A DNA stretch of 64,000 nucleotides from Myxococcota bacterium (GTDB lineage Bacteria; Myxococcota_A; UBA9160; SZUA-336): contig JBHHVJ010000010.1 in NCBI GenBank assembly GCA_046754285.1, positions 15,317 to 79,316 on the forward strand, written 5' to 3'. This document shows positions 1-64,000 of this stretch, in pieces; positions within the stretch are counted from its first letter, which is position 1, and each line of letters starts with the position of its first letter. A model generated the notes under the pieces. The model was not told the origin of the DNA. It searched no databases and saw only the letters and a program-made list of their open reading frames with translations. The position numbers were made by a program, and so were the translations under genes.

Positions 1-307
1 AGCAGACGCGGCGCTCTCCCCGGGCGCGGCAGCCCGCGATCGGAAAGAGCACGTCGCTGCGCCGCTGCGTCGGCGAGCGCAAGCGGGAGTAGAGCGGTCG
101 CACCTCGAAGAGCTCGAGCGGACCGTCGCGCTCACGGTGGACCAGCGGGCCGAGCGCGTGGGTCTCGCGCACGCCGGCCCAGTCCCTCGTATCCGAGCCG
201 TAGAACGGCCAGAGCCCCGGGCCAAACGGATCCTCCTCGGGCCCAATTCCGGTGGAGCGGCAGGCTCCGATCAGAAGCACAAGCGCGATCCAAGCCGCCG
301 CTCTCAA
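1..307 (-). CDS. Hypothetical lipoprotein, runs off the window edge
   Basis: Manual translation from TTG 307, overlapping the mlaD stop: MRAAAWIALVLLIGAC-RSTGIGPEEDPFGPGLWPFY...; lipobox-like LIGAC; open to position 1; not in the ORF track. Confidence 0.6.
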   Translation of the reverse strand, partial: MRAAAWIALVLLIGACRSTGIGPEEDPFGPGLWPFYGSDTRDWAGVRETHALGPLVHRERDGPLELFEVRPLYSRLRSPTQRRSDVLFPIAGCRARGERRVC

Positions 308-1224
308 AAGAGCGAGCCGAAGATCGTCGTGAGGATGGTCGCAGGGATCTGCTCCTGGGTCTCCTCCGCGGCGCGTCGTACTTCTCGCAGGGCCGCACGC
401 ACATCGGCGATGACGGCGTCGACCTCGTTGTAGAGGTCCTCATCGGAGAGCAGCTTGCCGAGCGTGCCCTCACCCCGCTCCAGCCGTTCGGAGAGCCTGG
501 CCAGGTTCTCGAGCGCGCCGTTCAGGGTGCCCGACGCGCTGTGAAGCGACTCGATCATCTCCTCGATGCGTCCACGATTTCCCTCGGTCAGGCTTGCCAG
601 GTCGCTCGAGAACGAGTCCATGTTCTGCACGATGCGCTCGATGCCCCGCTCGTTTTGCTCCACGATGCGTCGTAGATCGCCGCTCACCGAGCGGACGTTG
701 GCCAGGATCTCGTGAAGCGCCTCCTCCCCTTCGGCGTTCCCGAGCACGTTGCGGAAGGTGGCGGAGACCTCCTTGATGTCCCCTGCGATTCCGTTGAGTC
801 GGTCCAGGAGCTCATCGACGTCGGCCGCGGCCTGCGTGCGCGTGAAGTGTCCTCCGCTCGAGAGCATCTGGCCGGACTCGCCCGGCACGATCTCGACCAC
901 CTTCTCACCGAGCAGCCCGCGCGAGCGAATCGCCACGAGCGAGTCGATGGGAAGCTCGAGGTCCGGCTTCTCGATTCTCAGGATGACGCGCGCTTGGTGA
1001 CCGTCGAGCTCGATGTCATCGACCTTCCCCACGGGAACGCCGGCCACCAGCACGTCGGTCTCACGGTCGAGGCCAGCCACGTTCTCGAAGCGCGCGCTCA
1101 AACGACGCCCCTCGCGCCCGAACAGGCCCGGAAGCGCCCCGATCTGGAGCGTGCCCCACATGAGCAGCCCGAAGGTCGCAAGCACGAAGAGGCCCACGAC
1201 GAGCTCGGCTCGGCTTCGGTTCAT
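304..1224 (-). CDS. mlaD: MCE/MlaD family protein
   Basis: N-terminal TM, MCE motifs (GL...V.VAGVPVGKV, GLLGEK.VEI.PG), long helical C-terminus; follows mlaE/mlaF. Confidence 0.9.
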   Translation of the reverse strand: MNRSRAELVVGLFVLATFGLLMWGTLQIGALPGLFGREGRRLSARFENVAGLDRETDVLVAGVPVGKVDDIELDGHQARVILRIEKPDLELPIDSLVAIRSRGLLGEKVVEIVPGESGQMLSSGGHFTRTQAAADVDELLDRLNGIAGDIKEVSATFRNVLGNAEGEEALHEILANVRSVSGDLRRIVEQNERGIERIVQNMDSFSSDLASLTEGNRGRIEEMIESLHSASGTLNGALENLARLSERLERGEGTLGKLLSDEDLYNEVDAVIADVRAALREVRRAAEETQEQIPATILTTIFGSLF

Positions 1225-1240
1225 CGCCTCGCAGGCCCCC

Positions 1241-2038
1241 TCATGGCTGGCTACCGATGCTCATGGGCCCGAGCGCCCGTCCCTGGATGAACTGCTGCAC
1301 GATGGGGTCCTCGCTGCGCCGGATCCGCTCCGGACGATCGCAGAGGAGTATGCGCCCCTCGTAGAGCATCGCGATACGGTCCGCGATCTTGTACGCACTC
1401 GTCATGTCGTGTGTGATCGTGAGGGTCGTGACCCCGAGCCGCTCCTTCATCTGCAAGATCAGCTCGCTGATCGTATCGGACATCACCGGATCGAGCCCGC
1501 TGGTCGGCTCGTCACAGAAGAGAATCGCCGGATCGTGGGCAATGGCCCGCGCCAGACCCACCCGCTTGCGCATGCCTCCGGAGAGCTCGCCGGGTCGCTT
1601 GTCCCCCACGCCACGCAGGCCCACCATCTTGAGCTTTTCCTCGGCGATCATGCGCAGCTCGCGCTCCCCGTAGCCCCGGTCCTGGAGGGCGAAGGTCACG
1701 TTCTCCCAGACCGTCAGGGAGTCGAAAAGGGCTCCGAACTGGAAGAGCACGCCGATGCGCTGCATCACTCCGTAGAGCTCGTCCTGGCCCGCACGAACGA
1801 TGTCCACCCCATCGACCCAGATCTCGCCGCGCTCGGGCCTCATCAGCCCGATCATCAGCTTGAGCAGAACCGACTTTCCGGCCCCGCTGCCGCCAATCAC
1901 GACCAGGCTCTCGCCCGCAGCCACATCGAGGGAGACGCCCCGATGCACCCAGTCCTCGCTGCCCGCAAAACGCGTCCAGACCTCCCGGACGGAGACGGTT
2001 CCGAGACCGTGTTCGAGCTTGGGCGCCACGGCTGCCAT
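1241..2038 (-). CDS. mlaF: ABC transporter ATP-binding protein, MlaF/Mkl type
   Basis: Walker A GGSGAGKS, FQFGALFDSLTV, LSGGMRKRVGLARA, DEPTSGLDP; ATG 2038 overlaps the mlaE stop. Confidence 0.92.
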   Translation of the reverse strand: MAAVAPKLEHGLGTVSVREVWTRFAGSEDWVHRGVSLDVAAGESLVVIGGSGAGKSVLLKLMIGLMRPERGEIWVDGVDIVRAGQDELYGVMQRIGVLFQFGALFDSLTVWENVTFALQDRGYGERELRMIAEEKLKMVGLRGVGDKRPGELSGGMRKRVGLARAIAHDPAILFCDEPTSGLDPVMSDTISELILQMKERLGVTTLTITHDMTSAYKIADRIAMLYEGRILLCDRPERIRRSEDPIVQQFIQGRALGPMSIGSQP

Positions 2039-2805
2039 CAGAAGAAGTACGCCGTCACGAGGTAGTTGATCACGAAGATCAGGCCAATCGAGACCACCAC
2101 AGCTCGGTTGACCGCATAGCCCACCTCGCGTGCACCCCCCCGGACCCGATAGCCCTGGTAGCAGCCGATGAGTGCGAGCGTCAGCCCGAAGAGCGCCGCC
2201 TTGAACAGACCCACCGCGATGTCCTCGAGGTCGAGAAACTGGACGGTGCGCTTGTAGTAGGTCTCCGGGCTGTTGCCCAGTGCGTTCACCGCAATGAAGC
2301 GCCCCGCGAGGATGCCCAGCAGGTCCGAGAACACCACGAGACACGGGAGCATCACCGTACCGGCCCAGATCCGCGGCACGATCAGGTAGTGGATCGGGTT
2401 GGTGGCGAGCGTGTGCAGGGCGTCGATCTGCTCCGTGACCCGCATCGTCCCAAGCTCCGCCGCCATGGCGCTCGATACGCGTCCCGCCACCATGATTCCG
2501 GTCAACACCGGACCGAGCTCACGCGTCATCGACAGGGCCACCACCGTCGCCACCAGGTTCTCCGCACCGAAGAGACGGAAGGCGCTCGCAGTCTGCAGCG
2601 CCATCACCGCGCCGGTGAAAGCTCCCGTGACGATCACGACGGGGATGGAGTAGACCCCCACGTGAAGGCACTGCTGCACGAAGAGACGGAAGCGCAGGGG
2701 CCGGCGCGGTGTCCAACGCAACGAGTCCCAGAAGACCAGCAGGACGCGCCCGCACTCTTCGACCCCCACCAGCGTCCGCGCGCCGAGCGCAGAGATCCAG
2801 CCCAT
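2038..2805 (-). CDS. mlaE: MlaE family ABC permease
   Basis: RELGPVLT, AAELGTMRVTEQIDAL, P..YLIVPR motifs; ATG 2805 overlaps the alr stop. Confidence 0.92.
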   Translation of the reverse strand: MGWISALGARTLVGVEECGRVLLVFWDSLRWTPRRPLRFRLFVQQCLHVGVYSIPVVIVTGAFTGAVMALQTASAFRLFGAENLVATVVALSMTRELGPVLTGIMVAGRVSSAMAAELGTMRVTEQIDALHTLATNPIHYLIVPRIWAGTVMLPCLVVFSDLLGILAGRFIAVNALGNSPETYYKRTVQFLDLEDIAVGLFKAALFGLTLALIGCYQGYRVRGGAREVGYAVNRAVVVSIGLIFVINYLVTAYFF

Positions 2806-3932
2806 CAGTCGGCCCGCAGGACGCGCGGGACACGCGGGCCGACTCCCGCCAGGATCTCGTACGCGATCGTCCCCACCGCAGCGGCCAGCTCCTCGACCCG
2901 GATCTCCACGTCTCCCTTTCGGCCGAAAATGAGGATTTCTTCCCCCGGCTGGATGGTGGAGTCCGGCCCCGCGTCCGCGATGGCCAAATCCATCGAGACC
3001 CGTCCCACGAGCGGCAGCCGCTTCTGACCCCAGCCCACGCGGAAGCGGCCGCCGGCCGCTCGGGGGAGCCCATCCGCGTAGCCAATCGGGAGGCAGAGCA
3101 AGCGTGTGGTCCTCTCCGTCGTGAAGGTGGCACCGTATCCGATTCGTGCTCCCTTCGGAACTTCCCTCCGATGCAGAACCCGCGTGCAGAGTGTCATGAC
3201 GGGCTCGAGCCCGTGGCCCCCGTCCAACGTGGGGTCGGCCCCGTAGAGCAGCAGGCCGATGCGCACGGCGGTCGTCCCGGGCGTCGGGCCATGAATCAGC
3301 CCGGCCGAGCCGTCCATGTGGATCCATTCCGGACGCAGTCCGCGATCGGCGCCGCAGGCGACCAGCTCAGCAAAGCGCTTCCGCTGCCGGAGCGGCGACG
3401 CCGACGCCGGATCGTCCGCCTCCGCGAGGTGGCTCATCAGGCCCCGGCAGTCCAGCCACGGGCTTTGATGCACGCGCACGAGAAGCTCCCCCGCGTCCTC
3501 TGGCCTGAGCCCCAGGCGACCCATTCCGGTGTCGAACTTGAGGTGGACGGGAGCCGGTCGCCCCGCCCGCTGACCGGCGGCTTCGAGCGGAGCGAGCAGA
3601 GACGGATCGGCCAGGACCAGGATGGCGTCCAGCTCGAGCGCCGCGTCGCAGTCCCGGACGTCGTGCACGCCCTGGAGCAGCAGCAGCCCCCCCCCCACGC
3701 CCGCTTCACGCAGCTCGCGAGCCTCCTCGAGCGAGGCCACCGCGAGTGCGTCGCAGCCGTCCGCCTCGAGCCGCCGGGCCACGGTCGGTGCGCCGTGGCC
3801 GTAGGCGTCGGCCTTCACGACGCCGATCACCCGCCGCGGGCCGGCACGGCGCCGCACCCAGGCCAGATTGCGTGTCAGCGCGCCGAGGTCGATCTCGGCC
3901 CGGGTCGGTCTTCCCTCGATGCCAGCGCCCAC
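2805..3932 (-). CDS. alr: Alanine racemase
   Basis: VVKADAYGHG (PLP lysine), HLKFDTGMGRLG, IGYADG, GRVSMD; start set at GTG 3932. Confidence 0.93.
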   Translation of the reverse strand: MGAGIEGRPTRAEIDLGALTRNLAWVRRRAGPRRVIGVVKADAYGHGAPTVARRLEADGCDALAVASLEEARELREAGVGGGLLLLQGVHDVRDCDAALELDAILVLADPSLLAPLEAAGQRAGRPAPVHLKFDTGMGRLGLRPEDAGELLVRVHQSPWLDCRGLMSHLAEADDPASASPLRQRKRFAELVACGADRGLRPEWIHMDGSAGLIHGPTPGTTAVRIGLLLYGADPTLDGGHGLEPVMTLCTRVLHRREVPKGARIGYGATFTTERTTRLLCLPIGYADGLPRAAGGRFRVGWGQKRLPLVGRVSMDLAIADAGPDSTIQPGEEILIFGRKGDVEIRVEELAAAVGTIAYEILAGVGPRVPRVLRAD

Positions 3933-3941
3933 TTGGCGCTG

Positions 3942-3947
3942 ATCATA
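3942..3947 (-). promoter_or_regulatory. Putative -10 element (TATGAT) for alr-mlaEFD
   Basis: TATGAT on the minus strand, 9 nt before GTG 3932; no SD. Confidence 0.5.
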
Positions 3948-3952
3948 GCGCG

Positions 3953-3982
3953 TTGACAGGCCGCGAAGGCGTAGCCTACCGT
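3953..3982 (+). promoter_or_regulatory. Putative sigma70 promoter for thiS-thiG-thiE
   Basis: TTGACA (3953-3958), 18 nt spacer, TACCGT (3977-3982), 8 nt before GTG 3991. Confidence 0.6.
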
Positions 3983-3990
3983 CCACGGAT

Positions 3991-4191
3991 GTGAGGTTCG
4001 AACTCAACGGTGAGCCGCAGGAGGTCGAGGAGCCCTTGGCGCTGCGCTCCCTGCTCGAGCGCTTCGACCTGCTCGAGCGCCGCGTCGCGGTCGCGATCAA
4101 CACGAGGGTCGTGCCACGCTCGCGCTTCGATCAGGTCGAGATCCGCGACGGAGACCGCGTCGAGGTGATCCAGGCGGTCGGCGGGGGCTGA
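3991..4191 (+). CDS. thiS: Sulfur carrier protein ThiS
   Basis: 66 aa ubiquitin-like protein, C-terminal VGGG, directly upstream of thiG. Confidence 0.93.
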
Positions 4192-4193
4192 GG

Positions 4194-4966
<773 letters not shown>

Positions 4967-4970
<4 letters not shown>

Positions 4971-5578
4971 TTCCCCGGCTCTGCTTCATCGCGGATTCCG
5001 AGCGCGGCAGCGGGGGCCGTCCCCTCGAAGAGGTCGTGCTCCAGGCCCTCGCGGCCGGTGCGGAAATGGTGATCGTGCGCGAGCGCGGGCGCTCCGATGC
5101 GGAGCTCTCGGCGCTCCTGGATCAGATCGCGGCCCGGAGACCGGCCGGGTGCCGTGTGCTGGTCAGCCGGCGCCTGGATCTGGTCCGTGCCTGCGGCCTG
5201 GATGGCGTGCACCTCGCGGCCGACGCCGTCCCGCTGCCGCAGGCGCGCGCCTGGCTGGGTCCCGAGGCCCTGATTGGCTACTCGGCACATTCCGCTGCAG
5301 AGGCTCGCCGGGCGGCCGAAGAAGGGGCAAGCTATGTCACGCTTTCGCCGATCTACCCCACAGGCTCCAAGCCTGGGGCAGCCGGCCGAGGGGCCGCCTG
5401 GCTGGCCCGGGCCACGGGGACCCTGCCGATTCCGGTGCTCGCCCTGGGTGGGATGACCCCCGCCCGGGTGCAGGAGGTCCGGGCGGCGGGGGCGTGGGGT
5501 GTCGCAGCCGTCTCCGCGATCGGAGCTGCGCCGAAGATCGAGGAAGTGGTTCAGGAGTTCCGCCGTGCGCTGGGCTGA
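4967..5578 (+). CDS. Thiamine phosphate synthase family protein (ThiE/TenI), possibly TenI-like
   Basis: [26 protein letters not shown]; GTGA overlap with thiG; lacks the ThiE ND and GQ.D motifs. Confidence 0.8.
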
Positions 5579-5588
5579 GAGGAGAACG

Positions 5589-6956
5589 ATGACACGCGCT
5601 CTGATGACCGTCTTGCTGGCGTTGAGCCTGGTGAGCTGCACGGGGATGGGCCGGGCCCGGGCGGACGCGTTGGACGCGCTCCAGGCGCGCATCATCCGCG
5701 TGAGCGAGCAGGTGAGCCCCTCGGTCGTCCACATCGAGGCGGCGGTCCGGATCAACAACCGACGCAAGCTGGTGACCGGCTCCGGTGTGCTGACCGACTC
5801 CAACGGGATCGTGCTCACGAACGAGCACGTGGTCGAACGTGCAGAGAAGGTCACCGTCGTGGTTCCTGGACGTCCGGGACACTACCAGGCCGAGGTCGTC
5901 GGCACGGACAAGCAGACCGATCTCGCGGTGCTGCGCATTGAGCCCCGGGAAGGTGACCCTCCGTTTCCCGCGGCCCGACTCGGGAACTCGGAGAACCTAC
6001 AGGTGGGCGAGTGGGTGATCGCGATCGGGAACCCCTACGGGCTCGACGGGACGGTTTCGCTCGGGATCATCTCGGCCAAGGGTCGCGACCTGCAGGCGGA
6101 CAACCTGCTCAACGACTTCATCCAGACCGACGCGATGATCGACCGCGGATCGTCCGGCGGGCCTCTGATCGATCTCGACGGCGCGGTGGTGGGCATCAAC
6201 TCCCGCGGTCAAGGGCGCGGCATTGGGTTCACGATCCCGATCGACACGGCCAAGCGCGTCGCCAAGGAACTGCTCGGGGACGGACGCATCGCGAGGGGCT
6301 ACCTCGGGGTGACGATTCAGCCGCTCGACCGGGAGCTCGCCGAGTACTGGGGCTTGCCGGACGTGCACGGCGTGATCGTCAACGGGATCGTTCACGACTC
6401 GCCCGCGGCGGTGGCCGGGCTCAAGCCAGGGGACATCGTCCTGCGCTTCGACGGCTCCGATGTCCGCGCCGAGAAGGACGAGGATCTCGGAAGCTTCCAG
6501 CGCCTGGTTGCCCGCACGCTGGTCGGCAAGAAGGTCAGCATCGAAGTGCTGCGCAAGGGCGAGCGCGAGACGCTCGACGTCACGCTCGCCGTGCAACCCA
6601 AGGTCGTGCCCGACGAGGAGGAGACGGACTTCGGCTTTACGGTGCAGGAGGTCACCGCCCGGTTGGAGCGGATTCACCGGCTGGAGTCGCGCGAGGGCGT
6701 GCTCGTCTCGTTCGTCGAGAACGGCTCGGAGGCGGCCGAGGCGGGGCTCGCGTCGGGGGATCTGATTGAGCGCTTGGACGGCCGAAGCCTGGAGGGGATC
6801 GACGGCTTCCGCGCGGCGATCTCGGAGCTGAGCGACCAGCGACCCTTCCTGCTGCAGGCACGCCGTGGTGAGAACACTCGCTTCGTTCTGATCGTGCCGC
6901 GCATCTCGGAGCGGCGGGTGGAGAGTCCCCTGGAGCCCGATCGTGACGGGGGCTGA
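5589..6956 (+). CDS. DegP/HtrA-family serine protease with two PDZ domains, probable lipoprotein
   Basis: Signal ending LVSC; TNEHVV, TDLAVL, GSSGGPL triad; two PDZ-like segments; SD upstream. Confidence 0.88.
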   Translation: MTRALMTVLLALSLVSCTGMGRARADALDALQARIIRVSEQVSPSVVHIEAAVRINNRRKLVTGSGVLTDSNGIVLTNEHVVERAEKVTVVVPGRPGHYQAEVVGTDKQTDLAVLRIEPREGDPPFPAARLGNSENLQVGEWVIAIGNPYGLDGTVSLGIISAKGRDLQADNLLNDFIQTDAMIDRGSSGGPLIDLDGAVVGINSRGQGRGIGFTIPIDTAKRVAKELLGDGRIARGYLGVTIQPLDRELAEYWGLPDVHGVIVNGIVHDSPAAVAGLKPGDIVLRFDGSDVRAEKDEDLGSFQRLVARTLVGKKVSIEVLRKGERETLDVTLAVQPKVVPDEEETDFGFTVQEVTARLERIHRLESREGVLVSFVENGSEAAEAGLASGDLIERLDGRSLEGIDGFRAAISELSDQRPFLLQARRGENTRFVLIVPRISERRVESPLEPDRDGG

Positions 6957-7034
6957 GATGAATACCCGCATCGCGGGCCCGGTCCATCGAACGTGGGGCG
7001 CCCCAGGGGGGTCCCAGAGAGGGAGAATCGAGAA

Positions 7035-8489
7035 ATGAGAGGTCGTCGTTTCCTCTTCGTTGCCGTGCTCGCCGCCGGCGGTCTGATCGCGCTTTCGCAG
7101 ACCCTCGTGATCGACGTCGACCTGAGGATGAACCAGGCCGCCGCGATCCCGGAGGTCTTCTGGCACGAGGGCGATGACCGCCCCACCCTCGGCCGGCCCG
7201 ACTCGTTTGCGGACCTGGCCGAGTCGCTCTCGCCCGCCGTGGTGAACATCCAGACCGAGCGCACGACCGAGTCCCGATTCGGAACACCGGAGGATCTCTT
7301 CGAGGAGTTCTTTGGGCACGGCGCTCCACGCCAGCGCAAGCGCCGCCACTTCCGATCGGAATCAACGGGCTCGGGCTTCCTGATCTCGAGGGACGGCTAC
7401 ATCGTGACGAACAATCACGTGGTCGAGAACGCGGACCGTATCGTCGCCGTTTTCGAGGACGGCCGTGAGCTCGAGGCGAAGACCGTCGGCCGTGATCCCA
7501 AGACCGATCTCGCCCTGCTCAAGGTCGACCCCGACGACGATCTCCCCTTTGCTCCGCTCGGAGACTCGGATCGAGTGCGTGTGGGCGACTGGGTGATGGC
7601 GATCGGGAACCCGTTCGGCCTCGACCACACGGTGACGGTGGGCATCCTCTCGGCGAGGGGCCGCAACATCAACGCCGGGCCCTACGACGACTTCCTGCAG
7701 ACCGACGCGAGCATCAACCCCGGAAACTCCGGCGGTCCGCTGATCGACATGAACGGCCGCGTGGTGGGGATCAACACGGCCATCAACGCGGCGGGACAGG
7801 GCATCGGCTTCGCGATTCCGATCAACATGGTCAAGGAGCTGCTGCCGCAGCTGCGCGCGTCGGGCCACGTCACGAGAGGCTGGCTCGGCGTACAGATCCA
7901 GCGTGTGACCCCGGCGCTCGCCGAGTCCTTCGGCCTCGAGGAAGCGCGCGGCGCTCTGATCTCCCAGGTCTTCGAGGACAGCCCAGCCGAGAAGGCGCAG
8001 CTCGAGCGCGGCGACGTGATCATCCGGTTCAACGAGACCGAGATCCGCAGCTACGAGGACCTGCCGCGTCGTGTGGCCTCGACCGCGCCGGGAAGCGCCG
8101 TCGACGTCGTCGTGCTGCGCGATGGAAAGCGCAAGACGCTCAAGGCCGTGCTCGAGCGGATGGAGTCGGACGAGGAGGAGATCGCCCTGACGTCGCACCA
8201 CAGCGGCAGCTCTGACTGGGGCTTCGAGGTTCGGGAGCTGACCCCCGGCCTGAGCGAGCAGCTCGGACTGCCCGAGAAGACGGAAGGCGTGCTGATCGAG
8301 AGCGTCGATCCCGACGGACCGGCGGCACGGGCGGGCGTGAGACGGGGGGATGTGATCCTCGAAGCCGACAAGCACGAGCTCGATGCGCTCGAGGACCTCG
8401 AGAAGGTGCTCGGGAAGAGCGACGACCGGCTCGTCCTGCTGCTCCAGCGCGGGGAGAGCACGCTGTATCTCGCGCTCGAACGCGACTGA
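7035..8489 (+). CDS. degP: Do/DegQ family serine protease
   Basis: TNNHVV, KTDLALLK, QTDASINPGNSGGPL; two PDZ domains. Confidence 0.9.
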   Translation: MRGRRFLFVAVLAAGGLIALSQTLVIDVDLRMNQAAAIPEVFWHEGDDRPTLGRPDSFADLAESLSPAVVNIQTERTTESRFGTPEDLFEEFFGHGAPRQRKRRHFRSESTGSGFLISRDGYIVTNNHVVENADRIVAVFEDGRELEAKTVGRDPKTDLALLKVDPDDDLPFAPLGDSDRVRVGDWVMAIGNPFGLDHTVTVGILSARGRNINAGPYDDFLQTDASINPGNSGGPLIDMNGRVVGINTAINAAGQGIGFAIPINMVKELLPQLRASGHVTRGWLGVQIQRVTPALAESFGLEEARGALISQVFEDSPAEKAQLERGDVIIRFNETEIRSYEDLPRRVASTAPGSAVDVVVLRDGKRKTLKAVLERMESDEEEIALTSHHSGSSDWGFEVRELTPGLSEQLGLPEKTEGVLIESVDPDGPAARAGVRRGDVILEADKHELDALEDLEKVLGKSDDRLVLLLQRGESTLYLALERD

Positions 8490-8498
8490 GTCGCACCC

Positions 8499-9167
8499 TC
8501 AGTGGGCGATCAGAAGCCGGAGCCGATTGCCGACCTTCTCCGCATGGTCGGCGAGGTCACCGATCCAGCCGATGATCTGATACCAGAAGATCACGCTCAC
8601 CGGCGGCAGAGAGTCCTCGAGCCGGAAGAGCTCGCGTTCGAGCTGGGTCTCCAGGAGGTCGGTCTGGCTCTCCAGAGCTCCGAGCTCGTTGATCATCGCC
8701 TCGACATGATCGGCCTCGCGGCCGCGGAACCCGATCTCCACGAGCTCATCGAGCGTGTCGATCACCTCTCCCGCACGCCCGCAGGTGCGCTGCACGGCCT
8801 GCAGGAGCTCGAAGAGGGGATCCCGCATCGGCTCGGGCACGGGCATCGGTCGGGCCACCAGGATCTCTGCGATGTCCTGGGCCCGGTCGGCGATCGTGTC
8901 CTGCAGATCGAGAATCTCAAGTAGATCGCGACGGTCCACCGGAAGCAGCAGGCGCCGGGGCAGGTGCGCACGCAGATCGTTCTTGAGCGCATCCGCCTTC
9001 GACTCGAGCTCGTCGATCTGACGCTGGACTCGGTGCAGACCCTCCCGGTCGTCCCGGGCGAGCGCTTCGAAGAGCGGAAGAACCTGGCGCGCGCACTCGA
9101 GCGACACCCGCATATGCTCCTGCATGGGCTTGAAGGGCGACTTCGCAAAGAGGTCGAAGATCGACAT
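8499..9167 (-). CDS. DUF47 / PhoU-like phosphate transport regulator
   Basis: LFAKSPFKPMQEHM, E..AD.LK, QD.IAD.A.D; SD AGGAGG; downstream of pit. Confidence 0.88.
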   Translation of the reverse strand: MSIFDLFAKSPFKPMQEHMRVSLECARQVLPLFEALARDDREGLHRVQRQIDELESKADALKNDLRAHLPRRLLLPVDRRDLLEILDLQDTIADRAQDIAEILVARPMPVPEPMRDPLFELLQAVQRTCGRAGEVIDTLDELVEIGFRGREADHVEAMINELGALESQTDLLETQLERELFRLEDSLPPVSVIFWYQIIGWIGDLADHAEKVGNRLRLLIAH

Positions 9168-9177
9168 TCCGAGCCTC

Positions 9178-10428
9178 CTAGGGTGCAAGCCCCTTGAAGA
9201 AGTAGAAGAAGAAGATCGAGAGCCCCGCGCCCACGGGGATGGTCACGATCCACGAGAGCACGATCCGGCCCACCACCCGATAGTCCAGCGCTCCGATCCC
9301 GCGCGCCAGCCCCACGCCGAGCACGGCCCCAACCAGGACGTGCGTGGTCGAGACCGGGATCCCCAGACGGCTGGCCAGCACGATCGTCGTGGCGGCCGCA
9401 AACTCGGCCGTGAAGCCGCGCGAGGGCGTGAGCTCAGTGATGCGGCGGCCGATCGTGGCCATCACCCGGTAGCCGAGCGTCGCCAGCCCGACGACGATTC
9501 CGAGGCCCCCCACGACCAGGAGCAGCGGGGCCACCGGGGCCGTGGCTTCGAGCAGACCCGTCTGCCGGATGCTGAGCACCGCGGCCATGGGGCCGATCGC
9601 ATTGGCCACGTCGTTCGAGCCGTGCGCGAACGCGACCGCGCAGGCGCTCAGCACCTGGAGCACACCGAACATGCGCTCCACGGCCGCGAAGTGGAAGCTT
9701 CGATCGGCCTCTGGATCGATCCGCATGCGGCGCAAGACCCGATGGCCGATGAGGGCCGCCACGGCCGCGAGCGCCGTGCCCCGGAGCAGCGCCTCCGAGA
9801 GCGAGAAATCCAGGTGCAGATGTCGGAGGCCCTTGAAGAGCGTGACGAGCGCGATCACCTCGACGACCGCGAAGATGTACACGGGTCCCCAGCGCCGCAT
9901 CTGCTGCACCGGATCGCTGTGGTCGAGGATCGTGCGACGGACTGCCAGGAACACCAAGAACGCCGCCGTGCCGGAGAGCAGCGGCGAGATGCCCCACGAC
10001 GCGACGATGCGCAGCAGGCGTTGCCACTCGATCGCCTCGCTGCCGAAGGCCACCAGACCGAAGCCCGCGATGGCGCCCACGATCGAGTGCGTGGTCGAGA
10101 CCGGCCAGCCGAGCCGCGAAGCCAGAATCAGCCAGCTTCCCGCCGCGACCAGGGAGGCGAGCATGCCGTAGACCAGGAGATCCGGCGAGGTCTGCACGAT
10201 GGCGGAGTCCAGGATGCCGCCCCGGATCGTCTTGGTCACCTGGCCGCCCGCCAGGAAGGCGCCCAGGAACTCGAAGACCGCGGCGACGAGGATCGCCTGG
10301 CGCAGCGTGAGCGCCCGTGATCCGACCGACGTGCCCATCGCGTTCGCCGCGTCGTTGGCTCCGATCGAGTAGGCCATGTACAGGCCCAGCCCGAGGGCGA
10401 GCGCGATCGCGAGATCGGCTGGCGGCAT
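9178..10428 (-). CDS. pitA: Inorganic phosphate transporter (Pit family)
   Basis: GANDAANAMGTSVG and HGSNDVANA signature repeats; PVSTTH twice. Confidence 0.92.
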   Translation of the reverse strand: MPPADLAIALALGLGLYMAYSIGANDAANAMGTSVGSRALTLRQAILVAAVFEFLGAFLAGGQVTKTIRGGILDSAIVQTSPDLLVYGMLASLVAAGSWLILASRLGWPVSTTHSIVGAIAGFGLVAFGSEAIEWQRLLRIVASWGISPLLSGTAAFLVFLAVRRTILDHSDPVQQMRRWGPVYIFAVVEVIALVTLFKGLRHLHLDFSLSEALLRGTALAAVAALIGHRVLRRMRIDPEADRSFHFAAVERMFGVLQVLSACAVAFAHGSNDVANAIGPMAAVLSIRQTGLLEATAPVAPLLLVVGGLGIVVGLATLGYRVMATIGRRITELTPSRGFTAEFAAATTIVLASRLGIPVSTTHVLVGAVLGVGLARGIGALDYRVVGRIVLSWIVTIPVGAGLSIFFFYFFKGLAP

Positions 10429-10479
10429 CGGTCCGGCTCTCCCCCCTCGCGTGCGCGGCAGCGCCCGGCAGGCGGCCGC

Positions 10480-10488
10480 ACTATAGCA
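10480..10488 (-). promoter_or_regulatory. Putative extended -10 (TGCTATAGT) for pit-DUF47
   Basis: TGn-TATAGT about 50 nt upstream of ATG 10428, with a G-rich SD between. Confidence 0.45.
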
Positions 10489-10523
10489 TGCCTCGTCCGC
10501 CGCTCCACTCCAGCCCAGCGAGC

Positions 10524-12122
10524 TCAGCCCGAGAGCGGATCGACCAGCACGCCCGGGTTCAAGATCCCCGTGGGGTCGAGCGTGCGCTTGACCGCGGCCA
10601 GCGCGCGTGCAAAGGCCGCAGGTCGCTGGCGGTCGTACCAAAGACGGTGATCGCGTCCGACCGCGTGATGGTGCGTGATCGTGCCCCCGAGCTCGAGCAC
10701 CGCGTCGGACGCGACCCGCTTCAGCTCGGCCCACTGCTCGAGCTCACCCCCCCGTCGCGCCGGCGCGAGCATCGTGAAGTAGGGCGCAGGACCGTCCGGA
10801 TAGACGTGCGTGAAGCGGCAGGTCAGCGTGCCCCCGCCGCAGACACGGCGCAGTGCGTCTCCCACGGCACTCATCACGCCTTGGTGCAGGGCCTCGAAGC
10901 GATCCCAGGTGACGGCCGTCTCGAACGTATCGCTGAGCACGCCGATCGAGATCAGCACGTCGCGCAGGTAGGGGGCCGCGAGGAACGCGCTCCGCCAGGC
11001 GCCCGCGTGCCCCTCGCGTCCCTCGCCCGGAGCCCGCTCGGAGGTACGGCCCCCGTGATCACGGCAGAGCTCCAGGGCACGCGCCAGCCAGGCATCGACA
11101 GGATGATCGGCCGACTCGAAGGCCACGAGCAGGATCGCCTCCTTGCCCGAGGCACCGGCCTGGCTCTCCGCCTCGAGCGGATCGAGCAATCGACAGTTCG
11201 CGGGCTCCAGCCCCGACTGAGAGAGCGCGCGCGTGGCCTGCACGGCCTGCTCGAAGCTCGGAAAAGCGACGCTGGCTCCGAGACGGTGCGAGGGACGATC
11301 CTGCAGCCGCATCCAGGCCTCGCTGATGATCCCCAGAATGCCCTCCGAGCCGATGAAGAGGCGGTCGGGACTCGGCCCCGCGCCCGAGCCCGGCAGGCGC
11401 CGCGTCTCGATCGGGCCGCTCGGCGTGATTACGCGGAGCGACTCGACGAAGTCGTCGATGTGCGTGTAGCGCGTCGCGAAGTGGCCACCCGAGCGAGTCG
11501 CGATCCAGCCGCCCAACGTCGAGAACTCGAAGGACTGCGGAAAATGTCGCAGCGTCAGTCCGTGCGGCCGCAGCTGCACCTCGAGCACCGGGCCGAGCGC
11601 TCCTCCCTGGATGCGCGCGGCGCGGGAGCTGCGGTCGATCTCGAGCACGCGGTCGAGGCGCGTGAGATCGATCGACACCGCACCCCGATACGCGTCCTCC
11701 GCCGGGCACTCCACACCGCCGACCACGCTGGAGCCCCCACCGAAGGGGATCGCCGCGAGATCCTCGGAGCCACACCAGTCGAGGACCTGGACCAGCTCGC
11801 CTTCGTCGCGTGGAAACGCCACCCAGTCCGGTGGGTTCCGAAACTCGCGCCGAAAGGCCCGCACGACGTCGCGATACGCCGCTCCGTAGCAGTGCCGGGC
11901 GCGCTCGTGCGGCTCGTCGCTCAGAAACGCGGACAAGCCCGCGGGGGGTCGGACGCGGGGGGCCCGGAGCTCGATCTCCTCGATCCGTGGGGCGGACTCG
12001 ACGGTGAGCTCCTCGACTCCGAAGCGAGCGGCCAGGGCCCGCGCGATTCCCTGCGCCGCATCCGGTCCGGGGCCTTCCCCCTCGTATCCCCAGCCCCAGA
12101 ACTTGAGCCTCCGCGAAGCCAT
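10524..12122 (-). CDS. FAD-binding oxidoreductase, alkyl-dihydroxyacetonephosphate synthase-like (VAO/PCMH family)
   Basis: PFGGGSSVVGG, HFPQSFEFSTLGGWIATR, GSEGILGII, THVYPDG..PYFT, HHHAVG. Confidence 0.82.
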   Translation of the reverse strand: MASRRLKFWGWGYEGEGPGPDAAQGIARALAARFGVEELTVESAPRIEEIELRAPRVRPPAGLSAFLSDEPHERARHCYGAAYRDVVRAFRREFRNPPDWVAFPRDEGELVQVLDWCGSEDLAAIPFGGGSSVVGGVECPAEDAYRGAVSIDLTRLDRVLEIDRSSRAARIQGGALGPVLEVQLRPHGLTLRHFPQSFEFSTLGGWIATRSGGHFATRYTHIDDFVESLRVITPSGPIETRRLPGSGAGPSPDRLFIGSEGILGIISEAWMRLQDRPSHRLGASVAFPSFEQAVQATRALSQSGLEPANCRLLDPLEAESQAGASGKEAILLVAFESADHPVDAWLARALELCRDHGGRTSERAPGEGREGHAGAWRSAFLAAPYLRDVLISIGVLSDTFETAVTWDRFEALHQGVMSAVGDALRRVCGGGTLTCRFTHVYPDGPAPYFTMLAPARRGGELEQWAELKRVASDAVLELGGTITHHHAVGRDHRLWYDRQRPAAFARALAAVKRTLDPTGILNPGVLVDPLSG

Positions 12123-12190
12123 GCCCGCGCATTATGGGCGATCCGCGCGGCCGGTGCGTCGCTGCGGGCGGGCGGCTACGATGCGGGGGC

Positions 12191-12970
12191 ATGGGGGTCC
12201 CCCGTGCTGCCAACACCGCGTTCCGGACGCTGCTCTGCGTGAGCGTGCTGCCGCTGGCGGTGATCGCTCACAGCCTCTGGGCCCTGGGCCTCGCGCTACG
12301 CGGACGTCCACGCCCCGAGATCGATCGCGTCTACGTCCATTTCGCTCACTTCTGCGTGAGGCTGGCCGGGACCGAGATCGAGGCCCGAGGCCTCGAGCAC
12401 GTCAAGCCCGCGCAGGCATACGTGATCGTCCCCAACCACGAGAGCAACTGGGATCCGATCGTCCTGCTGGCCACCCTGGAGGGGCTCTCGATCCGCTTCG
12501 TCGTCAAACGGGAGCTGCTGCGCCTGCCGGTGTTCGGAGCCGCCCTGCTTCGCACGGGCAACGTGCGCGTCGACCGCAATGCGCCCGCGGCCGACGTCCA
12601 GCGCATTAAGACGACGATGAGCGCACGAGACCCGGCCGTCTCGATCCTCTTCTACGCCCAGGGGACGCGCTCACGCGATGGCAGCTTTCGGCCCTTCAAG
12701 AAGGGCGCCTTCGCAACCGCCATCCGGGAGGGGCTCCCGGTACTGCCGGTCGCCACGGCCGGCACCTACGGGATCTGGAGGCCCCACTCCGCCGTCTTCC
12801 GGCGCGGAGCCGTCGTGCTCGAGATCGGTCCTGCGATCCCGGTCAACGGGCTCACTCTGGAGGATCGCGAGAAGCTGCGGGCGCAGGTCGAGCAGGAGGT
12901 CCGGACGCTCCGGGCGCGGGCTCGCGCCCGCCTGCGTGAGCGGGGTCACGATCCGGGCGGGATCGACTGA
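12191..12970 (+). CDS. Lysophospholipid acyltransferase (PlsC family)
   Basis: NHESNWD (HX4D), FVVKREL, FYAQGTRS variant of FPEGTRS, FKKGAF. Confidence 0.85.
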   Translation: MGVPRAANTAFRTLLCVSVLPLAVIAHSLWALGLALRGRPRPEIDRVYVHFAHFCVRLAGTEIEARGLEHVKPAQAYVIVPNHESNWDPIVLLATLEGLSIRFVVKRELLRLPVFGAALLRTGNVRVDRNAPAADVQRIKTTMSARDPAVSILFYAQGTRSRDGSFRPFKKGAFATAIREGLPVLPVATAGTYGIWRPHSAVFRRGAVVLEIGPAIPVNGLTLEDREKLRAQVEQEVRTLRARARARLRERGHDPGGID

Positions 12971-12982
12971 CGCTGGGGTAAG

Positions 12983-13855
12983 ATGCCGCGCATGTCGGCG
13001 GACCTCGAACGGGTACGGGGCGTGGAGGGCATCGAGCTCGCCCTGCACCGTTGGAGTCACGGGGGCGTGGCCCTGCTCTTTCTCCACGGCTACGACAATG
13101 ACTCCCACGTGTGGGATGCGTTTACACCCGATCTCGCGCCGCACTACCAGACGCTCGCACTGGATCACCGCGGTCACGGCCGGTCCGCCTGGGATCCGCG
13201 GGCACGTTACGACCCGGAGACCCTCGCCCACGACGTGGAGGCGGTGCTCGCCCATCTCGGACTCGAGCGGGTGGTTCTCGTCGGGCACTCGCTCGGGGGT
13301 CGGGTGGCGCTGCACTTCGCACGGCGCGCGGCTCAGCGGCTGGCAGGGCTCGTGCTCGTGGACGTGGGTCCGGAGCTCGACCTCCGGGGCGTCCAACGCA
13401 TTCGCATGGATCGCGAGACCGTGGAGCCGAGCTTTGCCTCCTTGGACGAGTTCGAGGGTGTGCTGAGTGTGCGCTACCCCGCGACGAATCGCGACACGCT
13501 CGCACGGCTCGCTCGCCACTGGCTACGCCGGCGGGACGACGGTCGCTACGAGACGCGCACGGACCCGGCTTTCGGTGGCACGAGGGCGGGAAGATCCGAG
13601 TCGGCGACGCGGGCCTGGAGCGAGGCTCAGGCCAAGATCCTGTGGGAGACGCTGGGGCGGATCCCCTGCCCCAGCCTCGTCGTGCGCGGCGCCGCCTCCG
13701 ACATCCTCGATCCCGACGTGGCCGAGCGCATGGCTGAGGAGGTGCTTCCGGACGGGCGGCTGGCCGTGATTCCTCGGGCGGGTCACTCGGTGATGCTCGA
13801 CAACCCCGAAGCCTTCCGCGAGGTCCTCTCGGGATTCGTGCTCGGCGACGGCTGA
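12983..13855 (+). CDS. Alpha/beta fold hydrolase
   Basis: LHGY, D.RGHGRS, GHSLGG nucleophile, AGHSV catalytic His. Confidence 0.88.
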   Translation: MPRMSADLERVRGVEGIELALHRWSHGGVALLFLHGYDNDSHVWDAFTPDLAPHYQTLALDHRGHGRSAWDPRARYDPETLAHDVEAVLAHLGLERVVLVGHSLGGRVALHFARRAAQRLAGLVLVDVGPELDLRGVQRIRMDRETVEPSFASLDEFEGVLSVRYPATNRDTLARLARHWLRRRDDGRYETRTDPAFGGTRAGRSESATRAWSEAQAKILWETLGRIPCPSLVVRGAASDILDPDVAERMAEEVLPDGRLAVIPRAGHSVMLDNPEAFREVLSGFVLGDG

Positions 13856-13893
13856 GGCTGGCAGCGGAGCGACCACCGGGCCAGCTTCTGGGC

Positions 13894-14526
13894 ATGCCTC
13901 GGCTCGATGAGGGGTTCTTCGCTCGCCCGTGTCTCGAGGTGGCGCGCGACCTGCTGGGCTGCCTGCTCATTCACCACGTGCCGGAGGCGGAACCGCGCAT
14001 CGGGCGCATCGTGGAGGCTGAGGCTTACCTCGGCGAGGGGAAGGACGCGGCATCACACGCCCACCGTGGCCCGACCCGGCGCAACCGCGCCATGTTCGGG
14101 CCACCGGGGCGCTTCTATGTGTACCTGAGCATGGGTCTCCACGTCTGCGCAAACGTGGTCTGCGAGGCCGAGGGTCGCGGCGCAGCGGTGCTGCTCCGCG
14201 CCGTCGAGCCCCTGGAGGGTCTGGAGGGGATGCGTGACGCGCGGGGGGGACGGGACGGCGTCGAGCTGACCAACGGTCCGGGAAAGCTCTCGCAGGCGTT
14301 CGGGATCACGCTCGATCACTACGGGTGCTCGGCACTCACAGGGACCCTTCGCATCGAGCCGCCGCGCACGCACACGCCCCTTCCGATCCTCCGTAGCGCG
14401 CGGATCGGTCTCAGCCGGGCCACCGACAAGCCCTACCGATTCTTCGTGGCGGAGAACCGCTACGTCTCCCGCTCGCCGCTCAACCAGCGCGCGCGGCGGA
14501 TCCGAGCGGCGGGCCCAGGGCTTTGA
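13894..14526 (+). CDS. mpg: DNA-3-methyladenine glycosylase (AAG/MPG family)
   Basis: GRIVEAEAYLG, MFGPPG.FYVY, AVLLRAVEP, NGPGKL, RIGL. Confidence 0.92.
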   Translation: MPRLDEGFFARPCLEVARDLLGCLLIHHVPEAEPRIGRIVEAEAYLGEGKDAASHAHRGPTRRNRAMFGPPGRFYVYLSMGLHVCANVVCEAEGRGAAVLLRAVEPLEGLEGMRDARGGRDGVELTNGPGKLSQAFGITLDHYGCSALTGTLRIEPPRTHTPLPILRSARIGLSRATDKPYRFFVAENRYVSRSPLNQRARRIRAAGPGL

Positions 14527-14545
14527 TCCTATCCTTGGCAGGCCG

Positions 14546-15592
14546 ATGAGTCGCCCCGCGCCTCTGACCCCACGCGATCGTGTGCTCCGGGCCTGCCGCG
14601 GACAGTCCACGGATCGGGCACCCGTCTGGCTGATGCGACAGGCGGGGCGCTACCTGCCCGAGTATCGCAAGATCAAGGAGCGGGCGAGCTTTCTCGAGAT
14701 GTGTCGCGACGCCGAGCTGGCGTTCGAGATCTCCCTCCAGCCTTTCCGGCGCTTCCGCATGGATGCCGTGATCGTCTTCTCCGACATTCTTCTCCCCCTC
14801 GCCGAGCTCGATCTCGGGCTCCACTACGCACCAGGGCCACGCATCGAGCATCCCGTCCGCGATGGGGACGATCTCGCCCGGCTCGAGGGAGACGTCGCCT
14901 CGGCCCTGCGCCCCACCTGCGAGGCCATCCGCGCGCTGCGGGAGGAGCTCGGCGATGAAGCGGCCGTGATCGGCTTTGCGGGTGCTCCGTGGACCCTGGC
15001 CGCCTATGTCTCCGAGCCCCAGCTCTCGCGCGATCTGGGTGGGCTTGCCGGCTTGACCTATCGGGACCCGGAGCTGGTGGACGCGCTGTTGGAGCGGATG
15101 TCCCGCATCACGGCCGAGACGCTGCGCCTGCAGGTGGAGGCTGGGGCGGACGTGGTGCAGATCTTCGACACCTGGGCGGGCATGCTCTCGCGCGAGCGCT
15201 TCGTCCGCTTTGCGGGCGCCGCGCTGCGCCGCGTGCTCCGAGCGCTGGACCGGGACGGGCCTCCACGGATTCTCTTCGCACGCGGCGCCAGTCACCTCGT
15301 CGAGGAGCTTGCGGATCTCGAACCCGACGTCGTCTCGCTCGACTGGCGGGTGGAGCTCGAGGAGGCGGTCCAGGGGATCGGGCAGCGCGTCGCGCTGCAG
15401 GGCAACCTCGATCCGGCCGCTCTGATGGCGCCGCCGCCCGAGATCACCCGCCGGGTGGAACGCATCTGCAAGGCGGGCCGCCTGGGGCGCGGCCACATCC
15501 TGAACCTGGGCCACGGCGTGCTGCCCACCACGCCGATCGAGGGGGTCGAGAGCTTCGTCGAGGCGGCGAGGCAGGCGGAGAGCTCCCTGTGA
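14546..15592 (+). CDS. hemE: Uroporphyrinogen decarboxylase
   Basis: PVWLMRQAGRYLPEY, FSDIL, IGFAGAPWTLA.Y, QGNLDP, NLGHGV. Confidence 0.95.
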   Translation: MSRPAPLTPRDRVLRACRGQSTDRAPVWLMRQAGRYLPEYRKIKERASFLEMCRDAELAFEISLQPFRRFRMDAVIVFSDILLPLAELDLGLHYAPGPRIEHPVRDGDDLARLEGDVASALRPTCEAIRALREELGDEAAVIGFAGAPWTLAAYVSEPQLSRDLGGLAGLTYRDPELVDALLERMSRITAETLRLQVEAGADVVQIFDTWAGMLSRERFVRFAGAALRRVLRALDRDGPPRILFARGASHLVEELADLEPDVVSLDWRVELEEAVQGIGQRVALQGNLDPAALMAPPPEITRRVERICKAGRLGRGHILNLGHGVLPTTPIEGVESFVEAARQAESSL

Positions 15593-16992
15593 GCACCGCC
15601 GGAGGGATCGCCGGCGAGCTCCCAGACCTCGAGCAGGCTCGACGCCTGATCGCCAAGTACGACCGCCCGGGGCCTCGCTACACCAGCTACCCCACGGCCC
15701 CGGTGTTCAGCGAGAACTTTGGCGAGAAGGAGTTCCGCGCCGCGCTCAGGCGCGCCCGCGACCGGGAGCTGTCGCTCTACATCCACATCCCATTCTGCGA
15801 GCGGCTCTGCACCTACTGCGCCTGCAACCGCACGATCACCCAGGACCACTCGCGCGGCGACGAGTATCTGGACGGCATCGAGCTCGAAGCCGAGCGTCTC
15901 GCGCAGGCGATCGGAGGGGAGCGGCGCTCGATCCAGCTCGCCGTGGGCGGTGGCACGCCGACGTTTCTCTCGGCGGATCAGCTCGATCGGATGTGTCGGA
16001 TCCTCGATGCCCGCTTTCCTCCCTTCCGCGGTGCGGAGCGAAGCGTCGAGGTGGACCCCCGCGTGACCACGCGGGGGCAGCTCGCGGTGCTGGCCGAGCA
16101 CGGCTTCAACCGGGTCAGCCTGGGTGTGCAGGACTTCTCGCCCAAGGTGCAGCGCGCCGTCAACCGCGTGCAATCCGTGGAGGAGACCGAGAGACTGACC
16201 CAGGACGCGCGCGAGCTCGGCTATCAGAGCGTGAACTTCGACCTGATCTACGGGCTGCCCTTTCAGACGATCGACTCATTCAACCGGACGCTCGATGAGG
16301 TCCTGCGCATCCGACCCGATCGCATCGCCTTCTTCAGCTACGCGCATGTCACCTGGATCCAGAAGTCGCAGCGCGGCTTTGAGAACAAGGACCTGCCACC
16401 CGCCGAGCGGAAGATCGCCATTATGCTTTATGCGAGCCAGCGCTTTCTGGACGCGGGCTACGTCTTCCTGGGGCTCGACCACTTCGCCCGTCCCGACGAC
16501 GAGCTCTGCCGTGCCGCCACCGCGGGCGGCCTGCGCCGAAACTTCAACGGCTACACGACGCAGGCCGGTGTGGATCTGGTCGCGTTGGGTGCCAGCGCGA
16601 TCTCGGAGCTCGCGGACGCCTACGCACAGTCGGAGCGCGACCCGGAGCGCTGGGCCGAACGCCTCCGGGCCGGAGGACTGGCCACGCTGCGCGGCTGGCA
16701 GCTGTCCGACGACGATCTCAAACGAAAGTGGTTGATTCAGCGACTGATGTGCCAGGGCGAGATCAGCCCGGAGAGCTACCTCGAGTGCTTCGGCGAGGCG
16801 CTCGAGGGGCGCATTCCGGATCTGGGGCCGCGGCTGGCGCCGTTTGCCGAGGACGGTCTGCTGGAGAAGGAAGGCGACGGCTTCCGTGTCACGCCGCTGG
16901 GTCGGCTCTTCCTGCGCGTGATCGCGATGAGCTTCGACGCCTATCTCTCCGAGACCGACGACTCTCGCCCGATGTACTCGAGGACTGTTTGA
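15589..16992 (+). CDS. hemN: Oxygen-independent coproporphyrinogen III dehydrogenase (radical SAM)
   Basis: GPRYTSYPTA, YIHIPFC...CTYCAC (CX3CX2C), GGGTPT, RNFNGYTT; GTGA overlap with hemE. Confidence 0.93.
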   Translation: MSTAGGIAGELPDLEQARRLIAKYDRPGPRYTSYPTAPVFSENFGEKEFRAALRRARDRELSLYIHIPFCERLCTYCACNRTITQDHSRGDEYLDGIELEAERLAQAIGGERRSIQLAVGGGTPTFLSADQLDRMCRILDARFPPFRGAERSVEVDPRVTTRGQLAVLAEHGFNRVSLGVQDFSPKVQRAVNRVQSVEETERLTQDARELGYQSVNFDLIYGLPFQTIDSFNRTLDEVLRIRPDRIAFFSYAHVTWIQKSQRGFENKDLPPAERKIAIMLYASQRFLDAGYVFLGLDHFARPDDELCRAATAGGLRRNFNGYTTQAGVDLVALGASAISELADAYAQSERDPERWAERLRAGGLATLRGWQLSDDDLKRKWLIQRLMCQGEISPESYLECFGEALEGRIPDLGPRLAPFAEDGLLEKEGDGFRVTPLGRLFLRVIAMSFDAYLSETDDSRPMYSRTV

Positions 16993-18308
16993 GCGAGGTC
17001 GAGATTGCCGTCGTGGGCGGCGGTATCGCGGGCCTCTCCTGCGCGACCGAGCTCGCGGCGCACGGCTCGGAGCTGGTAGTGCTCGAGGCCGAGCGGCGCG
17101 TCGGAGGCCCGGCCGAGACCCGGCGCATGGACAAGTTCCTGCTCGAGCGGGGTCCGAACACGGTCCGCAGCTCCCCGGAGCTCGAGGATCTGATCGAGCA
17201 CGCCGGCCTGAGTCTCCTGCGAGCGCGGCGTGGCGCTCCCTTCCTGGTCTCAGACGGTCGGCTGATCCGCCTCCCGCCCTCTCCTCGCGAGCTGCTTCGC
17301 GGCATCCCGCTGCCGTCCCGCGGCTGGCTGGAGCTTCTCGGTGAGCCCTTTCGCCCGCGCCACCGCCCGCCCACGACGGTGCGCGCCTTCGTCGAGACCC
17401 GGCTCGGCCCCACTGTCGCCGAGCACCTCGCCGATCTGCTCACGTTGGGCGTCTACGGTGCGTCGGCCGACCGGATCGGCTTCGAGTCCGCATACCCAGA
17501 GCTCGCCCGAAGGCTGGAGCGACACGGGAGCTTGCTGCGTACCGCGTTGACCGGCCGACGGCCGCGAGGGGCCGCACGCAGCGCTCGGGGACTGATCTCG
17601 ACGCCGGCGGGCCTCGCGGCCCTGCCCGAGCGCCTGGCCGAGCGCCTCGGTTCCCAGGTTCGTCTGCGCACGCCGGTTCGCAGCGTCCGGCGGGGCCACG
17701 GGGTCTTCGAGCTGCTCGCCGGAGAGTCCGGCGAGGAGAAGCTGAGCGCTCGTCGCGTCGTGCTCGCCGTGCCGCCACACCAGGCCGCGAAGCTGCTGGC
17801 GGGCACCCCAGCTGCGCGCCCGCTCTCGCGCTACCGATCCACACCCCAGACCCTGGCGAGCTTCGCGATCGAGGAGGCCACCTGCGTGGAGCGCTGGGCA
17901 GGCTTCGGGTTCCTGGCACCTTCGCGCGAGGGCCTACCGCTCCTCGGCGGCCTCTTTCCCAGCTTCCTCTTTCCCGGGCGAGCCCCCCGAGACACGCTGC
18001 TCGTCGTGGTCTTCGTGGGGCCGGCGCTCGTGGACGAGACGGACGCCACACTCGCGAGTGAGCTCGGTGCCCTGCTGCAGCGCCTGCTTCGCTCGACGCA
18101 GGCGCCGATCCTGCTCGACGTCGCACGTCATCCACAAGGCATCGTGCTCTACGACAGACGCCATCGGGATCGGACGCGGATCGCGCGCCGCGAGCTGGAG
18201 GCGATCGGGGGACTCCAGCTTGCGGGCGCCGCCTACGACGGCGTGGGCTTTGGCAAGGCGGCCGCCTCCGGGCGCGCAGCCGCACGCACCCTGCTCGAGC
18301 TCGGCTGA
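16989..18308 (+). CDS. hemY: Protoporphyrinogen/coproporphyrinogen oxidase, HemY type
   Basis: TTG start overlapping the hemN stop; VVGGGIAGL FAD motif, ERGPNT, GFGFL, C-terminal AGAAY.GVG. Confidence 0.85.
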   Translation: MSEVEIAVVGGGIAGLSCATELAAHGSELVVLEAERRVGGPAETRRMDKFLLERGPNTVRSSPELEDLIEHAGLSLLRARRGAPFLVSDGRLIRLPPSPRELLRGIPLPSRGWLELLGEPFRPRHRPPTTVRAFVETRLGPTVAEHLADLLTLGVYGASADRIGFESAYPELARRLERHGSLLRTALTGRRPRGAARSARGLISTPAGLAALPERLAERLGSQVRLRTPVRSVRRGHGVFELLAGESGEEKLSARRVVLAVPPHQAAKLLAGTPAARPLSRYRSTPQTLASFAIEEATCVERWAGFGFLAPSREGLPLLGGLFPSFLFPGRAPRDTLLVVVFVGPALVDETDATLASELGALLQRLLRSTQAPILLDVARHPQGIVLYDRRHRDRTRIARRELEAIGGLQLAGAAYDGVGFGKAAASGRAAARTLLELG

Positions 18309-18388
18309 GCCGGGAGCGGAGCCAGGGCCGGCTTCCGTTCGTTCCCGGCCGCCCTCGTGCGCTTCCCGCGAGCCGAGCCCGGCTCGGA

Positions 18389-20890
18389 TCAGCTCAAGCC
18401 CAGGTGCTCACGCAGAACGCGGATCAGGACCGATTTCTTGACCGGCTTGCTCACGAAGTCGTCACAGCCTGCGGCCAGACACCTCTCCCGATCTCCCTTC
18501 ATGGCGTTCGCGGTCAGCGCAATGATCGGCCGCGAATAGCCCTGCTGCCGCAGGCTCATCGTGGCCGCATGTCCGTCCATCACAGGCATCTGGATGTCCA
18601 TCAGAATCGCGTCGAAGGGCCGCCCAACCGCCTGCTCCGCGAGCGCACGCTCACAAGCCACGGCCCCGTTCTCTGCGATCTCGACCTCTGCCCTCGCAGC
18701 GGTCAGGATTCGGCGAAGCAGGCGCTGGTTGTCCGGACCGTCCTCCGCGAGCAGCACGCGTGCACCGTCCAGCCGCGCCTCGCGGCGCCGGACCTCGTCC
18801 GCGCACTCCAGCAGGTCCACGCCCGGAAGCCCATCGAGCATCCTCACCTCGTCGAGGGGGCCCGTGGCAACGGTGAAGGAGAAGCAGCTGCCGACACTTT
18901 CCTCACTCTCCGCATCCAACTCTCCGCCGAGCAGCGTGGTCAGGTTTCGCGAGATCGAGAGCCCGAGCCCCGTCCCTCCGAAGCGGCGGGTCGTGGACAT
19001 GTCGGCCTGGGAGAACGGGCTGAAGATTCTCTCGAGCTGGCTCGAGCGGATCCCGATCCCCGTGTCCCGGATCGCGAAGCGCAACAGTGGGTGCGGCGCG
19101 TCCGCGGGCGTCGCCAGACCCACGGTGAGCTCGACGCGCCCCCGCGACGTGAACTTGATTGCGTTGCTGATCAGGTTCAGGAGCACCTGACGCAGCCGCG
19201 TCGGATCGGAGATGATCGTCTCCGGGATTGGGCCGTCGTTGCGCACGACGAACTCGATGCCCTTCTCGCGCGCCCGGGGCGCCATGGCTTCGACGACGTT
19301 CTGCACGATCCCGGCCGGTGAGCACCCGATGCGCTCGATCTCGAGGCGGCCTGCCTCGATCTTGGAGACATCGAGAATGTCATCGATGAGCTGGAGCAGG
19401 ATCTCCCCGTTGCGCCGGATCGTGGCGGCAAACTCGTCGCGCTCCTCTTGACTCTTCGCGCCCTGCAGGAGCTCGGAGTAGCCGATGATCGAGGTGAGCG
19501 GCGTGCGAATCTCGTGGCTCATATTGGCCAGGAAGGCCGTCTTGGCGTTCGTGGCGCTCACAGCGACCTGCATGGCATCGACGAGCTCACGATTTCGGCG
19601 CAGCAACAGCTCGTGGCTGCGCCGTCTCTGGAGCACCTGACCGATCGTCAGACCGACGTTGTGCATCAGCGCCAAGGGCCGTACCTCCCGCTCGCGGGGC
19701 TTGAGATCGAACAGCTCGAGCACGGCGACGACCTCGCGGGCCATGAAGATGGGAAAGCCTACAGCAGCCCGGACGATTCCCTCACCCGGAAGTGAGCGCT
19801 CGAACCAGTCCTCCTCCCAGCAGTCCTCCACCCAGACGGGCTCACGTCTCTCGAGCACGCGGCCCGGGAGATCCTCACCCGCGCGGAAGCTGCGCCCTCC
19901 CGTCCGCTCCACGAACTCGCTCGCCAGTTCCGGACACGAGACGTACCAGATATCGCTGGGACGCAGCAGCTCCGGCTCATCCTCGTCGCGCACGTAGACG
20001 TGTCCGATGGGCCAGAGCAGGAAGCGGCAGACCTGAGCACAGCAGCTGCGCAGGGCCTCGTCGAAGTCGCCCGCGCGGTCTCCGATCCGTGTGATCTGTC
20101 CCAGCAGGCGAAGCTCGGCCTCGGAGCGTTTGAGCTTGCGGTGTGCGACGCTCCGCGTCCGGACCATCTCGTTCAGCAGCCCCGCGAAGGCGTTGAACTC
20201 CTGGACGGCGAAGCGGGTGGGAACCGGTGCGGTGGTCTCCCCGGCGGCCTGCCGCCTGACCGCCTCGGCCATGGACCGGAGCGGGGCGACGACGAAGCGC
20301 TGCGTGACCCAGCTGGCCAGCAAACCGAAGACCAGGACGACGAAAGCCAGCACGCTGCTGAAGCGCAGGCTGCGGACGTCGAGCGCACGGTGCGCGGCCG
20401 TGCTGTCGAGCACCACGAGGATTCGCGCTTCCGTGCGGCGCTCGGTCGCCTGCGGGAGAGGAGACAGGGACGTGACCAGAACGAGCTGGCCGTCCAGGTG
20501 CTCGACTCGCGCCTGGTCCGCCCCGGAGGACCGTCGGGCGGCGAGCTCGTCCAGCTCGCGGAGATCCACGAGCTCGGCGAGCGTCTGGCCGCGCCAGTCG
20601 GCGTGGGAAGTCGCAGCGACACGCCCGGGAGCCCCCTGGAGCAAGGCAAGGCCCACGACCTCCGGCTGCGAGGCCAGCCCCTCCAGGGCCCGCTGCCGCT
20701 CCACAGCTCCGGGGACCGCCTCGGCCAGTATGCGCACGGAGTGCGCGATCGCACGCGCCCGCCGCTCGAGCTCCGCGTCCAGATCCCGTCCTTGATAGAC
20801 GAGCTCCACCGCCACCACGAGTGCACTCGCCAGAAGAGCGAAGGCCAGAAGCCGGCTCAGGAGCGCACCATGCAGCGTGGGCTCAGCCAC
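18389..20890 (-). CDS. Hybrid sensor histidine kinase (TM-sensor-HAMP-GAF-HisKA-HATPase-REC)
   Basis: FLANMSHEIRTPL, LRQVLLNLISNAIKFT, DTGIGI, GGTGLGL, receiver ILMDIQMP...KP; start uncertain (GTG 20890 preferred; GTG 20935 lies only 2 nt from a TACGAT -10). Confidence 0.9.
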   Translation of the reverse strand: MAEPTLHGALLSRLLAFALLASALVVAVELVYQGRDLDAELERRARAIAHSVRILAEAVPGAVERQRALEGLASQPEVVGLALLQGAPGRVAATSHADWRGQTLAELVDLRELDELAARRSSGADQARVEHLDGQLVLVTSLSPLPQATERRTEARILVVLDSTAAHRALDVRSLRFSSVLAFVVLVFGLLASWVTQRFVVAPLRSMAEAVRRQAAGETTAPVPTRFAVQEFNAFAGLLNEMVRTRSVAHRKLKRSEAELRLLGQITRIGDRAGDFDEALRSCCAQVCRFLLWPIGHVYVRDEDEPELLRPSDIWYVSCPELASEFVERTGGRSFRAGEDLPGRVLERREPVWVEDCWEEDWFERSLPGEGIVRAAVGFPIFMAREVVAVLELFDLKPREREVRPLALMHNVGLTIGQVLQRRRSHELLLRRNRELVDAMQVAVSATNAKTAFLANMSHEIRTPLTSIIGYSELLQGAKSQEERDEFAATIRRNGEILLQLIDDILDVSKIEAGRLEIERIGCSPAGIVQNVVEAMAPRAREKGIEFVVRNDGPIPETIISDPTRLRQVLLNLISNAIKFTSRGRVELTVGLATPADAPHPLLRFAIRDTGIGIRSSQLERIFSPFSQADMSTTRRFGGTGLGLSISRNLTTLLGGELDAESEESVGSCFSFTVATGPLDEVRMLDGLPGVDLLECADEVRRREARLDGARVLLAEDGPDNQRLLRRILTAARAEVEIAENGAVACERALAEQAVGRPFDAILMDIQMPVMDGHAATMSLRQQGYSRPIIALTANAMKGDRERCLAAGCDDFVSKPVKKSVLIRVLREHLGLS

Positions 20891-21005
20891 CGCGGGCGGG
20901 CTCCGCAGCGGGTTCCCCTTCGGCTCTGGATGCACGCATCGTAGACGGACGCTCCCTTCCGCGTCTCGTATCGACGCGGCACGGGGGCGGCATGAGAGCG
21001 GTGCG

Positions 21006-22145
21006 TCAGAAGCCGCGAAGAGCCGCGAAGCGTCGACGGTGGAAGGCCGCGTCTCCCAGGATCAGCTGCGTCACACGCGCCCGCTTGAGAAAGAAGCCGA
21101 TCTCCTCCTCGTCGGTGACGCCGATGCCCCCGTGCATCTGAATCGCCTCGTTGCCCACCCGGAAGACGGTGTCGGCACAGCGCGCCTTGGCCATGCTGGC
21201 CAGCGCCGATCGCTCCGGATCGCCCCGGTCCAGCGCCCGGAGGGCCGCGAGGACGACCGAGCGGGAGAGCTGGAGCTCACAGAACATCTGCGCCGCACGG
21301 TGCTTCAGCGCCTGGAAGGAACCGATCGGCACCCCGAACTGCTTGCGCTCCCTGAGGTAGGCCAGGGTACGATCGAAGGCCTCCTCGGCGCTCCCGAGCA
21401 TCTCGGCCGAGAGGCCCACCGTCGCACGGTCCAGCACCTCATCCAGCACGTCCGCGGCCCGCTCGGGCTCACCCAGCACCGCCTCCGCGCCCAGCTCCAC
21501 ACCGTTGAGACGCACGTGGGCGTTGACGCGGCTGTCCACCGTCCGCAGCGGCGTGATCTCGAGGCCCTCTTGATCCGTCGGCACCAGGAAGAGCGTCAGA
21601 CCCTCGCGTTCGCCGGGCTCTCCCGCGCTGCGTCCGAGCACGACGAGCGCGTCCGCGGCCGGCCCATCGAGGACGAAGCGCTTTTCACCCGAGAGGCGGT
21701 AGCCGCCTCCGTCGCGCACCGCGCACGTGGCCACGGCATAGGGGTCGTGACGAGAGCCCTCCTGGAACGCCAGCGCCAGGATGCGCTCGCCCGCACAGAT
21801 CGGGGGGAGCTGCTCCTTGAGCTGGGTCTCGTTTCCGCCCAGGAGCACGGCGCCCCCGGCCAGCAGGACCGTCGAGAGAATCGGCTGAGCCGCGAGCTGC
21901 CGGCCGCACTCCTCGAGCACGACGCCAAGCTCCGCGTGGCCCAGGCCGCTTCCGCCGTACTCCTCCGGAAAGATGATCCCCGCCCAGCCCAGCTCGGCCA
22001 TCTCGCTCCAGAGCTCGCGCGAGAATCCAACCGAGTCGCGGCAGTCACGAAGCTCGCGCACGCGGCCCACCGGTGATCGGTCACACAGAAACTCGCGTGC
22101 CGTGTCGCGCAGAAGCTGCTGCTCATCGTCCAGAACCAGAGGCAT
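21006..22145 (-). CDS. Acyl-CoA dehydrogenase family protein (second subunit of a tandem pair)
   Basis: RKQFGVPIGSFQALKHR, IQMHGGIG, FVLDG. Confidence 0.9.
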   Translation of the reverse strand: MPLVLDDEQQLLRDTAREFLCDRSPVGRVRELRDCRDSVGFSRELWSEMAELGWAGIIFPEEYGGSGLGHAELGVVLEECGRQLAAQPILSTVLLAGGAVLLGGNETQLKEQLPPICAGERILALAFQEGSRHDPYAVATCAVRDGGGYRLSGEKRFVLDGPAADALVVLGRSAGEPGEREGLTLFLVPTDQEGLEITPLRTVDSRVNAHVRLNGVELGAEAVLGEPERAADVLDEVLDRATVGLSAEMLGSAEEAFDRTLAYLRERKQFGVPIGSFQALKHRAAQMFCELQLSRSVVLAALRALDRGDPERSALASMAKARCADTVFRVGNEAIQMHGGIGVTDEEEIGFFLKRARVTQLILGDAAFHRRRFAALRGF

Positions 22146-22149
22146 CGGG

Positions 22150-23349
22150 TCAGTCCGGAAGGCCGAGCACGCGCTTGGCGATGATGTTGAGCTGGATCTC
22201 GGAGGTGCCGCCCTCGATCGAGTTTCCCTTGGAGCGCAGCCACTCACGCGTCGTCGAGAGCTCCTCCCGGGTGAAGCCTTCTCCCTCCCAGCCGAGCGCC
22301 TGCGTGCCCAGAATCGATACGAGAAGCTCGTACTTGCACTTGTTGAGCTCGGTGCCGTAGAGCTTGAACATCGATGAGGTGGCTCCCGGGCCGCGCTTCG
22401 CCTTCGCCTCGTCCGTGGAGCGCTGCAGCGTGAGCCGGAAGCAGCGCTCGTCCATCAGATGCTGGGCGATGCGGTCGCGCAGCTCGGGGTCCGGCAGCGG
22501 CCCTTCGGGAGCGCCGAGGTACTCCCGTGCTCGCTCCACGATCGAGCGTTCCCGACCACCGACCGCGAGCGCCCCCATGCCGAGACCCATCTGGGAGATC
22601 ATGGCCCGTTCATGCTGGAGCAGCCGCTTGGCGATCCTCCAGCCGCCGTTGACCTCGCCCACGAGGTTCCGCACCGGGACCCGGACGTTCTCGAAGAAGG
22701 TCTGGCAGAACGGCGACGAGCCACTGATGAGCTGAATCGGCGCCGTGGAGACTCCCGGCGAGTCCATGTCGATGAGCAGAAAGCTGATGCCATCGTGCTT
22801 GGGTACTGCCGGATCCGTTCGGACCAGGCAGAAGATCCAGTCGGACTGATCCGCATACGAGGTCCAGATCTTCTGGCCGTTCACCAGGTACTCGTCGCCG
22901 TCGCGGACGGCCCGCATCTGCAGGCCCGCCAGGTCCGAGCCCGCCCCCGGCTCGCTGTAGCCCTGACACCAGCGGATCTCGCCTCGAATGATGCGGGGAA
23001 GATGCTCACGCTTCTGCTCCTCGTTGCCGAACTCGAGCAGCACCGGACCCAGCATCGAGAGGCCGAAGCTGATCAAGGGAGAGTGACAGCCGAGCCGGCG
23101 AATCTCCTCCTCGAGAACGCGCGCCTCCTCTGCGGACAGGCCGCCGCCGCCGTACTCGCGCGGCCAGGTAGGGGCGGTCCAGCCACGCTCGGCCATGCGC
23201 TCGAGCCAGAGCGCGGAGTCGGGGTTGCGGAGCACCTCCTTGCGCCCACCCCACACCGTCTCGACCGGATGGTCCCCCCGCTTCGACGCGGGGCAGTTTT
23301 CCTCCAGCCAGCGCCGGGTCTCCTCGCGAAAGCTCTCCAGCGGCTCCAC
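22150..23349 (-). CDS. Acyl-CoA dehydrogenase family protein
   Basis: WCQGYSEPGAGSDLA, NGQKIWTS, LQHER, SIEGGTSEIQLNII; strong SD before GTG. Confidence 0.92.
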   Translation of the reverse strand: MEPLESFREETRRWLEENCPASKRGDHPVETVWGGRKEVLRNPDSALWLERMAERGWTAPTWPREYGGGGLSAEEARVLEEEIRRLGCHSPLISFGLSMLGPVLLEFGNEEQKREHLPRIIRGEIRWCQGYSEPGAGSDLAGLQMRAVRDGDEYLVNGQKIWTSYADQSDWIFCLVRTDPAVPKHDGISFLLIDMDSPGVSTAPIQLISGSSPFCQTFFENVRVPVRNLVGEVNGGWRIAKRLLQHERAMISQMGLGMGALAVGGRERSIVERAREYLGAPEGPLPDPELRDRIAQHLMDERCFRLTLQRSTDEAKAKRGPGATSSMFKLYGTELNKCKYELLVSILGTQALGWEGEGFTREELSTTREWLRSKGNSIEGGTSEIQLNIIAKRVLGLPD

Positions 23350-23419
23350 CTCTCCTCCTCGCCCGAGCTGGTTCCCGGGGCTGCACCGTGCGTGGGCGCG
23401 GTATCGTATCATATCGCCG

Positions 23420-23950
23420 ATGCGGTCCCTGCGTCGTCTCTTGGGCCTCGATGAAGCGGCCGCGGTCGAACGCGACGATACCGAGACGGTTCGGCGAATT
23501 GCCCAGCAGCTCGACCGCATGGATCCCGAGCAGGCCCGCTACCTGGCCTCCTTCGCCTACGTGCTGGCGCGCGTCGCGCACGCGGACCACGACGTCTCGG
23601 ACGAGGAGGTGCGTGAGATGGAGAAGTGGGTTCGGGAGCTCGGCGAGCTCAGCGAGGCCCAGGCGGCCCTGGTCGTCCAGATCGCCAAGAGCCAGGCCAT
23701 CCATCTCGGGGCAACGGAGAACTACGTGGTGACGCGTCAGTTCCGCGAGAGCTCCACGCGGGAGCAGCGGCTCGGCCTGCTGCGCTGCCTGTTCGCGGTC
23801 GCGGCCGCGGATCAGACGGTCTCCGACGTGGAGAACACCGAGATCAGCCTGATCGCGAACGAGCTCGGGATCACCGCACCCGAGGTCGCGGCCGCCCGGG
23901 GGGCCTACCGAGAGTACCTCTCCGTCCTGCGTCACCTGCCGCGAGGCTGA
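23420..23950 (+). CDS. TerB family (tellurite-resistance-like) protein
   Basis: Duplicated VA.AD..VS..E motifs (VAHADHDVSDEE, VAAADQTVSDVE) and C-terminal IA..LGI. Confidence 0.8.
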   Translation: MRSLRRLLGLDEAAAVERDDTETVRRIAQQLDRMDPEQARYLASFAYVLARVAHADHDVSDEEVREMEKWVRELGELSEAQAALVVQIAKSQAIHLGATENYVVTRQFRESSTREQRLGLLRCLFAVAAADQTVSDVENTEISLIANELGITAPEVAAARGAYREYLSVLRHLPRG

Positions 23951-24019
23951 GAGCCCCTCGGGCGTGGAGGGCCGAGTCCAGCTCCGTTAAGCTCCTCGGA
24001 GCGCGGAGAGAGGAGAGAA

Positions 24020-25147
24020 ATGGAGATCGAGGTCAGGCGGCGCTACAGCGATGCAGCGAAGCGACGGGAGGAGGCGCTCTGCTGCCCGGTGGAGTACGAC
24101 GCGCGCTACCTCGCGGTGATCCCGCCCGAGGTTCTCGAGCGCGACTACGGCTGCGGGGATCCCTCACGGTACGTGCAGCCGGGGGACCATGTTCTGGACC
24201 TGGGAAGCGGCGCCGGAAAGCTCTGCTTCATCGCCGCTCAGGCCACCGGCAAGGAGGGTCGCGTCGTCGGCATCGACATGAACGACGAGATGCTGGCTCT
24301 GGCGCGGCGAGCGGCCCCACAGGTCGCCGAACGCATCGGCTACGGGAACGTCACCTTTCGGCGCGCACGTATTCAGGACCTCCGTCTCGATCTCGACCGA
24401 GTCGACGCCTGGCTGGCAGAGAACCCGGTGCGGGGAGCCGGGGACCTCGCCGGGCTCGAGGCGCTCTGCGAACGGTTGCGCGAGGAGTCGCCGCTGGTGC
24501 GGGATGAGTCGATCGACCTGGTGATCTCCAACTGCGTGCTGAATCTGGTCCGTTCCGAGGACAAACACACGTTGATCGGGGAGATCTTCCGTGTGCTGCG
24601 GCGCGGGGGACGCGTCGCGATCGCGGACATCGTTAGCGATGAGCCGGTTCCGGACGAGCTCAAGCGGGATCCCGAGCTCTGGAGCGGCTGCATCTCGGGA
24701 GCGTTTCAAGAGCGTGAGCTTCTCGGCGCCCTCGAGGCTGCGGGCTTCTACGGCCTCCGGATCGAGGCGTGGACGGAGGAGCCCTTCCGCGTGATCGACG
24801 GGATCGAGTTCCGGTCCGTGACCGTCACGGGTCGCAAGGGGAAGGAGGGGCCCTGCTGGGAAGCCCGACAGGCCGTGGTCTATCGCGGTCCTTGGAGGCA
24901 GGTCGAGGACGACGACGGACAGGTGTTGCGACGGGGCGAGCGCACGGCGGTCTGCGCAAAGACCTTCGGGATCCTCACCTCGGCGCCCTACGCCGAGGAT
25001 CTGATCCCGATCGAGCCCCGCAAGGCCGTGCCGGAGGATGCGCGTGAGCTCTTCGACCGCTCGCGCGACGTACGCCGCGACCCGCGCGAGACCAAGGGCC
25101 GCGACTACAGCGTGACGCGGACGTCGGGCTCTAGCTCCTGCTGCTGA
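24020..25147 (+). CDS. SAM-dependent methyltransferase, arsenite methyltransferase (ArsM)-like
   Basis: LCCP, YGCGDP, VLDLGSGAG, VISNCVLNL, WSGCISGA (ArsM-type cysteines), C-terminal CC; strong SD. Confidence 0.8.
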   Translation: MEIEVRRRYSDAAKRREEALCCPVEYDARYLAVIPPEVLERDYGCGDPSRYVQPGDHVLDLGSGAGKLCFIAAQATGKEGRVVGIDMNDEMLALARRAAPQVAERIGYGNVTFRRARIQDLRLDLDRVDAWLAENPVRGAGDLAGLEALCERLREESPLVRDESIDLVISNCVLNLVRSEDKHTLIGEIFRVLRRGGRVAIADIVSDEPVPDELKRDPELWSGCISGAFQERELLGALEAAGFYGLRIEAWTEEPFRVIDGIEFRSVTVTGRKGKEGPCWEARQAVVYRGPWRQVEDDDGQVLRRGERTAVCAKTFGILTSAPYAEDLIPIEPRKAVPEDARELFDRSRDVRRDPRETKGRDYSVTRTSGSSSCC

Positions 25148-26316
25148 GCGCCGGGCCGGAGCACGTGCTCGGTGATCTCGGCTGGAGCGAACAGGCGCAT
25201 CGGAGGTCCCCAGAAGCCGGAGCCGCGGCTCACGTAGAGCCGCGCGCCCTCACGCTCGTAGACGCCCGCCACGAAGGGAACCACCAGCCGCACGAGCGCG
25301 CTGAACGGCCAGATCTGTCCCCCGTGCGTGTGGCCGGAGAGCTGCAGGTCTACACCCATGCGTGAGGCGCTCCGGAAGGTGCTCGGGTCGTGCGCGAGAA
25401 GGACCAGGGTGCGATTCGGATCGCGTCCGGCGAGGGCGCGCGGCAGATCCTCCCTCACACCGTCGAAGTGGCCCCCACGATGATCGTCGACCCCCGCCAG
25501 CTCGAAGCTCGTCTCGCCACGGGCGATCGTGACTCGAGAGTTCCGCAGCACGGACAGGCCCAGCTTCTCCAGCGTGCGGCACCAAACCTGCGCGCCGGAG
25601 TAGTGGTCGTGATTTCCGGTCACGAAGAAGACTCCATGCCGCGCACGCAGCTCCGCGAGCGGAGCGACCTCGTCGGCCAGTCGGTCGACGCTACCGTCCA
25701 CCAGGTCCCCCGTCACGACCAGGAGATCGGGCTCGAGGGCGTTGCATCGGTCAACGAGGTGACGGGCAAAGCGGACGTCCAGAATACCCCCGATGTGCAG
25801 ATCGCTGATCTGCACGATGCGAAAGCCGTCGAGCGGGCGGGGCCAACGTGCGAGCCGATGCTCCACGCGTCGCAGGGGGGGAGGTCGCAGGGCATTGCGC
25901 AGGCCCAGCACAGCCCCGCCACCCGCCAGCCCGCCCACCACGAGCGCGCGCAGCCGCGCCCCGGACTCGTGCAGCAGACCGTCCCCGGACTGCGCCCACG
26001 CCGGTGGGCCGACCAGCCAGAGTGCCAGGTCGGAGAAGCTCAACAGCGTGAGCAGGAGGAAGGCCAGGCCCATCCAGACGGCGCCCGACCAGACGACGAT
26101 CTTTGCCCGCCGCGGCGGGAGGAGTCGACCGGAGACCAACGAGAGCACGAGGCTCGTCCCCAAGAGGGCGATCGCGGCCAGCAGCGCCGAACGAAAAGGC
26201 TCGGGCCAGGCCGGCTCGAGCACGAGCCGTCGGGCGAGGTACAGATGGGCTCCCACGAGCAGGGACGCAGCCACGGAGGCAGCGGTGAGTGCGAGCAGCA
26301 GCGGGCGGAGGGTCAC
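25105..26316 (-). CDS. Membrane-anchored metallophosphoesterase (YkuE/YaeI-like)
   Basis: Three N-terminal TMs; SDLH, GDLVD, GNHD, LAHDP, SGHTHGGQ. Confidence 0.88.
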   Translation of the reverse strand: MTLRPLLLALTAASVAASLLVGAHLYLARRLVLEPAWPEPFRSALLAAIALLGTSLVLSLVSGRLLPPRRAKIVVWSGAVWMGLAFLLLTLLSFSDLALWLVGPPAWAQSGDGLLHESGARLRALVVGGLAGGGAVLGLRNALRPPPLRRVEHRLARWPRPLDGFRIVQISDLHIGGILDVRFARHLVDRCNALEPDLLVVTGDLVDGSVDRLADEVAPLAELRARHGVFFVTGNHDHYSGAQVWCRTLEKLGLSVLRNSRVTIARGETSFELAGVDDHRGGHFDGVREDLPRALAGRDPNRTLVLLAHDPSTFRSASRMGVDLQLSGHTHGGQIWPFSALVRLVVPFVAGVYEREGARLYVSRGSGFWGPPMRLFAPAEITEHVLRPGAQQQELEPDVRVTL

Positions 26317-27983
26317 GTGCGCGAGTGTACGGGCCGCACGACGATCAGCAAGGCGAGGAGCACGGCGCTGGCCAGGCTGAGCCCGCTGGCGAGCCGACGC
26401 ACGGCCGGGGGTGTGAGGCGGAGCGAGACCCGGCTTCGTCCTTCCGGGACCTCGAGCTCGATGGCACCGGTGGGGCTCCGCAGCACGCGCGCGGGCTGCC
26501 CGTCGATCTCGGCCCGCCAGCCCGGAAAGTCCCAGCGCGCCAGGCGGATGCGCGTGGCCCGGGCGGCCTCGACGACGAGAACGATTCGCGTTCCCCGGTT
26601 CTCCTCGACGACGGCGTGGATCTCCGGGAGCGGCGAGACCAGAGGCCCGAGGGAGGGGCGCTCCCTCCGCCAGACCTGCCGGCTCGCGGTCCGCGGCAGG
26701 TACTCGTCCCGAACGGTGGCGGACTGTGTGCCGGCGCGAATCCGCTCCGGACGCAGTGCGTCGCCGAGCTGCGCGCGCACAGGGGGGGGGAGCGGCCGGT
26801 AGCCCAGGATGCGCGGTGCGGCATTGGCGATGCAGAGCGCGAGGACCGCCAGCTCGAACGCAGCCCGTGCGCGAGAGGGGAGCCGCACACCGAGGCGGGC
26901 GAAGCAGAGGCCCGCGATCAACGCCGTCATCAGTGCCAGCGGCCCACCCATCCGCCAGGGGAACTGAAACAGCGGCAGAAAGGGCAGCGTCTCCCAGATC
27001 GGCGTGCTCACACGAAGCGAGAGCAGCAGGAAACCCGCGCAGGCGAGGAGCGCACCGAACAGAATGCGAGCCACCCGGGGTGAGCGGCGCCACTCCCGCA
27101 GCAGAGCGAAGGCACCTCCGAGCCAGATCAAGGGTGGCAACGCCCCGAGTGAGAAGAAGCGCTCGTAGCCGAAGAGCTGGACGAGCCGCGGGAACTGCAC
27201 GTGGAAGTCGAACTTGCCCTCGAGAAGCTCCTCGGGTCGCATCCACGAGCCCAGCGCGAGCGCGGGGATCCAGAAGAAGGCCGCCAGCCCGAGCCCAAGT
27301 GCCACACCCTTGGCGAGCGCCACGCTGCAGCCGCGTGGGGGCGACGGCAGATAGAGCCCGGCGGCCCCGAGCACGAGCAGCCCGGCTACGACCAGAGCGG
27401 TGAGGTTGTGAGCGAGGATGACGGCGGCGAGACCGAGCGCGAGGGCCACGACGGTGCGGCGATCCGGGCGCCGCAGACGGAAGAGCGCGGCGAGCGCGAG
27501 CGGCGCGGCGGCGAGACCGGCGTACTCGGCGTTCGCGTTGCGGATCAACGCGTCGCCCAGCAGGTACGGGCTCAGCACGTAGACGTAGCCGGCGACGCGC
27601 GCCGCCCCGCGATCGGCACCCACGTCCCCTCCCCCCGCGGCGACCAGCATGCGTCCGGCCGCCCAGAATGCGAGACAGGCGAGCCCGACGAGGCTGATCA
27701 CCGCTGCCGTGGGCATCGAGACGATCCAGCTGAGCAGGGCCGAGACCAAGAGAAAGGCGGGCGCGTAGAACAGGAAGATCGGCGAGCCATAGCCACCGTA
27801 GAGGTTCTCGGCCCAGTAGGGTGGAAGCTGGCCCCCCGCGAGCGCCGCACGGTACTCCGCGATGCGCACCAGCTCGAAGCTCCAGTCATGCCCCTGTGGG
27901 AAGCCGCGAAAGATCAGCGGACCCACCGCCACGAGGAGGGCGAGAGCGGGAAGCAAACGACGCTGGAGCAGATCCAGGATCAT
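26313..27983 (-). CDS. Polytopic membrane protein, GT-C/PMT-like (often labelled 6-pyruvoyl-tetrahydropterin synthase-related or YfhO-like)
   Basis: GHDWSFELVR, GGYGSPIFLFYAP, about 11 hydrophobic segments, QFPWR, C-terminal FPGW.AEIDG. Confidence 0.7.
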   Translation of the reverse strand: MILDLLQRRLLPALALLVAVGPLIFRGFPQGHDWSFELVRIAEYRAALAGGQLPPYWAENLYGGYGSPIFLFYAPAFLLVSALLSWIVSMPTAAVISLVGLACLAFWAAGRMLVAAGGGDVGADRGAARVAGYVYVLSPYLLGDALIRNANAEYAGLAAAPLALAALFRLRRPDRRTVVALALGLAAVILAHNLTALVVAGLLVLGAAGLYLPSPPRGCSVALAKGVALGLGLAAFFWIPALALGSWMRPEELLEGKFDFHVQFPRLVQLFGYERFFSLGALPPLIWLGGAFALLREWRRSPRVARILFGALLACAGFLLLSLRVSTPIWETLPFLPLFQFPWRMGGPLALMTALIAGLCFARLGVRLPSRARAAFELAVLALCIANAAPRILGYRPLPPPVRAQLGDALRPERIRAGTQSATVRDEYLPRTASRQVWRRERPSLGPLVSPLPEIHAVVEENRGTRIVLVVEAARATRIRLARWDFPGWRAEIDGQPARVLRSPTGAIELEVPEGRSRVSLRLTPPAVRRLASGLSLASAVLLALLIVVRPVHSRT

Positions 27984-28046
27984 CCCTCCCCCCGTCGGCT
28001 CGCCCGGCTCATCCGAGCCGCGGGATCGTACCACGCCGTATCCCGT

Positions 28047-29630
28047 ATGCCCCTGGTGGTCCGCGTGTTACGCTGGCGGGCGGTGTCCGTCACAGTCGCA
28101 ACACGTTTCGGCGTCGTCGCGGGCGTGCTCGACCGCGAGGTGCACTGCTTCCGCGCGGTGCCCTACGCACGGTCGCCGGTGGGGGAGCGGCGCTTCCGGC
28201 CCCCGGAACCCCCCGACCCCTGGCCCGGTGTGCGGGACGCACGCCAGTGTGGCCCGGCGGCGCCCCAGCGCCCGTCCAAGACGACCCGGCACCCGGGCGC
28301 GCGACCCCACGCGCAGAGTGAGAGCTGCCTGAGCCTCGACCTCTGGACCCCGGCCGTAGCTGGCGTCCCCCGTCCGGTGCTCGTCTGGATCCACGCCGGC
28401 CGCTTCCTCGAAGGATCGGCCTCGCTGCCCGACTGGAACGGCCGCCGCCTGGCGCGCCGGGGAGACGTCGTCGTGGTCACACTCCAGTATCGCCTCGGCG
28501 TGCTCGGCTTCCTGCACGCGCCCGATCGGCTCGACGAGCCAGGCACCAACCTCGGGCTCCTCGATCAGATCGCGGCGCTCGAGTGGGTGCGCGACGAGAT
28601 CGATGCCTTCGGCGGGGATCCGGGAAACGTGACGATCTTCGGGAGCGGCAGCGGCGCCACCTGTGCCAGCGCTCTCCTCGCGATGCCCCATGCGCGCTCG
28701 CTCTTTCGGAGGGCGATCCTGCAGAGCCCCCGTTCGGCCTTCCTGTCCCGGGAGGCGGCGGAGCGCAGAGCGCAGCGTTTCCTCGACGCGCTCGGACCGG
28801 ACGCGGCCCGGGCCGATCGCCTGCGCGCCCTCCCGCTCGAGCTCCTGCTCGACGCCCAGGAGCGCTGCGCGGCCGCGCAGCCCGGCGAGCCCTACTTCGC
28901 CCCGGTGATCGACGGTGTGCTGCTGCCCCACTCCCCCCCGCAGGCGCTCGGCGCCGGCGACGGGGCGGGCTGCCCGCTCCTGGTCGGCTGCAACCGAGAC
29001 GAGACATACGGACTCGGTCGGCTGGAGGGAGAGCCGAGTCCCCGCAGCGAGACCGAGCTCATGGAGAGGTTGCGCCGGAGCCTCGGCGCCGACGACGAGC
29101 GCGTGGGGCGCGTGCTCGATCTTTACCGAAGGTCGTTCGAGCGGACAGCACCTGAGCCCGGGGAGCTCTGGCACGCGATCGCGTCGGACCACCGCTTCCG
29201 GACGCTGGCACTCGCCCTCGCCGAGCAGCAGAGCCGGCACGAGCCCCAGACCTACGTCTATCGCTTCGACGGGCTGGAGGGCACGCCGACGCAGCACGGT
29301 CTGGAGGTCCCGTTCGTCTTCGGAACGCTGGAGGATCACTCGCGCGCCGCGGAGCTCGGCAAGACCGCGCGAACCACGGCCCTCGCGCGGCAGGTCCAGG
29401 ACGCCTGGATCGCGTTCGCCCACACCGGGCACCCCAATCACGCCAAGCTTCCGCCCTGGCCCCCCTACGCAGCCCCGCGTCGCGCCACGATGATCCTGGC
29501 CGAGAAGCCTCGCCTGGCCGAGGACCCCTGGGGGGAGGTGCGGGCCCTCGTCGATCTAATCGACGCAGGAGGAACGCTGGGAGGCAATCAGGAGAGCGCT
29601 CGGCGCACGGGTCAAAAAAGGCGCGGCTGA
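28047..29630 (+). CDS. Type-B carboxylesterase family protein, catalytic Ser apparently absent
   Basis: VPYA..PVG..RF.PP, SESCLSLDLW, YRLGVLGF, NLGLLDQIAALEWV, FGGDP.NVTIFG-SGSG, HGLEVPFVFG. Confidence 0.88.
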   Translation: MPLVVRVLRWRAVSVTVATRFGVVAGVLDREVHCFRAVPYARSPVGERRFRPPEPPDPWPGVRDARQCGPAAPQRPSKTTRHPGARPHAQSESCLSLDLWTPAVAGVPRPVLVWIHAGRFLEGSASLPDWNGRRLARRGDVVVVTLQYRLGVLGFLHAPDRLDEPGTNLGLLDQIAALEWVRDEIDAFGGDPGNVTIFGSGSGATCASALLAMPHARSLFRRAILQSPRSAFLSREAAERRAQRFLDALGPDAARADRLRALPLELLLDAQERCAAAQPGEPYFAPVIDGVLLPHSPPQALGAGDGAGCPLLVGCNRDETYGLGRLEGEPSPRSETELMERLRRSLGADDERVGRVLDLYRRSFERTAPEPGELWHAIASDHRFRTLALALAEQQSRHEPQTYVYRFDGLEGTPTQHGLEVPFVFGTLEDHSRAAELGKTARTTALARQVQDAWIAFAHTGHPNHAKLPPWPPYAAPRRATMILAEKPRLAEDPWGEVRALVDLIDAGGTLGGNQESARRTGQKRRG

Positions 29631-29681
29631 GCTCGACTCGGCGATCACATTCCGACACCGCCCGGACGGCCGACCTTCGAT

Positions 29682-29700
29682 GAAGCCGCCCGGTCGGCTT
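29682..29700. terminator. Possible short hairpin between convergent genes
   Basis: AAGCCG-cccggt-CGGCTT inverted repeat next to the DUF423 stop; U-tract is weak. Confidence 0.25.
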
Positions 29701-30054
29701 TCAGCGGGCCAGGCTGCAGAGCGAGAGCCAGGCGGCAATCAGGGTGAGGCCGCCGAGGGGCGTCAGCGGGCCGAGCCAGCTCCAGTGGGTGAGCGCCAGG
29801 CCGTAGAGGGAGCCCGAGAAGAGCAGGATCCCGGTACAGAAGAGCGCGGCGGGCAGTGTGACGCTCTTCTGTGTCGATACCGCCAGCGTACCGAGGGCCA
29901 GGAGCACGACGCTGTGGAGCAGATGATAGCTGGCGCCCGTCCGCCAGGCGGCGAGCAGCTCGGGAGAGACCTGCTCCTTCAAGCCGTGCGCGCCGAAGGC
30001 CCCCGCCACGATCGCGAGGGCTCCGGAGATGCCAGCGGCGACGATCCAGGGCAC
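29701..30054 (-). CDS. DUF423 / YgdD-TMEM256 family membrane protein
   Basis: GAFGAHGL, TGASYHLLHS, LFSGSLY, TPLGG. Confidence 0.88.
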   Translation of the reverse strand: MPWIVAAGISGALAIVAGAFGAHGLKEQVSPELLAAWRTGASYHLLHSVVLLALGTLAVSTQKSVTLPAALFCTGILLFSGSLYGLALTHWSWLGPLTPLGGLTLIAAWLSLCSLAR

Positions 30055-30059
30055 GGCGG

Positions 30060-31739
30060 TCAGTCGGTGACCGCGCCCCGGCTGGCGCTCGAGACCAGCT
30101 TGGCGTACTTCGCCAGCACGCCGGAGCGGTAGCGCGGCGGGGGCGGCTCCCACTCAGCGCGGCGGCGCTCGAGCTCGGCCTCGTCCACCTCGAGTTGCAA
30201 GAGATTTCGCTCGGCGTCGATCGTGATCGGATCGCCGTCGCGCACGAGCGCGATGAGGCCGCCGACCTGCGCCTCCGGCGCGACGTGCCCGACGACCATC
30301 CCGAAGGTCCCGCCCGAGAAGCGACCGTCCGTGATCAGCCCCACCGAGTCCCCGTAGCCTTTCCCGATCAGCGCGCTTGTGGGACCGAGCATCTCGCGCA
30401 TTCCCGGTCCCCCGCGCGGTCCCTCGTAGCGCAGCACGAGGATGTCCCCACCCTGAACGCGGTCGGAGAGGATCGCCTGCATGCACGCCTCCTCCGACTC
30501 GAAGACGCGTGCGGGACCGGACATCCTCAGGCGCTTCACACCGCTCGTCTTGGCGACGCAGCCCTCCTCGGCCAGGTTTCCCCGGAGGATCGTGAGATGA
30601 CCCATCGGGTACTTGGGAGCGTCGAGGGGCAGCACGACCTCCTGACCGTGCGGCGGCTCGGCGGGGACGTCGTGCAGGTTCTCCGCCACGCTGCGACCCG
30701 TGACGGTCCTGCAGTGGCCGTGGAGCAGGCCACGCTCAAGCAGCATCTTCATGATCAGCGGGATGCCCCCAACCCGGTGGAGATCGGTGGTGACGTAGGT
30801 CCCCGAGGGCTTGAGGTCGGCCAGGTGGGGGACGCGCCGGCGAGCCCTCTCGAAGTCGTCGAGCCCGAGCTCCACCTCGGCCGCGTGTGCGATCGCGAGC
30901 AGATGCAGCACGGCGTTCGTCGATCCGCCCACGGCCATGACCACGGCGATGGCGTTCTCGAAGGCCTTCCGCGTCAGAATGTCGCGCGGCTTGAGGTCCT
31001 CCTCGACGAGCCTCAGCAGGCAGCGGCCGCTCTCCTCGGCGTCGAGTCGCTTCTCCTCGTCCTCGGCGGCCATCGTCGAGGAGTAGGGCAGGCTCATGCC
31101 CAGCGCCTCGAAGGCGCTGCTCATGGTGTTCGCGGTGTACATCCCGCCGCAGGAGCCCTTGCCCGGGATCGCACAACGCTCGATCTGCTGGAAGTCCTCG
31201 CGCCCGATACGACCGGCCTCGAGCTCCCCGACCGCCTCGAAGATGCTCACGATGGTCAGGTCTTTGCCGGCGTGGCGACCCGGCTTGATCGTCCCGCCGT
31301 AGACGAAGATCGAGGGGATATTCAGGCGCGCCATGGCGATCATCGCGCCCGGCATGTTCTTGTCGCAGCCCCCGACGGCGATCAGCCCGTCGTGGCTCTG
31401 CGCACGGCAGACCGTCTCGATCGAGTCGGCGATCACTTCCCGGCTCACGAGGGAGCACTTCATGCCCTCGGTGCCCATCGAGATTCCGTCGCTCACCGTG
31501 ATGGTGCCGAACGTCTGGGGCATGCCGCCCGCGGCACGGATCGCACGGCTCGCGGCCTCGGCGAGCTCCCCGAGCCCCGCGTTACACGGCGTGATGTCGC
31601 TCTGGCCGTTGGCCACCGCGAGGATCGGCTTGCCGAAGTCCTCATCCCGGAACCCGACCGCGCGAAGCATTCCACGGTTGGGGGCGCGTGGGTCTCCCTC
31701 GGTGACGATGCGGCTGCGGCGGTTCATGGCCCGGGCCAT
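30060..31739 (-). CDS. ilvD: Dihydroxy-acid dehydratase
   Basis: [59 protein letters not shown]. Confidence 0.96.
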
Positions 31740-31746
31740 CGGGACG

Positions 31747-33096
31747 TCATTGTACCCGTTGGAGGTGAAAGCTACCTGCCTCCCGCTCTTTGCGACCGCA
31801 CCAGGGACAGAAGCGCCAGAAGGAGCGGGACACCGGCCAGCGGCAGCGCGGGCAGCGGTCCGGAAGCTCCGGGTCGCTCCAGGGACGACGGACCTTCTGC
31901 TTGCAGACCGGGCAGTAGCGCATGAAGGGCCGGAGCTGGCCCGGACAGCCCTTGCGGCTGCAGCGGCGCTCTGCACGCGCATCGGGACGCAGCGGTCGGC
32001 CGTTGCCCTGGAAGCGGCCCGAGAAGCACCACGGGCAGGCGGTCCACTCGGGCCGCACGCCGCGCTCGCAGTCGGGACAGACGAGGGGGTACGGCGAGAG
32101 CTGGCGGAAGGAGTTGTCGGCGCTCCCGCACCAGGGACAGAAGACCATCTCCTCGGCGATCGGGCCCTCGCAGCGGTGGCAGGCGTAGCGCATCCCCAGC
32201 CTTCTGCCGTAGCGACGCCGGAACAGCTCGGCCTGCACCGCGAGTGGGCTCGGCTCGGGCGCGGGTCGGCGGCGCGGCGTACGCCGGTGCGGCCTCTCCT
32301 CGACCCGTCGAAAGGCCGCCTCCAGCTTCTCCTCCAGCTCCACCGCGCTGGCGAAGCGCCGCTCGGGCTCGAGCTCGGCCGCGCGGCGGAGCACGGGTCG
32401 CACGGGCTCGGGGACCTTGGCCTCGAAGCGCTCGATTCCCTCGGGCGGCCACTCGAAGGGCCAGCTCGGCAGCACACCCGTGAGGATCTCGTAGGCGATC
32501 AGGCCCAGCGAGAACACATCGGAGGCGAAGCTCGTGCGGCCGTAGGCCTGCTCGGGCGCCAGGTAGCCGAATGTGCCCACCTTCGTGAAGTCCTGGGTCA
32601 TCCCCTTGCTGAACCGCGAGAGCCCGAAGTCGGTCAGCGCGGCACGGCCGTCATCGAAGATCACGATGTTCTCCGGCTTGACGTCCCGGTGCAGGATGCG
32701 CCGCGCGTGCGCATGCGCAAGGCCAGCCGCGATGTCGCGAATGATGCGCAGGGCGATGCGCGCCGAGCGTCGTGCACCCCGATGGCGCTCCAGCGTGGTT
32801 CGCCCCAGCTCCGTGGCCAGAACGAAGTATCCGTCGATCCAGTCCGCGTTCCGGACCGCCACGATGTTGGGATGCGAGAGCTTCACCGCGAGGCGCGCCT
32901 CGCGCTCGATCTCCTCCCGCCCGTACTCCTCCACCACCGACGGAAGCGCCACCTTGAGCGCCACGTCCCGGCCCTCGACCAGGTCCCGCGCCTTCCAGAC
33001 CGTCGCGAACGCGCCTTCGCCAAGCTTCCGGTCGAGCCGGTACTTGCCGAGCCGTCCGCCGCGGCGGGGCACCGCACGCCTGGTCCCGAGGCTCAA
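31747..33096 (-). CDS. Hanks-type Ser/Thr protein kinase with C-terminal multi-zinc-ribbon region
   Basis: [38 protein letters not shown]; eight Cys pairs in the last ~140 aa; TTG start with SD GGAGG. Confidence 0.9.
31749..31754 (-). promoter_or_regulatory. Putative -10 element (TACAAT) for ilvD, inside the end of the kinase gene
   Basis: TACAAT 9 nt before ATG 31739; no SD. Confidence 0.5.
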
Positions 33097-33115
33097 AGCC
33101 GGCCCTCCGGCGGGG

Positions 33116-33601
33116 TCAATCCTGGTAGATCAGGCGCGTCAGGAACTCGGCCACGCAGCCCGGCTTGCTCTCCCCTTCGATCTCCATCGTGACCGTCTGC
33201 TTGAGCTGGAGCGCGTTCGCCCCCTTGAGCTCGGCCGAGACGAGGACCCTGCGAGCCCGCACCCGGGAGTTCACCTTGACCGGCGTCGGAAAGCGCACGC
33301 GGTCCAGCCCGTAGTTCAGTCCCATCGTGAGTCCCTCGAACGCCTGTGCGTCCGGCGGCGGCATCTTCGCCATCAGGTACGGGATCAGCGACAGGGTCAG
33401 GAAGCCGTGTGCGATCGTCACCTTGAACGGAGAGAGCTTCGCAGCCTTCTCGGGATCCACATGGATGAACTGATGGTCGTGGGTCGCCTCCGCGAAGCGG
33501 TTGATCTCCGCCTGGTCGATGAGGTGCCAGTCGCTGACGCCGTCCTCCTGCCCGATGCCCTTCTCGAAGATCGCCAGGGCCTTCTCCGCGTGACCTGCCA
33601 T
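33116..33601 (-). CDS. MaoC family dehydratase (NodN-like)
   Basis: FAEATHDHQFIHVDP, TIAHGFLTLSL, NYGLDRVRFP.PV. Confidence 0.9.
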   Translation of the reverse strand: MAGHAEKALAIFEKGIGQEDGVSDWHLIDQAEINRFAEATHDHQFIHVDPEKAAKLSPFKVTIAHGFLTLSLIPYLMAKMPPPDAQAFEGLTMGLNYGLDRVRFPTPVKVNSRVRARRVLVSAELKGANALQLKQTVTMEIEGESKPGCVAEFLTRLIYQD

Positions 33602-33618
33602 ACCGATGGCTTCCTTTC

Positions 33619-34068
33619 CTAGCGCCGAGGGGTCAGATCCAGGTCCGGGGGCGGGAAGTCGGGAAGCTTCCAGCGAATGTGCGGCTTGTCCTTCTTCTCG
33701 TGCCACGCGTTCGCCGAGTCCACGGCCTTCTCGATGGCGGCCTCGAAAGCGGCAAAATCCTCGTCCTTGATCGCGGCCTCCAGGGGCGCCCAGTCGTCCC
33801 GGAGATACTCCTCGATCGCCTCCTCGTGCTTGGGCCGCGTGTAGCAGCAGATCTCGAAGAGCTTCTTGGCCTCCTTCCACTGGTAGTGCGCGTTGGGCCA
33901 GTTGCCGGCCTTGGCGGCGTAGAAGAGCTTCCAGGTGCGGCTTCCGATCTCGGGCATGAGCCGGGCGAGCCCGGGTTGGATCATCGCGATCTCATCGATC
34001 GCCATGTCGCGCTTGCCGCTCCAGAAGACCATATCGCGCACGATCTCCTTGACGCGCTCCTCGTCCAT
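33619..34068 (-). CDS. Hypothetical helical protein
   Basis: 149 aa ORF with SD GGAGGA, short gaps to both neighbours; PGL..LM, KLFYAAKAGNW. Confidence 0.75.
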   Translation of the reverse strand: MDEERVKEIVRDMVFWSGKRDMAIDEIAMIQPGLARLMPEIGSRTWKLFYAAKAGNWPNAHYQWKEAKKLFEICCYTRPKHEEAIEEYLRDDWAPLEAAIKDEDFAAFEAAIEKAVDSANAWHEKKDKPHIRWKLPDFPPPDLDLTPRR

Positions 34069-34080
34069 CGCAGTCCTCCG

Positions 34081-35205
34081 TCAGGCTCGGGGGCCCAGCA
34101 GCTGCTCACACAGCTTGAGCCGTTCCAGATAGGCGCTTCGCACCAGCTCCACGTCCCGCACGAAGTGCTCGAGCTCCTCGAGCCGCAGCGCCTGGGGACC
34201 GTCGCAGAGCGCCTGCTCGGGGCGGGGATGAAAATCCACGAGCACGGCGTTGGCCCCCGTGATGATGCCCTGCGCGGTCACGTGCTGGATGTCCAGCAGG
34301 CCGTCGCTTGCGGCGACCTTCTTTCCCACCGAGTGCGAGGGATCGATGCAGACGGGCAGACGCGTCAGGCGCTTGATGACGGGGACGTGCCCGAAGTCCA
34401 CGAAGTTCCGGTGCGGATCCCCGAGATGGCTCTTGACCCCCCGCAGGCAGAAGATGATCCGCCGGTTCCCGCCGGACGCCACGTACTCGCAGGCGTTCAG
34501 GGACTCATCGAGCGTGATCCCCATTCCCCTCTTGTAGAGGACCGGGAACTCCTGCTGTTGACCGACGACTTTGAGCAGCTCGAAGTTCTGGGCGTTGCGC
34601 GTCCCGATCTGGAGCAGCACACCCGTGGGATGACCCGCTGCATCCAGCGCACCACAGATCTCATCGAGCTGCGTCTCGTGCGTAATCTCCATGGCGATCA
34701 CCTTGATCCCATAGCGGCCCGCCAGCTCAAAGACGTAGGAAAGACACTCTCGCCCGTGCCCCTGGAAGTCGTAGGGGCTGGTGCGCGGCTTGTAGGCCCC
34801 GGCGCGCGTGGTCTCCAGACCGACGGAGGCCAGCGCCCGGAACATCTCCTCGACGCTCTCGCGTCGGTCCACGGCACACAGACCCGCGAAGATGTGCAGG
34901 CTGTCTTGGCTGAAGTGGAGCCCGTTGTACTCGAAGCCGAGCGCCTCGACCTGTCCAGCGTGGCGGCCGATGGAGCGGTAGCGCTCCCGGACCCGGATCA
35001 CGCGCTCCACGGCCGAGAACTCCTCGAAGGGAGCCTCGGGAACCGCGGCAGTCGATCCCAGCAGGTAGATCTCCGTGAGCGCCCGCGTGGTACCCCGAAT
35101 CACGCGAACCTCGGTCTGGACGTCCGGGTAGCGCTCGGCCAGCTCCACGACCTGCCGGACCTCGGGCGAGTCGGGCAGGATGTCGGCCTTCATCACGATG
35201 ATCAT
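34081..35205 (-). CDS. aroF: 3-deoxy-7-phosphoheptulonate (DAHP) synthase, type I-beta with N-terminal regulatory domain
   Basis: IFAGLCAV, RAGAYKPRTSPYDFQG, QIGTRNAQNFELL, KRGMG, IDPSHSVG, ALCDGPQAL. Confidence 0.9.
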   Translation of the reverse strand: MIIVMKADILPDSPEVRQVVELAERYPDVQTEVRVIRGTTRALTEIYLLGSTAAVPEAPFEEFSAVERVIRVRERYRSIGRHAGQVEALGFEYNGLHFSQDSLHIFAGLCAVDRRESVEEMFRALASVGLETTRAGAYKPRTSPYDFQGHGRECLSYVFELAGRYGIKVIAMEITHETQLDEICGALDAAGHPTGVLLQIGTRNAQNFELLKVVGQQQEFPVLYKRGMGITLDESLNACEYVASGGNRRIIFCLRGVKSHLGDPHRNFVDFGHVPVIKRLTRLPVCIDPSHSVGKKVAASDGLLDIQHVTAQGIITGANAVLVDFHPRPEQALCDGPQALRLEELEHFVRDVELVRSAYLERLKLCEQLLGPRA

Positions 35206-35214
35206 CTTGGCGCC

Positions 35215-35220
35215 ATACTA
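35215..35220 (-). promoter_or_regulatory. Putative -10 element (TAGTAT) for aroF
   Basis: 9 nt before ATG 35205; no SD. Confidence 0.45.
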
Positions 35221-35320
35221 CCCAGGGCCCGCGCACGATTCCACCGTCCCGCCCTCCGGGACCCCGACCTCCGCGCCCAGCTCGGCGCCGGAAAGCTGCC
35301 GGCCCCGACGGGATCCCGGC

Positions 35321-35333
35321 GGCAGGATCTGCC
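35321..35333. promoter_or_regulatory. Putative enhancer (UAS) palindrome GGCAG-GAT-CTGCC
   Basis: Perfect 5-bp inverted repeat centred 85 bp upstream of the -24 G at 35412; same structure found upstream of flgB. Confidence 0.6.
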
Positions 35334-35409
35334 CCCCGGCAGACGGGACCCGGGTAAGCAGAGACCCCTTGGAGGACAAGGTGGGTCAGGTGAGACGCGG
35401 CAAAGCTCC

Positions 35410-35425
35410 GGGCACACGCATTGCA
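35410..35425 (+). promoter_or_regulatory. Sigma54 -24/-12 promoter
   Basis: GGGCAC-ACGCA-TTGCA; GG-N10-GC spacing. Confidence 0.7.
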
Positions 35426-35438
35426 GCCTCGGGGGGCG

Positions 35439-37690
35439 ATGTTCTTCCCGGGGGAAAAGACAACGGGGCGCAGGAGCTGCCCAGTTCGGAGGGGCTCGAT
35501 CGCACGCCCGTTTGCTGCACACATCGCTGGGCTCCTGCTCGCGACGCTCGGCGCGAGCCCAGCCGCACACGGCGCAGAGCTGATCGACTCCCAGATCTGG
35601 CAGGCGCACTTCGAGGCGTGGGTCGAGCGGGCGTTGGTACGGGACGAGCTGGACGAAGCCGCCCGGCACGCGCCGGAGCTGGACCCCGGCTCGACCCTGC
35701 GCGTGCTCAACGAGCTGGTGAAGGCGCGGCTCGACGGCCATCCAGAAGGCCTCGCGCTCCCGTCGGAGGTCATCGCGAAGATCCGTGCGCCCGGAATATC
35801 TGGACCCGTCCGGCAGGCCGCACTGCACTACGCGCGCGGCGACATCGAGAAGGCCCGGGAGATCCTCGACGCCCCGGAGCTGGAGAGCGATGCGGACGCC
35901 GCCCATCTCCAGGCTCAGATCCACGACGCCCAGACGGAGAACGAGGAGCCCTACTCGCCTTACCACCGACTCGAGGCGATCGCGGACTATCGCTATGCCC
36001 TGAGCCTGTCCGAGGAGTCCGCCCAGGAGGACCGTGCGCGCGTGCGTATCGGCCAGATCCTCGCCGAGCTTCGCTTCTTTCCGGAGGCGAGGGCCACCTT
36101 CCGGCCGCTTCTCGAGCGGGAGCTTCGCGAGCCATACGACCTGGCAGCGCAGGTCTCGTACACCGAGACGACCTACCTGGCCCGCGATCCCCGTCGCACC
36201 CTGGTGTCGCTCGGTGAGCTCGATCTCGAGACGCTCTCGCCCGCGCTGCGCCACTGGGCCATTCGGCGAACGGGCGACAGCTTCTACCGGCTCGGCAACG
36301 CCCGGGCTGCGGTCCGTGCCTACACACGGCTGATCGAGGAGGCGAGCGACCCCGCGCAGATCGATCCGATCACCCGCCTCCGGCTGACCATGGCCCTGCT
36401 CGAGCTGGGCAAGCCCTCCGAGGCGCAGCTCGAGCTCGCGCACGTGCTCGGAGACACGGACGCCCCCGAGGAGCTCACCGCGCTCGCGGGCCTGCTCCTG
36501 GCGCGCGCCCTACGCGAGACGGAGGCCTACGCGAACGCGGCAGACGTGGCGGCCGAGGTCGCACGGTCTCGCGGGCCGTCCTCCGAGAGTGCGCTGGCCT
36601 GGGTCGAGCTCCTGGAGTCGCGGGGGCGGGTGGGCGAGCCCGTGCTGGAGCTTTCCGACGAGGTGGACGATCTGGCCCAGCGGACGGACGAGGCGCCGGC
36701 CTATGACCTCCTCGCGTATCGGCTGCTGCAGCAGCCGGGTATCGCCGAGACGCCGGCGGAGCTGCGGACCCTCCTGGGCCAGCTGCTCCCAAAGCTCGCG
36801 GACGGACCCGTGCGCAGGCTGGCCCGCGATGATCTCACGGCCCGGCTTCAGGCCCATCTTCGCAGCGTCCAGCTCGGTGAGGAGGAGCTCGACCCGCAGG
36901 TGCTGAAGGACGTCGCCGAGTACCTGCACCCAAGTCACGTCGATCAGGACGCTCTGCTTCTCGGCCTGGAGTCCTTCTACCGTAGTGGGGACTGGGAGAG
37001 CTGCATGCGCTGGGGCCGCACCCTCCACCGCAGCGACGTGCGCCCGATTCGCAAGGGTCTCGGCGCCTGGCGGGACCTGCAGTGTCGCCGCGCCAAGCAG
37101 CCCAGCCTCGTGTCCTCGCGAAACCTGATTCTGCTGGCCGACGGCGGGCGAACGGGATCCTTTGCGCTGGCCCTCGCTGCCGTGGCGGCCGAGGAGGCGC
37201 TGCGCGCAGGCGATCCCCAGGAGGCACGAGAGATCTACGACGCGGCGTTGCACTCGGTGGCCGATCCCCGGCTGCTCGGCCCCGTCCTGCTGCGGGCCGC
37301 AGAGCTCGACCTCGCGGAGGGGCGGCTGCGCGTAGGGGCGCGGAAGCTGCTTCGAGGGCTCGCCCTCACCGACGAAGACGATGTGGTCCATGATCCCTTT
37401 CGCAAGGCAGGCCTGGTAGCGCTCGGCCGTGTCACCGCCACGGAGAAGCTACGAAAGGATCGCGAGCTCACGTCCGTTCTGGAGCGAGAGCGAGAGCGAG
37501 CCGAGAGCTGGTGGGCACCGGTCTACGCTTATCTGGGATTCCGAGCCGGGCGTACGGGCGCACCGCATGGCGGCGACGTCTTCTCCCGGGCGGCGCTCGA
37601 GGTGCGTCGCGTCGCCGAGCTTCGCTCCCGTGTCGAGAAGATCGTGGGTCGCGAAGCTCTCGAGACCGCTCGGACGGAGCTGCGCTCAAG

Positions 37691-37694
<4 letters not shown>
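35439..37694 (+). CDS. Large alpha-helical (TPR-like) exported protein heading the flagellar cluster
   Basis: Signal-peptide-like segment ending ASPAAHG-AE; repeated TPR-like helices (GDSFYRLGNARAAVRAY, GQILAELRFFPEARATF); ATGA overlap with the activator; start approximate. Confidence 0.65.
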
Positions 37695-39094
<1,400 letters not shown>

Positions 39095-39162
39095 GCGGAG
39101 GATGGCAGACGTGTACGGACACGAGTGTCGTCGGAGGGGGCCGCACGTCTCCTCCCGCACCG

Positions 39163-39178
39163 TGGCATACGGCTTGCT
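39163..39178 (+). promoter_or_regulatory. Sigma54 -24/-12 promoter of the flgB operon
   Basis: TGGCAT-ACGGC-TTGCT, near consensus. Confidence 0.85.
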
Positions 39179-39217
39179 CCTCCACAGGACCGGAAGAGCA
39201 GGAGGAGAGTGCGCGCA

Positions 39218-39610
39218 ATGCCTCTGATCGATGATCCCGTCTCCCGTCTGATGGAGCAGGTGCTCGGCTTCGCCAACCTGCGGCAGGACGTGATCGCGTC
39301 GAACCTCGCGAACGCGAACACACCCGGCTACCGCGCCTTCGACCTCGTGCTGCAGGAGAGCCTCGGGAGCGGTCCGTCGCTCGAGCCGGCGCGTTCCGAT
39401 CCGCGACACCTTTCGCTCGGCGGCTCGGACGGTCTGCCGAGCGGCGCAGAGCTGAAGCCTTCGAACGCACCGGCTCGGCTCGACGGAAACAACGTAAACC
39501 TGGATCAGGAGCTGATGAAGATGCTCGAGAACCGCTTCCTCTACCAGGCCGCGATGGAGCTGAGGGACCGTTGGGGCAACCTCAAGCCGGTCGCCAGGGA
39601 TCTACGATGA
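39218..39610 (+). CDS. flgB: Flagellar basal-body rod protein FlgB
   Basis: RQDVIASNLANANTPGYR, DGNNVNLDQE; SD AGGAGG. Confidence 0.93.
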   Translation: MPLIDDPVSRLMEQVLGFANLRQDVIASNLANANTPGYRAFDLVLQESLGSGPSLEPARSDPRHLSLGGSDGLPSGAELKPSNAPARLDGNNVNLDQELMKMLENRFLYQAAMELRDRWGNLKPVARDLR

Positions 39611-40029
39611 GCTTCTTCACCTCTCTGGTGGTCAGCGGCTCCGGCCTGAATGCCGAACGAATCCGGGCGGACCTCGCAGCGGCCAACCTGGCCAACGCGA
39701 ACTCGACGCGGACGCCTGAGGGCGGCCCCTATCGCCGCCGGGATCCCGTTCTGCGCACGGAGGCCGGCGAGACGTTTGGCTCCACGCTGGAGCGAGCGGT
39801 CCGTCGTGTCGCCGTCAAGCGTATCGTGGTCGATCCGCGTCCGCCGCGACTCGTCTTCGATCCTTCGCATCCCGACGCGGACTCCAAGGGGATGGTGGCT
39901 TTCCCCAACGTGCAAGTCGTCGAAGAGATCACCAACCTGACCAACGCTTCCCGCACGTATCAAGCCAACATCGCCGCGATCACCGTGAGTCGAGAGATGG
40001 CTGATCGTGCGCTGCGCATGGGGAGGTAG
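39607..40029 (+). CDS. flgC: Flagellar basal-body rod protein FlgC
   Basis: SGSGL.AER, NLANANSTRT.EGGPYRR, HPDAD..G.V.FPNV, ASRTYQAN. Confidence 0.94.
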   Translation: MSFFTSLVVSGSGLNAERIRADLAAANLANANSTRTPEGGPYRRRDPVLRTEAGETFGSTLERAVRRVAVKRIVVDPRPPRLVFDPSHPDADSKGMVAFPNVQVVEEITNLTNASRTYQANIAAITVSREMADRALRMGR

Positions 40030-40034
40030 CCTAG

Positions 40035-40319
40035 ATGGCGATCGATCCGATCGGTAGCGGAGCACGACCCAGCCTGGGCGCGAACGAGGCGCACGGCGGC
40101 GCGAAGTTCGCGGAGGCGATGACGGAGCTGCTGCGAGACGTCAATGCCGACCAGATCGACGCGGCGCGCCAGATCAAGTCGCTTCTGGTCGATGGAAACG
40201 GTTCGATCCACGAGGCGATGATCGCGATGGGCAAGGCCGAGGGCTCGCTCCGGCTGCTGATGGAGATGAGGAACCGGCTGGTGGACGGTATCAACCGCCT
40301 CCTCCAGACACAGGTCTAG
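40035..40319 (+). CDS. fliE: Flagellar hook-basal body protein FliE
   Basis: HEAMIAM.KAE.SL.LL.E.RNRLV.....L.TQV. Confidence 0.9.
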   Translation: MAIDPIGSGARPSLGANEAHGGAKFAEAMTELLRDVNADQIDAARQIKSLLVDGNGSIHEAMIAMGKAEGSLRLLMEMRNRLVDGINRLLQTQV

Positions 40320-40328
40320 GACGAACGG

Positions 40329-41927
40329 ATGCTCGGAGGTCTCGACAAACTCCCCCAGCAGCTCGCGTCGTTCTGGACCAGCATGAACGGTGCGCAGCGC
40401 TTCGCGTTCCTCTCCATCGGTCTGATCACCGCGGGTGTGCTCGCCTTGCTCGTGAACATCGCGCGGGAGCCTGAGTACGCCACGCTCTACGCCGAGCTCT
40501 CGCCGGAGGACTCGGCGGCGATCCTCGACGAGCTCTCCACCGCACAGGTTCCCTTCAAGCTGACCCACGCGGGCACCTCGATTCAGGTACCGGTGGAACG
40601 CGTCTACGACATCCGCCTGGAGTTGGCCGCCAAGGGATTGCCCGCCTCGGGGCCGGTCGGCTTCGAGGTCTTCGACGACAACGGCCTGGGTATGACGCCG
40701 TTCCAGCAGCGAATCCGATTTCGGCGAGCGCTGGAGGGAGAGCTCTCGCGGACGATCGCCCGGCTCGCGCCGATTCATTCGGCGCGGGTCCACATCACGT
40801 TGCCGGAGCGGGCAGTGTTCAAGCGGGATCAGGCCAAGCCCCGCGCCGCGGTCGTGGTCACCCTGACCCCGGGCCGTACGCTGAGCTCGGCGGAGGCCAA
40901 CGGGATCACGCATCTGATCTCGGGCGCGGTGGACGGCCTCGACGCCAGTCAGATTACGATCCTCGACTCCAGCGGTCGTCTGCTCGCGCGGCCCGGGGGG
41001 GACGAAGACGACCTCCTCGCCGCCGAGGTACTGGGCGTCCAGCAGGGAATCGAGACGCAGCTCGCCAGACGCGCCCAGAAGCTGCTTGACGCAGCCCTGG
41101 GGGCGGGAAAGTCCGTCGTCACGGTGACGGCCGCGATCGATCGGAAGCGCTTCGAGGAGACCAAGAGCCGGGTGAACCCCGATGAGACCGCCGTTCTGAG
41201 CGAGCAACGGGTGGAGGAGAGCCGCAGCGAGCCGGTTCCGACCTCCGGGGGCATTCCGGGGACACCGAGCAATGTGCCGGGCGGTGCGGGGGCCGAGCCC
41301 GCACCCGCGGCGCCCCCGAGCACCGAGGAGGTCACGCGCGAGACGATCAACTTCGAGATCAGTCGGAGCGAGAGCCGTACGGTGATTCCCCTGGGCCAGA
41401 TCCAGAGGCTCTCGATCGCGATCCTCGTCGATGGCAAGTACCTGCCGCAGGAGGCGGCTGAGGGCGAGCCGCCTCCCCCGCCGCAGTACGAGCCCCGCAG
41501 TGAGGAGGAGCTTCAGCAGATCGGCGAGATCGTGAAGCGCGCCGTCGGCTTCGACGCGGAACGGGGGGACGTGATCGAGATCCAGAACTTTGCCTTCCGC
41601 TCGCCCCTCGAGGACCTCCCCGCGGAAGAGATTCCCTTCTGGCAGAGGCCGGAGCTCTTCGTGCTCCTCCCCACCCTCGGAAGGATTTTCGGTCTGCTGG
41701 CCGGGGTGATTCTGCTCAGCACACTCGTGCTGCGGCCCGCTCTGCAGCAGCTCGCCACCAGCCCCCTTCGGAGGGCCGCGAGGACCCACACGGGTGAGGC
41801 GGACGAGAGCGGCGTCTCGCCCGACCAGCAGGCGCTCGAGATCCGGAAGGCGGAGCTCGCAATCCCGATCGACAAGACCCAGGCCAAAGACGTGGCGGAT
41901 GCGATTCGCGGATGGCTTCGAGAATAG
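40329..41927 (+). CDS. fliF: Flagellar M-ring protein FliF
   Basis: GFEVFD, ALEGELSRTI, SARVHI.LP, GGIPGT.SN, AVGFD..RGD; two TMs. Confidence 0.94.
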   Translation: MLGGLDKLPQQLASFWTSMNGAQRFAFLSIGLITAGVLALLVNIAREPEYATLYAELSPEDSAAILDELSTAQVPFKLTHAGTSIQVPVERVYDIRLELAAKGLPASGPVGFEVFDDNGLGMTPFQQRIRFRRALEGELSRTIARLAPIHSARVHITLPERAVFKRDQAKPRAAVVVTLTPGRTLSSAEANGITHLISGAVDGLDASQITILDSSGRLLARPGGDEDDLLAAEVLGVQQGIETQLARRAQKLLDAALGAGKSVVTVTAAIDRKRFEETKSRVNPDETAVLSEQRVEESRSEPVPTSGGIPGTPSNVPGGAGAEPAPAAPPSTEEVTRETINFEISRSESRTVIPLGQIQRLSIAILVDGKYLPQEAAEGEPPPPPQYEPRSEEELQQIGEIVKRAVGFDAERGDVIEIQNFAFRSPLEDLPAEEIPFWQRPELFVLLPTLGRIFGLLAGVILLSTLVLRPALQQLATSPLRRAARTHTGEADESGVSPDQQALEIRKAELAIPIDKTQAKDVADAIRGWLRE

Positions 41928-42934
41928 GCAGAAAGAAGCGGCTGACCGGACCGCACAAGGTCGCGATCCTCCTGCGGCTGATCGAGGAGGACGTCGCGAT
42001 GGAGATCCTCAAGCATTTGGGGGATCGCGACATCGCGCGCATCCATCGCGCCGACATGGACATGGGGACACCGCCCGAGGAGACGGTTCGGGAGGTCGCG
42101 CTCGACTTCAAGAGCCGCGTGATGGGCGGGGGCTCGCAGCAGGTCGGGCTGACCTCACGGCGGATCGACTCCATGGTCCGAGAGGCCATCACCGATGACC
42201 GCCTCGAGAACATCTTCGGCCGAACGGACGTCGAGATCGGCAAGATCCAGGACACCCTCGCCGAGATCGACGGGCGGGTGATCGGTCGCATCCTGAGTCG
42301 CGAGTACCCGCAGACCTGCGCGCTGGTGCTGTCGCAGCTTCCACACGAGCAGGCCGCCGATGTGCTGCTGGCTCTTCCTGAGGACCTGCGCGTCGATGTG
42401 ATCATGCGGATCGCCCGCATGGAGAAGATTTCCGAGGACATGCTCGCCGAGCTGAACCGGGCGCTGGAGCGCGAACTCTCGGGCTTTGAAGGCGCCACGG
42501 CCGCCCAGGAGATGGAGGGAGTCGAGGTCGCCGTCCAACTCTTCATGCACATGGACCGGGCCAGCGAGACCGCCCTGCTCGAGGCCGTGGCCGACCAGGA
42601 CGAGGAGACCGCGGACCTGATTCGGGAGCAGATGTTCACCTTCGAGGATCTGCTCGGGGTGGACGATCGAGGCATCCAGATGGTGCTTCGGAACATCGAG
42701 AACCAGACGCTCGTCCTCGCACTCAAGGGCGCAGACAACGATATGAAGGAGAAGTTCCTCACCAACGTCTCGCAGCGCGTGAGGGCATCGCTCGAGGAGG
42801 ATCTCGACACCATGGGACCGGTGCGCCTCTCCGAGGTCGAGGCCGCGCAGCAGGCGATCGCGAAGACCGCGCGAGAGATGTCGGAACGCGGCGAGATCCA
42901 GATCGAAGGCCGAGGGGAAGATGAGCTCGTCTGA
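41912..42934 (+). CDS. fliG: Flagellar motor switch protein FliG
   Basis: K.AILL, EYPQ, MFTFEDL, ALKGA, GPVRLSEVEAAQ. Confidence 0.94.
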   Translation: MASRIGRKKRLTGPHKVAILLRLIEEDVAMEILKHLGDRDIARIHRADMDMGTPPEETVREVALDFKSRVMGGGSQQVGLTSRRIDSMVREAITDDRLENIFGRTDVEIGKIQDTLAEIDGRVIGRILSREYPQTCALVLSQLPHEQAADVLLALPEDLRVDVIMRIARMEKISEDMLAELNRALERELSGFEGATAAQEMEGVEVAVQLFMHMDRASETALLEAVADQDEETADLIREQMFTFEDLLGVDDRGIQMVLRNIENQTLVLALKGADNDMKEKFLTNVSQRVRASLEEDLDTMGPVRLSEVEAAQQAIAKTAREMSERGEIQIEGRGEDELV

Positions 42935-43553
42935 CTCGATCAAGCCGCTCACGCTCGTGGATCTCCAGCAGGAGGCTCCGCCCGCGCCGGTCGAGGACTT
43001 CTGCGTACAGACGGAGTTCCCCCGCATCCTCTCAGAGGCGCAGCGCATACCAACGCCCGACGAAGCCTATCGCAACGGTCTGAGCGAGGGAGAGCAACGC
43101 GGGCGCGAGGCGGCATTGAAAGAGCTCCAGCCGGAGATCGAAGAGCTGCGCCGGGCGACCTCGGCGCTCGTGAGCGTTCGCAGCCAGCGGCTCGAGCAGG
43201 CGGAGAGCGACCTCGTAGAAGTGGCCGTGGATCTCGCCAGGCGCATCCTGCACGGCGAGCTCACACAGGACGGCGACGTGGTGCTCCGCATGGCCCGCGC
43301 GTGCATCGAGGAGGCCAGCCACGAGGGGGAGCTGACGCTGCGCGTCGCTCCGCAGGATCTCGAGCTGGTCCGTGCGCACCTTCCCGAGTTCGAGCCGGAG
43401 CTCTCCGAGGGCTCCGTCTGCGTTCAGGCCGACGCCGGCCTGGAGCGCGGCTCGGTCGTCCTCGAGACCCCCCGGCGCTGCTTCGACGGGCGGCCGGAGC
43501 GCATCCTCCAGCAAGTGGTGGCCACGCTCGAGGCGGAGGCGACGGACCCATGA
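42921..43553 (+). CDS. fliH: Flagellar export protein FliH
   Basis: AY..G..EG...G repeats, LRV.P.D, D..LERG..V.ET; between fliG and fliI. Confidence 0.82.
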   Translation: MSSSDSIKPLTLVDLQQEAPPAPVEDFCVQTEFPRILSEAQRIPTPDEAYRNGLSEGEQRGREAALKELQPEIEELRRATSALVSVRSQRLEQAESDLVEVAVDLARRILHGELTQDGDVVLRMARACIEEASHEGELTLRVAPQDLELVRAHLPEFEPELSEGSVCVQADAGLERGSVVLETPRRCFDGRPERILQQVVATLEAEATDP

Positions 43554-44857
43554 GCGATCCCAAGGCACTGATCCGGGCCCTCGGGGCCGCCGCGCCTCCG
43601 ACCGGCGGGTTCCTGAGCTCGATTCGAGGTCTGCTCGCAGAGGCCGACGGCCTGGAGCTTCCGGTCGGGGGGCTGGCGGAAATCGAGACCGGGTCCGGCT
43701 TCAGCCCGGCCGAGGTGGTCGGCTTTCGCAGCGGTCACGTGCAGCTCGTTCCGCTCCACGCCTGCCGCGGGCTCGAGGCCGGCTGTCGAGTCTGGCCGCT
43801 GTCGCGCGCGGCGGGGGTCCCCGCGGGTGAGTTCCTGCTGGGCCGCACCGTCGACGCCATGGGACAGCCGCTGGACGGTGGCCCGCCCTTTCCTCCCGCG
43901 GCTCGCGTGCCGCTGTACCGCGAGCCGATCGCCGCACTCGAGCGGCCCGTACTCGAGGAGCCACTCGACGTGGGGGTCCGCGCGATCAACGCAGCCGCGA
44001 CCGTCGCACGTGGGCAACGCATGGGCCTGTTTGCCGGAACCGGCGTGGGCAAAAGCACGTTGCTGGGGATGATGCTGCGCGGAACCGACGCCGACGTGCG
44101 CGTGCTGGCTCTGATCGGAGAGCGAGGGCGCGAGGTGCGGGAGTTCATCGAGCGTGAGCTCGGCGAGGCGCGCCAGAGCACCGTCGTCGTGGCCGTTCCA
44201 TCCGATCGCTCACCGCTGCTGCGCATGCGGGGCGCCTACGTGGCCACGGCCATCGCCGAGCACTTCCGGGAGCGGGGTCGCGACGTCCTGCTGCTGATGG
44301 ACTCGATCACTCGCTTCGCCTTCGCCGCACGCGAGATCGGTCTCGCGCGCGGTGAGCCCGCCACGACCAAGGGGTACACGCCCAGCGTATTCGCCGAGCT
44401 TCCCGCACTCACGGAGCGGGCGGGCCGACTGGAGCGTGGGAGCGTCACGGCGATCTACTCCGTGCTCGTCGAGGGCGACGATCTCGAGGACCCCGTCGCG
44501 GACGCGATGCGGGGCCTGCTCGACGGCCACATCATCCTCTCGCGGGACCTCGCGGAGCGCGCTCAGTTCCCCGCGGTCGACGTGCTGGGCAGCATCAGTC
44601 GGGCGATGATCTCGGTCACGGACCTGCGGCATCGCGAGCTCGCCCAGCAGATGCGGCGCCTGCTCGCGGCCTATCGGGATGCCGAGGACCTGATCCAGGT
44701 GGGAGCCTACGCCCAGGGATCGGATCCCGTCGTGGACGAGGCGATTCGCCGACGCACGCGTCTTCAGGACTTCTTGAGGCAGGACGCTCACGAGCGTGCC
44801 TCCATGACGCAGACCCTCTCCGAGCTCGAGTGTGTCCTGACGGAGCCGATCCAATGA
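43550..44857 (+). CDS. fliI: Flagellar export ATPase FliI
   Basis: GLFAGTGVGKSTL, LIGERGREVREF, MDSITRFA.A.REIGL, ILDGHI variant (LLDGHIILSR). Confidence 0.94.
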   Translation: MSDPKALIRALGAAAPPTGGFLSSIRGLLAEADGLELPVGGLAEIETGSGFSPAEVVGFRSGHVQLVPLHACRGLEAGCRVWPLSRAAGVPAGEFLLGRTVDAMGQPLDGGPPFPPAARVPLYREPIAALERPVLEEPLDVGVRAINAAATVARGQRMGLFAGTGVGKSTLLGMMLRGTDADVRVLALIGERGREVREFIERELGEARQSTVVVAVPSDRSPLLRMRGAYVATAIAEHFRERGRDVLLLMDSITRFAFAAREIGLARGEPATTKGYTPSVFAELPALTERAGRLERGSVTAIYSVLVEGDDLEDPVADAMRGLLDGHIILSRDLAERAQFPAVDVLGSISRAMISVTDLRHRELAQQMRRLLAAYRDAEDLIQVGAYAQGSDPVVDEAIRRRTRLQDFLRQDAHERASMTQTLSELECVLTEPIQ

Positions 44858-45303
44858 GCCGTCGCTCGCGTCTTCCGGTGCTGATCCGCCTGGCCGAGCA
44901 CGAGGAGAGCCGGGCCATGCAGACGCTCGGACGCACCCGCCTGGCCGTCACTCGTGCCGAAGCCGCACTCCACCGGATCCGGAGCGATGCGACCACCACG
45001 CTCCTGGGCTCTGTGCTTCAGACCGGCCGTCCCATCCCCGCCGACACCCTGACCAGCGAGGCGATGCGGGGTGCCGGACTTCGCTTGCGAGCGGAGGCGA
45101 TTCGCGTCGAGCTGGAAGGTGCGCGCAAAGCGGAGGGAACGGCGCGCGAGACGGTCGTCGCAGCCAAGCTCCGCCTACGCACGCTTCGCAAGGCGGTCGC
45201 CCAGCGCGAACGGCGCACGAGGCGCGAGCAGATGCGTCGTGAGACACGACGGCTCGACGAGGTGCAGCGTGGGATGCGCTCGCTGGAGGCCGAGCTCCCA
45301 TGA
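44854..45303 (+). CDS. fliJ: Probable FliJ (coiled coil)
   Basis: 149 aa helical protein directly after fliI (ATGA overlap), C-terminal EQ..E...LDE. Confidence 0.7.
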   Translation: MSRRSRLPVLIRLAEHEESRAMQTLGRTRLAVTRAEAALHRIRSDATTTLLGSVLQTGRPIPADTLTSEAMRGAGLRLRAEAIRVELEGARKAEGTARETVVAAKLRLRTLRKAVAQRERRTRREQMRRETRRLDEVQRGMRSLEAELP

Positions 45304-45725
45304 GGTTCGCGCTCCCGCTTCTCCTGCTGCTGCTTCCCGTCCTGCTCGGCGCGGACTCCCCTCCCGCCACCGAGCCGGAAGCGACCGATGAGCGGATGCT
45401 CGAGCTCGAGGCACGCGAGGCGGCGCTTCGCGTGCTCGAGGAGGATCTGGCCCGACGCATCGAGGAGCTGCGTGAGCTTCGCGAGGCGGCAATCGCGGCA
45501 ATTCTGCCGCAGGAACGGGAGCGTGCCGCACAGCTCGAGACGCTGATCAGCTTCTACCAGGCGATGAAGCCCAAGCAGGCGGCCAAGCTCCTGGAGAAGC
45601 TACCCAGCTCGCTGGCGGCGGACGTGCTCAGCGCGATGAAGTCGCGGTCGGCGGGCAAGATCCTGGACGTGATGAGTGCGGAACGTGCGGTCGTGATTTC
45701 CAAGCTGATGGCGGGGAGGAACTGA
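45300..45725 (+). CDS. MotE/FlbB-like protein (MgtE N-terminal-like repeat)
   Basis: Signal peptide, coiled coil, Y.AMKPKQAAKLL and MKSR.AGKIL..M motifs; usual slot between fliJ and fliK. Confidence 0.75.
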   Translation: MRFALPLLLLLLPVLLGADSPPATEPEATDERMLELEAREAALRVLEEDLARRIEELRELREAAIAAILPQERERAAQLETLISFYQAMKPKQAAKLLEKLPSSLAADVLSAMKSRSAGKILDVMSAERAVVISKLMAGRN

Positions 45726-46891
45726 TGCTGAACGCGGTACGGATCTCCGAAGAGACGGCTCCGACGGGGGGAGCGGACGACGGCGTGTCGACGTCACCCG
45801 CTGCCGAGGGTGGCGCCGAAGCCTCCGGCTTCCTCGAAATGCTCCTGTCCGCCGGTGTCTCCAACGAGGCGGAATCGGAGATGATCGAGGCACCCGTCGA
45901 GGAGCCCGAGCTCCCGGAGGAGATCCTCGATGTGCCGATCGCTCCCGACGAGGAGGAGACGCAAGCGCTGGAAACGGTGGGGGAGCTGGGCGCGCCGCAC
46001 GCTGTGGTTGCCGCGCTTCCCAGCGAGGCCGCACCTCCCGAGACCGACGCGGAAGAACCCGAGGAGCTTCCCTCCAATCCGCGGGGCTCGGCTACGACGC
46101 CTCGACTCGATGGCGAGATCGATCCCCGAGGACCGGAGTCCGAGGGCCGACCCGGCCTTCCAGCCCGGAGCGTCACCAGCCCTAGCGACGGCGGTGCCGC
46201 GCACCCGAGCGACGAAGCCAGCACACGCGAGATCGCGAGTTCCGAGTCGGGCAGCGGAGACGAGACCGCGGACGACTTTCGGGGGTCGACCGAGGATGGG
46301 GGCCAGAAGGCCGGTGCCGAGACGCACGCTCGGGGCCTCTCCCGCGAGGCGATGACTGAGGCTGTTCACACGCGGGCCGAGGCCGGTGCTCCGAAGGCCA
46401 CCCCGGGGCCGAGTACGACGAGCAGCGAGCCGACTCGGACCCTCCCGGAGCTTCCGGTCGTCAACGAGTCGCGGATCCTCGCCCAGGTTCGTCTGCTCGC
46501 CCGTGAGGGCGGAGGCATCGCACGCATCCAGCTCGAGCCCCCCCACCTCGGGGAGCTGCAGGTCCGGCTAACGGTGACACACGACAGCGTTCAGATGAGC
46601 CTACTCGCCGATCGACCCGCAGTGGCGGATCTCTTCACCCGCCATCTCCCCGAGCTGCGAGCGGCCCTCGCGGCCCAGGGGCTCCAGATCGATCGCGCCG
46701 ACGTGGAGGTTCACGACCACGGCGCATCGAACGAGTCCGGTTCGAGCTCGCTGGGGTGGGAAGAGCAGCGGAGCCGAGGGGCACCCGAAGGCTCCCGAAG
46801 TAAGCCCGAATCGGACGTCCCGGGCGTTCGGAATGGGCGGCGAGGTCCCGCGCTGATCGAGGATCTTGGGGCCGTGAGCCTGCACGTATGA
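45725..46891 (+). CDS. fliK: Hook-length control protein FliK
   Basis: Long acidic low-complexity N-terminus; C-terminal ARIQLEPPHLGELQV...LPELRAALAAQGL. Confidence 0.88.
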   Translation: MLNAVRISEETAPTGGADDGVSTSPAAEGGAEASGFLEMLLSAGVSNEAESEMIEAPVEEPELPEEILDVPIAPDEEETQALETVGELGAPHAVVAALPSEAAPPETDAEEPEELPSNPRGSATTPRLDGEIDPRGPESEGRPGLPARSVTSPSDGGAAHPSDEASTREIASSESGSGDETADDFRGSTEDGGQKAGAETHARGLSREAMTEAVHTRAEAGAPKATPGPSTTSSEPTRTLPELPVVNESRILAQVRLLAREGGGIARIQLEPPHLGELQVRLTVTHDSVQMSLLADRPAVADLFTRHLPELRAALAAQGLQIDRADVEVHDHGASNESGSSSLGWEEQRSRGAPEGSRSKPESDVPGVRNGRRGPALIEDLGAVSLHV

Positions 46892-46918
46892 AGCCAAGCC
46901 GGAAGAGGAGGACGCCGA

Positions 46919-47713
46919 ATGGACGCGCTTGATGCTCTGAGGCTGGAGGAGAAGAAGACCGAGGTGCGCAGCGCCGAGGAGCTGACGAACCTCGATCAGA
47001 ACGCCTTCCTCACCATCTTCCTCGCGCAGCTCCAAAACCAGGATCCGTTGAATCCGCAGGAGGCCGACGCGCTGGCCGCTCAGCTCGCGCAGTTCAGCCA
47101 GCTCGAGCAATCGCTGCGCATGACGGGAGAGCTCGAGGGAGTCAACAGCCGCCTCGATCGCCTCATCGAGAGCTCGGGGGCGCCAGCGAGCTTCCAGCCC
47201 GATCCCGTGGCCCTCCTCGGTCGAGAGGTGGAGATCGGTCTGCGGCTTCCCGCCGCCGGGGAGTCCCAGCCCTTGATCATGGAGCTGGACGAGGACAGCT
47301 CGAGCCTTCTCATCGAGGTCCAGGACCGCGAGGGAAACGCGCTGGCTCTGGCCGAGATCCTGGGAACGTCCGAGAGCGGCGACCCGGTCGATCTGCCGGC
47401 GGGGAGCTATCGACTGGTCTTTCGCGACGGTGAGCCACGTCTGGTGGTTCCGGATGGGGGCGAGAGCGAGATCGCGTTCACCCCCTATCGGGCCGGCGGG
47501 CGTCAGATCGATCCGGGTGCACCGCCGCTCGAGTTCGATCCCGCCACGACCTACCAGTTCTCGGTCATCGCCAACGGGCTCTCGAGTGGAAGCTTCACCC
47601 CCCGAACGAACTCATCGGGGACCGTGGACGGCATTCGGATCGTCGATGGCCAGCCGATTCTCTCGGTTTCGGGAATTGATGTTGAACCTTCGCAGATACT
47701 GCGGATTCGATAG
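46919..47713 (+). CDS. flgD: Hook capping protein FlgD
   Basis: LDQNAFLTIFLAQLQNQDPLNP, AQLAQFSQLEQ. Confidence 0.92.
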   Translation: MDALDALRLEEKKTEVRSAEELTNLDQNAFLTIFLAQLQNQDPLNPQEADALAAQLAQFSQLEQSLRMTGELEGVNSRLDRLIESSGAPASFQPDPVALLGREVEIGLRLPAAGESQPLIMELDEDSSSLLIEVQDREGNALALAEILGTSESGDPVDLPAGSYRLVFRDGEPRLVVPDGGESEIAFTPYRAGGRQIDPGAPPLEFDPATTYQFSVIANGLSSGSFTPRTNSSGTVDGIRIVDGQPILSVSGIDVEPSQILRIR

Positions 47714-47731
47714 CAGAGGAGCTGAACAGAA

Positions 47732-49162
47732 ATGGGACTTCAATCGAGCTTGTTTGCAGGTGTTGCGGGACTGGACGCGAACAGTGAGTCGATCACGATC
47801 ATCGGCGACAACATCGCTAACACGAACACGATCGGATTCAAGGCTTCCCGGCCCGAGTTCGTGGACGTGCTGGCCGGAAGCCTCGGCGGCATCGGGGGCG
47901 CGGGGGACATCGGAGCCGGTGCGCGCCTGAGCGGTGTGAATCAGACCTTCACGCAGGGCTCTCTCGAGTCCACGGGGGTGACGACGGACCTGGCGGTCGA
48001 TGGGGCGGGCTTCTTCATCCTTCAGGACTCCACCGGCGTGTTCTACAGCCGGAACGGTCTGTTCCGGCTCGATTCGAATCAGGTCCTCGTCAACGCCCAG
48101 GGCCAGTCGGTGCAGGGCTTCGGGATCACGAACGGGATCGTCAACGGATCGCTCGCGGCGATCAATCTCTCGAGCGTGGCATCGAGCCCGTCCGCGACCA
48201 GCACGATCGACGTCAACGTGAACCTCGACCCGAACGACACGGCCCTCACGGGCGGCGCCTCGGGCTTCGATCACACCAACCCGATCAACACGTCGAACTT
48301 CCAGACCGGAATCCGGATCTTCGACTCGCTCGGGAACCCGCGGAACATTCTGATCCACTTCCGCAAGGACGACACGGCCTCGAACTCGTGGTTCTGGTAC
48401 GCGGGTATCAATCGCAGCGAGGTGGACTTCAGCGCCTACGGGACCCCCTTCAGCACCTTCACCACGCCCACGACGGCGAAGACGCAGTTCTTCCCGATCC
48501 AGAGCGGCACTCTGACGTTCACGAGCGGCGGCGCGCTGAGCGTGGAGAGCAACACGGCCCTCACCGTACCCTACGACTCGAATGGGGACGGCACAGCGGA
48601 CGTGACCGCAACAGCCACACCGGGAAACGCGAGCGGCTGGTCCTTTTCCGGGGGCGCAACAGCCGGTCAGACCATCGCCTTCGACTTCGGGACGACAGCC
48701 ACGGAGGGCGGGACCGGTACGGACCGCACGACCCAGTTCGGGGGATCGGCTGCTTCCGGCGTGAACAGCTTCGTGCGCTTCATGGCGCAGAACGGGTTCA
48801 CGGCGGGCTCGCTGACGTCGATCGACATCGATCAGGATGGCTTCGTCACCGGATCCTTCTCGAACGGCCAGACCCAGAAGCTGGCCCAGGTGGCCATCGC
48901 GCGCTTCCCGAACACCAACGGCGTGAAGCGCATCGGCAAGAACAACTTCATCGAGACGAACTCCTCGGGAAATGCCGTGGTTGGGTTCCCGAACCAGGGC
49001 GGCAATGGCGCGATCCGCTCGGGTTTCTTGGAGCAGTCGAACACCGACCTGGCGGAGGAGTTCGTCCGCCTCATCCTGGCCCAGAGGGCCTTTCAGGCCA
49101 ACACACGAACGATTTCCACGACAAACGAGCTGCTGGCCAATCTCGTGGTCCTGGGTCAGTGA
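47732..49162 (+). CDS. flgE: Flagellar hook protein FlgE
   Basis: IGDNIANTNTIGFK, TDLAVDG.GFF, YSRNG.F.LD, LEQSN.DLAEEF..LI.AQRAFQAN. Confidence 0.94.
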   Translation: MGLQSSLFAGVAGLDANSESITIIGDNIANTNTIGFKASRPEFVDVLAGSLGGIGGAGDIGAGARLSGVNQTFTQGSLESTGVTTDLAVDGAGFFILQDSTGVFYSRNGLFRLDSNQVLVNAQGQSVQGFGITNGIVNGSLAAINLSSVASSPSATSTIDVNVNLDPNDTALTGGASGFDHTNPINTSNFQTGIRIFDSLGNPRNILIHFRKDDTASNSWFWYAGINRSEVDFSAYGTPFSTFTTPTTAKTQFFPIQSGTLTFTSGGALSVESNTALTVPYDSNGDGTADVTATATPGNASGWSFSGGATAGQTIAFDFGTTATEGGTGTDRTTQFGGSAASGVNSFVRFMAQNGFTAGSLTSIDIDQDGFVTGSFSNGQTQKLAQVAIARFPNTNGVKRIGKNNFIETNSSGNAVVGFPNQGGNGAIRSGFLEQSNTDLAEEFVRLILAQRAFQANTRTISTTNELLANLVVLGQ

Positions 49163-49192
49163 TCGTTCCGACTGGAGGGAGGGAGAGCCGTC

Positions 49193-49780
49193 ATGGCTGA
49201 CGACGCAAAAGACAAGAAAGAGACCGCGGACCCGGAAGCTGAGGAGGCGACGGGCGGCGGCAAGAAGAAGCTCGTCCTCATCGTGGCGATCGCGGGTGTG
49301 CTCGTGCTCGGCGGCGCGGGCGCCGGCTTCGTGCTGCTCAGAGGCTCGGGCGATGGCACGGAGACCGAGGCGGAGGCCGAAGGCGAGAGCCACGAGAGGG
49401 CCGACGCGGAGACGCTCGAGCACGACGAGGCGGGATCGACCGAAGCCGAGGCGGAGGCCCACGAGCCCGAAGGAGCGGTGGGAAAGATGTACGCGCTGGA
49501 GCCGTTCATCGTGAACATCGCGGATCGGGAGCGCGACCGATACCTCAAGATCAAGGCCGAGCTGGAGCTGGTCCGGCCCGAGGTGGCCAACGAGGTCGAG
49601 GCGCGGCTGCCGCAGCTCCGAGACATGGTGATCAGCCTGCTGGGCAGCAAGTCCTTCGAGGAGATCCGCTCGATGGAAGGCAAGGACCTGTTGCGTGAAG
49701 AGCTCCTGCAGCGCATCAACGCCCTGCTCACGACCGGCAAGGCTCGGCGAATCTTCTTCACGGAGTTCGTCGTCCAGTGA
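49193..49780 (+). CDS. fliL: Flagellar basal body protein FliL
   Basis: KKKL + TM, acidic linker, FIVNIAD..R.RYLK, PQLRD..I.LL.SK. Confidence 0.9.
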   Translation: MADDAKDKKETADPEAEEATGGGKKKLVLIVAIAGVLVLGGAGAGFVLLRGSGDGTETEAEAEGESHERADAETLEHDEAGSTEAEAEAHEPEGAVGKMYALEPFIVNIADRERDRYLKIKAELELVRPEVANEVEARLPQLRDMVISLLGSKSFEEIRSMEGKDLLREELLQRINALLTTGKARRIFFTEFVVQ

Positions 49781-50940
49781 CCGAGCCGATCCTCGAGCAG
49801 GAGCAGATCGACCAGCTCATCGAGGCGATCCACGAGGGCCGGATCGCGACCAAACCCGACTCGCTGGCGCACGTGGCGCAGGCGACCCCTCTCGACCTTC
49901 GCAATCCGAGCTGGAACCAGGATCGGATCATCCGGCGGCGGCTACCGGTGCTCGAGCTGGTCTTCGATCGTCTCGGCCCATCGCTCCAGGTGACCCTCAC
50001 GAAGGGGCTCCGCTCTCCGGTCCGCGCAGAAGGATCGAGCGTCGTGCTGCAGAAGTTCGGGGATTTCCGGAGGCAGTTCGATGGGCGCCGCTGCATCTTC
50101 CAGGTCGTACGGCTCGATCCACTGCGCGGCTACAGCATGGTCGTCATGTCCCCTACGCTCACCTATGCCCTGATCGACGCATCGATGGGAGGCCTGGGAA
50201 TCGCGGAGGTTCCCGAGGAACGGGAGATCTCGGACATCGAGGTCGGCCTGCTCTACCGGCCTTACATGGACCTGCTGCGCGACTTCGAGAACGCGTGGAA
50301 GAGCTGGTTTCCGCTGCGCGTCGAGAACGTGCGCAGCGATCGAGACAACCAGGTGTCCTCCACGCTCTCGGATGAGGAGATCTGCCACATCGGTACGATC
50401 AAGATCTCGGGTGACGTCCTTCCCACGTCTCCGATCCACTTCATCCTCCCCTACACCAGTCTGGAGCCGCTGCTCGAAGCGACATCCGCCCGCGCCGGAG
50501 ATGACGTGGACCCCAACTGGCGCGTGCATCTTCACCGGAGCCTGATGGACGTCGAGGCCGAGGCGACGGCGGTACTGGGCGAGACCGAGATCCCAGCCGA
50601 ACGGGTCCGAGCCCTCGCCGAAGGGGACGTCATCGAGCTCGATCATCGACCCGACCAGGACATCGACGTTCGCGTGGAAGGGGAACCGATCTTTCGTGGA
50701 AGGCTCGGCAAGAGCCATCTGAAGTACGCCGTTCGGATCAGCGGAAGGCGACGGGTCGAGAGAACACTCGTCGATCGAACCAACGGCCAGATCCTGGTGC
50801 GGAAGGGTCTGATCTCTCACGAGCAGCTCGCGGTGGCACAGGTGGATGAGCTGATCAACCGGCGTCCACTGCTCGATTCGATCGTGTCACGCGGCTGGGT
50901 GGAACGCCGTGTGCTCGAGGCCGCGCTCGGAATCGGCTAG
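49777..50940 (+). CDS. fliM: Flagellar switch protein FliM with extra C-terminal MshEN-like domain
   Basis: N-terminal ILEQEQIDQLI (CheY-binding-like), MGG.G, SpoA domain (GDVIEL..., GRLG), then about 55 extra aa. Confidence 0.88.
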   Translation: MTEPILEQEQIDQLIEAIHEGRIATKPDSLAHVAQATPLDLRNPSWNQDRIIRRRLPVLELVFDRLGPSLQVTLTKGLRSPVRAEGSSVVLQKFGDFRRQFDGRRCIFQVVRLDPLRGYSMVVMSPTLTYALIDASMGGLGIAEVPEEREISDIEVGLLYRPYMDLLRDFENAWKSWFPLRVENVRSDRDNQVSSTLSDEEICHIGTIKISGDVLPTSPIHFILPYTSLEPLLEATSARAGDDVDPNWRVHLHRSLMDVEAEATAVLGETEIPAERVRALAEGDVIELDHRPDQDIDVRVEGEPIFRGRLGKSHLKYAVRISGRRRVERTLVDRTNGQILVRKGLISHEQLAVAQVDELINRRPLLDSIVSRGWVERRVLEAALGIG

Positions 50941-50952
50941 GAGGAGAATCGC

Positions 50953-51243
50953 ATGCCCGAAGAAGCCAGCCCGACCACAGGTGAGGACAGCTTCGATCTG
51001 CTGCTGGACGTTCCACTCAAGATCTCGGCGGAGCTCGGCCGAACGCGGCTCCGCGTTCAAGAGCTCATCGAGCTCGGCCAGGGATCCATCGTGGAGCTGG
51101 ACCGGTTGATCGGAGAGCCCGTGGACATCCTGGTCAACGGCCGCCACATCGCCCTCGCCGAGATCGTCGTGGTCAACGATCGCTACGCCGTCCGCATCGT
51201 CTCGGTGAACAGCCCCACCGAGCGCGTCGAGTCGTTGGCATGA
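50953..51243 (+). CDS. fliN: Flagellar switch protein FliN
   Basis: LLDVPL.ISAELGRT, GSIVELD...GEPVDILVNG, EIVVVND.YAVRI. Confidence 0.94.
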   Translation: MPEEASPTTGEDSFDLLLDVPLKISAELGRTRLRVQELIELGQGSIVELDRLIGEPVDILVNGRHIALAEIVVVNDRYAVRIVSVNSPTERVESLA

Positions 51244-51704
51244 GATCGTTGGCGCCGATCGGCTTCCTGCTCGTGCTGCTCACCGCGGCACCCGCTCCGG
51301 CCGAGGAACCCCCAGCGGATCAGACGGTGGACGTCGCCAGCTTCCGATCCCCGACAGCCGCGCCCCTCGCCCGTCTGGCGCTCGCGGTGGCCGGAGTGGG
51401 CCTGGTCGGTCTCGCGCTGACCGCGTGGGCGCGCCGGCGCCAGCAGGGGCGAGGCGACGGGGGCGCTCGCATTCGGGTACTGGCCAGCCGCAGTCTCGGC
51501 CCGCGTCACCAGATCACCCTGCTCGAGGTCGGTGAGCACCGACTGCTCGTCGGCATGAGTCCGGACTCGATCGCGACGCTGGCGGATCTCAGCGGCGAGC
51601 TCGGCTTTGCGGATGCACTCGACCAGCGCGTGCCGATGCCAACGGAACAGGGACAGCGTGGCCTGCTCGACGTGATCGGCCGCTTTGAGGGGCTCGATGG
51701 CTAG
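51240..51704 (+). CDS. fliO: Flagellar biogenesis protein FliO
   Basis: TM followed by IRVLASRSLGPRHQITLLEVG...LLVG; position between fliN and fliP. Confidence 0.82.
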   Translation: MRSLAPIGFLLVLLTAAPAPAEEPPADQTVDVASFRSPTAAPLARLALAVAGVGLVGLALTAWARRRQQGRGDGGARIRVLASRSLGPRHQITLLEVGEHRLLVGMSPDSIATLADLSGELGFADALDQRVPMPTEQGQRGLLDVIGRFEGLDG

Positions 51705-52524
51705 CAGCCTGCGCCCATCGCCTGCTTCGCGGGCGGAGCCCTCCCGCGGGCTCGGCCGGCCGGGGGCCCTTCCCTTCTGCCTGCTGGCGGCCTTCGCGGC
51801 TCTGCTGCTCGCCGGCTTCGCCCAGGCTCAGACCCCCGATGCGGGAGTCCTCGGCCAGGCGGTCGCAGATCTCGAGAAGCTGACCGAGAACCCCTCGCGT
51901 CTGGCACCGGTGCTGCGCCTCGCGGTCTTGATGACGGTGCTCTCGCTGGCTCCCGCACTCGTCATGATGGTGACCTGCTTCGTGCGGGTCGTCGTCGTGC
52001 TCACGCTGCTGCGCCAGGCCATCGGCGTTCAGAACGTTCCTCCCACCCAGGTTCTCGTCGCGCTCTCGCTCTTCCTGACGATCTTCGTCATGCAGCCCAC
52101 TTTCGAGCAGGCCTATTCGACGGGCGTCGGACCGTTCCTGCGTGGGGAGGTCGAGGATGGCAGCGCGTTTGAGGCGAGTGTGGCGCCGTTCCGCAGCTAC
52201 ATGCTGCGGCAGACGCGTTCGCAGGACCTGTTGCTCTTCAACGAGATCGCCGAGCGCGAGGCACCGGAAACTCCGGACGAGCTGAGCCTCGCGGTGCTCA
52301 TTCCCGCCTACATGCTCAGCGAGCTCAGAACCGCCTTCCTGATCGGCTTCATGCTCTTCCTGCCCTTCCTCGTCATCGACATGGTGGTGGCCTCGACGCT
52401 TCTCTCGATGGGAATGATCGTGGTCCCGCCCATGATGATCGCGCTGCCGCTCAAGCTGATGATCTTCGTACTGGTCGACGGATGGAATCTGATCGTAGGC
52501 GCCATTGTTCGGGGGATCCTATGA
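51697..52524 (+). CDS. fliP: Export gate protein FliP
   Basis: LSLAPAL..M.T.F.R, PP.QVL..LSLFLT.FVM.P, LSEL.TAF.IGF..FLPFL.ID.VVAS.L.SMGM, FVLVDGW. Confidence 0.95.
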   Translation: MASSLRPSPASRAEPSRGLGRPGALPFCLLAAFAALLLAGFAQAQTPDAGVLGQAVADLEKLTENPSRLAPVLRLAVLMTVLSLAPALVMMVTCFVRVVVVLTLLRQAIGVQNVPPTQVLVALSLFLTIFVMQPTFEQAYSTGVGPFLRGEVEDGSAFEASVAPFRSYMLRQTRSQDLLLFNEIAEREAPETPDELSLAVLIPAYMLSELRTAFLIGFMLFLPFLVIDMVVASTLLSMGMIVVPPMMIALPLKLMIFVLVDGWNLIVGAIVRGIL

Positions 52525-52796
52525 CCATCGAGTTCGTTGTCGAAATCTATCGCGAGATGCTGCGGACGGCCGCGCTCGTCTCGGCGCCCATCCTGGGCGC
52601 CGCCATGATCGTGGGGCTGGGAATCTCGCTTCTCCAGACCGTGACGAGCATCCAGGAGCAGACGCTCACCTTCGTGCCGAAGATCCTGGCGATCACCATT
52701 ACGGTGGGCCTGACCCTGCCGTGGGTGCTCGCACAGCTCATGAGCTTTCTCAGCCTGATTCTGACGCACGCACCCGGACTGGTGCTGGCCCGATAG
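52521..52796 (+). CDS. fliQ: Export gate protein FliQ
   Basis: GL.ISLLQ.VTSIQEQTLTFVPKI, PW.L..L..F. Confidence 0.95.
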   Translation: MTIEFVVEIYREMLRTAALVSAPILGAAMIVGLGISLLQTVTSIQEQTLTFVPKILAITITVGLTLPWVLAQLMSFLSLILTHAPGLVLAR

Positions 52797-52808
52797 GCGT
52801 CGGAGCCC

Positions 52809-53549
52809 GTGCTGATTCTCTTCTCGCTCGTGCTCGCCCGCGTGGGAGGGCTCTTCATGGGCGCCCCGGTCTTCTCGGCCCAGGGGATGCCCCAGCGACT
52901 GAAGGCGATGATCGTTCTCGGCCTCTCGGCCGCGCTGCTTCCGGTCGTCCCTCCCGCGACGCTCCCCGAAGGGAGCTACGCGGTGCTCGTCGCCATGGTC
53001 GGCGAGCTCGCCGTGGGCTTCGCGATCGGTCTCCTCGCCCGCCTCTTTCTCACCGCCTTTCAGGTGGCGGGCGCGATGATCGCCTTCCAGATGGGCTTCG
53101 CGATGGCCAGGACCTTCGACATGAACAGCCGAGTCCAGGCCCCCGTGATCGCGACCGTGTATCTCCAGCTCGTTACCATCCTCTTCCTGCTCGTGGACGG
53201 GCACCACGTGCTGATCCGGAGCCTCGCCGCGAGCTACGAGACCTTCCCGCTGGGCGGTTCGCTTCAGGCCGGAGCGCTGAGCCAGACGCTGTTCACGGCG
53301 GGCGGCGCCATGTACGAGGCCGGTGCGCGCATCGCGGGGCCGGTCACGGGGCTGATGCTTCTGATCAACTCCCTGATGGGCCTGCTGAATCGCATCCTGC
53401 CCCAGCTCTCGATCTTCAACATCGGGTTCCCGCTCACCGTGATGAGCGGCCTGATCGCGATCACGTTCTCGATTCCCGAGGTCGTCCATTTTTTCGTGGC
53501 GGCCTACGCGGTCTTCGAGGATCAGATCATCGGAATCTTCGTGGGCTGA
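52809..53549 (+). CDS. fliR: Export gate protein FliR
   Basis: ARVGGLF...PVFS, AG..I.FQMGF, DGHH.LI..L..SY, PQL.IF..GFP. Confidence 0.93.
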   Translation: MLILFSLVLARVGGLFMGAPVFSAQGMPQRLKAMIVLGLSAALLPVVPPATLPEGSYAVLVAMVGELAVGFAIGLLARLFLTAFQVAGAMIAFQMGFAMARTFDMNSRVQAPVIATVYLQLVTILFLLVDGHHVLIRSLAASYETFPLGGSLQAGALSQTLFTAGGAMYEAGARIAGPVTGLMLLINSLMGLLNRILPQLSIFNIGFPLTVMSGLIAITFSIPEVVHFFVAAYAVFEDQIIGIFVG

Positions 53550-53552
53550 GCC

Positions 53553-54617
53553 GTGGCAGACGACGCCGAACGCACAGAGCAACCGACACCCAAACGCCGC
53601 GCCGAGGCCCTGCGCAAGGGCCAGGTCGCGGTCAGCGTCGAGCTATTCACCGTGGCAAACCTCATGGCGGTGACGCTCACGATGATGCTGATGGGCGTCG
53701 GCGTCGTACAGCGCGGAATGGCGACGTTCCGGACGCTCTGGCAGCCCCGGAACGAGCTCAGTCTGGCCGATGCCATGGAGCTTCTGGGCACGGCCTTCGG
53801 GGCCGGAGCGCACGTCGTGCTCCCGATCCTGATCGCGATCGTGACGGCGGTCGTTCTGGCCGGGCTCGCACAGACCCGCGGCAATGTCTCCTTCTACCGA
53901 CTCAAACCGCGCGCTTCCAAGATGAATCCGCTTCAGAATGTCAAGCGGATCATCCAGACCCAGGCCGTTCTGGAGCTCGCCAAGTCGGTGCTCAAGCTCA
54001 CCGTCGTGGGGGGAGTGATCTGGCTCGTCGTGGCCCGACACATCGGCGACTTTCCGGGTCTCTCGCGGCTTCCGCTGCTCGATATCATCGGCTTCCAGCT
54101 CGGTGTCGTGCTCGAAGCGTACCTCGCGGGCGTGCTCGCCCTGCTGCTCATCGCGCTCGGTGACTACGCATTTCAGCGCTGGAAGAACGAGAAGAGCCTG
54201 CGCATGACCAAGACCGAGGTGAAGGAGGAGCAGAGACAGTCGGAGGGAGATCCGCGCGTCAAGAGCCGGTTGCGAACCATCCAGTATGAGCGGGCGCGGA
54301 CCCGGATGATGGCAGAGGTCCCAAAGGCGGACGTCGTCATCACGAACCCTCGCCACCTTGCCGTCGCTCTGCTCTACAGGAGGGGTGAGATGGGCGCACC
54401 GAAGGTCGTGGCCAAGGGTGCGGGGCTGCTCGCCGCCCGAATCCGCGAGCTGGCCGAGGCGGCCGGGGTCCCCGTGCTGGAGAACAAGCCGCTGGCCCGG
54501 ATGCTGTACCGCTCCGTCAAGGTCGGGCAGAGCGTACCCGAGCGTCTCTACAAGGCCGTGGCGGAGGTACTGGCGCACGTCTATCGGCTTGATCGCTCAA
54601 GGGCTCGGGCATGGTGA
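53553..54617 (+). CDS. flhB: Export switch protein FlhB
   Basis: RTEQPTPKR..EA..KGQ, LRMTK.EVKEE..QSEGDP.VK, ITNPRH (NPTH variant), APKVVAKG. Confidence 0.94.
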   Translation: MADDAERTEQPTPKRRAEALRKGQVAVSVELFTVANLMAVTLTMMLMGVGVVQRGMATFRTLWQPRNELSLADAMELLGTAFGAGAHVVLPILIAIVTAVVLAGLAQTRGNVSFYRLKPRASKMNPLQNVKRIIQTQAVLELAKSVLKLTVVGGVIWLVVARHIGDFPGLSRLPLLDIIGFQLGVVLEAYLAGVLALLLIALGDYAFQRWKNEKSLRMTKTEVKEEQRQSEGDPRVKSRLRTIQYERARTRMMAEVPKADVVITNPRHLAVALLYRRGEMGAPKVVAKGAGLLAARIRELAEAAGVPVLENKPLARMLYRSVKVGQSVPERLYKAVAEVLAHVYRLDRSRARAW

Positions 54618-56689
54618 CGAAGGCAGAGGCGCAGCCGAAGGACGCGGGCCTCGGGGGGCAGATCGGCATCGGGCTCGGCGTGCTCGCGATCCTGGGGATC
54701 CTGCTGATCTCTCTTCCGCCGTTCGTTCTGGACCTCGGGCTCACCGTGAACCTCGCCCTGGCGCTCCTGATCCTCCTCGTGGCGCTCTACATCAAGTCGC
54801 CGCTGGAGCTCTCGGCTTTTCCCACGATCCTGCTGCTCGTCACGCTCTTTCGGCTCTCGCTGAACATCGCCTCGACGCGCTTGATCCTGCTGAATGGCGA
54901 CCGGGGACCGGCCGCAGCCGGGACGGTGATCCGTGCGTTCGGCGAGTTCGTCGTGGGTGGCGACTACGTCGTCGGCATCGTCATCTTCCTTCTTTTCGTC
55001 ATCATCAACTTCATCGTGATTACCAAGGGGTCGGGTCGGATCGCCGAGGTCGCGGCGCGCTTCACCCTCGATGCCATGCCCGGCAAGCAGATGGCGATCG
55101 ACGCAGATCTGAACGCCGGAACGATCGATGAGAAGGAGGCGCTCCGTCGCCGGCGCCAGATCCAGGAAGAGGCGGACTTCTACGGGGCCATGGACGGCGC
55201 CAGCAAGTTCGTCCGCGGCGATGCCATTGCCGGCCTGCTCATCACGGCGGTGAACATCCTCGGGGGCCTGGGCATCGGAACGCTGAGTCACGACATGTCG
55301 CTGGCCGAAGCGGCATCGACCTACACGCTGCTCACCGTTGGGGACGGACTGGTCTCCGCGGTGCCCTCCCTGCTCATCTCGGTCGGCGCCGGTGCGATCG
55401 TCACGCGCGCGGGGGACACCAGGGATCTGGGTGGGCAGCTCGCGGACCAGCTCTGGCGCAACGCCACCCCCCTGGCGCTCGGTGCGGGCGTGCTCGCGTT
55501 GCTGGCGCTGGTTCCAGGATTCCCGCACGTCGCTTTCGGCCTGCTCTCCGCCGGGCTCGCGCTGGGCGCCTACCGAATTCGGCTGGAGCAAGAGGTTCAG
55601 GCACGAGCCGAGGTACAGGCCAGCGAGCCGGAGGCGCAGCCTCCCGAGTCACCAATCGCCCTGCTTCGGCCGCCCGAGCCCCTGGAGCTGCAAGTGGGTC
55701 TCGGACTGATCGACCTGGTCGACCCCAAGAAGAACGGCGAGCTGCTCAATCGCATCCGATCCCTGCGACGTGACTTCACGGTTCGGATGGGCTTCCCCGT
55801 CCCGCTCGTGCACATTCGAGACAATCTCCGGCTCGGCGCGGAGGAGTACGCGATCCTGGTGCGGGGGGTCCAGCGCGGCAAGGGCATGGTCTTCGCCGAT
55901 CAGCTCCTCGCCATCGCCCCGCCCGGTGGCGGTCCCGGGCTCCCAGGCCTCGAGACCACGGATCCGACGTTTGGGCTGCGGTCTTTCTGGATCGACAAGG
56001 AGCTCAAGGATCAGGCGCAGGTCTCGGGCTACACCGTTGTGGATCCTCCGTCGGTGGTCGTGACGCACTTGACCGAGATGATCCGGCGCCACGCTCCGGA
56101 GTTGCTCGGCCGCCAGCAGGTCCAGGAGATGCTGGATGCGGTCTCCGCCACGCATCCGAAGCTCGTCAGCGAGATCGTTCCCGATGCCCTGCCGCTCGGC
56201 GGTGTTCAGAAGGTGCTTCAGAAGCTGCTGCGGGAGTCCGTCCCCGTCCGGGACCTCCCGACCATCCTGGAGGCCCTGGGCGACTACGCACCGAGCACTA
56301 AAGACCCCGAGCTGCTGACCGAACTCGTTCGTGAGCGGCTGGCCGCTCAGATCTCGGCGAACTTGGCGCCAGATGGCAGGCTGGGGGTGCTGGTGCTCTC
56401 TCCCGACATCGAGCAGACAATCAAGGAGTCGATCCAGCGCACGGAGCACGGTACCCTCATCACGCTCGATGCAACAACCATATCGAGAATCGTGGGGGCG
56501 ATCCGTGAGAAGGTCGAGCAGGTGAGCGTGCTACATCCCGATCCGACGATCCTCGCCTCACCGGAGGTTCGGCCACATCTGCGAAAGATCACGGAGCGAC
56601 TTCTCCCGCGAAGCATGGTGATCTCGGCCACCGAACTCGCGCCGGATGTCTCGGTCGAGTCGATCGGGATCATCGAGTTTCCGAGTTAG
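54611..56689 (+). CDS. flhA: Export protein FlhA
   Basis: FPTILL..TLFRLSLN, RIAEVAARFTLDAMPGKQMAIDADL, DFYGAMDGASKFVRGDA. Confidence 0.96.
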   Translation: MVTKAEAQPKDAGLGGQIGIGLGVLAILGILLISLPPFVLDLGLTVNLALALLILLVALYIKSPLELSAFPTILLLVTLFRLSLNIASTRLILLNGDRGPAAAGTVIRAFGEFVVGGDYVVGIVIFLLFVIINFIVITKGSGRIAEVAARFTLDAMPGKQMAIDADLNAGTIDEKEALRRRRQIQEEADFYGAMDGASKFVRGDAIAGLLITAVNILGGLGIGTLSHDMSLAEAASTYTLLTVGDGLVSAVPSLLISVGAGAIVTRAGDTRDLGGQLADQLWRNATPLALGAGVLALLALVPGFPHVAFGLLSAGLALGAYRIRLEQEVQARAEVQASEPEAQPPESPIALLRPPEPLELQVGLGLIDLVDPKKNGELLNRIRSLRRDFTVRMGFPVPLVHIRDNLRLGAEEYAILVRGVQRGKGMVFADQLLAIAPPGGGPGLPGLETTDPTFGLRSFWIDKELKDQAQVSGYTVVDPPSVVVTHLTEMIRRHAPELLGRQQVQEMLDAVSATHPKLVSEIVPDALPLGGVQKVLQKLLRESVPVRDLPTILEALGDYAPSTKDPELLTELVRERLAAQISANLAPDGRLGVLVLSPDIEQTIKESIQRTEHGTLITLDATTISRIVGAIREKVEQVSVLHPDPTILASPEVRPHLRKITERLLPRSMVISATELAPDVSVESIGIIEFPS

Positions 56690-56704
56690 CAGGGAAGGCC
56701 CAGC

Positions 56705-57916
56705 ATGCAGGTCAAGACCTTCGAAGCCGTGGACATGAAGCAGGCGCTCCAGCTCGTCAAACAGGAGCTGGGCCCCCGCGCGGTGATCGTATCCAGCCGG
56801 ACCGTGCGGCGCGACGGCGGAATGTTCGGCCTGCTCGGGCGCAAGGTTCTCGAGGTCACCGCGGCCGTGGAGGACGATCGCAAGGTGGAGCCCGCCACCG
56901 TCAAGGGGCCGCTCGCGCCCGATCTACCGGCCACGCCCCGCAAGCGCAGCGGCGGACGCTACCACGACATCTGGGCGGTGCGTCAGGCGGTGGATCCTGT
57001 CCTCGATGAGGTCCGGGCCCTTCGAGACCAGCTCACCTCGGTTGACGATCGGGCCGCAGCGGAGCCGCGCGAGCTGCGCTCGGACCTGGCCCAGATTCGC
57101 ACGCTGCTCTCTTCGCTGGTGGGCTCCGGAGCGCTGGCCCCCGACGCCGAAGGTACGGCGGCGCAGCGGCTGTTCTACTTCCTGCTGAGCCGCGGAATTG
57201 ACGAGCCTCTCGCACGCTCGTTGGTGCAACGCATCATCGCGCGCATCGATCCGGGCGGCCTCGGAAATCTGGAGCGGCTCAAGCTCAATCTCGCCGCTGA
57301 GATGCGCAGCGACCTGGTGCGCTGTGAACGTGGCAGCCCCCCGGGCCGCGTTCAGCTCTTCATCGGCCCGACGGGCGTGGGCAAGACGACGACGATCGCG
57401 AAGCTGGCGGCGCGCGCATCGCGGGACAGCGTCTTGATCATCACGACCGACGTGCACCGCGTGGCGGCGGTCGAGCAGATGATCCGCTTCGGAGAGATGA
57501 TCTCGGTGCCCGTCGAGGTGGCGATCAGTCCTGCGGATCTCGGCCGTGCCATCGCACAGGCAGAGGACCGGGACCGGATCTTCGTGGACACCGCCGGTCG
57601 CAGCCATCTTGACGCCTCCGGCCATCGAAGCCTGCAGGCCTTCGTCGAGGCTGCGGGCGAGGCCGAGCTCATGCTGGTCCTGGCCGCCACCACTCGGGCC
57701 GTGGACTCGCGTGAGATCCTCGACTTCTACTCGGATCTGCCCTTCTCTCGGCTCATTCTGACCAAGCTCGACGAGACGCGGGTCTACGGCGAGCTGTACA
57801 ACTGCATGGTACGGAGTGGGCGGCCGATCGCTTGCGTCACGCACGGGCAGGCCGTACCGGACCACCTCGAGTCGCTGGACATCGCCGGTGTGCTCCGGAA
57901 GGTGCTGCACGGATAG
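56705..57916 (+). CDS. flhF: SRP-type GTPase FlhF
   Basis: MQVKTFEA..M..AL..VK.ELG..AVI, GPTGVGKTTT.AKLAA, DTAGRS, TKLDET, GQ.VPD. Confidence 0.93.
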   Translation: MQVKTFEAVDMKQALQLVKQELGPRAVIVSSRTVRRDGGMFGLLGRKVLEVTAAVEDDRKVEPATVKGPLAPDLPATPRKRSGGRYHDIWAVRQAVDPVLDEVRALRDQLTSVDDRAAAEPRELRSDLAQIRTLLSSLVGSGALAPDAEGTAAQRLFYFLLSRGIDEPLARSLVQRIIARIDPGGLGNLERLKLNLAAEMRSDLVRCERGSPPGRVQLFIGPTGVGKTTTIAKLAARASRDSVLIITTDVHRVAAVEQMIRFGEMISVPVEVAISPADLGRAIAQAEDRDRIFVDTAGRSHLDASGHRSLQAFVEAAGEAELMLVLAATTRAVDSREILDFYSDLPFSRLILTKLDETRVYGELYNCMVRSGRPIACVTHGQAVPDHLESLDIAGVLRKVLHG

Positions 57917-57924
57917 GGGGCCGC

Positions 57925-58770
57925 ATGGGCCAGGATGCCGAAAGCTTTGTCGCGAAGGCCAAGGAGCTGCCCGTCATGCCGCCCGTGGCTGCCGAGGTCA
58001 TGAAGAAGGCCGAGGATCCCGAAACGGATCTCAAGTCGATCTCGACGCTGATATCCCGGGATGCGGCCCTCGCCGTTCGCGTACTCAAGATCGCGAACTC
58101 CTCTTTCTATTCCATGCCGCGCCGGATCGACTCGATCCAGCAAGCCATCGTGCTGCTGGGCTACTCGACGCTCCGCTCGGTGGTGGTGGCCGCGGCGATC
58201 AAGGACGTCTTCAGCCGCTTCGGCCTCGCCGAGCGACTGCTCTGGGAGCATGGGGTCGCGGGGGGCGTGGGCGCTGCCCTGCTGGCTCAGCAGGTCGGAG
58301 GCATCGCCCGGGAAGAGGCCTTCGTGGGAGGTCTGGTTCACGACATCGGAAAGCTCGTCATCTACTCTCAGGCCCAGGCTGACTATCAGAAGGTGCTGAC
58401 TGCGGTCTACAGCGAGGAGAAGGACTCCGTGAGCGCGGAGACCGAGGTTTTCGGCTTCGACCACACCCAGGTCGGCCGTCTGGTGCTCCACAAGTGGCGT
58501 TTGCCCGAGAGCCTGGCCGCCGCCGTGGGGGCCCACCACGATCTGGAGCGGGCGGGCAGCGTCGACGGTGCCCGTCCGCTGGCGGCCGTGCTCATGGTCG
58601 CCGATCGACTTTGCCTGCGGGAGGGCATCGGCCGCCGCAAGTCGGCGCCGGAGCTTGATCCATTCGCCTGTCCCGGTGGGGAGCTCCTCGGACTGACCGG
58701 CTCCGACATCGATGAGCTCGCTGGCCGTTTCGTCGAGACCTACGAGGAGGAGAGGAAGCTCTTCGGATGA
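57925..58770 (+). CDS. Stand-alone HDOD domain protein
   Basis: LP.MP, D.AL...VLK.ANS.FY, AIV.LG, LWEH, GLVHDIGKL, FGFDH..VG.....W.LP..L..AV..HH. Confidence 0.9.
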   Translation: MGQDAESFVAKAKELPVMPPVAAEVMKKAEDPETDLKSISTLISRDAALAVRVLKIANSSFYSMPRRIDSIQQAIVLLGYSTLRSVVVAAAIKDVFSRFGLAERLLWEHGVAGGVGAALLAQQVGGIAREEAFVGGLVHDIGKLVIYSQAQADYQKVLTAVYSEEKDSVSAETEVFGFDHTQVGRLVLHKWRLPESLAAAVGAHHDLERAGSVDGARPLAAVLMVADRLCLREGIGRRKSAPELDPFACPGGELLGLTGSDIDELAGRFVETYEEERKLFG

Positions 58771-59045
58771 ACGAGCTGCGCTTCATCACCGATCGGGTCA
58801 CGCCTGCCGAGGGAATCGTGCAGCGGATCCAGGATCGCCACGGCGGGAGGCCGCGCCAGCGTCCGTTCCCGCCGCTCCCGGGTGAAGAGGAGGCGGAGAA
58901 GCCGTCGGAACCGAACAGCGAGCGGACTCCCGAGCCTACACCGGACGACGGTGAGGAGCACCGGATCGACGTGCACGTACAGGGGTGGCTTCTGCCCACC
59001 CGGCAAGCATTTCCCCCCGCCGACCACGCCTTCGCGCTCCACTAG
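58767..59045 (+). CDS. Small hypothetical protein
   Basis: 92 aa; ATGA overlap with the HDOD stop suggests translational coupling; Pro/Glu-rich linker then RIDVHV. Confidence 0.55.
   Translation: MNELRFITDRVTPAEGIVQRIQDRHGGRPRQRPFPPLPGEEEAEKPSEPNSERTPEPTPDDGEEHRIDVHVQGWLLPTRQAFPPADHAFALH
58984..59014. promoter_or_regulatory. Two imperfect copies of the putative enhancer
   Basis: GGTGG-CTT-CTGCC (58984-58996; reverse complement begins GGCAGAAG as at flgB; centre 81 bp upstream of -24) and GGCAA-GCA-TTTCC (59002-59014). Confidence 0.45.
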
Positions 59046-59068
59046 AGGTCACACGGCGACAGAGGTGC

Positions 59069-59084
59069 TGGCACCTCCCTTGCA
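59069..59084 (+). promoter_or_regulatory. Sigma54 -24/-12 promoter of the flgF operon
   Basis: TGGCAC-CTCCC-TTGCA, consensus match. Confidence 0.85.
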
Positions 59085-59095
59085 CCCCTCACGGG

Positions 59096-64000: not shown

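What the first reader, a model, noticed from the sequence alone, without database searches (positions are those of the whole stretch)
50776..50940. FliM fused to a C-terminal MshEN-like domain: possible built-in c-di-GMP sensor on the flagellar switch
Seen: after the SpoA domain, where FliM normally ends, there are about 55 extra aa, RTNGQILVRKGLISHEQLAVAQVDE-LINRRPLLDSIVSRGWVERRVLEAALG. These form two tandem copies of the pattern xxGxxLVxxGLIxxxQLxxA. Established: this is the MshEN repeat (RLGxxLLxxGLVxxxxLxxxLxxQ), a c-di-GMP receptor on T4P/T2SS ATPases; known c-di-GMP motor brakes (YcgR, MotI, FlgZ) are separate PilZ proteins. I do not know of a described FliM-MshEN fusion. Caveat: both RLG motifs are degenerate (R-TNG, RR-PLL) and the terminal Gln is absent, so it may be a protein-interaction or oligomer module instead. 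The domain would be present in many copies at the base of the C-ring.
Basis: partly seen in the sequence, partly recalled or inferred. Interest (0 to 1): 0.8.

Follow-up and report, generated by a model that had tools for sequence, protein, structure and literature searches.

The report
FliM with fused MshEN-like tail
In one uncultured bacterial family the flagellar switch protein FliM carries a strongly conserved extra C-terminal domain related to a known c-di-GMP-binding module, but about half of the residues that normally hold c-di-GMP are replaced, so it is a new switch add-on whose ligand or partner is still open.

Summary
The fliM gene (window 49777-50940, +) encodes a complete FliM. [quoted passage not shown]

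The bundle is homologous to MshEN_N, the minimal c-di-GMP-binding module of MshE/PilB/PilF ATPases:
- NCBIfam NF053729: E 7e-7, below the curated cut-off.
- hhalign: probability 99.3%.
- Foldseek: the top 12 hits are all MshE or PilF GSPII structures, most of them c-di-GMP complexes, rmsd about 1.1 Å.

The tail is the most conserved part of the protein. It occurs in all 12 FliM-bearing genomes of this family. It is absent from 64 other FliM-bearing genomes sampled from the same phylum, and in no other architecture among 1.84 billion representative proteins.

The sensor reading is weak. The scaffold (24+5+24 register, Gly turns, core) is kept. Six to seven of the 12 key ligand positions are changed, in the same way across the family:
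- position 1, R to T/S
- position 2, L to A
- position 21, L to Q/R
- position 24, Q to E
- position 3', G to L/V/I
- position 24', absent

None of 65 homologues fits even the relaxed published motif. Comparable changes abolish binding in PilF and XpsE.

My best reading (0.45) is a repurposed interaction module tethered to the C-ring. A built-in c-di-GMP sensor remains possible (0.25). This is a new variant of a known kind; interest 0.55.

The parts
49777..50940 (+). fliM ORF (387 aa, GTG start overlapping the fliL stop codon; stop codon included)
   Evidence: Pfam FliM (2.3e-27) plus FliMN_C (3.9e-21); TIGR01397 fliM_switch 3e-53
49777..49836 (+). N-terminal CheY-binding-type peptide (MTEPILEQEQIDQLIEAIHE; family consensus LxQxEIDQLI, Q8 and D12 invariant)
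   Evidence: Sequence inspection and alignment A2. The resemblance to the E. coli FliM N-terminus is from my own knowledge.
49915..50478 (+). FliM middle domain (residues 47-234)
50539..50742 (+). SpoA / FliMN_C domain (residues 255-322)
50743..50772 (+). Variable linker (residues 323-332); low model confidence at 330-332
50773..50931 (+). MshEN_N-like four-helix bundle (residues 333-385), the most conserved part of the protein
50779..50850 (+). Motif I equivalent (residues 335-358): T-N/A-G instead of R-L-G (invariant R334 one residue upstream); G344 turn; L351 kept; position 21 = Q/R; position 24 = E358
50851..50865 (+). 5-residue spacer (LINRR; N361 invariant, R/K at 362-363)
50866..50937 (+). 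Motif II equivalent (residues 364-387): P-L-L instead of R-L-G; G373 turn; W374 invariant; L380 and L384 kept. The protein ends at or before position 24' (absent in 48 of 65 homologues; Gly in the window's own protein).
50953..51243 (+). fliN (96 aa, SpoA domain only), the structural partner of FliM's SpoA domain
49193..49780 (+). fliL, translationally coupled to fliM (GTGA overlap)

Best explanation
This FliM is a normal switch protein with a CheY-binding N-terminus, a middle domain and a SpoA domain that pairs with FliN. In one family-level lineage of uncultured Myxococcota/'Deltaproteobacteria' it acquired a C-terminal MshEN_N-type four-helix bundle on a flexible tether of about 10 residues.

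The bundle keeps the MshEN scaffold. About half of the positions that contact c-di-GMP in MshE and PilF are replaced, and the replacements are themselves nearly invariant across the lineage.

I therefore think it most likely no longer binds c-di-GMP in the canonical way. Instead it probably works as an interaction module, one copy per FliM, hanging from the base of the C-ring. It could dock a regulator; candidates are the HDOD protein conserved in the same operon or one of the genome's about 15 PilZ proteins. Or it could bridge neighbouring FliM/FliN subunits.

Shown: the fusion, the homology and fold, the flexible tether, the extreme conservation, the clade distribution, and the deviation from the binding motif. 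Inferred: the loss of canonical ligand binding and the docking or bridging role.
For: Fusion and homology:
- NF053729 hit at E 7e-7, with all 47 tails matching.
- hhalign probability 99.3%, gapless.
- Tail model pLDDT 91.5; the Foldseek top 12 are MshE or PilF GSPII structures, rmsd 1.1-1.7 Å, 23-36% identity.

Tether: in the full-length model the linker 330-332 has pLDDT below 50 and the tail is a separate helical module.

Selection:
- Mean column identity is 0.81 in the tail, against 0.60 in SpoA and 0.72 in the middle domain.
- Twelve invariant tail residues include the polar D333, R334, R342, E349, Q350, D357, N361 and R372.

Deviation from the binding site:
- Position 24 is E in 63 of 65; position 24' is absent in 48 of 65; position 3' is never Gly; position 21 is Q/R; position 2 is mostly Ala.

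Experimental precedents:
- PilF Q190E costs 158-fold in affinity, and Q190E+Q218E abolishes binding.
- PilF GSPII-A, with a degenerate motif II, does not bind (PMC11731258).
- XpsE lost binding with G40L, L29R and Q61V among other changes (PMC5013675).
- The four-helix ND0 of X. citri PilB also lacks the motifs and does not use c-di-GMP directly (PMC8389850).

Within its own genome the tail is the weakest of 7 NF053729 matches (27.9 bits; four others exceed the 38-bit cut-off).
Against: - No partner has been identified.
- No solved example shows an isolated MshEN_N/ND0 bundle acting as a docking site. In the X. citri PilB-PilZ complex the contacts are on ND1, not ND0.
- Many invariant polar residues (D333, R334, Q338, D357, E358, N361, R362/363, D367, S368) lie at the helix ends that form the ligand-binding end in MshE. 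This fits a remodelled small-molecule site as well as it fits a protein interface.
- Arg is kept one residue upstream of both motifs. 'R-P-L-G' is a common natural variant of motif II.
- G337, L351, L365, L380 and L384 are retained.
- Some MshEN proteins with imperfect motifs still bind c-di-GMP (Bd1509 and Bd1596).
- The 53-63-residue subdomain alone is sufficient for binding in MshE and PilF.
Confidence: 0.45

Rival explanations
1. Built-in c-di-GMP sensor. The tail still binds c-di-GMP, perhaps with lower affinity or a shifted mode that uses R334 and R363 for stacking. Ligand binding on each FliM subunit would then alter C-ring conformation, stator engagement or switching, giving an adaptor-free brake.
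For: - The tail is homologous to, and superposable on, the c-di-GMP-bound MshEN_N module.
- The 53-residue module alone suffices for binding in MshE and PilF.
- The genome uses c-di-GMP: 8 GGDEF hits, 16 PilZ hits and 6 other MshEN-type domains.
- Arg residues immediately precede both motifs, and G337, L351, L365, L380 and L384 are retained.
- Single Q-to-E PilF mutants still bind at 0.5-1 µM.
- Imperfect motifs can bind.
- Earlier unverified notes of this scan report stand-alone MshEN proteins with intact motifs encoded right after fliM-fliN in Acidobacteriota, a Rosetta-stone-like link.
Against: - Six to seven of 12 key positions are changed, and the changes are fixed across the lineage.
- The combination E at position 24 plus no residue at 24' mimics the binding-null PilF double mutant.
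- G3' to L/V/I and L21 to Q/R are the changes blamed for the loss of binding in XpsE.
- 0 of 65 homologues match the relaxed motif.
- The NF053729 score for the window's protein (27.9-29.2 bits) is below the 38-bit curated cut-off.
Confidence: 0.25
2. Sensor of a different small ligand, such as another cyclic or linear nucleotide or a metabolite. The former c-di-GMP pocket would have been remodelled into a new site lined by the invariant D333, R334, Q338, D357, E358, N361, R362/363, D367 and S368.
For: - The replacements at ligand positions are not random decay. They are nearly invariant over 52-100% identical homologues, and the tail is the most conserved region.
- The conserved polar residues sit at the helix termini that form the ligand end in MshE. 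This is inferred from the register and the structure description.
Against: - No MshEN-type domain is known to bind anything but c-di-GMP or close analogues.
- No ligand can be named.
- The same conservation is expected for a protein interface.
Confidence: 0.12
3. Artefact: a mis-called stop codon, a frameshift or an assembly chimera makes FliM appear fused to a neighbouring small gene.
For: One representative (P0074) is an obviously chimeric gene call that carries the tail in the middle of the protein.
Against: - The same in-frame fusion, ending 2-5 residues after the bundle and followed by fliN, is found in 65 protein clusters from independent assemblies and in 12 of 12 FliM-bearing genomes of the family.
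- There are no stops or frameshifts in the window.
Confidence: 0.01

Closest known systems
MshEN_N, the 53-residue c-di-GMP-binding four-helix module of V. cholerae MshE (PDB 5HTL) and T. thermophilus PilF GSPII-B (8PDK)
   Same: Same fold (rmsd about 1.1 Å over 50 columns, 30-36% identity). Same 24+5+24 register, Gly turns and hydrophobic core. The 'G-L-I-S/T-x-E-Q-L' signature is kept.
   Different: It is attached to the C-terminus of FliM instead of the N-terminus of a secretion or pilus ATPase. It has no MshEN_C alpha/beta subdomain. R-L-G, L21 and Q24 are not kept in motif I; G3' and Q24' are not kept in motif II. The NCBIfam score is below the cut-off and there is no Pfam T2SSE_N hit.
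Degenerate, non-binding MshEN-type bundles: XpsE N-terminus, X. citri PilB ND0, PilF GSPII-A
   Same: The scaffold is retained while ligand residues are replaced. Some substitutions are the same kind (G40L, L29R and Q61V in XpsE). Non-binding was shown experimentally for XpsE and GSPII-A.
   Different: Those are still parts of ATPases and are followed by the ND1/MshEN_C subdomain. Their sequences look relaxed, whereas the FliM tail's replacements are under very strong purifying selection.
PilZ-type flagellar brakes (YcgR, MotI/DgrA, FlgZ) and Caulobacter Cle proteins (CheY-like c-di-GMP effectors that bind FliM; PMC5677366)
   Same: They would share the target, the flagellar switch or stator, if the tail transmits a second-messenger signal.
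   Different: Those are separate, diffusible proteins with PilZ or Arg-rich CheY-like binding sites. Here the module is covalently part of FliM, belongs to a different fold family and lacks an intact binding motif.
Stand-alone MshEN proteins encoded after fliM-fliN in Acidobacteriota
   Same: An MshEN-type module is genetically linked to the flagellar switch genes.
   Different: Those are separate genes, often with a zinc ribbon, and are reported to have intact motifs. Here the module is fused to FliM, lies upstream of fliN and has a degenerate motif. I found no canonical motif within ±1.5 kb of 26 other fliM loci of this phylum.

Membership tests
FliM (flagellar motor switch protein) | FliM middle domain (PF02154) followed by a C-terminal SpoA/FliMN_C domain (PF01052) | tested here: met
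   96.6 bits (cut-off 27) and 75.2 bits (cut-off 23.8). The TIGR01397 equivalog model scores 181 bits, below its 219.6 cut-off, so this is a divergent member.
FliM (flagellar motor switch protein) | N-terminal CheY-P-binding peptide (LSQxEIDALL type) | tested here: met
   Residues 5-15 read ILEQEQIDQLI. The family consensus is LxQxEIDQLI, with Q8 and D12 invariant. The comparison with E. coli is from my own knowledge.
FliM (flagellar motor switch protein) | Encoded in a flagellar operon between fliL and fliN | tested here: met
   the operon runs flgB/C-fliE-F-G-H-I...fliK-flgD-flgE-fliL-fliM-fliN-fliO-P-Q-R-flhB-flhA-flhF. The order is conserved in 6 related genomes.
MshEN_N c-di-GMP-binding domain (NF053729; Wang et al. 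2016) | Four-helix bundle built from two helix-Gly turn-helix units in a 24+5+24 register | tested here: met
   G344 and G373 are 29 residues apart, and the hhalign alignment is gapless over 53 columns.
MshEN_N c-di-GMP-binding domain (NF053729; Wang et al. 2016) | Profile score above the curated cut-off | tested here: not met
   27.9-29.2 bits against a 38-bit cut-off for the window's protein. Four other proteins of the same genome pass the cut-off.
MshEN_N c-di-GMP-binding domain (NF053729; Wang et al. 2016) | R-L-G at positions 1-3 of both motifs (stacking Arg, cluster Leu, backbone-donor Gly) | tested here: not met
   Motif I is T/S-A/V/S/N-G, with an invariant Arg at position 0. Motif II is P/S-L-L/V/I, and position 3' is never Gly.
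MshEN_N c-di-GMP-binding domain (NF053729; Wang et al. 2016) | LxxxLxxQ at positions 17-24 of both motifs | tested here: not met
   Motif I is L...(Q/R)..E, with E in 63 of 65. Motif II is L...L, with position 24' absent in 48 of 65. 0 of 65 homologues match the relaxed published motif.
MshEN_N c-di-GMP-binding domain (NF053729; Wang et al. 2016) | Binds c-di-GMP | not testable with these tools
   This needs ITC, DRaCALA or MST on purified protein.
T2SSE_N (Pfam PF05157, full MshEN/GSPII domain) | N-terminal helical subdomain plus C-terminal alpha/beta subdomain, recognised by the Pfam model | tested here: not met
   There is no PF05157 hit at E up to 10 for the window's tail or for any of 47 tails. 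The protein ends right after the helical bundle.
PilZ-type flagellar brake (YcgR-like) | PilZ domain with RxxxR and DxSxxG motifs | tested here: not met
   There is no PilZ hit in FliM. PilZ domains lie elsewhere in the genome, none on this contig.

The most novel reading that the evidence does not exclude
The flagellar switch protein itself is a second-messenger receptor. Each FliM subunit would carry its own MshEN-derived nucleotide sensor, for c-di-GMP in a non-canonical mode or for another nucleotide. The C-ring would then read the signal directly and cooperatively, without any PilZ or CheY-like adaptor. Together with the stand-alone MshEN proteins next to fliMN reported for Acidobacteriota, this would define a second, non-PilZ route from c-di-GMP to the motor.
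Probability: 0.25. Interest if true: 0.85.

Novelty: new variant of a known kind. Interest (0 to 1): 0.55.

Why it matters
All described c-di-GMP inputs to the flagellar motor act through separate proteins: YcgR, MotI and FlgZ PilZ proteins, Cle proteins, or regulators such as FleQ and FliI. This is a core C-ring subunit that has permanently acquired a module from a c-di-GMP-receptor family and kept it under stronger selection than the rest of the protein.

If the module still binds a nucleotide, it would be the first receptor built into the switch. If it does not, it would show how a receptor fold is recycled into a structural or docking element of a rotary motor.

Standard domain annotation misses it: there is no Pfam hit and the NCBIfam score is below the cut-off.

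The limits are that it is confined to one uncultured family and that its function cannot be decided from sequence alone.

Tried and rejected
- Pfam T2SSE_N gave no hit for the tail or its 47 homologues. Only weak, sub-threshold hits appeared (DUF7236, FumaraseC_C, ExsD and others) and I discarded them.
- TIGR01954 (NusA C-terminal HhH repeat) hits 16 of 47 tails, but at 15-19 bits (window's tail) against a 48-bit cut-off and over only 29 residues. I treat this as a generic helix-hairpin-helix resemblance.
- I considered the X. citri PilB-PilZ complex as a precedent for docking by a degenerate MshEN domain. The paper shows that the PilZ contacts are on the ND1 alpha/beta subdomain, which FliM lacks, so it is not a direct precedent.
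- I looked for the tail in other architectures. A word-based search on residues 328-387 found only FliM proteins. The exhaustive profile search of 1.84 billion representatives found only FliM proteins or FliM fragments above 100 bits. Ten further hits scanned with Pfam were generic MshEN repeats joined to DUF4388, FHA or WecG, or had no domain hit; none had FliM domains.
- I looked for canonical MshEN motifs within ±1.5 kb of 26 other fliM loci in the phylum and found none.
- The search for related loci in genome contigs returned only one locus, 'MAG: Deltaproteobacteria bacterium CR02bin3'.
- Literature searches for a FliM-MshEN fusion returned no description. Neither the main text nor the supplement of Wang et al. 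2016 mentions FliM.
- The search of earlier findings by sequence returned nothing.

Full report
**1. What is there**

The window carries a complete, intact flagellar gene cluster on the + strand from about 37.5 kb to the end. It runs: sigma-54 activator, flgB/C, fliE, fliF, fliG, fliH, fliI, a MgtE_N-like gene, fliK, flgD, flgE, fliL, fliM, fliN, fliO, fliP, fliQ, fliR, flhB, flhA, flhF, an HDOD gene, flgF, flgG, flgA, flgH, flgI and a rod-binding protein.

fliM is the ORF 49777..50940. Its GTG start overlaps the fliL stop codon. It encodes 387 aa. Pfam finds the FliM domain at residues 47-234 and the SpoA/FliMN_C domain at 255-322. The N-terminus (ILEQEQIDQLI) has the form of the CheY-binding peptide.

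**2. The tail is an MshEN_N-type domain**

- NCBIfam NF053729 ('cyclic di-GMP-binding domain, MshE-related', 53 positions) matches residues 337-384 at profile positions 3-50. E is 7e-7 for the tail alone, at 28.9 bits, below the 38-bit cut-off.
- All 47 non-redundant tails of homologues match the same model, best E 1.5e-9.
- A profile of the tails searched against PDB sequences puts the c-di-GMP-binding GSPII domains of PilF, and then PilB, on top, though weakly (E 0.008-0.09).
- hhalign of the tail profile against 11 canonical MshEN_N segments gives probability 99.3%, E 3e-20, over 53 gapless columns. One caveat: those segments were picked from hits of the tail profile.
- AlphaFold2 on the tail alignment gives a confident four-helix bundle (pLDDT 91.5).
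- The 12 best Foldseek matches in the PDB are all MshE or PilF GSPII structures, most of them c-di-GMP complexes (rmsd 1.1-1.7 Å over about 50 columns, 23-36% identity, probability 0.95-1.0). Their E-values are weak only because the query is short.
- Pfam's T2SSE_N model does not see the tail. That model spans the whole two-subdomain MshEN domain, and FliM has only the helical N-subdomain.
- In the full-length model the bundle (helices 335-342, 348-361, 365-372, 377-384) is a separate unit. It sits behind a low-confidence linker (330-332 with pLDDT below 50), so it appears flexibly tethered.

**3. Distribution and selection**

- A protein search found 65 full-length clusters (385-396 aa, 52-80% identity). 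One carries the label 'Myxococcota bacterium'. All end with the same tail.
- Mean column identity is 0.81 in the tail, 0.72 in the middle domain, 0.60 in SpoA and 0.58 in the N-terminus.
- Twelve tail residues are invariant: D333, R334, L340, R342, G344, E349, Q350, L351, D357, N361, R372 and W374.
- In the GTDB family of the window's genome, 12 of 32 genomes have FliM, and all 12 carry the tail. One genus with 12 genomes has no FliM at all.
- In an even sample of 301 genomes of the phylum, 70 have a FliM match. Only the 6 from this family have the tail.
- Twenty-six of the best-matching other FliMs were compared directly. They are at most 31% identical, and most end shortly after SpoA.
- An exhaustive profile search of 1.84 billion representative proteins found scores above 100 bits only for FliM or FliM fragments. 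One of these is a chimeric gene call. Everything else scored 65 bits or less. Ten of these were scanned with Pfam: generic MshEN repeats joined to DUF4388, FHA or WecG, or no domain hit; none has FliM domains.
- Operon order around fliM is conserved in the related genomes.
- The fusion is therefore real, fixed in one lineage and specific to it.

**4. Is the c-di-GMP site intact?**

Wang et al. 2016 (PMC5013675) define two 24-residue motifs, RLGxxLVxxG(I/F)(L/V)xxxxLxxxLxxQ, joined by 5 residues. The roles of the key positions are:
- R1 stacks on a guanine.
- L2, L17' and L21' (and reciprocally L2', L17 and L21) form the hydrophobic clusters under the bases.
- The backbone NH groups of G3 and residue 4 bind O6 and N7.
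- Q24 binds ribose and phosphate.

The register was anchored by NF053729 and by hhalign. In it the FliM family reads as follows:

| Position | Canonical | FliM family (of 65) |
|---|---|---|
| 0 | – | R (65) |
| 1 | R | T/S (61) |
| 2 | L | A (39), V, S, N |
| 3 | G | G (64) |
| 17 | L | L (65) |
| 21 | L | Q/R (54) |
| 24 | Q | E (63) |
| 1' | R | P/S |
| 2' | L | L (48), F, I |
| 3' | G | L/V/I/F (65; never Gly) |
| 17' | L | L (56) |
| 21' | L | L (62) |
| 24' | Q | absent (48) |

Only 5 of 12 key positions are kept, or 6 if P at position 1' is accepted as a known variant. None of the 65 sequences matches even the relaxed motif used by Wang et al. for database mining.

The experimental yardsticks point the same way:
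- In PilF GSPII-B, Q190E lowers affinity 158-fold and Q218E 77-fold. The double mutant does not bind (PMC11731258). FliM has E at the first position and nothing at the second.
- PilF GSPII-A, with a good motif I and a degenerate motif II, does not bind.
- XpsE's loss of binding is attributed to changes that include G40L, L29R and Q61V. The first two are the same positions and kinds of change as here.

Some observations point the other way:
- Arg is conserved one residue before each motif, and 'R-P-L-G' is a common natural variant.
- The 53-63-residue subdomain alone can bind.
- Imperfect motifs sometimes bind.
- The replaced positions are themselves almost invariant. That suggests a remodelled but functional surface rather than decay.

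**5. Context**

The genome uses c-di-GMP. It has 8 GGDEF hits, 16 PilZ hits and 6 further MshEN-type domains, four of them above the NCBIfam cut-off. Conventional receptors are therefore available, and the FliM tail is the least canonical MshEN domain in the genome.

An HDOD-domain gene sits between flhF and flgF, where flhG often lies. It is conserved there in 5 of 5 related genomes that cover the region. HDOD proteins such as SadB have been linked to c-di-GMP and flagellar regulation (PMC6543031). This makes the HDOD protein a candidate partner, but that is speculation.

Earlier notes of this scan, which are AI-written and unverified, report stand-alone MshEN proteins with intact motifs directly after fliM-fliN in several Acidobacteriota. 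If correct, this is an independent genetic link between MshEN modules and the switch. It raises the prior that the tail's ancestor was a c-di-GMP receptor acting on FliM/FliN. I found no such gene next to 26 other fliM loci of this phylum.

**6. Verdict**

The 'built-in c-di-GMP sensor' reading is possible but disfavoured by the residues (0.25).

My best reading (0.45) is a repurposed MshEN_N bundle that has lost the canonical site. It would serve as a tethered interaction module at the base of the C-ring, either docking a partner or bridging subunits. A remodelled site for another ligand is a minor rival (0.12), and an artefact is excluded.

I found no description of this architecture in the literature searched. 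I class it as a new variant of a known kind. It is of moderate-to-good interest, limited by its restriction to one uncultured family and by the unresolved function.

Noticed in passing
window 57832-58770 (+): An HDOD-domain protein (PF08668, 4e-56) is encoded between flhF and flgF, the place where flhG (the MinD-like partner of FlhF) usually sits. It is conserved at that position (58-65% identity) in 5 of 5 related tail-bearing genomes that cover the region. HDOD proteins such as SadB have been linked to c-di-GMP and flagellar control.
   Followed up: partly
window 37511-39094 (+): A sigma-54 activator (AAA+ domain plus Fis-type HTH) lies directly upstream of flgB/flgC/fliE. Its N-terminal residues, about 185 of them, have no Pfam hit. 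It could be a FleQ/FlrA-like master regulator with an unrecognised input domain.
   Followed up: no
window 45300-45725 (+): A small MgtE_N-domain protein lies between the unassigned ORF at 44830-45303 (no Pfam hit; fliJ's usual place, after fliI) and fliK.
   Followed up: no
family-level survey: Within the window's GTDB family only 12 of 32 genomes have FliM, and one genus with 12 genomes has none. This family's FliM is at most 31% identical to the 26 best-matching other FliMs of the phylum sample that were compared. The flagellar system is therefore patchy and divergent within the phylum.
   Followed up: partly
P0142, P0117, P0135 (representative-library hits): These are small proteins without Pfam domains. 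They end in an MshEN-like unit whose second motif is degenerate in a way reminiscent of the FliM tail (...AL.D....SL.(D/E).I..RG(W/F)...). They may represent a wider sub-family of half-degenerate MshEN_N modules from which the tail derives.
   Followed up: no
window 29871-35583 (+): Several long ORFs (619-684 aa), two of them overlapping, lie upstream of the flagellar cluster and have no Pfam hit. In this high-GC sequence they may be real unknown genes or spurious frames.
   Followed up: no
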